Assembly (NCBI GenBank): GCA_964638535.1
Contig: CAZWYW010000003.1
Location: forward strand, 30,229-54,228
Length of the DNA stretch: 24,000 nt
Direction of reading: 5' to 3'
Source of the DNA: an uncultured Candidatus Bathyarchaeia archaeon
Lineage (GTDB): Archaea; Thermoproteota; Bathyarchaeia; EX4484-135
Shown: piece after piece, positions 1 through 24,000 of the stretch
Layout: each line of letters begins with the position of its first letter
Numbering within the stretch: the first letter of the stretch is position 1
Made by a program: the position numbers and the translations under genes
Notes under the pieces: model-generated
The model's input: only the letters and a program-made list of their open reading frames with translations
Told to the model about the DNA's origin: nothing
Database searches by the model: none

Positions 1-2
1 AC

Positions 3-749
3 TACATCGTGACGGCCTCCGGCTGCGCGGCCATGAGCATAGGCTTCTACAAGGACGAGGAAGGCCTCACGCCTTACGAGCGCTTCTCCGGCGCCTTCGA
101 GGCCGGCGGTATAGTGAACGTGGGCTCCTGTGTGGCGAACGCCCATATCTCGGGCGCGGCCATCAAGATAGCCAGCATATTCGCTAGGAGGAACCTAAGG
201 GCCAATTACGAGGAGATAGCGGACTACATACTCAACCGCGTGGGCGCTGTGGGCGTGGCCTGGGGAGCCATGAGCCAGAAGGCCGCCAGCATAGCCGCTG
301 GGTTCTGGCGCTTGGGCGTGCCCGTGATAGTAGGGCCGCACGGTTCCAAGTACAGGCGCATGCTCCTGGGTAGGCAGGACCGTGAGGAAGACTGGTATGT
401 GTATGATGCCCGCACGGGAGAGCGCGTCTACGCTGGCCCCTGCCCAGAGCACCTCTTCTTCGCGGCCGAGACGAAGGAAGAGGCTATGGTGTGGATAGCC
501 AAGCTCTGCATGAGGCCCAACGACACCACCAAGGGCCGTGCCATCAAGCTCACGCACTACATAGACCTGCACAAGCGCTTCTTCGGCACCATGCCTGATG
601 ACCTACACCTCTTCGTGCGCACCAAGGCCGATATACCGATAACCATGAAGGACGAGATACTCGCCTTCCTGAAGGAGAAGGGCTGGAAGGAGAGGCCCAT
701 ACCCGACCCTACACTACTGCCCAGGCTCATAAGGGCCAAGAAGGCGTGA
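3..749 (+). CDS. cdhA: Acetyl-CoA decarbonylase/synthase alpha subunit (Ni-CO dehydrogenase catalytic subunit), C-terminal ~249 aa; the 5' end lies outside the window
   Basis: The frame is open from the window edge to TGA at 747-749. The GSCVANAH motif resembles the GSCV(D/A)N C-cluster Cys motif of Ni-CODHs. The gene lies immediately upstream of cdhB-C-D-E. Confidence 0.85.
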
Positions 750-757
750 GCCCCGGC

Positions 758-763
758 TTTTTT
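758..763 (+). terminator. Oligo-T tract (T6) 8 nt after the cdhA stop; candidate archaeal intrinsic terminator
   Basis: The sequence gccccggcTTTTTTgc follows the TGA directly. Archaeal termination commonly uses T-tracts. A second T-rich run (cccttt) follows. Confidence 0.4.
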
Positions 764-870
764 GCTGCCCTTTCCGTATGTTAATAGCTGTCCCGCCAAC
801 TTTATGCCTCTGTATAAGGGCCATAATGCCATAATAATAGTGCCCTCTTACCCACCTGGCCCGATCCGCA

Positions 871-899
871 CGTAATAACTATAAGCCAAATCGTAATAA
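871..899 (+). promoter_or_regulatory. Candidate TATA/promoter for a leaderless cdhB transcript, with two CGTAATAA direct repeats spaced 21 bp
   Basis: CGTAATAA occurs at 871-878 and 892-899. TAATAA at 873-878 is centred about 25 nt upstream of ATG 900. cdhB has no Shine-Dalgarno, unlike cdhC/D/E. Confidence 0.45.
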
Positions 900-1502
900 A
901 TGTTTAGCTGGCCGAAAAAGACTTATAGCTTGGCTCTCCGGCACCTGGGGTGTCATAAGTTGGCGGCAGAGCCCTGGCAGAGGGCCGAGGTGCCCGGGAC
1001 AGTCAAGGCCACAGTCGTGAAGAAGCCGGAGGTCGTGGCGGCCCTCCTGAAGAGGGCCAAGAGGCCTATCATAATTGTGGGCCACGAGGCTGCTGAGTTC
1101 GAGCTTTCCAACGGCACGACGCTCCTCGACATGTTGGCCGAGCTGGCGAAGAAAACGGGCGTCCCCGTGGTCGCCACGGCCCACGTGGGTCCCATGTTGG
1201 TTGAGAGGGGTGTCCAGCCAGCGGCCATCATGTCCGCGCTCGATATAGGGCAGAGGTTAGCCGACCCGGGGTGGCAGGGCCTAGATGGCCAGGGTCAGTA
1301 TGACCTAGTGCTGATAGCCGGCCTGCCCTACTACATGGAGTGGGTTCTCACGGCCAACCTCAAGGATTTCGCGTCGCATCTCAAGGTGATCAGCCTGGAC
1401 CCGTATTACCAGCCGCACGCCACTTGGTCTTTCCCGAACACGAGGCCAGAAGACCATGAGAAAAACCTTAAGGCCCTCATAGAGGCCGTGGGCGGGAGGT
1501 GA
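900..1502 (+). CDS. cdhB: Acetyl-CoA decarbonylase/synthase epsilon subunit
   Basis: The protein is 200 aa. PWQRAEV...VKKPEVVAALLKRAKRPIIIVGHEA matches the conserved CdhB N-terminal pattern (PW...A..V.P......KRP.L.VG). Position between cdhA and cdhC supports the call. The start could instead be TTG at 960. Confidence 0.8.
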   Translation: MFSWPKKTYSLALRHLGCHKLAAEPWQRAEVPGTVKATVVKKPEVVAALLKRAKRPIIIVGHEAAEFELSNGTTLLDMLAELAKKTGVPVVATAHVGPMLVERGVQPAAIMSALDIGQRLADPGWQGLDGQGQYDLVLIAGLPYYMEWVLTANLKDFASHLKVISLDPYYQPHATWSFPNTRPEDHEKNLKALIEAVGGR

Positions 1503-1506
1503 TGGG

Positions 1507-2916
1507 ATGCCGTCCGGTATGTTCGCTGATATCCCTGTGGACGTGGGCGTGGTCTACGAGGGCGAGCGCATAAGGCGAAAGCAGATGTACGTTGAGTTCG
1601 GCGGCCCTAAGGTACCTTACAAATTCGAGCTCGTAAGGGCCCGTAAGATGGAGGAGGTCGAAGACGGGAAGATAACCATCATAGGCCCCGACATAAAGGA
1701 CCTCGAGGAAGGCGGTAGCTACCCCCTCGGCATCTTGGTTGAGGTAGCGGGCAAGGAGGTAGAGGAAGAGCTCGAGGGCGTCATAGAGCGCCGTATTCAC
1801 GAGTTCTGCAACTACATCGAGGGCTTCATGCATCTCAACCAGCGCTACGACATCTGGCTCCGCTTGAGCAAGAAGTCCTTCCAGAAGGGCTTGAACAGCT
1901 TCGAGTACATCGGTAAGGTCCTCATAAGGCTGTTCAAGAGCGAGATGCCCTTCATAGAGAAGATCCAGGTCACCTTCATCACGGACCCGGAGAAGGTCAA
2001 GGAGATGTATGAGGAGGCCCTAAGGGTCTACGAGGCCCGTGATGCCCGCGCCAGGGGCCTGAAGGACGAGGAGGTTGATACCTTCTACGGCTGCACGCTC
2101 TGCCAGAGCTTCGCCCCCACGCATGTATGCGTGATCACGGCCCAGCGCTACTCCAACTGCGGCGCTATAAGCTGGTTCGACGCCCGCGCGGCCGCTAGGG
2201 TAGACCCGAAGGGGCCCATCTTCCCCATACCCAAGGGCAAGTGCCTTGACCCGGTGAAGGGCGAGTACGAGGGCGTGAACAAGGTCGTGAAGGAGAAATC
2301 GCTGGGCGCAATAGAGCGCGTCTGGCTGTATACGGCCTTCGGCTACCCGCACACCTCCTGTGGCTGCTTCGAGGCCGCTGCCTTCTACATGCCGGAGGTA
2401 GATGGCTTCGGCATAGTCCACAGGGGCTTCAGGGGCGAGACGCCTAACGGCCTGACCTTCGTGGCTATAGCTGACGCCACGGCCGGCGGGAGGCAGGTAG
2501 ATGGCTTTCACGGCATCTCCTTCGAGTACATGAGGTCCCCGAAGTTCCTCCAGGCCGATGGCGGCTGGCACCGTGTGGTCTGGGCGCCCAAGGAGGTGCT
2601 AGAGCGCGTCTGGGACTTCATACCCGAGGACGTGAGGGACAGGATTGCCACGGAGGAAGACGTGAGCAACATGGAGGAGCTGAAGAAGTTCCTCATAGAG
2701 AAAGGACACCCGATAGTGGAGCGTTGGAAGGAGAAGGGCCTGCTGGTCGAGGAGAAGCCTGAGGAGGCCAAGCCCGAGGAGGCCGTGGAGCTGGCGCCCG
2801 GAGCCGTGCCAGCTGTGGCGGGCCTGCCAGCCCTGGGAGGCGTGAGGATAACGCTCGAGGACGCGGCCGTCTTCATCCGCCGGTTGATAATCAAGGCCCC
2901 CGAGAAGAGGAGGTAA
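1507..2916 (+). CDS. cdhC: Acetyl-CoA decarbonylase/synthase beta subunit (acetyl-CoA synthase, A-cluster subunit)
   Basis: The protein is 469 aa. It carries CTLCQSFAPTHVCVIT and HTSCGCFE (the Cys-Gly-Cys A-cluster motif). GGAGGTGAT precedes the ATG. The C-terminus is a Glu/Pro/Ala-rich linker followed by the ITLEDAAVFIRRLIIK tail. Confidence 0.92.
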   Translation: MPSGMFADIPVDVGVVYEGERIRRKQMYVEFGGPKVPYKFELVRARKMEEVEDGKITIIGPDIKDLEEGGSYPLGILVEVAGKEVEEELEGVIERRIHEFCNYIEGFMHLNQRYDIWLRLSKKSFQKGLNSFEYIGKVLIRLFKSEMPFIEKIQVTFITDPEKVKEMYEEALRVYEARDARARGLKDEEVDTFYGCTLCQSFAPTHVCVITAQRYSNCGAISWFDARAAARVDPKGPIFPIPKGKCLDPVKGEYEGVNKVVKEKSLGAIERVWLYTAFGYPHTSCGCFEAAAFYMPEVDGFGIVHRGFRGETPNGLTFVAIADATAGGRQVDGFHGISFEYMRSPKFLQADGGWHRVVWAPKEVLERVWDFIPEDVRDRIATEEDVSNMEELKKFLIEKGHPIVERWKEKGLLVEEKPEEAKPEEAVELAPGAVPAVAGLPALGGVRITLEDAAVFIRRLIIKAPEKRR

Positions 2917-2922
2917 TGGCAG

Positions 2923-3075
2923 ATGGGCGAGAAGAGCGGGTCCGAGGGCAAGGGCGTGGTCCTCCAGGCCTCCGAGCTGGCCAAGCTCTTGGCCAACTTC
3001 GGGGCCATAGAGTTTGAGGACGTGGTGATAAAAGCTAAGAAGCTCATCATAAAGCCCGTGAAGAAGGAGGGGTAA
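2923..3075 (+). CDS. 50-aa micro-ORF, a paralogous copy of the CdhD N-terminal module (MGEKSGSEGKGVVLQASELAKLLANFGAIEFEDVVIKAKKLIIKPVKKEG)
   Basis: It is absent from the ORF track, presumably because it is short. GGAGG at 2909-2913 lies about 9 nt upstream of the ATG. It exactly fills the cdhC-cdhD gap (stop 3073-3075, cdhD ATG at 3080). Bases 2983-3045 are 50/63 identical to cdhD 3158-3220 in the same reading frame. Confidence 0.6.
   Translation: MGEKSGSEGKGVVLQASELAKLLANFGAIEFEDVVIKAKKLIIKPVKKEG
2983..3045 (+). repeat. Copy 1 of a 63-nt in-frame direct repeat (offset 175 nt)
   Basis: The copy aagctcttggccaa...atagag...gaggacgtgg...gctaagaagct was aligned by eye to 3158-3220. 50 of 63 positions are identical, with no indels. 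Confidence 0.85.
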
Positions 3076-3079
3076 GGCT

Positions 3080-4330
3080 ATGCCGGAAGAAAAACGCAAG
3101 CCTGAGGAAGGGGAGAGCGTAGAAGGCTTCCTAGCCAGCTTCCTGCCCGACCTCCTGAAGCTCTTGGCCAAGTACGAGGAGATAGAGCTGGAGGACGTGG
3201 AGCTCCACGCTAAGAAGCTGGCCTTTGAACTCCTGCCGGTCATCCCTGCTGCGCCTCCAGTCCCAGCGGCCCCGCCGGTCGCCAAGCCGACTGAGCTGTT
3301 GAGGGAGGGCTTCGAGCCACCCGTGATGACTTACCCCGGCAGGGTAGAAGAGGTCAAGATAGGGGCCACGCGCTCCGAGGGCGGCAGCAGGGGCAAGACG
3401 TACGTGATAGGCGGCGAGATGAACCCACCTTACTACATCTTCGAGAGGCCCCCGCCTCACAGGCCCATAATATCCATGGACGTCTTCGACACCAAGGTGC
3501 CGCTGCCGAGGGCCGTTAAGATGCACATAAAGGACGTGATAGACGATCCAGGCGAGTGGGCCAAGCGGAACGTGGAGAAGTTCGGCGCCGACATGATAGT
3601 GGTCCACCTGCTGAGCATGGACCCGCTCATAGAAGACAAGGCGCCTAAAGACGCCCTGAAGACGATCGAGGAAGTCCTCCAGGCCGTGGACGTGCCGGTG
3701 GTGGTGGGCGGCTGTGGCGACCCAGAGAAGGACGCGGAAGCCTTCAAGATCGCCTCCGATATGTTCTCCGGCGAGAGGCTGATAATGAGCTCCGTCACGC
3801 TCGACATGGCTGATAAAGGCGTCTTAGATGAAACGGCCAAGGCCATAGCCCAGCACGGGCACATAGCCCTCGCCTTCACGCCCATAGACCTCAACTTGGC
3901 CAGGGAGCTGAACAGGAAGCTCTACGGCCACGTGGCCAGGGACAGCATAATTATGGACCTGACCTCGGCTGCCCTCGGCTACGGCAGCGAGTACTCCTAC
4001 ACCATCATGGAGCGCGCCCGCTTGGCTGCTCTCATGGGCGATAAGGAACTCCAGCACCCGATCATGGCTTGCTCGGCCAACACCTGGGCTGCCCGTGAGG
4101 CCTGGATCAAGGAGGCGGAGATAGGCGAGATCTGGGGTCCGAGGGAGCTGAGGGGGCCGATGTACGAGACGGTAGCGGCCCTCGTCTATCTCCTAGCCGG
4201 CGCGGACTGGCTGATGGTGGAGCATCCAGCCACCACGAGGACTCTGAAGGAGTTCATAGATATCCTCATGAAGAAGGGTGCCGCCAAGCCAGAGACCATA
4301 GCTGGCTGGGTGAGCGCGAAGCTGGGGTGA
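3080..4330 (+). CDS. cdhD: Acetyl-CoA decarbonylase/synthase delta subunit (corrinoid/Fe-S protein small subunit)
   Basis: The protein is 416 aa. SEGGSRGKTYVIGGE, DVFD, PGEWAKRNVEKFGADMIVVHL, LQAVDVPVVVGG and IMDLTSAALGYG closely match remembered Methanosarcina CdhD. AGGAGG lies 9 nt upstream of the ATG. Confidence 0.92.
   Translation: MPEEKRKPEEGESVEGFLASFLPDLLKLLAKYEEIELEDVELHAKKLAFELLPVIPAAPPVPAAPPVAKPTELLREGFEPPVMTYPGRVEEVKIGATRSEGGSRGKTYVIGGEMNPPYYIFERPPPHRPIISMDVFDTKVPLPRAVKMHIKDVIDDPGEWAKRNVEKFGADMIVVHLLSMDPLIEDKAPKDALKTIEEVLQAVDVPVVVGGCGDPEKDAEAFKIASDMFSGERLIMSSVTLDMADKGVLDETAKAIAQHGHIALAFTPIDLNLARELNRKLYGHVARDSIIMDLTSAALGYGSEYSYTIMERARLAALMGDKELQHPIMACSANTWAAREAWIKEAEIGEIWGPRELRGPMYETVAALVYLLAGADWLMVEHPATTRTLKEFIDILMKKGAAKPETIAGWVSAKLG
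3158..3220 (+). repeat. Copy 2 of the 63-nt in-frame direct repeat, within the cdhD 5' region
   Basis: See 2983-3045. It encodes KLLAKYEEIELEDVELHAKKL, against KLLANFGAIEFEDVVIKAKKL in the micro-ORF. Confidence 0.85.
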
Positions 4331-4336
4331 GAGGGT

Positions 4337-5794
4337 ATGTCGGGCAGCGGCGCTAAGGAACTCAGCCCAATAGAGATATACAAGTACCTGCCTAAGACGA
4401 ACTGCGGGAAGTGCGGCGAGAAGACCTGCATGGCCTTCGCCACCAAGCTCGCTAACAGGGAGGCCAGGCTGGAGGAGTGCCCCGAGCTGCTGAAGCCCGA
4501 GTACAAGGAGGCGTACGAGAAGCTCTGGGAGATGCTCAGGCCGCCGGTGCGCGAGGTAGTCTTCGGCTCAGGCGAGAGGGTAGCCAAGATAGGCGGCAAG
4601 TACGTGATGTACAGGCACGAGCTCACCTACCACAACCCAACCGTGATAGCCATAGAAGTGGACGACACCATGGAATTGAGCGAGATAGAAGAGCGCATCA
4701 AGCGCCTGGAGGAGCTCTCGTACATTTACATCGGGCGCGAGCTGAAGCTGGATGCCGTGGCCGTGAGGTGTGTCTCGGGTGATGCCGAGCGCTTCAAGGC
4801 AGCCGTGGAAGCCGTGGCCAAGCTGACGGACATGCCCTTGGTTCTCTGCTGCCTAGACCCGGAGATCATGGAGAACGCCTTAGTGACCGTGTACGAGCGC
4901 AGGCCCCTCCTCTACGCGGCCACCAAGGACAACTGGCGTGAGATGGCAGAGCTGGCCACGGGTTACAAGTGCCCATTAGCTGTCTTCGCGCCCGGGGATA
5001 TAGCGCTCCTCAGGTCCCTCGTGAAGACCTTGCGGGCTTACGGCGTGGAAGACCTGGCCTTAGACCCCGGCACCTTCCCGGGCGAGGGCTTCTCGGACAC
5101 ACTGAACAACTTCGTGATGATACGCCGCGCCGCCTGTAAGATGGGTGATGACCTGTTGGGCTACCCGCTCATAGGCGTGCCAGCCGTGGCCTGGTTGAGC
5201 GAGGGCGGGAAGGAGAAATCCAAGGAGGAAGAGGAAGCCGAGAAGGTCTTGAAGGCCTGGCGCGAGGCTTGTATGGCCGTCATGCTCATCACTCGCTTCG
5301 CCGACCTGCTCATCATGCACAGCTTAGAGGGCTGGGTCCAGCTGCCTATCATGATCTGGCGCGAGAACATCTACACCGATCCGCGCAAGCCCGTGGCTGT
5401 GGAGCCCGGCCTGAAGGCCTTCGGCACGCCGGATGAGATGACGCCCGTGCTCGTCACGACCAACTACGCCCTGACCTACTTCACGGTGGAGAACGACATT
5501 AAATCCGCAAAGATAGATTGCTACCTATTAGTGGTGGATACTGAGGGCCTAAGCGTCCAGAGCGCGGTGGCAGGCCGTAAGCTCACGGCTGAGCTAGTGG
5601 CGGACGCGCTGAAGGAATCCGGCGTGGAGGAGAAAGTGAAGCACCGTTACCTCATCATACCCGGCCTGGCCGCCCGCCTGAGCGGCGAGATAGAAGAGCT
5701 CACGGGCTGGAAGGTGCTCGTGGGGCCACAGGATTCCTCTGCCATACCGAAGTTCTTATCGGAGAAGTGGCCGCCTAAGGAACAGGAAGAGTGA
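4337..5794 (+). CDS. cdhE: Acetyl-CoA decarbonylase/synthase gamma subunit (corrinoid/Fe-S protein large subunit)
   Basis: The protein is 485 aa. The N-terminal Cys cluster KTNCGKCGEKTCMAFATKLA...EEC is the CdhE/AcsC [4Fe-4S] motif. It is the last gene of the cdh cluster. Confidence 0.9.
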   Translation: MSGSGAKELSPIEIYKYLPKTNCGKCGEKTCMAFATKLANREARLEECPELLKPEYKEAYEKLWEMLRPPVREVVFGSGERVAKIGGKYVMYRHELTYHNPTVIAIEVDDTMELSEIEERIKRLEELSYIYIGRELKLDAVAVRCVSGDAERFKAAVEAVAKLTDMPLVLCCLDPEIMENALVTVYERRPLLYAATKDNWREMAELATGYKCPLAVFAPGDIALLRSLVKTLRAYGVEDLALDPGTFPGEGFSDTLNNFVMIRRAACKMGDDLLGYPLIGVPAVAWLSEGGKEKSKEEEEAEKVLKAWREACMAVMLITRFADLLIMHSLEGWVQLPIMIWRENIYTDPRKPVAVEPGLKAFGTPDEMTPVLVTTNYALTYFTVENDIKSAKIDCYLLVVDTEGLSVQSAVAGRKLTAELVADALKESGVEEKVKHRYLIIPGLAARLSGEIEELTGWKVLVGPQDSSAIPKFLSEKWPPKEQEE

Positions 5795-5799
5795 TTTTT
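5795..5799. terminator. T5/A5 tract in the 8-bp spacer between convergent cdhE and cbiO; possible bidirectional terminator
   Basis: The sequence is TGAtttttgagCTA. The cdhE stop is at 5792-5794 and the cbiO stop codon complement at 5803-5805. Confidence 0.35.
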
Positions 5800-5802
5800 G
5801 AG

Positions 5803-6564
5803 CTACTGTATCAACCTAGTCTTTTCTCTAACCACGATCTCCCAGGGCTGCCTGAGTTCTGCTTTCTCCAATAGCCTTACGTCTGAGAACACTTCTCCTG
5901 GCTTCCCCTCGGCCTCTACGCGCCCGCCCATCAATACGTAAACGTAATCGGCTATCCCGTACGCGAAATCCACGTCGTGTGTGGCTATCACGAAGGTCCG
6001 GCCGGAGCGCACGCCTTCGGCCATCAGCTCCTTGAGGAAAGCCACGTAACGAGGGCTGAGGAAGGCCGTGGGCTCGTCCACGAGGAAGACCTCGGGCTCG
6101 TAGACCAAAACAGTGGCTAAGGCAGCTTTCTTCTTCTCCCCGTAGCTCAGCCTGTAAGGCGGCTTGGTCAGTAAGCCCTCTATGCCGAGCTCGGCAGCTA
6201 CCTCGGTCACCTTAGCGCGTACCTCCTCCTCGGGCAGCCCCAATTGCCTGAGGGCGAAGGCTATGTCATCGAACACCGTAGGACAGAAAAGCTGGTCATC
6301 TGGGTCTTGGAAGACGAGGCCCACGTGCCTCCTGAGCTCCGGCCCCAGCTCGCGGATATCGCGGCCCCTGAAGGCCACCTGGCCCTCCTGGGGCTCCAGC
6401 AGGCCTGCTATGACGAGCAAGAGGGTCGTCTTGCCGGCGCCGTTCGGGCCTAAGAGGGCCGTTACCTCGCCCTCTAATATGGCGCAGTCCACGCCTCTGA
6501 GGGCCACCGTGCCGTCGGGGTATCTGAACCACACATTAGAGCACGTGATGACCGCGCCGCCCAT
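5803..6564 (-). CDS. cbiO: ECF-type Ni/Co transporter ATPase component (CbiO/NikO)
   Basis: The protein is 253 aa. It has Walker A GPNGAGKTT, signature-like LSYGEKKK, Walker B FLVDEPTAFL and H-loop ATHD. It is the last gene of the cbiM-N-Q-O order. Confidence 0.88.
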   Translation of the reverse strand: MGGAVITCSNVWFRYPDGTVALRGVDCAILEGEVTALLGPNGAGKTTLLLVIAGLLEPQEGQVAFRGRDIRELGPELRRHVGLVFQDPDDQLFCPTVFDDIAFALRQLGLPEEEVRAKVTEVAAELGIEGLLTKPPYRLSYGEKKKAALATVLVYEPEVFLVDEPTAFLSPRYVAFLKELMAEGVRSGRTFVIATHDVDFAYGIADYVYVLMGGRVEAEGKPGEVFSDVRLLEKAELRQPWEIVVREKTRLIQ

Positions 6565-6568
6565 CGCG

Positions 6569-7387
6569 TCACACCACCTCCAGGATGAAGAGCGCGATAT
6601 AACCCACGGCCGCTAGGAGCCAGATCAGGTCGCGGACGCCCAACCTAAAACACCCCCTCGGATCCGAGATGTTGGCCGGGCTGCCGAACGGGCACCTAGC
6701 CCTCATGGCGAGCCCTACCTTCCAAGCCCTGTTAAAGGCCCTGAGCAAGAGGTCGCCACAGCAGCTGGCCAGGACGAGCCAGGAGGAGCTTATCCTCGGC
6801 TTCCTCAGCAGCCTGGCCTCCCTGGCCGCGAGGAGGCGCTGGGCCTCGCGTATGGAGAGCGGCACGTACCTGGCCGTGAGGAAGGCCATGTTAGGTATAG
6901 TGCCCGTGGGGTCTACGGCGTGGAGGCCTCTGATGAGCGTGGTCAAGCCCGCGTAAGCCGTCCAGGCCACACCAATCGATATGGCGTTCAGGCACCTCAA
7001 GACGAACGCGGCTGCCTTCAGGGTGCCTTCCCGCGTGGCCACCAGGCGTAGCGGGCCGAGCTGGATGGCGTAAGTGACGGCACCGGGGGTTATGAAGGGA
7101 AGTGGCAGCGCTATGATGGTCAAGAAGGGCAGGATAAGGCCTACTAACTTCAGGAAATTGCCTAGCTCGCGGCTGGCCACTGCTAAGACGAGCGCTAGGG
7201 CGAAGGGCAGGAAGGAGCAAGCGCGGAGCGGGATGGGGCTGCTGAAGGCTGCCGGGGAGACAAAAAGGACTAGGAGGGCGAGGGAGGTGAAGGGCGCTAT
7301 CCTCGGTGACCTCTCCTTTGCTAGCCTATCTAGGACGTGGCCAACAGCGTCCAAGTAGCGCATTAACAGACCGCGCCGCCAGAGCAT
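6569..7387 (-). CDS. cbiQ: ECF transporter transmembrane (T) component (CbiQ/NikQ)
   Basis: It is a 272-aa polytopic hydrophobic protein between the small N-type component and the ATPase. The start could instead be the internal ATG at 7363. Confidence 0.75.
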   Translation of the reverse strand: MLWRRGLLMRYLDAVGHVLDRLAKERSPRIAPFTSLALLVLFVSPAAFSSPIPLRACSFLPFALALVLAVASRELGNFLKLVGLILPFLTIIALPLPFITPGAVTYAIQLGPLRLVATREGTLKAAAFVLRCLNAISIGVAWTAYAGLTTLIRGLHAVDPTGTIPNMAFLTARYVPLSIREAQRLLAAREARLLRKPRISSSWLVLASCCGDLLLRAFNRAWKVGLAMRARCPFGSPANISDPRGCFRLGVRDLIWLLAAVGYIALFILEVV

Positions 7388-7391
7388 CGCT

Positions 7392-7712
7392 TTACCCCTG
7401 GCCCTTGGCTAAGAGCGCCATAAGCCCCAGCCCGAGCGCGAGTATGATGGCCACACCCACGATGCCCGAGATTATGTAGCCCACCGATAAGCCAGCCCAG
7501 TCCTCGGGGAGGCCGGGCACAGTGTAATCCGGCAGCAGGCCGGACCAAATGCCCGATTCCTCTAAGCCCCGCTTCTCGGCGGCCACGTCTAAGGGCTCGT
7601 GGTAGCCCACTAGCTCGGCCCCTATGACGCCGAACAGCGGGCTTATGATGAGCAACACGGCTATGACGGCCAGCGCCCTCTTGTGCTTGGCCAGGAAGCC
7701 CTCCAGGGCCAA
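7392..7712 (-). CDS. Small membrane component of the Ni/Co ECF transporter (CbiN/NikN-like, PDGLE-domain-like)
   Basis: The protein is 106 aa with N- and C-terminal TM helices flanking HEPLDVAAEK...PDYTVPG, which resembles the PDGLE domain. The TTG start lies 2 nt after the cbiM stop. Confidence 0.65.
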   Translation of the reverse strand: MALEGFLAKHKRALAVIAVLLIISPLFGVIGAELVGYHEPLDVAAEKRGLEESGIWSGLLPDYTVPGLPEDWAGLSVGYIISGIVGVAIILALGLGLMALLAKGQG

Positions 7713-7714
7713 AT

Positions 7715-8371
7715 TCAGCTCACCCCTGGTAACCTCACGCTCATGACAAGCGATGGCGCCCTCCTGGCGATGTAATCCACCACTAGGGCCGTTATGATGC
7801 CCTCTATCACGCCTAGGCCGAAGTGCCAGAGGCCCATGACCGGCACGGTTATGGCTATCCCGAAGGGGAAAGCAGGCGAATAGCCTATCTCTAGGCCACA
7901 GGCCACGCCAGCCAACGTTATGCCCAGCCAGCCGCCTAGGAAAGCGCCCGCTAACCTGTAGGGCCTCTCAGGACCACCGAGCTTCACGAAGGCCATGAAG
8001 AACGCGTAGCCCACCAACACGTCTATGATGCCCATGTTGAGGACGTTGGCCCCGAGGGCCGTTATGCCGCCATCGCCGAAGACCAAGCACTGTATGAGCA
8101 AGACGACCAGCAAGACTAACTCGCCTAGCCAGGGGCCGAGGAGGATGCCGGCCAAGGCGCCGCCTACCATGTGGAGGCTAGTGCCGCCGGGCAGGGGCCA
8201 GTTCAGCATCTGGGCCGCGAAGATGCCAGCTGCCAGCAGGGAGGTCAGCGTGATGGTCTCGGGACCTAGGGCTCCCCTGGCCTTATAGACCGCGTAGGCC
8301 GTGAAGGCGATGGTTAGGGCATAGCAGATGCCAGCCGTCAGCGGATCCAAGAAGCCATCCGGTATGTGCAT
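7715..8371 (-). CDS. cbiM: Ni/Co ECF transporter substrate-capture (S) component (CbiM/NikM)
   Basis: It is multi-TM. I place the start at the ATG giving N-terminal MHIPDGFLD, because the CbiM/NikM family uses the Met1-His2 N-terminus to bind metal. The track ORF starts 7 codons earlier, at 8392. Confidence 0.85.
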   Translation of the reverse strand: MHIPDGFLDPLTAGICYALTIAFTAYAVYKARGALGPETITLTSLLAAGIFAAQMLNWPLPGGTSLHMVGGALAGILLGPWLGELVLLVVLLIQCLVFGDGGITALGANVLNMGIIDVLVGYAFFMAFVKLGGPERPYRLAGAFLGGWLGITLAGVACGLEIGYSPAFPFGIAITVPVMGLWHFGLGVIEGIITALVVDYIARRAPSLVMSVRLPGVS

Positions 8372-8430
8372 ACTTTCCCCACCGGCCGTCATACCAGGCC
8401 AGGGTATTTAAGTATTACATTTCCCGGAGA

Positions 8431-8446
8431 ACGTAATATATAACGG
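8431..8446 (-). promoter_or_regulatory. AT-rich imperfect inverted repeat / TATA-like element upstream of cbiM
   Basis: The plus strand reads acgtaatatataacgg (CGTAAT-AT-ATAACG, 6-2-6 with one mismatch), about 60-75 nt upstream of the cbiM ATG. A second TATA-like element (acttaaatac on the minus strand) lies closer. Confidence 0.35.
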
Positions 8447-8535
8447 TGTGTGGTCAATTCGCGGTAAGGCTCAAGAATAAAGCGGACCCCGGCAGCTTGG
8501 CTTAGCGAGAGGGAGCTGTTAAGAGCGATTACTAA

Positions 8536-9009
8536 CTAACGGACGTAGAGCAGTATCCTGTGCGTGAGGAATCTGTAGCGCTCGTCCTCCACGAACTTAT
8601 CCACGAGAACAGGAGTCCAACCGGGTATCTCGTATTCGTGCGAGACCACGCGGGCGCCGGGCTTCAGCTCACGCTCCAACTTGGGCTTCACCTTCATGTT
8701 GGCCGAGGTGGTCAGGTAGAGCGTCACCACATCGGCATCGCTTATGTCCACGTCGAAGAGGTTCGCGTTTATGATCTTCACCCTATCGGAGAGGCCTGCT
8801 TCCTCCACGGCCCTCATGGCCTTCAGGGCTAAGTCGCGCCTTATCTCCACGCCCACGCCGTAGGCGCCGAACTCCTTAGCAGCCGTGATGACTATACGGC
8901 CATCCCCGCAACCTAAATCGTAAACGACCTCGCCTGGCTTGACATCAGCTAACTTCAACATACGCCTCACGACGGGCATGGGCGAGGCCAGGTAGGGCGC
9001 GATAGACAT
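8536..9009 (-). CDS. Small class I SAM-dependent methyltransferase, resembling crenarchaeal protein-lysine methyltransferase aKMT
   Basis: The protein is 157 aa. It has SAM motif I VYDLGCGDGRIVITAAK. VVRRML, GVEI, VDISDADVVTLYL, KPKLERELKPGARVVSHEYEIPGW closely parallel remembered Sulfolobus aKMT (~160 aa). Confidence 0.7.
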   Translation of the reverse strand: MSIAPYLASPMPVVRRMLKLADVKPGEVVYDLGCGDGRIVITAAKEFGAYGVGVEIRRDLALKAMRAVEEAGLSDRVKIINANLFDVDISDADVVTLYLTTSANMKVKPKLERELKPGARVVSHEYEIPGWTPVLVDKFVEDERYRFLTHRILLYVR

Positions 9010-9121
9010 GGCCCTCTAACACCAGTTCTGGCCACCCCCGGAGGGCACTTAAGGGTTTCCCGGGAGGCTGGCGAGGGTTTTTACTGGCCCGCCAGGCCCC
9101 TCTGGCCGAGGGAAGAGCGCC

Positions 9122-9496
9122 TTGAAGCTCAGGGGCCACCACCTCATCTGCCTTAACTTCCTGAAGGAGGCCTTTAACCCGGAGTTCACGGCGGCGCTCA
9201 AGGAGTTACGCGAGAGGGCGCTCGGCGGCGAGGAGATAAAGGTCATCGAGGGCTTGGACGACCTCTGCGCGCGCTGCCCCATGTTGGCTGGGGACGCGTG
9301 TGCTTACGAAGATGAGGTACGCGAGATGGATGTTGAGGCGCTCGAGGCGTTGGGCCTGGAGGTCGGCGCCAGGGTCAGGATGGCCGAGGTCAGGGAGAAA
9401 CTCAAGGGCCTAGCCGATTGGTTAGCTGGCTTCTGCGAGGGCTGTGAATTCAAGGAGGCCTGCGGGCCGGAGAAAGAGAAGTTCCTCGCGGGCTAA
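9122..9496 (+). CDS. DUF1284 domain protein (putative Fe-S binding)
   Basis: The protein is 124 aa. The N-terminal LRGHHLICL and later DDLCARCP...C pattern are typical of DUF1284. The start is TTG. Confidence 0.6.
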   Translation: MKLRGHHLICLNFLKEAFNPEFTAALKELRERALGGEEIKVIEGLDDLCARCPMLAGDACAYEDEVREMDVEALEALGLEVGARVRMAEVREKLKGLADWLAGFCEGCEFKEACGPEKEKFLAG

Positions 9497-9505
9497 AGCC
9501 CGGCC

Positions 9506-10333
9506 TTAGATATAACGCTCGTAGGAGGCCAGGTGCGGGTTAGGGCCTTTAGCAACGTGAAGGCGCCCGTCCCCGCCCTCGGTCAGGTCGCCCACAAAGG
9601 TATAGAACGGACCCTGTATTTTCTCGCCCGCGAACTTCACGCTCTTGGAGAGCCTGAGAATATTGAAGCCCGGTAGGACGGCCGGCAGGTGGCCGCAGAT
9701 TATGATCTTCCCGCCACGCATGAAGGCTCCGGGCCTCCCCTCGCAATCGCCCTTGATGAGGATAGCGCCGTCCTGGAGATGGATGCCCGGGAAGAGGCCC
9801 GCCGAGCCCTCGACGAGGATAGTGCCGCCCCGCATGAAGTTGCCTAGCTCACAGCCCACGTCGCCGTGCACGATTATGCTACCGCCCCGCATGCCGTCTC
9901 TCGCGCCCCTGTAGGCCGAGCCCACGTAATCGCCAGCGGAGCCGAAGACCTCTATACGGCCGCCGAGCATACGCGCCCCGAGCCAGGAGCCAGTGTTGCC
10001 CCGCACCACTAGCTCGCCGTTCCTCATGTGCTCGCCAGCCAGGAGGCCCACTGGCCCTTCCACCACTATCCTGCCGGCCGCCATCTCGAAGCCTACCTGC
10101 CTCACCTTACTGAAATCGCCAACCAACCGCACCGTGAGCTTCTCGGCCCTAGCAGCCCCATCGCCTTCTATCTGGAAGAGCTCGGCCAGCTTGACGCGCC
10201 TATTTCCCTTCCAGGCCTCTAAAGCGCCTATCTCGTGCTCTGATAAACCGGCGAAGGCATCCGGCTTTATGCAAGGCGCGTAGACAGGCACCCTGAAGGG
10301 CGCCTTGGGTTTAAGCACTACCTCGGCTCCCAC
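9506..10333 (-). CDS. fwdC: Formylmethanofuran dehydrogenase subunit C
   Basis: The protein is 275 aa. It has repeated G-x-x-G beta-helix motifs (GNTGSWLGARMLGGRIEVFGSAGDYVGSAYRG...GGSIIVHGD...GGTILVEG). It is collinear with remembered Methanothermobacter FwdC. Confidence 0.9.
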   Translation of the reverse strand: MGAEVVLKPKAPFRVPVYAPCIKPDAFAGLSEHEIGALEAWKGNRRVKLAELFQIEGDGAARAEKLTVRLVGDFSKVRQVGFEMAAGRIVVEGPVGLLAGEHMRNGELVVRGNTGSWLGARMLGGRIEVFGSAGDYVGSAYRGARDGMRGGSIIVHGDVGCELGNFMRGGTILVEGSAGLFPGIHLQDGAILIKGDCEGRPGAFMRGGKIIICGHLPAVLPGFNILRLSKSVKFAGEKIQGPFYTFVGDLTEGGDGRLHVAKGPNPHLASYERYI

Positions 10334-10345
10334 GGCTACCCCACC

Positions 10346-12085
10346 TCACGCGGACGCCAGCCTGGCCTTCCTGGCGACCTTATATGGCCTCGCCAGGTAA
10401 TCCTCGGGTATCGGGTAGTTCTCGAAGCTCACCGTGTAACGCTCCGTCCAGGCCTCGCCTATGTTGCGCACTACCTCACGCGCCCACTCCGGCAGCTCCA
10501 CGTGCACCCAGAAGGTCCGGCCCCTGGGGGAGGCCATCACGCGCCCATCTTTCACGACTACCTGGCCGCTCTTTATGGTCCAGGCCGCCCTCTCGAAGGC
10601 GCGCCTCACGGCCCTGTGGTCGCGGCTTGGGTCCACGCGCTCCGGGTCTATGGCATAAATGGCCACGTCGGCATCGGCCCCCACGCCCAGATGGCCTTTT
10701 GACTCCAGGCCCAGCGCCCTCGCTGGCCCAGCGCGCGAGAGGATGGCTATCTCGTAGAACGTGAGCTCCCGGTCTATGCTGGGCAGCACCATACGCCTTA
10801 TCGCCCTACGGTGGACGCGCTTGAGTGTCTTCTCGCGGGCCTTAGCGCTCATCAGCCATTCTATCACGCGCGGGTAGGTAGTGAAGGGAGCGCCGTTCGG
10901 GTGGTCGGTCGTTATGAAGGCGCCCCGCCACGGGTCCTTCACGAGCAAGGCCAGCTCAAGCCCTATGGCCCATTGGACGGCGTTAACGAGACTCTTCCGC
11001 CTGTAGCGGTAGGGCACTATGCCCGAGCTCGTCTCCGTCTCCACGTCGTGGTTTATCCACTTGTTGCCCGTGAGCTCGTAGAGGCCGTATTGGAAGGGGC
11101 CGTCGGCCGTCATGGTGGTCGTGTCGCCCGGCACGACAGCGCCCATGTCTATGCTCACGTGGTCGTGCATGTTCACGTAACGCGCTATGGGGGCCGCCAT
11201 AGAGCACATGCTGGCCCAATCGTCGCCGCCGAAGGCGCTGAACTGGACGTGCGTGACGTGGATAGAGCGCCTGCCCGTGCTGCTCGTGCCGGGGATATCG
11301 CGCACGCAATCCATGGTGCGGATCGTTATCTCCCAGTTGCCGGGCTGCCCCAGCCTGTTCGTGTGCACGTGGATGGTGTGAGGCAAATCGAGAAGGTGGT
11401 CCACGCGTGCTAGGCCGCGTATGATCTCGCGAGGCGTGATGCTGAAGTAGGGCACCACGTCGTCTATGCTCTTAACGTTGTGGCCGAAGCCCCAGCACTC
11501 TAGGCCGCCGGGGTTCACGAGCTTAATGGCGTAGCCCTTCGTGGCCCAGAGCATCCAGGCCACGTAGGCCGCGCACTCCTCCACCATATCGGCCGCAAGG
11601 AACTCCATCACGAACCAGCAATCGCCTAGGAGGGGAAAGGTGGCCTTATCTATGATGGGCGTGTCATCCAACTCCTCGTGCGTGTGGCGGGCCTCCAGAG
11701 GCGGCATGCTAGGGTTACACACGAAGGTCCAGCCCATCCTCGCGTATCGGTAGCCCGTGGTCCAGGTGCTGGGCACCGAGTAACCCACGCCAGCGCGCGT
11801 TACGTCTGTCTTAGGCTCCACGTCCTTGAAGTGGTCCTCGGGCCTCAACAGGCGCCCGGCGTTCACCTCCGGCCCCGCTATGTGGGCGTGTATGTCCACG
11901 CCGCCTGGCATGACCATCATGCCTGAGGCATCTATCACGTAGGCCTCCTTCTCGGGCACGTCTTCCACGATCTTACCATCCCGGATGGCTATATCCATGC
12001 GCTCGCCATTCACGCCATTTAGCGGATCGAATACTATGCCGTTCTTTATCAGGAGTGCCCTGGGGGCCTCCTCAGCCATGGCCAT
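10346..12085 (-). CDS. fwdA: Formylmethanofuran dehydrogenase subunit A (amidohydrolase-fold)
   Basis: The protein is 579 aa. It has the metal-binding GGVDIHAHIAGP motif, and its size and position directly upstream of fwdC fit FwdA. Confidence 0.88.
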   Translation of the reverse strand: MAMAEEAPRALLIKNGIVFDPLNGVNGERMDIAIRDGKIVEDVPEKEAYVIDASGMMVMPGGVDIHAHIAGPEVNAGRLLRPEDHFKDVEPKTDVTRAGVGYSVPSTWTTGYRYARMGWTFVCNPSMPPLEARHTHEELDDTPIIDKATFPLLGDCWFVMEFLAADMVEECAAYVAWMLWATKGYAIKLVNPGGLECWGFGHNVKSIDDVVPYFSITPREIIRGLARVDHLLDLPHTIHVHTNRLGQPGNWEITIRTMDCVRDIPGTSSTGRRSIHVTHVQFSAFGGDDWASMCSMAAPIARYVNMHDHVSIDMGAVVPGDTTTMTADGPFQYGLYELTGNKWINHDVETETSSGIVPYRYRRKSLVNAVQWAIGLELALLVKDPWRGAFITTDHPNGAPFTTYPRVIEWLMSAKAREKTLKRVHRRAIRRMVLPSIDRELTFYEIAILSRAGPARALGLESKGHLGVGADADVAIYAIDPERVDPSRDHRAVRRAFERAAWTIKSGQVVVKDGRVMASPRGRTFWVHVELPEWAREVVRNIGEAWTERYTVSFENYPIPEDYLARPYKVARKARLASA

Positions 12086-12165
12086 CCCGGCCCTCCACGC
12101 CCGGGAGCAGGCAGGGCTATTTAGCAGTTGAGGGGAGGGGCACCGAGGTCTCGGGAAGGCGCTCG

Positions 12166-12813
12166 CTATGGGATGCCCAGAGCCCGCCTATAATAACCGC
12201 TGTAGAGCACCACGGCTGGGTTATGGCCCGTCACCCTATCCTTGGCTATTAAGGTCACGACGGGGGCCTTGGAATACCTGTAGAAGAGCGAGTCGTGACC
12301 CACGCAGAGGCCTACGGCCAAATTCAGCTCGGTTCCCAGGGCATTTAAGATAAGAGCCTGGCCCACGGGATTACAGATGGCCTCAAAAGGCCTATCCTTA
12401 TTTACCCAACATTCCCTCGGCACGCCTACCTCGGATTTTGGAATAGCCCCGACCTTACAGCAGACGGAGAAGGCCTCAAAGCCCTCTTTCTCCAAATAAC
12501 GCGATATGATTTTTGCTTCTTCCCTGAGGCCTATGCAGAACGCTATGCCTATCCGCTTGACGCCCAGCTTCTTGGCCATCTCCGCGACCTCGACCAGCCT
12601 GGGCCACCGCATGTAGCCTTCTCCCTCGACCTCACTGGAGGCTAAGGCCATCCTGCGGACCTCTCCGTCCTCGACGTATATCCTCCTGGCCTCCTCCAAC
12701 ACGCCCGTCATGTCCCTCGTAGGGCAGCCGGGCGGCAGCTTACTTAGCTCGCCCAGGTAGCTGGCGTAAGAACGGCAGTAAGCACATCTGGCGGTTTTCA
12801 CGGCGGTCACCAC
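12166..12813 (-). CDS. DUF1847 family Cys-rich metal-binding protein
   Basis: The protein is 215 aa. IGIAFCIGL, VCCKVG, AICNPVGQA, LAVGLCVGHD and VTLIAKDRVTGHNP match the DUF1847 pattern. The start is GTG. It lies 80 nt upstream of fwdA on the same strand. Confidence 0.65.
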   Translation of the reverse strand: MVTAVKTARCAYCRSYASYLGELSKLPPGCPTRDMTGVLEEARRIYVEDGEVRRMALASSEVEGEGYMRWPRLVEVAEMAKKLGVKRIGIAFCIGLREEAKIISRYLEKEGFEAFSVCCKVGAIPKSEVGVPRECWVNKDRPFEAICNPVGQALILNALGTELNLAVGLCVGHDSLFYRYSKAPVVTLIAKDRVTGHNPAVVLYSGYYRRALGIP

Positions 12814-12921
12814 ACGGGGGCCAGTCTATCCGGCCTTAAGGATTAGGGAAAAGCCACCTTTAGCTACCCCGCCCCTACTAACCCTTATGAGCTAAGGGCC
12901 ATCGAGACTCCGGGGACCGCC

Positions 12922-13293
12922 GTGGGCCATACCATAGCCAGGGTAAAAGTGAGCAACCCCCGTGAGCCAGCCAAGAGCGTGGAGCTAGAGCTAATCGTGG
13001 ACACGGGCTCTACTTACACATGGGTGAAGCGCGGCACGTTAGAGAGCCTGGGGCTAAAGCCCAAGGGCAGAAGGCGCTTCAAGACCATAAGGGGTGAGTT
13101 GATAGAGCGTGAGGTAGGCGAGGCCTCGATAGAGTGTCTGGGCGAGAGGGCGACCTGTATGGTGGTATTCGCTGAGGAAGAGGACCAGGAGGTCTTAGGC
13201 ATCACGGCCCTTGAGAACCTGGGCCTGGAGGTTGACCCGATAACAAGGCAGCTCAAAAAAGCAGAGGCCTTACTGGCCCTCTGGGGGGCCTAG
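12922..13293 (+). CDS. Retropepsin-like (clan AA) aspartic protease, single domain
   Basis: The protein is 123 aa. It has the LIVDTGSTYTWV active-site DTG motif and a later VLGITALENLGL segment. The start is GTG. Its 3' end overlaps the convergent neighbour by 24 bp. Confidence 0.65.
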   Translation: MGHTIARVKVSNPREPAKSVELELIVDTGSTYTWVKRGTLESLGLKPKGRRRFKTIRGELIEREVGEASIECLGERATCMVVFAEEEDQEVLGITALENLGLEVDPITRQLKKAEALLALWGA

Positions 13294-14436
13294 CTCCTCT
13301 ATTTTAATGCCCTCAGCTTTAAGGCCGCTTATTATCAAGCGGTAGAGGCGCTCATCCATGCCCAATACCTCAGGTGGGACCACGCCCTTGCGTTGAACCT
13401 CGCCCTTAGCCAAGAGGCACGCCACCACTGAGGCCGTGTAGGCCGTGGTCCTGGCCATCGCCGTTATGCCCTCGGCCTCATCGTAGTAATCCACGAGCTT
13501 GAAGGCGAGGCGTTCCTCAGCGCCCCCCTTCCGGCCCTTGACCTCCACCAACATGACGACCATGTCTCTCGCGCCTGGCAGGTTGCGGATGCCCAGCTTG
13601 CGCTCCAGCAGCTTGGCCGTGAAAGAGCGCGGCACCACGCCATCTAAGGGCTCTTCATCGAAGAAGCCCAGGTCCTTAAGCAATCTTATCTTCTCGACAT
13701 GGCCAGGATAGCGCAGCGTCTTCTCCCACATCTCTTTCACGCCCCTTAGCGTGTGGAGCAAGGTCCTGAGGCCATCCGTGTAGAAGGCCTCAAGGGTCCC
13801 CACTCCCGGCACGTCCACGAGTTCTAAGCCCGTCAGGGGCTCGACCTCCACCACGCACCCGTCTTCCACTATCCTAACCCTCCGGGTGTATTCCTCGATG
13901 AGGTCCTCGGCACACCAAGTCAGCACGTAGCCGAGCGGGGGCAGGGGCTCGGTGGGGATGCCGCCCACATAGATGCGCACGCTCTCCGCCCGGTCTAACA
14001 GGCTCACGGCCCTGCCCACCAAGATATTGCTTAACCCGGGCGCCAGGCCGCAATCCGGGATTATGGTCACGCCTGCCTCCCTGGCCTCGCTATCTAGGGC
14101 CATGGGGTCCTCTGGCATGAAGGAGAGGTCCACCATGTCCACGCCCGCCTCCACGGCTGCCTCAAGCGTCTTGTAGCCCAGCCCGCCGGGCGCCAGGCCC
14201 ACGACCACATCACAGCCGCACATGGCTCTTACGAGCGCCTCACGGTCCGAGAAATCCAGCCTGAGGCCAGATACGTTATCACGGCCTGCGAACCTCATGG
14301 CCCTCTCGATGGCTCTCGGGTCCCTATCGGCCACGATCACCTCGGCCTCCAGCAGGCTCCGGGCTAAGTGCTTAGCTAGGGCGGAGCCCATGGAGCCGCA
14401 GCCTAGGACGAGCAACCTCAAGCGCGGCTTCACCAT
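13270..14436 (-). CDS. Saccharopine dehydrogenase family NAD(P)-dependent oxidoreductase
   Basis: The protein is 388 aa. It has the N-terminal Rossmann motif LVLGCGSMGSA, and the overall layout fits Sacchrp_dh N- and C-terminal domains. The specific substrate is not assignable. Confidence 0.75.
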   Translation of the reverse strand: MVKPRLRLLVLGCGSMGSALAKHLARSLLEAEVIVADRDPRAIERAMRFAGRDNVSGLRLDFSDREALVRAMCGCDVVVGLAPGGLGYKTLEAAVEAGVDMVDLSFMPEDPMALDSEAREAGVTIIPDCGLAPGLSNILVGRAVSLLDRAESVRIYVGGIPTEPLPPLGYVLTWCAEDLIEEYTRRVRIVEDGCVVEVEPLTGLELVDVPGVGTLEAFYTDGLRTLLHTLRGVKEMWEKTLRYPGHVEKIRLLKDLGFFDEEPLDGVVPRSFTAKLLERKLGIRNLPGARDMVVMLVEVKGRKGGAEERLAFKLVDYYDEAEGITAMARTTAYTASVVACLLAKGEVQRKGVVPPEVLGMDERLYRLIISGLKAEGIKIEELGPPEGQ

Positions 14437-14457
14437 GCTCCCGTGGCCATTGATTAG

Positions 14458-14465
14458 ATTTAAAG
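14458..14465 (-). promoter_or_regulatory. TATA box (CTTTAAAT) about 26 nt upstream of the saccharopine-DH ATG; leaderless transcript
   Basis: The minus strand reads GGGCTTTAAATCTAATCAATGGCCACGGGAGCATG. The centre at 14461.5 lies 25.5 nt from ATG 14436. There is no Shine-Dalgarno. Confidence 0.55.
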
Positions 14466-14490
14466 CCCTTATGATAGCCCGCCCGGGGCC

Positions 14491-14540
14491 TCAGCGAAGA
14501 GAAGATTCTTCACCTCTTCTGCTACGGCCACTATCATCAC
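14491..14540 (-). ncRNA. C/D box sRNA (2'-O-methylation guide)
   Basis: The minus strand reads GTGATGA(C)-TAGTGGCCGTAG(12)-CAGA(D')-AGAG-GTGAAGA(C')-ATCTTCTCTTCG(12)-CTGA(D). This is the canonical 7-12-4-4-7-12-4 archaeal layout in an intergenic region. A TATA box lies about 26 nt upstream. Confidence 0.6.
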
Positions 14541-14562
14541 GGGCTCTCCCGGCCGGGACCTC

Positions 14563-14570
14563 ATTTAATA
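14563..14570 (-). promoter_or_regulatory. TATA box (TATTAAAT) about 26 nt upstream of the C box of the C/D sRNA
   Basis: The minus strand reads GGACTATTAAATGAGGTCCCGGCCGGGAGAGCCCGTGATGA. The centre at 14566.5 lies 26 nt from 14540. Confidence 0.5.
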
Positions 14571-14652
14571 GTCCGTTCACCTATCACTGCTCAGCCTAAG
14601 CTAATCACGGGCCCCGGCCCGAGCACATTATCGTGGGACGCCCGTATAAGGG

Positions 14653-15774
14653 CTAAGCGGTGCACTCAGGCCGACTCGGGCAGAGAGAGGCCAGGACCTC
14701 AGGCCTCTTGAGGACCTTGAGGAGCCTGTTCTCGTGGGCCCTCAATATCTTCCTGATCGGGTTCGGGTAAGCCGCTAGCTTCGGGCCGTAAGCGAGCTCA
14801 GGCGCCGAGGCCGCGTTTTTAAGGGCTTTCTCCACGTCCCAGCCTGAGCGCCAGAACTCGTAGAGCGTCAGCCTGTAAGCCACCCTATCGGGCCTCAGGA
14901 ACCTGAAACCACAGCAATCACGGCTTTCTTGGAACTCGAAGAGGCCCTCTTTACAGGTCGCCAGCGAGATGCCACGCTTAGCCAACTTGTCTCTGAGGGA
15001 GGCCAAGATAGCTTTTCGGTAGCTGGCCACGGGCCTTAAGAGGCCGCCCGAGGGGCTGTAAGGCTCCCAGAGGCTGCCCTCGAAGGGGAGGCCCAGCCTG
15101 GCGTAGAGAGCCGACAGGCCGTTTGGCGTTTCCCTGAGGAATTCCACTATTACATGTTTGACGCCCGAATCGGCAAGGGCCTCTAGTAGCCCATCTAATT
15201 GGACTTCTAAGAGGCCCGGTATAGCTGGTTGGAGCCTGAGAACACAAGGCGCTAGGTCGCTCACGCGCGATATGGCCTCCAAGCGCTCCTCGGGTGGGGG
15301 AGCCTTGGGCTCGAGAGCCCGGGAGGCGGGGTTGAGGGCCGATATGGATACTTGGAGCAACACTAAGCCTTCTGAGGCCAGCTTCTCTAGGGCGCTCAGC
15401 CAGGGCCCTCTCGTAAACAAGACTGATTTGGTGTTCAGCACGACGGGCACGTCGAACTCACCTGCTAGCCTTAGTATGGAGAAGGCCAGCTTCTCCTTGG
15501 CCTCAGCTGGCTGGAGAGGGTCAGCGAGCGTTGAGAGCCTGAAGGGGACCAGCCTGAGCTCCGGCGAAGCTGCCAGCCTTGACCAGAGCTTCCTCAGGGC
15601 CTTAATAAGCCGGGGCTTGGGCTCTGGCGGCCCTTGCTCCCTATACCAACGGGCGTAGCAGTAAGTGCAGCTGAAGTAGCAAGCCGTGTAAGGTTCTAAG
15701 CGTAAGACAGAATGGCAGAAAGCGCTTGTGTGATTGCTGACGCCCACCTTCAGCTCGGCTTCTAGGACGCGCAT
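14653..15774 (-). CDS. Radical SAM protein, COG1533 / spore-photoproduct-lyase-like family
   Basis: The protein is 373 aa. It has the CYFSCTYCYARW motif (CxxxCxxC followed by YA, as in COG1533 'DNA repair photolyase' proteins). Confidence 0.7.
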   Translation of the reverse strand: MRVLEAELKVGVSNHTSAFCHSVLRLEPYTACYFSCTYCYARWYREQGPPEPKPRLIKALRKLWSRLAASPELRLVPFRLSTLADPLQPAEAKEKLAFSILRLAGEFDVPVVLNTKSVLFTRGPWLSALEKLASEGLVLLQVSISALNPASRALEPKAPPPEERLEAISRVSDLAPCVLRLQPAIPGLLEVQLDGLLEALADSGVKHVIVEFLRETPNGLSALYARLGLPFEGSLWEPYSPSGGLLRPVASYRKAILASLRDKLAKRGISLATCKEGLFEFQESRDCCGFRFLRPDRVAYRLTLYEFWRSGWDVEKALKNAASAPELAYGPKLAAYPNPIRKILRAHENRLLKVLKRPEVLASLCPSRPECTA

Positions 15775-15801
15775 GTCTTAAGTGCGTGGGTGGCCCTGAG
15801 C

Positions 15802-17583
15802 TTAAAGGGCGATTAAGCGGTCAAGGCCCAGCTCACGTAGCTTCTCGGGCGTTGGCCTACCAGTTGCCGGGTCCCAGCCCCTCAGGGCGTAGTATTCATC
15901 CAACATGGCCTCGAAGACCTCCTTAGGTAGGCGGGCCTCGCCGCCCCAGGGCGATGTCGGGAGGGGTTCCTCGAATACGCGCGGCGGCAGGGTGTCATCC
16001 GCCCGCGAGATACCTGCCTCCCTGATATTGAATAACCTAGTCAGGTTCCATATGCGCTCCCCCACGCGCAGGTAATCCTCCACGCCGTATTCTAGCCCGG
16101 CGGCACATTTGAGGCCCTCTATGAAGTCCTCTACGCCCAACGGTAGGAAATCGCAGACCACGAGCGAGTAAGCGGCTGAACGCTCGTCCTGGACCTCCTT
16201 CACGAACTTAGCCACACCCTCCTTGGAGAAGCGCTTGAGGCGGCCATCTATCTCGGCCCTCACCGTCCAGGCCCTTTGGTGGCAGCCCCCTCTATCGGCC
16301 GTAGCGTAAGCGAGCGCCATGCCCCATGAGGCCCTCGGGTCATATCCGGGCAGCTCCATGCCTTTCACGTGCATGGCCAGCTTGAGGGCCTCGCCGCCCA
16401 GCGCCTCAGCCGCGCGCTTCACGCCCTCAGCCAAGAGATCGCCCACTCCCTCGCGGTATGCTATTTTCCTTACTAGCTCCCTCTGTCCCTCGGCATCGCC
16501 GAAAGACGGGACGCCCTTCAGGAGCCCTTTCTCGCCCGCCTCCATGGCGAAGGAGATGACGACGCCTGTGGAGATGCCATCAAGGCCTAGCTCGGTAACC
16601 AACTTGATGGACCTGGCTACCTCGAGCGCGTCTTTGATGCCGTCGTTAGCACCCATCATGGCCAAGAGCTCGTATTCTACCTTGGCCTCCCCCTCGGGCG
16701 TGCGGACCACCTTGCCGCACCTGAGGGGGCAGTAAGCACAGGCCACGTCCTTAACCACGTGGGCCCTGAGGTAAGCGGCCGTCAGGGCGTAGTGGTCCTC
16801 TATGAAGCCCGAGGTGAAATTGCGCGTGGGTAAGAAGCCCAGCCTGTTCATGGGCTCGAGCCAGTAAGAGGTGCCCACGGCCCTCCTTATGTAGAAGGAA
16901 GGCGCTTTCCTTACCTTAGCGTAGAGGTGTTTCAAGAGCGCTTTAAAGGCCTTTTCATCGTGGATTTCCACGCGCCCCTTGCGTGCTCTCACGGCCACGG
17001 CCTTCAAGCGCTTAGAGCCCATGACCGCGCCAGCGCCGCCCCTACCAGCCACGCCCGAGCGCCAGGGGTCCTCATCTCTATCGAACATTATGGCCGCGAA
17101 ACGCACTGTCCGCTCGCCAGCCGGCCCTATCACGGCCACATGAGCCCTCGGGTCTGTCTCGGCCCTTATCAGCTCGACGGCCTTGTCGACGGGCTGGTTC
17201 CACGCGCGGGAGGCGTCCCTGAACTCCAACTCGCCGTCCTCTAGCCAGAGGTAAACGGGTTCCTCAGCTCGGCCCGTGATCACAAGCCCGTCGTAGCCGG
17301 TCCTCCTGAGTTCTGGCCCGAAGGCGCCGCCGGTGTGCGAGTCGAGAAAGAGGCCCGTGAGGGGCGATTTAGTGACCACGACCACGCGGCCGGAGGTCGG
17401 GTAACCCGTGCTCGTCAGGGGGCCGGTGAGGAACATGAGCAGGTTATCCGGCCCGAGGGGGTCGGCCTTGGGCTTCAGGAGCTTGTAGAGCAAGTAGGCC
17501 CCAAGGCCCTTCCCGCCTAAGAAGGCCCTTATGACCTGCTCGCCCACTTCCAGCTCCTCGTAAGCCTGCTTGGTCAAATCCAC
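15802..17583 (-). CDS. aor: Tungsten-containing aldehyde:ferredoxin oxidoreductase family protein
   Basis: The protein is 593 aa. It has the CAYCPLRCG [4Fe-4S] motif, DRGGCHQRAW, GRGGAGAVMGSK and ELPGYDPR. It is collinear with remembered P. furiosus AOR. The start is uncertain (see finding at 17581-17625). Confidence 0.88.
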   Translation of the reverse strand: MDLTKQAYEELEVGEQVIRAFLGGKGLGAYLLYKLLKPKADPLGPDNLLMFLTGPLTSTGYPTSGRVVVVTKSPLTGLFLDSHTGGAFGPELRRTGYDGLVITGRAEEPVYLWLEDGELEFRDASRAWNQPVDKAVELIRAETDPRAHVAVIGPAGERTVRFAAIMFDRDEDPWRSGVAGRGGAGAVMGSKRLKAVAVRARKGRVEIHDEKAFKALLKHLYAKVRKAPSFYIRRAVGTSYWLEPMNRLGFLPTRNFTSGFIEDHYALTAAYLRAHVVKDVACAYCPLRCGKVVRTPEGEAKVEYELLAMMGANDGIKDALEVARSIKLVTELGLDGISTGVVISFAMEAGEKGLLKGVPSFGDAEGQRELVRKIAYREGVGDLLAEGVKRAAEALGGEALKLAMHVKGMELPGYDPRASWGMALAYATADRGGCHQRAWTVRAEIDGRLKRFSKEGVAKFVKEVQDERSAAYSLVVCDFLPLGVEDFIEGLKCAAGLEYGVEDYLRVGERIWNLTRLFNIREAGISRADDTLPPRVFEEPLPTSPWGGEARLPKEVFEAMLDEYYALRGWDPATGRPTPEKLRELGLDRLIAL

Positions 17584-17641
17584 CTTGAGGAGCCTGCCGA
17601 AGGACGAGGCCGATCACCTCCTGCTTCTCCCAGGCCCTCCC

Positions 17642-18724
17642 TCACGGGAAGAGCGTCATAGGCCTATCGCCCAGTGAGCCAGCTAGGTAAGCGCGTATCC
17701 ACAGCAGGTCGGAGAGGATAGCCTGTGCTGCCTGGCGGCCGCCAGCTCCCTCGCCCACAAGCATGACATCGCCGAGCGTGTCCGTGGAAAAAACTATGGC
17801 GTTCAGGACGCCGTCTACGTAGGCCAGGGGATCGGTTAAGGGCACTTCCTCAGGCCCCACCTTGGCCACGACCCGCCCGCTTTCACGCGCCACCTCGGCC
17901 ACTAGCTTGACTTTCGCGCCCTTCTTCTCGGCCGCCCTGATGTCCTCGGGCGTTATACCCGTGATGCCCTCGCGCTCTACCTCGCCCACCTTGAGCTGGG
18001 CGCCCAAGAAGACGTTAGCCAATATCATAGCCTTCGCTACGGCATCCCAGCCCTCCACATCCGCCGTCGGGTCAGCCTCCGCGTAACCTAGCTCCTGTGC
18101 CCTCCTGAGCGCTTCCTCGTAGCTCACGCCCCTCGCCATCTCCGTCAGTATGAAGTTCGTGGTGCCATTTACTATACCCCTTATGCGCGTTATCTCGGCG
18201 CCCCTCAGGCATTCGTAGCCCATGCTTATGCAGGGCGTCCCGCTCATGACCGTGCCCTCGAAGCGCAAGAAGACGCCCTTCCTGGCCGCCAGCTCCCTCA
18301 GCTCCCTATAATAGAGCGCTATGGGGCCCTTGTTCGTAGTTATCACGTGCTTCCCGGCCTTCAAGGCCTCCCTTATGTGCGTGGCCCCAGGCTCGCCCGT
18401 CTCCAGATTTGTAGGCGTTACCTCGACCACCACGTCCACGCCCTCTGCTCTCACTAAATCGAGCGAGCCGAAATCGTCGAAGGGCACGGCGCCTGGGTAG
18501 CCCAGCAGAGAGTCTTGAGCCGCGTTCAGCTCGAGCACTCTGGCGAGGTCAAGGCCGTGTTCGTCGTAAATGGAGCCCTTCACGAGGTCCGTTATCCCCA
18601 CGACGCGGGCCTCCAGGCCATAGCGGCTCTTGAGCAACCGGCCTTTCTCATGCAGGAGCTCCACGAAGCCCGAGCCCACGGTCCCGAAGCCTATAATGCC
18701 TATCCTGAGCTCCAAGGGCAGCAC
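17642..18724 (-). CDS. hom: Homoserine dehydrogenase
   Basis: The protein is 360 aa. It has the N-terminal IGIIGFGTVGSG Rossmann motif and GIVNGTTNFILTEM, LGYAEADPT and DVEGWDA motifs. The GTG start lies 26.5 nt from a TATA centre. Confidence 0.88.
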   Translation of the reverse strand: MLPLELRIGIIGFGTVGSGFVELLHEKGRLLKSRYGLEARVVGITDLVKGSIYDEHGLDLARVLELNAAQDSLLGYPGAVPFDDFGSLDLVRAEGVDVVVEVTPTNLETGEPGATHIREALKAGKHVITTNKGPIALYYRELRELAARKGVFLRFEGTVMSGTPCISMGYECLRGAEITRIRGIVNGTTNFILTEMARGVSYEEALRRAQELGYAEADPTADVEGWDAVAKAMILANVFLGAQLKVGEVEREGITGITPEDIRAAEKKGAKVKLVAEVARESGRVVAKVGPEEVPLTDPLAYVDGVLNAIVFSTDTLGDVMLVGEGAGGRQAAQAILSDLLWIRAYLAGSLGDRPMTLFP

Positions 18725-18745
18725 CCCGCCCCCTTGCCCCCGGAA

Positions 18746-18755
18746 CCTTATAAGG
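18746..18755. promoter_or_regulatory. Perfectly palindromic TATA element CCTTATAAGG in the divergent hom / NRDE-coaBC intergenic region
   Basis: It is a 10-nt perfect palindrome. The TTATAA centre at 18750.5 lies 26.5 nt from the hom GTG (18724), so hom is probably leaderless. Confidence 0.5.
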
Positions 18756-18859
18756 GGCCTTGTGAAGCAGCCTAGAGCGCCGGCACGCGGGCCATCTATA
18801 GAGGCTCTTTACATAATCCATATACGCCCCCGGCCTCCTCATGGCCGGGCTGAGGGGGC

Positions 18860-20815
18860 TTGTGCACCTTAATCACGCTCTACCGGTCGCTCGAGGGCTA
18901 CCACGTGGTCGCGATGTTCAACCGTTACGCTCCCCGCCGCTCACAGGTGGAGGCGCCCCCGAGGCTCGTTAAAGGGCGCCGCTACTTGATCTGTTGCCCG
19001 GTAGATGTGGCCTCGGGCGGGACGTGGGTGGGCTTCAACGAGGCTGGCCTCTTCGCGGCCGTCACGGACCAACATAGCGGCCCCGTGATAAAGCCCAGGA
19101 GGAGCAGAGGGCTCCTCTTGCTCGATGTACTCGGGGGCTTCAGCGATAGCCGTGAGGCAGCCGATTACGTAAGGCACGAGGTGAGGAAGGGCTACATCAC
19201 GGGTAATTTCGTGGTGGCGGACGAAGAAGCCATGTTCCACGTCATCTACGATGGCCAAGTGCACGTGCGCGAGTTAGGGCCGGGCGCCCATGTCTTCACT
19301 AACCTCACCATGACGCCTAACGTGGACCTCTCGGACGAGCTCATTAAGGCGATACACGAGAGGGCCGAGGCGCGCAGGACAAGGGCTGTGAAGCTGCTGA
19401 GCGGCTGGGAGCCCTCGAGCCTGGCCGAGGCCCTGGAGAAGCTAAAGACCATAGCAGCCGACCACGGGGACTCGCCCGGGCGCAAATCCATCTGCTACCA
19501 CGATTCCGGCGATTGGAAGATGACTTCCTCTACCATCTTGGCCGTCTCGCACGATTTCGAGCGGTCTAAGGTGCTCTATTGCCCCGGCAATCCCTGTTCC
19601 TCCGCCTTCGTGGATTACTCGCACGTCCTGAGCGCTGGGCCAGGCGAGGTAAGCAGGAAATCAGATAGGCTGGCTGGAAGGAGGATAGCGCTCTGTGTGA
19701 CGGGTAGCTCGGCGGCTACAGAGGCGCCCAAGCTGGCCAGGGAGCTAAGGAGGCATGGGGCCGAGGTAATCTGCTACATGACGCCCGAGGCCGCCAGGCT
19801 AATAATATCGCCGGAGGTCATGAGGTGGGCTACCGGCAGGCCCGTGGTGTTAGAGCTCACGGGCGCGGCCGAACACATAGCTGATTACGATTTAGTGGTG
19901 GTCTACCCGGCCACCTTCAACACCATATGCAAGATAGCAGCCGGTATAGCGGATAACGCTGTGGCTTCCCTCTGCGCGGCTACCCCGCCTGATAAGCTTG
20001 TGCTGGCGCCAGCCATGAACCTCAAGCTCTACGGCAGCCCGATACTAAGGGAGGCCCTGAATAAGCTGGCCACGTTAGGCGTGAAGATAGCCGAGCCGAG
20101 GGTGGAGGAGGGCGCGGCCAAGGTGGCCGAGAAAGAAGCCGTGGTGGACTTGGCCATCAGGACCCTCTCCACCAGCAGGCTCAAGGGGCGCGGCGTGCTC
20201 GTGCTCGCTGGCCCGACCCGGTACGACCTAGATGCCGTCCGCTATATATCAAATAAGTCCAGCGGCGCCTTAGGCTTCTGGTTGGCCAAGGAGGCCTTCT
20301 GGAGGGGCTGCCGCGTCAAGGTGGTCTTCGGGCCCGGCACCGTCCGTTTCCCACGCCACATACCGGTCATCAAGGCTTACACGGTAGAGGACATGCTGAA
20401 CGCTGCCCTGGGGGAGTTCAGGAGCGGTGGGTATGATATAGCTATATTCGCAGCTGCTATACTCGATTTCAAGCCCGAGAGAACGCTCGATATGAAGCTG
20501 AAATCGGGCGCCGAGTGGGCCATGAAGCTTGTCCCGACGCCAAAGGTGATAGAAGCCGTGAGGCGTGAGTTCCCCGACCTCTTCGTGGTTGGCTTCAAGC
20601 TAGAGTACAAGGTGTCAGATGAGGAGCTCGTGGCCTCGGCCCGGAAGCTCCTAGAGAAGCTCGACCTAAACGTGGTGGTCGCGAACGACCTCACCCAGAT
20701 AAGAGCCGGCCGGCACAGGGCGCTCCTTGTCACGGCGGATAGCGTTAAGGAGGTAGATGGCCCTAAGAGCTTGCTGGCCAAGGAGATATTCGACCTAGTA
20801 GAGGAGCTCTTCTGA
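18860..20815 (+). CDS. coaBC: Fusion protein: N-terminal NRDE/TANGO2-like (DUF833) domain + phosphopantothenoylcysteine decarboxylase (CoaC) + phosphopantothenate-cysteine ligase (CoaB)
   Basis: This is a 651-aa single ORF. Residues 1-~258 begin M-C (TTG-TGC) and carry FNRYAPR, SGGTWVGFNEAGLFAAVTD, RSRGLLLLD, GNFVVAD and SICYHD...MTSSTIL, parallel to the human TANGO2 landmarks (MC, ANRDE, GGTWLG, SRG, NGFNL, C...GTRT). Residues ~273-440 carry IALCVTGSSAA, PATFNTICKIAAGIADN and PAMN (CoaC flavoprotein). Residues ~445-651 carry LAGPTRYDLDAVRYISNKSSGALG, AAAILDFKP and VVGFKLE (CoaB). Confidence 0.8.
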   Translation: MCTLITLYRSLEGYHVVAMFNRYAPRRSQVEAPPRLVKGRRYLICCPVDVASGGTWVGFNEAGLFAAVTDQHSGPVIKPRRSRGLLLLDVLGGFSDSREAADYVRHEVRKGYITGNFVVADEEAMFHVIYDGQVHVRELGPGAHVFTNLTMTPNVDLSDELIKAIHERAEARRTRAVKLLSGWEPSSLAEALEKLKTIAADHGDSPGRKSICYHDSGDWKMTSSTILAVSHDFERSKVLYCPGNPCSSAFVDYSHVLSAGPGEVSRKSDRLAGRRIALCVTGSSAATEAPKLARELRRHGAEVICYMTPEAARLIISPEVMRWATGRPVVLELTGAAEHIADYDLVVVYPATFNTICKIAAGIADNAVASLCAATPPDKLVLAPAMNLKLYGSPILREALNKLATLGVKIAEPRVEEGAAKVAEKEAVVDLAIRTLSTSRLKGRGVLVLAGPTRYDLDAVRYISNKSSGALGFWLAKEAFWRGCRVKVVFGPGTVRFPRHIPVIKAYTVEDMLNAALGEFRSGGYDIAIFAAAILDFKPERTLDMKLKSGAEWAMKLVPTPKVIEAVRREFPDLFVVGFKLEYKVSDEELVASARKLLEKLDLNVVVANDLTQIRAGRHRALLVTADSVKEVDGPKSLLAKEIFDLVEELF

Positions 20816-20859
20816 GCTAGGCCTTAAGCCGCCCGCCGCCCCATAGCCGCCCGGGTTGG

Positions 20860-22782
20860 GTGAGCTTATTGGCGGGGCCTGAGCCGGGCGAGCTGAGCGA
20901 GGACCCATATCTCTGGCTTGAGGACCTAAAGGACGAACGCGTTCTAGCGTGGATCGAGCGCGAGAACGCGAGGACTAGGGAAATCCTAGGCGATCTGCCG
21001 GGCAAGTTGTTCGAGCGCGTCCTCGCCTACTTCTCCCTGCCCTACCTGTTAAGTGCGGTCGTCACGAAGCGCGGCTATCTGGCCCTCTACCGCGAGGGCG
21101 GCTCTTACAAAGTCGTGCTGCTGGGGCGCGACGGGGCGCGGGAGACGCTGGTGGACTCAAGGGACCTGGGGCAGGACGTGGTCATCCAGGCTATCTGGGC
21201 TCCGAGGAGCGGCAAGGTATTCGCCTTCTTCTGCTCTGAGGCTGGCGCGGACATAGGCAAGCTGCGCGTGCTGGACAGCGAGGACGGGCGTGTGCTAGAC
21301 GAGCTAGAGGGCTCCATCCGCTGCCCGACATGGCTAGACGACGCTAGCACGTATTACTACATACGGCTCTTCAGGGATGAGAAAACGCCTGATGGTGTAG
21401 AGCCGCCGGCTGACAGGGTCTTCCTACGTGAGGACGGTAGGGACGAGATGGTCTTCGGGGAAAGGCTCCCGACTTCCCATTTCATAAGCCTGAGGGCCTC
21501 CAGCTCTGGCCGGAAGGCGCTATTAGAGGTCAGTTACGGCTGGACGAGGAGCACGGCCTACGGTGGTGATTTCAAGGACCCAGGCTCCTGGCGTTTCGTG
21601 TACGGCGGTGGCGACTTCATTGTACATCATGTGGATTTCGCCGCGGGAGGCTACATCTTGGTCTCCTATGAGAACGAGGGCCTCGGGAAGCTTATCCAAG
21701 TGCGGGACGGGCTAGCCCGGGAGATCGTGGGAGAGCATGAGCACCCGCTCCAGGAGGCGTTGGTGGTGGGCGAGCACATAGTAGCTGCTTACCTGGTGGA
21801 TGCCTCAGGCACCCTGAGGACCTACGCGTTGGACGGCCACCTAGCGGGCGAGTGGAGGCCGGAGCCCCAGGGCACCCTGGCCCTATTGGACTCAGATGGC
21901 TCTGAGGCATTAATCAAATACGAGTCCTTCGCCGTGCCCTACAGACTCTACGCCCTCGGGCGCGATGACGGGCTGAGGCTGTTAGATGAGGTCGCCCTCG
22001 ACCTGGCCGGGAAACTGGCTATAAGGGACCGGTGGGCGAGGTCCAAGGACGGCACGCCCATACACTTCTTCGAGGCCCGGCTTAAGGGCGCGAAGCCCAG
22101 GGGCGCAGTCGCCTATGGTTATGGGGGCTTCGGCATATCTATAACGCCTACCTTCAACCCCATATTCGTCACGCTGCTCGAGGATGGCGTCCTCCTGGCC
22201 GTGGTGAACCTCAGGGGCGGCTGTGAGCGGGGGGAGGTCTGGCACAGGGCCGGCATGAGGGAGAAGAAGCAGAACATCTTCGAGGACTTCAAGGCCGTTC
22301 TGAGGGCCCTTAAGGGCGCTGGCCTGAGAACCGTGGCTTTCGGCAGGAGCAACGGGGGCCTCTTGGTCGGGGCCGTGTTAACGCAGGAGCCAGGCCTCAT
22401 GGACGGCGCCGTAATAGGTTACCCGGTCTTGGACATGCTGAGGTTCCACCTGCTCTACGTGGGCCGGGCCTGGGTGCCCGAGTACGGCGACCCTGATAAC
22501 CCACGCGATAGGGAGTTCTTGCGCGCTTACTCGCCTTACCACAACGTGAGGCCCAGCACGCGATACCCGCCTGTCTTCATCTACACGGGCCTACACGACG
22601 ACCGTGTCCACCCGGCGCACGCCCTGAAGTTCGCGGCCAAGCTGAGGGACGCCGGGGCCGACGCGCTCCTGAGGGTGGAGATGGCTTCGGGCCACGCTGG
22701 CGCCTCGCCGGAGGTTAAGGCTAGGGAGGCAGCCGACGTGCTGGCCTACATCTATAAGGTGCTCGGCGTCACGCCTAGTTGA
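20860..22782 (+). CDS. Prolyl oligopeptidase (S9A family serine peptidase)
   Basis: The protein is 640 aa. It has N-terminal DPYLWLEDLKDERVLAWIERENARTRE, catalytic GRSNGGLLVG (Ser), GLHDDRVHPAHALKF (Asp) and SGHAGAS (His). It closely parallels remembered P. furiosus prolyl endopeptidase. The start is GTG. Confidence 0.9.
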   Translation: MSLLAGPEPGELSEDPYLWLEDLKDERVLAWIERENARTREILGDLPGKLFERVLAYFSLPYLLSAVVTKRGYLALYREGGSYKVVLLGRDGARETLVDSRDLGQDVVIQAIWAPRSGKVFAFFCSEAGADIGKLRVLDSEDGRVLDELEGSIRCPTWLDDASTYYYIRLFRDEKTPDGVEPPADRVFLREDGRDEMVFGERLPTSHFISLRASSSGRKALLEVSYGWTRSTAYGGDFKDPGSWRFVYGGGDFIVHHVDFAAGGYILVSYENEGLGKLIQVRDGLAREIVGEHEHPLQEALVVGEHIVAAYLVDASGTLRTYALDGHLAGEWRPEPQGTLALLDSDGSEALIKYESFAVPYRLYALGRDDGLRLLDEVALDLAGKLAIRDRWARSKDGTPIHFFEARLKGAKPRGAVAYGYGGFGISITPTFNPIFVTLLEDGVLLAVVNLRGGCERGEVWHRAGMREKKQNIFEDFKAVLRALKGAGLRTVAFGRSNGGLLVGAVLTQEPGLMDGAVIGYPVLDMLRFHLLYVGRAWVPEYGDPDNPRDREFLRAYSPYHNVRPSTRYPPVFIYTGLHDDRVHPAHALKFAAKLRDAGADALLRVEMASGHAGASPEVKAREAADVLAYIYKVLGVTPS

Positions 22783-23579
22783 TGAACGTTCAACGCCCCT
22801 TGGTAGTGATCGTGAGAGGTGAGGACGCGGACGCGATGGTGAAGGCTGGCCTGAGGCACTTCGGCGAGCCCAGCCAGGAGCGTGTGGTCATCAAGCCTAA
22901 CCTCATAACGAACTACCCTGGTCCTACCACGCCCGTGGACGTGGTCGAGGCCGTGGCCAAGCACTACCTGGCCCTGGGGCGCGAGGTCATAGTGGCCGAG
23001 GGCTCAGGCTGGTGCGAGACCTGGCGCGCCTTCGAGGACCTAGGCTACATGCGCCTCGCTGAGCGCTACGGCGTGGAGCTAGTGGACCTGAACACAGCCG
23101 ATTATGAGGTGGTTGAGAGGCCAGACGCGTTGGCCGTGAAGCGCCTTGAGCTGCCCTCGGTGCTCAGGGGCGCTTACCTTATCTCGCTCGCGCTCCTGAA
23201 GACACACTCTCTCACCGGTGTCTCGCTTAGCCTGAAGAACATGCTCGGGATAGCGCCCGGCGAGCCCGTGGGAGCCGGGAAGAAGAGGCGCTTCCACCGC
23301 TTAGGCATCCACGAGAGCATAGCGGACATCTGCGCTTACAGGAAGCCCGATTTGGCCATAATAGATGGCAGGGTAGCCTGCGTCGGGGGCGAGCTGGGCG
23401 GCAGGCCCGTACCCTACGGCCTCATGATATTCTCCGAGGACCCCGTGGCCGCTGACGCCGTGGGAGCACACGTGCTCGGGTACGACCCCCTTGCCATAAG
23501 GCACCTCAGGCTGGCGCAGGAAATGGGTTTGGGCGTGGCTGACCTAGATCGGATAGAGGTCGTGGAGGAAGAAGCTTAA
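22782..23579 (+). CDS. DUF362 domain protein
   Basis: The protein is about 265 aa. VVIKPNL near the N-terminus and the overall pattern fit DUF362. ATG 22782 shares its A with the upstream TGA (TGATG), suggesting translational coupling. The track start is TTG at 22779. Confidence 0.6.
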   Translation: MNVQRPLVVIVRGEDADAMVKAGLRHFGEPSQERVVIKPNLITNYPGPTTPVDVVEAVAKHYLALGREVIVAEGSGWCETWRAFEDLGYMRLAERYGVELVDLNTADYEVVERPDALAVKRLELPSVLRGAYLISLALLKTHSLTGVSLSLKNMLGIAPGEPVGAGKKRRFHRLGIHESIADICAYRKPDLAIIDGRVACVGGELGGRPVPYGLMIFSEDPVAADAVGAHVLGYDPLAIRHLRLAQEMGLGVADLDRIEVVEEEA

Positions 23580-23586
23580 AGGCGCG

Positions 23587-23958
23587 TTAGGCGCCCAGGT
23601 GCTTCCTCAGCCTAGCCTCCAGCACGGGCCTGGGGAGGGCACCTACTATGCGGTCCACCAAGCGCCCGCGCTTGAACACTAGGAGGGTGGGTATGCCCGT
23701 GATATTGAACCTCAAGGGCGTGAGGGGGTTCTCGTCCACGTTCAGCTTCCCGAAGGCTATACGCCCCGCGTAATCGCGGGCCAGCTCCTCTATCACCGGC
23801 GCCAACACCCGGCAGGGAGCGCACCAGGGCGCCCAGCAATCCACGACGGCCAGCCGGTGAGCTTCCACGAAACGGTCTAAGCTCTCGTCCGTGAGCTCCA
23901 CTGGCCTATCAAGCACGGCTTCCCCGCGCTTTTTCTCGCGCTCGGCGAGGCGCCTCAT
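23587..23958 (-). CDS. trx: Thioredoxin with a charged N-terminal extension; the start is uncertain
   Basis: It has the WAPWCAPCR active site (WCxPC), GKLNVDENP and GIPTLLVFKRG. The frame stays open upstream to the window end (EELRRLREAKLRKL...), so the true start may lie beyond 24000. Confidence 0.8.
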   Translation of the reverse strand: MRRLAEREKKRGEAVLDRPVELTDESLDRFVEAHRLAVVDCWAPWCAPCRVLAPVIEELARDYAGRIAFGKLNVDENPLTPLRFNITGIPTLLVFKRGRLVDRIVGALPRPVLEARLRKHLGA

Positions 23959-24000
23959 CAGCTTCCTTAACTTGGCCTCCCTCAGGCGCCTCAGCTCCTC

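Follow-up and report, generated by a model that had tools for sequence, protein, structure and literature searches.

A conserved micro-ORF between cdhC and cdhD in hydrothermal Bathyarchaeia: probable origin as a chimeric gene by tandem duplication

Introduction

In the cdh operons of Methanosarcina, the interval between cdhC and cdhD reportedly holds a CooC/AcsF-like accessory gene (ORF4), an arrangement that Maupin-Furlow and Ferry are said to have described in 1996. MicroProteins (miPs) provide a second point of comparison; these small proteins, such as the eukaryotic Id and LITTLE ZIPPER proteins, descend from a larger protein's interaction domain and join or poison its complexes. How the archaeal ACDS complex, of ~2 MDa, joins CODH, ACS and CoFeSP is only now being worked out. 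A preprint on Methanosarcina describes the N-terminal region of CdhD as the oligomerization hub of ACDS, giving hexamers to octamers, proposes the termini of CdhA and CdhC as tethers to this hub, and reports a crosslink between CdhA E15 and CdhC K452 (Zimmer et al., bioRxiv 2026, PMC13370988). Archaeal CdhC carries a C-terminal extension (~75 aa; unresolved in PDB 9c0s/9c0t), the role of which has explicitly been called unknown (PMC11474084).

The window studied here is a stretch of 24,000 nt from an uncultured Candidatus Bathyarchaeia archaeon, in which a micro-ORF occupies the same operon position as ORF4. The encoded micro-protein is unrelated to the CooC/AcsF-type ATPases: it is 50 aa long, whereas their P-loop NTPase domain spans ~250 aa, it has no P-loop, and it matched no family in Pfam or NCBIfam. 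Its first ~40 residues are instead a paralogue of the CdhD N-terminal region, with an amphipathic helix followed by an IELEDV motif, but the helix is shorter, the Pro/Ala linker and TIM-barrel body of CdhD are missing, and the second half of the module is basic and tail-like whereas that of CdhD is acidic. The last ~14 residues match the end of the CdhC extension ([AI][KR][KR][LIV]xI[KR](A)Px[KR]R, then the stop codon), although an ACS body is missing and the module begins with a head-like half. Having neither a linker nor a catalytic body in its 50 aa, the micro-protein is a free-standing derivative of the docking modules, not a terminal extension. The evolutionary logic would be that of microProteins, in which a duplicated interaction module sheds its body and stays able to bind its parents. 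However, microProteins are eukaryotic transcription-factor regulators, whereas the parents here are metabolic enzyme subunits, and the micro-protein would be a hybrid of two different parents that is co-transcribed with both.

Results

The gene order given by Pfam is cdhA (3′ part), cdhB, cdhC, the micro-ORF, cdhD and cdhE (Table 1). Mere spacers of 6 nt and 4 nt separate the micro-ORF (ATG at 2923, TAA at 3073-3075) from the cdhC stop codon (2914-2916) and the cdhD ATG (3080), and these coordinates, together with the Pfam gene order, confirm the claim of the initial annotation that a 50-codon ORF with its own GGAGG fills the cdhC-cdhD gap. The placement of this GGAGG in the last Arg codons of cdhC recurs in relatives, and a GGAGG lies 5-9 nt 5′ of the micro-ORF in most lineages. 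Fusion of the micro-ORF to cdhD by frameshifting or read-through was considered and rejected, as the stop-start geometry varies in relatives, with overlaps of up to 14 nt and gaps of up to 6 nt.

Table 1. Features of the cdhC-cdhD region, in coordinates of the window
Feature	Position	Strand	Details and basis
cdhC (ACS beta subunit, 469 aa)	1507..2916	+	Pfam CdhC + ACS_CODH_B_C
CdhC flexible linker, Glu/Pro/Ala-rich, residues 414-446	2746..2844	+	Read from sequence
CdhC tail module RITLEDAAVFIRRLIIK, 17 aa	2845..2895	+	Sequence/alignment
Basic end APEKRR and stop of cdhC	2896-2916	+	Directly after tail module
GGAGG, Shine-Dalgarno-like, for micro-ORF	2909..2913	+	From last Arg codons of cdhC; 9 nt 5′ of ATG
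Micro-ORF	2923..3075	+	50 aa: MGEKSGSEGKGVVLQASELAKLLANFGAIEFEDVVIKAKKLIIKPVKKEG; ORF conserved at 44-52 codons in all clade loci
Micro-protein short amphipathic helix, residues 16-23	2968..2991	+	AlphaFold2 monomer; copied from end of CdhD N-terminal helix
63-nt repeat, copy 1, in micro-ORF	2983..3045	+	50/63 identical to 3158-3220
Micro module AIEFEDVVIKAKKLIIK	3004..3054	+	First half acidic, head-like; second half basic, tail-like
GGAGG, Shine-Dalgarno-like, for cdhD	3066..3070	+	Within final micro-ORF codons; 9 nt 5′ of ATG
Tryptic peptides named for the micro-protein			LLANFGAIEFEDVVIK and GVVLQASELAK
cdhD (CoFeSP small subunit, 416 aa)	3080..4330	+	Pfam CdhD
CdhD N-terminal amphipathic helix, residues 14-31	3119..3172	+	AlphaFold2
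63-nt repeat, copy 2, in cdhD	3158..3220	+	Partner of 2983-3045
CdhD head module EIELEDVELHAKKLAFE, residues 34-50	3179..3229	+	Sequence/alignment
CdhD linker, Pro/Ala-rich, residues 51-70	3230..3289	+	Read from sequence
cdhE (CoFeSP large subunit)	4337..5794	+	Pfam FeS + CdhD

Both flanking proteins carry their module on a Pro/Ala/Glu-rich linker, as had been proposed and as can be read from the sequence. CdhC aligns over residues 7-466 with PDB 9c0s_E and is covered by the NCBIfam families TIGR00316 and NF003379 up to residues 463-467; its linker corresponds to the extension that the M. thermophila ACS cryo-EM structure leaves unresolved (PMC11474084), and its tail module can be aligned with the C-terminal end of M. 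thermophila CdhC, GGIKLTFKNAKITIDRMIIS. The TIGR00381 match of CdhD begins at residue 23, and the AlphaFold2 model of CdhD has its TIM barrel from residue 91 onward. Lying inside the NCBIfam cdhD and cdhC profiles, the head and tail modules are family-wide features.

In the AlphaFold2 monomers only the helix is formed. The module has no regular structure in the micro-protein (pLDDT 71) or in CdhD, where residues 32-90 are at low to moderate pLDDT and residues 50-64 fall below 50. The hydrophobic moment of the micro-protein helix peaks near 100 degrees. We propose that helix 14-31 of this CdhD may correspond to the coiled-coil helix in the hub of M. acetivorans CdhD (PMC13370988); its positional homology to the Methanosarcina hub helix that was tested (residues 45-68) is not obvious.

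The 63-nt repeat copies are identical at 50 positions, with zero indels. When the 63-mer was compared with every position on both strands of the window, the background averaged 15.7 matches and reached 32/63 at most (z = 8.6), and the repeat first described for this locus therefore stands. Each copy lies in the same codon phase of its own ORF, but the reported common reading frame does not extend to absolute frames, which differ because the offset of 175 nt is not a multiple of 3. The peptide pattern of the initial annotation, itself defined post hoc, matched at exactly three sites (2848, 3007 and 3182) in the six-frame translation of the 24 kb, with no fourth site in the window and 0 matches in 200 shuffles. 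That the motif also ends CdhC holds at the peptide level, but the nucleotide likeness is weak: the CdhC-tail copy agrees with either other copy at 24/51 nt, against 35/51 for micro-ORF and head. The tandem units 2845-3003 and 3004-3178 can nevertheless be aligned from end to end, with 101 identities (z = 7.6 versus shuffles).

On these alignments, the micro-protein is a head/tail chimera rather than a straightforward copy of the head of CdhD. From the CdhD head come its start, N-terminal stretch, short amphipathic helix and acidic half-motif (IE[LF]EDV); from the CdhC tail come the basic half-motif (AKKLIIK), the basic end, the stop codon and the downstream GGAGG-9nt-ATG, so that the geometry before cdhD has been duplicated from the cdhC end. 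The earlier reading of the micro-ORF as a CdhD N-terminal module copied in tandem was thus right about the duplication, but the last ~14 residues and the stop codon belong to the CdhC tail. Homology to the head is seen in the 50/63 nt match and in a profile HMM of the micro-protein, which matched CdhD heads at positions 14-40 with 18-26 bits (13-26 bits counting clade and outgroup heads). Homology to the CdhC end is seen in the common ending [KR][KR]LIIK(A)P..[KR]R and in the stop codon, placed 23 residues past the motif start, exactly the CdhC distance; the HMM matched a single CdhC tail, at positions 26-44 and weakly (13.7 bits). The alignments identify a tandem duplication of a ~160-175-nt unit that reaches from the 3′ end of cdhC into the 5′ end of cdhD as the apparent source of the micro-ORF, most simply by unequal crossover.

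Ongoing gene conversion between the micro-ORF and the cdhD head was rejected, since micro-head identity within genomes (43.4/69) equals that between genomes (42.3/69). Orthologue identity is higher than paralogue identity (47.6 and 52.5 of 69), which indicates one old event without continuing conversion, and the comparison points to a micro-ORF that arose once. Synonymous differences between the micro-ORF and the head are nearly absent in the window. Given the negative outcome of the gene-conversion comparison, the high micro-head identity in the window is read as a reflection of shared codon bias and conserved residues.

An ORF of 44-52 codons was found between cdhC and cdhD in every locus with a CdhD at least 69% identical to that of the window. 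Conservation of an uninterrupted spacer ORF in close relatives, on which the original proposal depended, was borne out: the micro-ORF lies at this place in the cdh operon in the window and 25 related loci (L001-L008, L011-L014, L091-L101, L103 and L104), and a low-coverage, possibly chimeric contig (L102) has its C-terminal half alone, where cdhC is not upstream. A tree of the CdhD body alone groups the carriers as a monophyletic clade of hydrothermal, heat-loving Bathyarchaeia. Among ~75 further Bathyarchaeia loci, whose CdhD shares no more than 60% identity, no micro-like ORF was scored and cdhC abuts cdhD; the gap could be measured in 73 and ranged from -44 to +13 nt in 70 of these, the three outlying values being read as gap-calculation artefacts. 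A search with the single 50-aa sequence retrieved only itself, and the family emerged with a profile made from the spacer ORFs of CdhD relatives. Run against 1.84 billion representative proteins, the profile found the micro-protein family and no further member; two large matches, P0134 (3303 aa, 17 stretches; a repeat adhesin) and the repeat-rich P0137, were discarded as spurious summed matches.

GC-rich DNA yields many spurious ORFs, and the antisense ORFs 2508-3050 and 2599-3285 were taken to be artefacts of this kind. The micro-ORF, which sits in a tandem repeat, might by the same token be no gene at all, but a chance ORF or the product of a repeat collapsed or expanded in assembly. We give this explanation practically no credence. 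The ORF recurs in independent assemblies from several samples and several sources (JGI, ENA, Logan and NCBI MAGs), which rules out the assembly artefact, and frame, length and residues are kept among diverged relatives, by which the non-gene explanation is already refuted. We consider it very probable that the micro-ORF represents a genuine gene, conserved and chimeric, that arose by tandem duplication of the cdhC end and cdhD start.

A gene of this origin could also have been kept mainly for its effect on translation, as a by-product of the duplication that couples cdhC to cdhD and encodes a peptide with little or no role in the complex. The cdhC stop, Shine-Dalgarno and start geometry were all duplicated, the Shine-Dalgarno sequence of cdhD is encoded by the C-terminal codons of the micro-ORF, and in the outgroup cdhD is coupled directly to cdhC, by an overlap or across a few nt. 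Encoding the Shine-Dalgarno sequence of cdhD also constrains these basic C-terminal codons, which inflates their apparent protein-level conservation. However, an ORF serving coupling alone, or a leader ORF, would keep position and length and leave its sequence free, whereas 10 alignment columns are invariant across 12 aligned micro-protein members and dN/dS is 0.12-0.52 (NG86; dS ~0.5 to saturation). The ten invariant or near-invariant residues fall in the module and the Pro that follows it (E30, L31, E32, D33, V34, I36, A38, K39, K40 and P45), and the conserved core is distant from both ribosome-binding sites. Retention mainly for coupling is accordingly judged quite improbable.

In other Bathyarchaeia the CdhC tail is uniformly basic (KIILK[DN]AKI.AKKVIIR; outgroup charge +4.8) and the CdhD head uniformly acidic (EIELEDFEMEVGDLEIW; -7.4), on the same hydrophobic pattern. 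These opposite charges on a shared pattern suggest that, in ordinary Bathyarchaeia, the CdhC tail and the CdhD head may pair in an antiparallel register. By a crude count of charges, the antiparallel register i+j=18 gave the best pairing for outgroup (4.32) and clade (4.29) alike, whereas parallel in-register pairing was favourable in the outgroup (3.22) and unfavourable in the clade (-1.86). In this clade the tail, head and micro modules are all dipoles, acidic first and then basic; across the micro-protein family the two halves of the module carry -3.2 and +4.0. All three being dipolar, by charge count any of them would pair antiparallel with any other, and the i+j=18 scores are +4.9 for micro:micro, +4.3 for micro:head and +2.6 for tail:micro. 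The key charge swap, from tail K5/head D13 to tail E5/head K13, was one single evolutionary event. The CdhA head motif of the clade relative L103 is not markedly recharged.

Generality of the motif had been raised for this locus: the M. thermophila CdhC tail does align, and the version with the shared ‘LED’ is specific to the clade. The further suggestion, a docking element for the assembly of ACDS components, agrees with both the CdhD hub of the preprint (PMC13370988) and the charge complementarity.

Discussion

The gene and module findings presented here, taken together with a preprint that places the ACDS hub at the CdhD N-terminus, lead us to infer a body-less hub or adaptor subunit. The micro-protein probably either joins the ACDS hub as an additional small subunit or competes for it. 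As a whole, the explanation that we favour is that of a chimeric, duplicated gene encoding a body-less hub subunit, and it comes close to an even chance of being right.

For the mechanism itself our proposal is tentative, with the chances lying somewhat against it. The N-terminal region of CdhD would build the hub at the centre, to which ACS would be tethered by the C-terminal extension of CdhC. The micro-protein, made in roughly stoichiometric amounts through translational coupling, would insert by its helix and dipolar module beside CdhD heads and CdhC tails. By filling or bridging positions in the hub, it could set the number of CoFeSP and ACS units that hang on it.

The initial annotation had suggested a free-standing copy that could cap, compete for or regulate the interface. 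A competitive cap or decoy of the microProtein type would bind CdhD heads or CdhC tails with a free module and so block productive head-tail docking, which would restrict how large the ACDS supercomplex grows or release ACS and CoFeSP from it. The micro-protein does have an interaction module without a catalytic body, and its charge pattern is compatible with the head, with the tail and with itself. Its placement between structural genes is nevertheless constitutive and translationally coupled, which would give near-equimolar synthesis in place of a regulated dose. At a 1:1 ratio to its targets, an inhibitor would cripple a complex that is essential. We regard the decoy as unlikely; operon position and translational coupling favour a stoichiometric structural subunit at least as well as a role in capping, competition or regulation.

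Taken further, the body-less hub subunit would belong to a wider change, in which the clade rewired its ACDS assembly code from an ancestral, strictly heterotypic pairing of acidic head and basic tail to three self-complementary dipole modules, with a sixth, body-less hub subunit that sets stoichiometry or size. We hold this extension to be doubtful.

The functional side of this work concerns a small, uncultured clade and is inferred. Within that scope, the locus would offer a clear case of a micro-protein that arose in a prokaryote when unequal crossover joined the ends of two adjacent genes whose encoded termini interact. It also supplies a docking-code hypothesis at the level of sequence, with a basic tail set against an acidic head in antiparallel register and one compensatory charge swap. 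The micro-protein may be regarded as a natural minimal peptide, consisting of a hub helix and a hybrid docking module, that can be synthesized and tested directly. Should the rewiring prove true, these genomes would represent a natural experiment, and the ‘disordered’ termini of CdhC and CdhD would be a specific antiparallel docking pair.

A conserved small gene fills the cdhC-cdhD gap

The operon for the archaeal acetyl-CoA synthase complex (ACDS) carries a 50-codon micro-ORF that fills the gap between cdhC and cdhD and has its own GGAGG, as the initial annotation had described. Spacers of 6 nt and 4 nt separate it from the cdhC stop and the cdhD ATG, respectively.

Features of the cdh operon and its surroundings in the window
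Feature	Position	Strand	Remark
cdhA, 3' part	window start	+	Pfam order; gene begins outside window
cdhB	900-1502	+	longest ORF (ATG 900), 200 aa; recorded product 180 aa, start 60 nt downstream, in all relatives
cdhC	1507-2916	+	
GGAGG ahead of micro-ORF	2909-2913	+	built from last Arg codons of cdhC; 9 nt before ATG
Micro-ORF, 50 codons	2923-3075	+	
GGAGG ahead of cdhD	3066-3070	+	inside last micro-ORF codons; 9 nt before cdhD ATG
cdhD	3080-4330	+	
cdhE	4337-5794	+	
Tandem units	2845-3003; 3004-3178		
63-nt repeat copies	2983-3045; 3158-3220		
Antisense ORFs	2508-3050; 2599-3285	-	180 and 228 aa; overlap whole micro-ORF feature
ECF-type Co/Ni uptake cluster	5803-8392	-	CbiO-like ABC ATPase, CbiQ, PDGLE-domain protein, CbiM
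DUF1847 protein	12166-12813	-	ordinary context: amidohydrolase, saccharopine-dehydrogenase-like, radical SAM and aldehyde:ferredoxin oxidoreductase genes
651-aa ORF	18860-20815	+	unusual fusion: N-terminal TANGO2 domain, Flavoprotein and DFP (CoaBC, phosphopantothenoylcysteine synthetase/decarboxylase)

The two antisense ORFs were taken as non-coding, being Ser/Gly/Leu-rich as is typical of GC-rich DNA. The Co/Ni uptake cluster lies tail-to-tail with cdhE and also adjoins the cdh operon in the related loci L001, L003, L004 and L007; it is a sensible neighbour for genes of a Ni/Co enzyme and not part of the micro-ORF finding.

CdhD homologues placed the window in Bathyarchaeia, with named matches such as 'Ca. 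Bathyarchaeota archaeon ex4484'. CdhD relatives at 85, 84, 81 and 70% identity each keep, in the neighbouring DNA, a spacer ORF of 47-52 codons in the same place. Searching 5.8 billion sequences with a profile built from these ORFs yielded 13 proteins of 45-52 aa and one of 91 aa, and an exhaustive HMMER search of 1.84 billion cluster representatives returned no members beyond this family; two further HMMER matches were repeat proteins, and spurious. A pattern scan of metagenome contigs supplied 11 more loci and two further look-ups another two (L103 and L104). In 10 of these 13 the micro-ORF was legible beside an upstream cdhC, a downstream cdhD or the two together; for L094, L103 and L104 the check covered one flank. 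The 91-aa ORF (P0133, L102:1547-1822) joins a ParB-like N-terminal part (IPLEKLRVSPYNIRERF) to a C-terminal 36 aa corresponding to the micro-protein module, and is followed by a cdhD start with no cdhC upstream on the contig. With 2.9x coverage over 1.9 kb, this contig may reflect either chimeric assembly or a genuine rearrangement.

Among 12 micro-protein members ten columns do not vary, and pairwise NG86 dN/dS over a 30-codon core is 0.12-0.52 (dS from about 0.5 to saturation), which together indicate purifying selection at the protein level. Because conserved residues lie far from either ribosome-binding site, it is less likely that the micro-ORF is a remnant serving translational coupling only. 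An assembly artefact is ruled out by recurrence of the micro-ORF in independent JGI, ENA, Logan and NCBI MAG assemblies.

The micro-protein is a head-tail chimera

The repeat reported between the micro-ORF and cdhD was confirmed at 50/63 identity without indels; the copies share codon phase, but their absolute frames differ. The next-best match of the 63-mer on either strand of the window is 32/63 (z = 8.6). Six-frame translation finds the associated peptide pattern at exactly the three places originally named, the CdhC C-terminus (tail), the micro-protein and the CdhD N-terminus (head), and 200 shuffles gave none; the tail copy resembles the others mainly as peptide (nucleotide identity 24/51).

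Motif-aligned, the modules in the window read RITLEDAAVFIRRLIIK-APEKRR-stop (tail), AIEFEDVVIKAKKLIIK-PVKKEG-stop (micro) and EIELEDVELHAKKLAFE-LLPVIP... (head). The initial annotation took the micro-ORF for a tandem copy of the head, an interpretation that is partly supported and is refined here: it holds up to AKKL, across the start, the N-terminal stretch and the helix (ELAKLLANF in micro, DLLKLLAKY in the head). Past AKKL the micro-protein follows the tail through IIK, Pro and a basic end, and its stop falls exactly 23 residues from the motif start, as in CdhC. The chimera is clearer against the consensus of the outgroup, other Bathyarchaeia, than within the window: the second half of micro, [RK]AKK[LIV][IV]I[KR], matches YAKKVIIR of the outgroup tail but not EVGDLEIW of the head, and the first half plus helix matches the outgroup head LLELLAKLQEIELED.

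Over their full length the two tandem units share 101 identities (z = 7.6), in an alignment that includes stop, Shine-Dalgarno sequence and ATG. Most simply, tail motif and head motif underwent one unequal crossover or tandem duplication with each other in the ancestor of the clade. Since orthologous modules are more similar than paralogous ones, and micro-head identity is no higher within than between genomes, the duplication is old and is not undergoing homogenisation.

The micro-ORF is limited to a small uncultured clade

A CdhD profile run on one genome per GTDB species gave 80 loci, all labelled Bathyarchaeia or Bathyarchaeota except L065, labelled Limnocylindrales bacterium. Gaps of 141-164 nt occurred only where CdhD is >=69% identical to that of the window (four species representatives; the micro clade). 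In about 75 others CdhD identity is no higher than 60%; the gaps there are -44 to +13 nt in 70 of 73 measurable cases, and no micro-like ORF scored anywhere in these loci, L049 included. The three outlying gaps (L037, L049 and L083) are put down to artefacts of the gap calculation and not to true spacers, a reading inspected at L049 only: there an apparent 413-nt gap (L049:4572-4986) stems from a broken cdhC frame, probably a frameshift or assembly error, and the 'tail' reads ...GGLKLTASTESQ-stop.

A neighbour-joining tree restricted to the CdhD body (from residue 90, without the head) groups the window with P0002-P0008 in an exclusive clade that has a long stem. Samples of the micro clade are hydrothermal (ex4484, HyVt and Guaymas-type identifiers). 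In L007/L008:1-1433 (CdhD about 70% identical), an adenylosuccinate-lyase-like gene (Lyase_1/ADSL_C) stands upstream of cdhB, so that cdhA must be encoded elsewhere; cdhA adjoins cdhB in the window and L103.

Neither Pfam nor NCBIfam holds a family for the micro-protein, and neither PMC13370988, PMC11474084 nor other literature found mentions a small protein in the cdh operon. The micro-protein, real, conserved and chimeric in origin, is a previously undescribed, free-standing variant of known ACDS terminal docking modules.

Parent modules and their charge patterns

The two parents, tail and head, are family-wide: the NCBIfam cdhD equivalog alignment begins at CdhD residue 23, cdhC models extend to residues 463-467, and the M. 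thermophila CdhC C-terminus (PDB 9c0s_E) aligns (GGIKLTFKNAKITIDRMIIS vs GGVRITLEDAAVFIRRLIIK). Across 67 unique tail/head pairs, positions 2, 4, 7, 9, 11, 14 and 16 of the 17-residue module are hydrophobic in both proteins. All three module sub-segments have beta-type periodicity (180 degree) and the upstream stretch is alpha-amphipathic. AlphaFold2 monomer models partly accord with this, predicting a helix at micro residues 16-23 and CdhD residues 14-31, then a segment without regular structure; in CdhD a Pro/Ala linker, modelled with low confidence, and the TIM barrel come next.

Outgroup tails are uniformly basic (+4.8) and heads uniformly acidic (-7.4). Each of the three modules is a dipole in the micro clade (first/second half: tail -0.6/+2.9, head -4.1/+0.6, micro -3.2/+4.0). 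When opposite-minus-like charge pairs are counted in every register, the best is antiparallel, i+j=18, in both outgroup (4.32) and micro clade (4.29); parallel in-register pairing is good in the former (3.22) and repulsive in the latter (-1.86). At i+j=18, micro:micro scores +4.9, micro:head +4.3 and tail:micro +2.6, and ancestral head:head and tail:tail are repulsive (-6 and -2). Charges are most strongly anticorrelated between position 5 of the tail and position 13 of the head (r = -0.95), where K:D was exchanged for E:K; as a single evolutionary event, this is suggestive rather than statistical.

A CdhA N-terminal motif, H[VL][KR][IV]xE[LM]K..[KR][NG]L[ET][LI]SIG[KR]I, is conserved before the first Cys cluster in Bathyarchaeia loci L015-L087 (cdhA start near position 1600-1700) and can be aligned to the N-terminus of PDB 8riu_A. 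Its form in L103:1990-2130, from the micro clade, is HLRVDELKSAALSARGLTISIGRIF, which, unlike tail and head, is not obviously recharged.

A putative body-less subunit of the ACDS hub

In M. acetivorans, CoFeSP oligomerises via a helix in the CdhD N-terminal region, and the oligomer lies at the centre of the ~2 MDa complex; the disordered, conserved CdhA N-terminus and the CdhC C-terminus were proposed, without biochemical data, to bind this region, and a CdhA E15-CdhC K452 crosslink was reported (Zimmer et al., bioRxiv 2026, PMC13370988). The ~75-aa CdhC extension was elsewhere not resolved and its function called unknown (Biester et al., PMC11474084).

From the charge patterns we infer that tail and head may be a cognate antiparallel docking pair that turned self-complementary in the micro clade. 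The micro-protein, whose synthesis would be about 1:1 with CdhC and CdhD because of translational coupling on both sides, could enter the hub as a body-less subunit beside CdhD heads and CdhC tails. The main rival is the decoy or cap role suggested by the initial annotation. As a body-less subunit, the micro-protein would fill or bridge hub positions and so tune the number of attached enzyme bodies. The finding gives a concrete and testable starting point for asking what holds ACDS together.

Follow-up and report, generated by a model that had tools for sequence, protein, structure and literature searches.

Why should a module of the TANGO2/NRDE family be encoded in one reading frame with CoaBC, the enzyme that makes 4'-phosphopantetheine, and what does such a join say about the chemistry of the module? 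The question is raised by a window of 24,000 nucleotides (the whole stretch of DNA that was analysed) from an uncultured Bathyarchaeia archaeon, in which a sequence-only reading had noticed the two joined in one frame. The molecular function of TANGO2 is contested and carries clinical weight, heme trafficking, acyl-CoA binding and Ntn hydrolysis all having been proposed, and pantothenate is given empirically to TANGO2 patients. A heme-trafficking role has been given to the bacterial homologues (PMC10470608), and this role is contested (eLife 2026, PMC12782551; Acta Cryst D 2026, PMC13044924). Purified human TANGO2 binds C16/C18 acyl-CoA via its NRDE motif (PMC11867700), its crystal structure has been read as that of a Cys-Ntn hydrolase (PMC13044924), and pantothenate rescues TANGO2-deficiency models (bioRxiv 10.1101/2022.11.04.514597).

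Fusions within the CoA pathway have already been informative in archaea, since PPAT-DPCK fusions from uncultured archaea led to the discovery of the archaeal DPCK, an inference confirmed both biochemically and genetically (PMC6650551). The present case applies the Rosetta-stone argument in the same manner, from a CoA-pathway fusion to a family that lacks an assigned function, with the difference that the earlier one is confirmed whereas this one comes from sequence comparison. No account of an NRDE/TANGO2-CoaBC fusion was found in the searchable literature (most subscription-journal papers lie outside that search), in agreement with the initial impression that the architecture had not been described before.

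Results

One reading frame with a Met-Cys start

The gene is a single uninterrupted frame of 651 codons, as the sequence-only reading had it, and the features that matter for the argument are the following (all on the forward strand):

18808..18825, + strand: AT-rich, TATA-like stretch TTTACATAATCCATATAC, about 35-50 nt before the start codon in GC-rich surroundings; candidate archaeal promoter element
18851..18853, + strand: in-frame TGA stop, three codons before the start (sequence, ORF list)
18852-18855, + strand: GAGG, possible Shine-Dalgarno-like element
18860..20815, + strand: fused NRDE-CoaBC open reading frame
18860..18865, + strand: TTG start followed by TGC (Cys2, the presumed N-terminal nucleophile after removal of the initiator Met)
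18860..19633, + strand: TANGO2/NRDE-family module, residues 1-258 (PF05742, profile match, AF2 model, Foldseek)
19634..19657, + strand: short linker, about residues 259-266, AGPGEVSR (alignment of 12 complete fusions)
19658..20158, + strand: CoaC domain (phosphopantothenoylcysteine decarboxylase, flavoprotein), about residues 267-433 (PF02441)
20180..20815, + strand: CoaB domain (phosphopantothenate-cysteine ligase), about residues 441-651, with the stop codon (PF04127)

Because of the upstream in-frame TGA, and because either of the next possible starts (V16 and M19) would remove a conserved N-terminal strand, TTG 18860 is the sole start that yields Met-Cys. The same opening (start-Cys-Thr-Leu-Ile) is found in 11 of the 11 other complete fused orthologues in the alignment, so the TTG-TGC start proposed originally stands. 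The motifs quoted at that stage are all present as well, namely FNRYAPR (residues 20-26), GGTWVG (53-58), RSRG (81-84), GNFVVAD (115-121) and C212 followed by TSST (222-225) in the N-terminal module, and PATFNTICKIAAGIADN, PAMN and GPTRYDLDAVRYISNKSSG in the CoaBC half.

The N-terminal module has the fold of a Cys-Ntn hydrolase

The assignment of residues 1-258 to the NRDE/TANGO2 family, suggested at first by motifs, is confirmed by the PF05742 (TANGO2) model, which scores 42.5 bits on these residues alone and 39.4 bits on the full protein (gathering score 22.6 bits), and which had been assigned beforehand to 120 of 120 relatives among the matches listed. Profile comparison matches the module to human TANGO2 (8sv7) at E 9e-13. 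The AF2 model of the module (pLDDT 93.2, pTM 0.92) can confidently be read as a Cys-Ntn hydrolase, with the four-layer alpha-beta-beta-alpha arrangement of the TANGO2 crystal structure. When submitted to Foldseek, this model retrieves TANGO2 (9bwa and 8sv7; E 2e-12, TM 0.63-0.67) and the acyl-CoA:isopenicillin-N acyltransferase (AT) of peptidase family C45 (2x1c/2x1d/2x1e; E ~1e-11 to 1e-12, TM 0.66-0.70), which is the nearest characterised enzyme by fold and, judged from the predicted structure, equals TANGO2 as best match. The C45_proenzyme HMM matches the window protein weakly (E 3e-10, below cutoff), and PF03417 and C45 co-match on relatives.

Cys2-Thr3 is invariant in 53/53 archaeal modules and in 30/30 sequences of alignment A1 (bacteria included), Cys2 is also invariant in alignment A2, and Asn21, Arg22, the SRG motif and Asn148 are conserved alongside it. 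Asn148, present in 18/19 linked and 10/10 sister sequences, aligns with the oxyanion-hole Asn (human Asn157, BSH Asn175), and Arg22, which is invariant, with human Arg26 and BSH Arg18. The position of the Asp that stabilises the alpha-amine (BSH Asp21, AT Asp121, and human Asp27, for which this role is proposed) is occupied by Tyr23. The replacement is found in 53 of 53 archaeal relatives, so that at this column the canonical Ntn set lacks a member; another invariant acidic residue (Asp49, Asp70 or Asp201) might take its place in the folded protein. Methionine aminopeptidase accepts Cys at position 2, and the sequence allows Cys2 to be the mature N-terminal residue.

In common with human TANGO2 (8sv7, 9bwa) and the PF05742 family, the module opens with Met-Cys, has the alpha-beta-beta-alpha Ntn fold and a similar size (~260 residues), and keeps the signature Asn-Arg, SRG and the oxyanion Asn. 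The human protein differs in overall sequence (~16% identity) and in having N-R-D-E in place of N-R-Y-A, and, unlike it, the archaeal module is fused to CoaBC, has an archaeal host and carries no mitochondrial targeting. The acyltransferase has an N-terminal Cys nucleophile and takes its acyl group from an acyl-CoA thioester. Its Cys is freed when a proenzyme cleaves itself, while in the window protein the Cys directly follows the initiator Met; the identity between the two is ~17%, and conservation does not extend to the residues of the substrate pocket.

The C-terminal two thirds are a complete CoaBC

The complete CoaBC reported at the C-terminus is recovered by PF02441 (82.8 bits), PF04127 (145.9 bits) and TIGR00521 coaBC_dfp, the last with 298.7 bits (trusted cutoff 219.7 bits) over residues 272-647, corresponding to model positions 2-391 of 392. 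An alignment of 19 CoaBCs, E. coli Dfp among them, has 26 invariant columns, and the window protein agrees with all 26, which include the CoaC His and PAMN, the CoaB Lys, GPTxxxxDxVRxIxNxSSG, AAAxxD and AND. Judged by its conserved residues, this part of the protein is an ordinary, intact archaeal CoaBC, and residues 267-651 are the equivalent of full-length canonical CoaBC/Dfp (E. coli Dfp, M. jannaschii MJ0913, T. kodakarensis TK0517), relative to which the window protein has ~265 extra N-terminal residues. Standalone archaeal and bacterial CoaBCs start at most ~15 residues before the CoaC Rossmann strand (alignment A3), so the module is indeed an addition to a normal CoaBC, as had been thought. 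The protein is expected to assemble as a dodecamer, which would carry 12 of these modules.

A short linker separates the two parts, in keeping with the sequence-only reading; its length is nevertheless about nine residues (SAGPGEVSR) and not ~14, since KSDRLAGRRIALC is of the N-terminus type native to standalone archaeal CoaBCs ('MxKKSxRLxGKRIALC') and belongs to the CoaBC half. Among orthologues the linker varies in length (~8-21 residues) and in sequence, and in the full-length monomer model the pLDDT drops to 78-84 there. In this model the domains are well folded and there is no confident inter-domain interface of the kind that had been proposed as a check, which is a point against the reading preferred below; the pTM of 0.69 (0.92 for the module alone) means, on the other hand, that the model is silent on the interface.

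The clamp Cys158 of E. coli CoaC is missing from the window protein, where there is a 6-residue deletion. We considered that Cys2 might make up for it and rejected the idea, given that every aligned archaeal-type CoaBC, fused or not, lacks Cys158 and has the same deletion, which makes this a lineage trait.

The fusion recurs and is under purifying selection

The join is real and not unique to this assembly. The exhaustive search returned an end-to-end orthologue (P0121, 656 aa) that aligns to residues 1-650 with 53% identity and 724 bits, and the reference-genome MAG Ca. Bathyarchaeota B26-1 carries the fusion in one frame. A metagenome scan, seeded with the NRDE domain only, left 60 judgeable loci, of which 18 are in-frame fusions and 4 have the two parts adjacent or split. 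The uninterrupted fused frame is seen on ~19 independent contigs from many samples, and the complete fused genes (n=12) encode 650-669 aa; one orthologue is labelled simply "CoaBC" at NCBI. In the two-gene operon forms, NRDE lies directly upstream of coaBC with the stop and start overlapping or closely spaced; the adjacency for which a survey of archaea had been suggested is therefore found within the Bathyarchaeia-type clade. The archaea bearing the linkage are a heat-loving sediment group.

Among fused orthologues dN/dS is 0.14-0.22 for the module and 0.08-0.18 for CoaBC, so that both halves are under purifying selection. An artefact (a frameshift, a chimeric join or read-through) could draw on the frameshifts present in the related contigs L007, L079 and L016 (in the last a 20-nt duplication in the linker region shifts the frame). 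We consider it practically negligible in view of this selection, of the ~19 contigs and the reference MAG in frame, of a GC content (0.57-0.64) that is continuous across the NRDE/CoaBC junction, and of the sequence at the join, which holds no repeats.

The linkage is confined to one archaeal clade

The linkage between NRDE and coaBC is confined to one archaeal clade of Bathyarchaeia type; the taxonomy of the window was deduced from CdhC relatives. No coaBC lies near 38 of the 60 judgeable archaeal NRDE loci of the metagenome scan, the sister NRDE clade (48-53% identity) is not linked, and in no context sampled was coaBC found near the more distant NRDE relatives. A general adjacency across archaea and bacteria was likewise not found, P0003, P0010, P0012, the Haloarchaeobius locus and the 38 metagenome loci being unlinked. 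The linked clade has N21-R22-Y23-A24 where the family has N-R-D-E (the literal NRDE is absent); Tyr for Asp occurs in all 53 archaeal relatives, and Ala24 is restricted to the coaBC-linked group, the sister and distant clades having Glu or Leu there. The sequence-only reading had gone from the fusion to an ancestral NRDE function in CoA metabolism, and this step finds no support in that form: with the linkage in one clade, 38 of 60 loci unlinked and the motif altered, the linkage may reflect a specialised rather than an ancestral substrate. The chemistry suggested there, in which a Cys nucleophile would attack an intermediate containing pantetheine or cysteine, is a reasonable proposal.

Around the fusion there is no wider conserved CoA operon across the linked loci, and the window holds no further CoA-biosynthesis genes near it; neither in the window nor at the linked loci were heme-related neighbours seen. 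Besides coaBC, a single gene recurs, one of the isochorismatase family, which lies upstream in a subclade of 4 loci. Since coaBC is the only neighbour conserved throughout the linked loci, it is the specific partner of the module.

Discussion

Our preferred reading, held with a little less than even confidence, is that the three domains make up one enzyme, in which the Cys hydrolase at the N-terminus acts on a metabolite that bears pantetheine; this substrate is deduced from the context. In such an enzyme the CoaB half would ligate cysteine to 4'-phosphopantothenate and the CoaC half would decarboxylate the product to 4'-phosphopantetheine. Removal of the initiator Met would give Cys2 a free alpha-amino group next to its thiol, forming the catalytic centre, and this need for an exposed Cys2 would explain why the module always stands at the extreme N-terminus. 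Cys2 would then form an acyl-enzyme with the pantetheine-bearing metabolite, and the acyl bond would subsequently be hydrolysed. The likeliest target would be the thioester of an acyl-CoA or of S-acyl-4'-phosphopantetheine; alternatively, it would be an amide, pantothenoyl-cysteamine or pantothenoyl-cysteine, in an intermediate that is spent or damaged. In both cases CoaBC, by making 4'-phosphopantetheine de novo, and the module, by releasing or salvaging it, would feed one shared pool of free-thiol 4'-phosphopantetheine and CoA.

For the module itself we tentatively propose, with more doubt than belief, an unrecognised Cys-Ntn hydrolase or transacylase of CoA metabolism with a pantetheine-arm substrate, coupled in Bathyarchaeia to CoaBC for recycling or repair of the thiol end or for supply of the CoaB substrate; acyl-CoA, S-acyl- or damaged 4'-phosphopantetheine and phosphopantothenoylcysteine would be the candidate substrates. 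Class II Ntn amidotransferases (PurF, GlmS, AsnB) place an N-terminal Cys Ntn domain, exposed by removal of Met or of a propeptide, ahead of a synthase. By analogy, the fused protein may have the same layout of a hydrolase upstream of a synthase with which it works together. These enzymes nevertheless belong to a different Ntn subfamily and CoaB uses cysteine, not ammonia; for glutamine hydrolysis or an ammonia channel in the fusion protein there is no evidence. Against the preferred reading, Lujan et al. state that acyltransferase activity was ruled out for human TANGO2, and no hydrolase activity of the human protein is reported in the literature. Tyr23 at the Asp position and the restriction of the linkage to one clade weigh in the same direction.

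Enzyme-plus-sensor fusions are common, and the module could instead be a non-catalytic sensor of CoA or acyl-CoA that exerts feedback control on CoaBC in place of the bacterial and eukaryotic PanK. Human TANGO2 is known only to bind acyl-CoA, not to turn it over, and archaea generally are without PanK-type feedback, the pathway being regulated elsewhere, at KPR (PMC6650551). A domain for pure binding, however, could do without a free Cys at its N-terminus, and yet Cys2-Thr3 does not vary, the module keeps to the N-terminal position, and both Arg22 and the oxyanion Asn are conserved; the separate chains of the operon forms suit two enzymes better, even if they may still form a complex, and we therefore regard a sensor as unlikely. 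C45-type Ntn enzymes catalyse amide formation from thioester donors, which, together with the fold match, lends something to the idea that the module supplies the CoaB substrate and so replaces the PoK/PPS route, reported missing in Bathyarchaeota. The module might free 4'-phosphopantothenate or cysteine from a conjugate, or might make the pantoyl-beta-alanine amide by acyl transfer. Bathyarchaeota are among the few archaea without PoK/PPS homologues (Shimosaka et al.), and a standalone CoaBC (P0273) with 61% identity to the CoaC region of the window and no adjoining NRDE has a same-strand PPS gene (PF02006) at a distance of 1.7 kb, so that coaBC seems to be partnered by either PPS or NRDE. 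This pattern, however, comes from one PPS-coaBC context, there is no known activated pantoyl donor, and NRDE proteins abound where the PanC/PanK or PoK/PPS routes are complete, all of which makes a supplier very improbable.

There is also some small likelihood of a neutral fusion, in which loss of a stop codon joined unrelated neighbours and the module serves another purpose, such as heme trafficking or lipid amide hydrolysis. Such an origin would fit a linkage found in one clade, the unrelated neighbours of most NRDE genes and the heme-trafficking role of the bacterial homologues (PMC10470608). It fits poorly with a link kept down to ~47-55% identity (module) and 57-63% (CoaBC) among the linked proteins, with dS saturated, with split genes that remain adjacent and overlapping, and with Ala24, which tracks the linkage exactly; moreover, no heme-related neighbour was seen, and the heme role is itself disputed (PMC12782551, PMC13044924).

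A selected fusion and operon link to the enzyme that makes 4'-phosphopantetheine provides an independent, purely genomic pointer to CoA chemistry, and turns a vague hypothesis on TANGO2 into a short list of assayable reactions. The archaeal protein is thermostable and likely to be easy to express, and the pathway of its candidate substrates is on the same polypeptide. If the hydrolase reading is true and its chemistry also applies in eukaryotes, human TANGO2 would gain a defined enzymatic role and the benefit of pantothenate would be explained; since the linkage is found in one clade with an altered signature motif, this transfer is offered as a hypothesis and not as a conclusion. For archaeal biology, CoaBC would gain a third activity, and this in a phylum reported to lack the PoK/PPS way of making 4'-phosphopantothenate. 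As a baseline for CoaBC fusions, the other long CoaBC matches are uninformative, since they carry mostly unassigned extensions, and one of them has a class II aldolase domain.

A three-domain polypeptide with an intact CoaBC

The feature is a three-domain polypeptide with an intact CoaBC, encoded by the single 651-codon frame with a TTG-TGC start that the sequence-only reading had described, and all the motifs cited there are present in the protein. The three profiles proposed for it (Pfam) were all matched, PF05742 above its gathering score:

18860-20815, + strand: fused NRDE-CoaBC ORF, 651 codons, begins TTG-TGC
residues 1-174: TANGO2 (PF05742), 39.4 bits (42.5 with residues 1-258 scanned alone; gathering score 22.6)
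residues 275-433: Flavoprotein (PF02441), 82.8 bits
residues 441-614: DFP (PF04127), 145.9 bits

Additionally, the CoaBC equivalog TIGR00521 (NCBIfam) covers residues 272-647 with 298.7 bits against a cutoff of 219.7, and residues 39-235 give a weak, sub-threshold match to the C45 autoproteolytic acyltransferase/hydrolase family. The TTG is preceded, at a distance of three codons, by an in-frame TGA, and Met-Cys is the sole sensible N-terminus, since the alternative starts (Val16 and Met19) would delete the conserved first strand. The GC content (0.57-0.64) is continuous over the NRDE/CoaBC junction, where no repeats were found. The linker proposed between the two parts exists, but is shorter than the ~14 residues first estimated: standalone archaeal CoaBCs start MxKKSxRLxGKRIALC, so that KSDRLAGRRIALC is the native CoaBC N-terminus and the linker has ~9 residues (it varies among orthologues, up to ~21 residues in the metagenome locus L033).

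The window CoaBC keeps all 26 columns that are invariant among 19 aligned CoaBCs, E. coli Dfp included. The CoaC substrate-clamp cysteine (E. coli Cys158) is missing in the window CoaBC and in every archaeal-type CoaBC of this alignment and, being common to linked and unlinked forms, its absence is unconnected with the fusion. This puts in question the proton donor to the enethiolate intermediate of archaeal-type CoaBCs. A 6-residue deletion is found at the clamp site in all of them (window residues ~410-420; window 20090-20120). As for the N-module (residues 1-258), pairs of fused genes gave dN/dS values of 0.14-0.22 (Nei-Gojobori; 0.08-0.18 for CoaBC), and 63 of its 258 positions are invariant in the 12 complete fusions (122 of 380 for CoaBC), from which it is clear that the N-module is no decaying relic. 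Long antisense "shadow" ORFs occur opposite coaBC and NRDE (window 20377-20781, - strand, conserved with equivalents in 10 other loci); high GC and conservation of the sense strand explain them most simply, without their being genes.

Recurrence and history of the linkage

The link between NRDE and coaBC, physical or operonic, is conserved. Searched with the N-module alone, the word index gave 301 relatives, of which nearly all carry the label NRDE and are standalone (245-280 aa). One of them, P0009 (414 aa), combines TANGO2 and Flavoprotein domains, and its gene runs beyond the end of a 2.8-kb contig. The window protein is itself in the protein collection (NCBI and ENA), yet was not returned by the word-indexed searches; its three neighbours have no exact match in the collection. 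An exhaustive phmmer search with the full-length protein against 1.84 billion representatives retrieved an end-to-end orthologue, P0121 (656 aa; query 1-650 aligned to 1-655, 53% identity, 724 bits), whose cluster at 90% comprises four sequences (NCBI, JGI and ENA), together with two fragments, P0122 (404 aa, query residues 19-423, 62% identity) and P0126 (query residues 221-463). The closest of the fusion fragments, P0122 (NCBI TPA, EYP13_03155), carries the label "Candidatus Micrarchaeota archaeon"; the other fusions are affiliated with Bathyarchaeia, and the discrepancy may be a binning or labelling error. The same search returned another CoaBC fusion, P0128 (607 aa), with a C-terminal class II aldolase/adducin domain (PF00596).

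Among reference genomes, Candidatus Bathyarchaeota archaeon B26-1 (LUCD01000033.1) carries a single-frame fusion that runs into masked Ns. A metagenome scan seeded solely with the archaeal N-module alignment gave 77 loci, which were sorted by tblastn and a stop-codon check: 18 are in-frame fusions (halves without an intervening stop), 4 have adjacent or split NRDE/CoaBC, 38 are without CoaBC in at least 600 nt downstream, 16 are too short for judgement and one is without an N-module match. In this NRDE-seeded scan, coaBC linkage is thus present in 22 of the 60 judgeable loci (37%), and the fusion is not unique to this assembly. The complete fused genes (12, including the window's) encode 650-669 aa, all beginning start-Cys-Thr-Leu-Ile.

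In L010/L011 (two samples) and L009, the NRDE frame closes with a stop codon, and coaBC has an initiator of its own in a different frame (MEAFRKPVGKLAGRR... and (M)EISKKSGKLADKK...), ~25 nt downstream or with a 14-nt overlap. In these loci, the two genes form true operons. L016 differs from the fused B26-1 gene, to which it is otherwise almost identical, by a 20-nt tandem duplication that shifts the frame in the GC-rich linker and could be a natural fission route or a sequencing/assembly error; the duplication lies in the Gly/Ala-coding linker and yields two overlapping frames (L016 4290-4330, compared with L012 6790-6810). L007 and L079 keep the gene order, interrupted by several frameshifts. 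In L002 (P0007; JGI 3300031877; 2673-3584), NRDE and the fusion linker are followed by no more than the initial ~30 CoaC residues and a stop; the DNA beyond is unrelated (a TusA-like gene), and the locus looks like a truncated fusion remnant or a chimeric contig.

In a neighbour-joining tree of 61 N-modules, a method that cannot settle the order of events, fused and adjacent forms group together, with the adjacent forms nested among the fused and the window N-module near the base of the group. Next to them is an unlinked subgroup formed by Baldrarchaeum and relatives, and a large, lower-identity archaeal clade is unlinked throughout. Most simply, the linkage arose once, long ago, and was occasionally split or lost later.

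Fold and active site of the N-module

The N-module has a Cys-Ntn hydrolase fold. The family profile matches human TANGO2 (8sv7, 9bwa; E 9e-13). When the AlphaFold2 model built with the family alignment (pLDDT 93.2, pTM 0.92) was compared with the PDB by Foldseek, human TANGO2 (E 2e-12, TM 0.63-0.67) and acyl-CoA:isopenicillin-N acyltransferase (E 4e-12 to 3.5e-11, TM 0.66-0.70) shared the first rank, ahead of CV2077, bile-salt hydrolases, penicillin V acylases and C69 dipeptidases.

The catalytic set proposed for human TANGO2 from a 2026 crystal structure is Cys2, Asn25, Arg26, Asp27, Asn75, Asn157 and Lys166 (PMC13044924). Cys2, Asn21, Arg22 and Asn148 of the N-module align to Cys2, Asn25, Arg26 and Asn157, whereas Asp27 is replaced by Tyr23 (a tyrosine in 53/53 archaeal relatives) and Asn75 by Asp70. 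Human Glu28, at the fourth position of the N-R-D-E motif, is a pocket residue (PMC13044924). This position is Ala in all 19 coaBC-linked N-modules, against Glu in the unlinked sister group (10/10) and Leu in the distant unlinked group (22/24), so that coaBC linkage goes along with one particular exchange in what is presumed to be the substrate pocket. The sole deviation of the window protein at a near-invariant position is Phe20 (18917-18919), directly before N-R-Y; His is the residue there in 52 of 53 archaeal N-modules.

Proposed role

CoaB uses CTP to join cysteine to 4'-phosphopantothenate, and decarboxylation of the product by CoaC gives 4'-phosphopantetheine; in the C45 acyltransferase, the acyl group donor is acyl-CoA. 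Ntn hydrolases require their nucleophile as residue 1, which is why the N-module is always N-terminal. Most likely, Cys2 of the N-module would form an acyl-enzyme with a pantetheine-bearing metabolite. The bond hydrolysed by the N-module would be a thioester (in acyl-CoA or in S-acyl-4'-phosphopantetheine) or the pantothenoyl-cysteamine/cysteine amide, and the product would enter the same free-thiol cofactor pool that CoaBC fills de novo. Pantothenate rescues fly and cell models of TANGO2 deficiency (bioRxiv 10.1101/2022.11.04.514597).

Binding of C16/C18 acyl-CoA by purified human TANGO2 depends on NRDE, and the protein has, according to the authors, no acyltransferase activity (PMC11867700), as might be expected if the N-module were a non-catalytic CoA/acyl-CoA sensor regulating CoaBC; we consider this unlikely, the nucleophile Cys, the neighbouring Arg and the oxyanion Asn being retained, as judged from the alignment. 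A functionally neutral fusion seems to us about as improbable as the sensor, given the recurrence of the link and the constraint on both parts. The full-length monomer model (pLDDT 94.9, pTM 0.69, linker pLDDT 78-84) speaks neither for nor against a fixed inter-domain interface. Least probable of these alternatives, and very doubtful, is that the N-module supplies CoaB's substrate, even with Bathyarchaeota listed among the archaea without PoK/PPS (PMC6650551).

Fusions have been informative in this pathway before, archaeal DPCK having itself been discovered through its fusion to PPAT (PMC6650551). The NRDE and CoaBC families are both known, and the novelty lies in the conserved fusion and operon that join them in a single archaeal clade. 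As the sequence-only reading had supposed, no description of an NRDE-CoaBC fusion or operon was found in the literature searched, and the sole annotation of the deposited orthologue P0121 (RLF20027.1) is "bifunctional ... CoaBC". The fusion bears directly on the disputed function of TANGO2 and renders it testable, its weight being tempered by the clade restriction and the altered motif.

Genomic context

Two other gene groups of the window concern the host's metabolism:

9-5794, + strand: cdh operon (archaeal CODH/acetyl-CoA synthase), comprising a truncated Prismane/CdhA fragment, the genes for the epsilon subunit and CdhC (beta), and two of the CdhD family
5803-8392, - strand: CbiM/CbiQ/ABC-ATPase transporter (CbiMQO-type; ECF-type cobalt/nickel), directly adjoining the cdh operon

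The cdh operon indicates a host with a Wood-Ljungdahl, acetyl-CoA-centred metabolism, beside which the transporter would make sense as metal supply for Ni enzymes. The nearest CdhC in the database is 92% identical to the window's, and all named relatives are Ca. Bathyarchaeota/Bathyarchaeia or Thermoproteota. The window also encodes an aldehyde:ferredoxin oxidoreductase, a homoserine dehydrogenase (divergent from the fusion) and, downstream of the fusion, a prolyl oligopeptidase; no other CoA-biosynthesis gene is among the fusion's neighbours in the window. Across the linked loci, NRDE has no further consistent neighbour besides coaBC. In one subclade (4 loci), an isochorismatase/nicotinamidase-family gene (PF00857) lies directly upstream of the fusion (L001 921-1502; L012 5353-5940; L016 2834-3436; L033 1-432).

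The CoaBC relatives P0269, P0270 and P0272 (57-67% identity) are fused with or adjoin NRDE, and P0276 (54%) follows ribosomal and elongation-factor genes. P0273 (61%) has no NRDE linkage and lies 1.7 kb from a phosphopantothenate synthetase (PPS) gene; there PPS is found near coaBC, whereas the directly upstream NRDE is the partner in the Bathyarchaeia-type clade. This standalone coaBC and PPS (PF02006) are on the same strand in a PaREP1-bearing archaeon (L093 5919-6689; L094 4235-5005).
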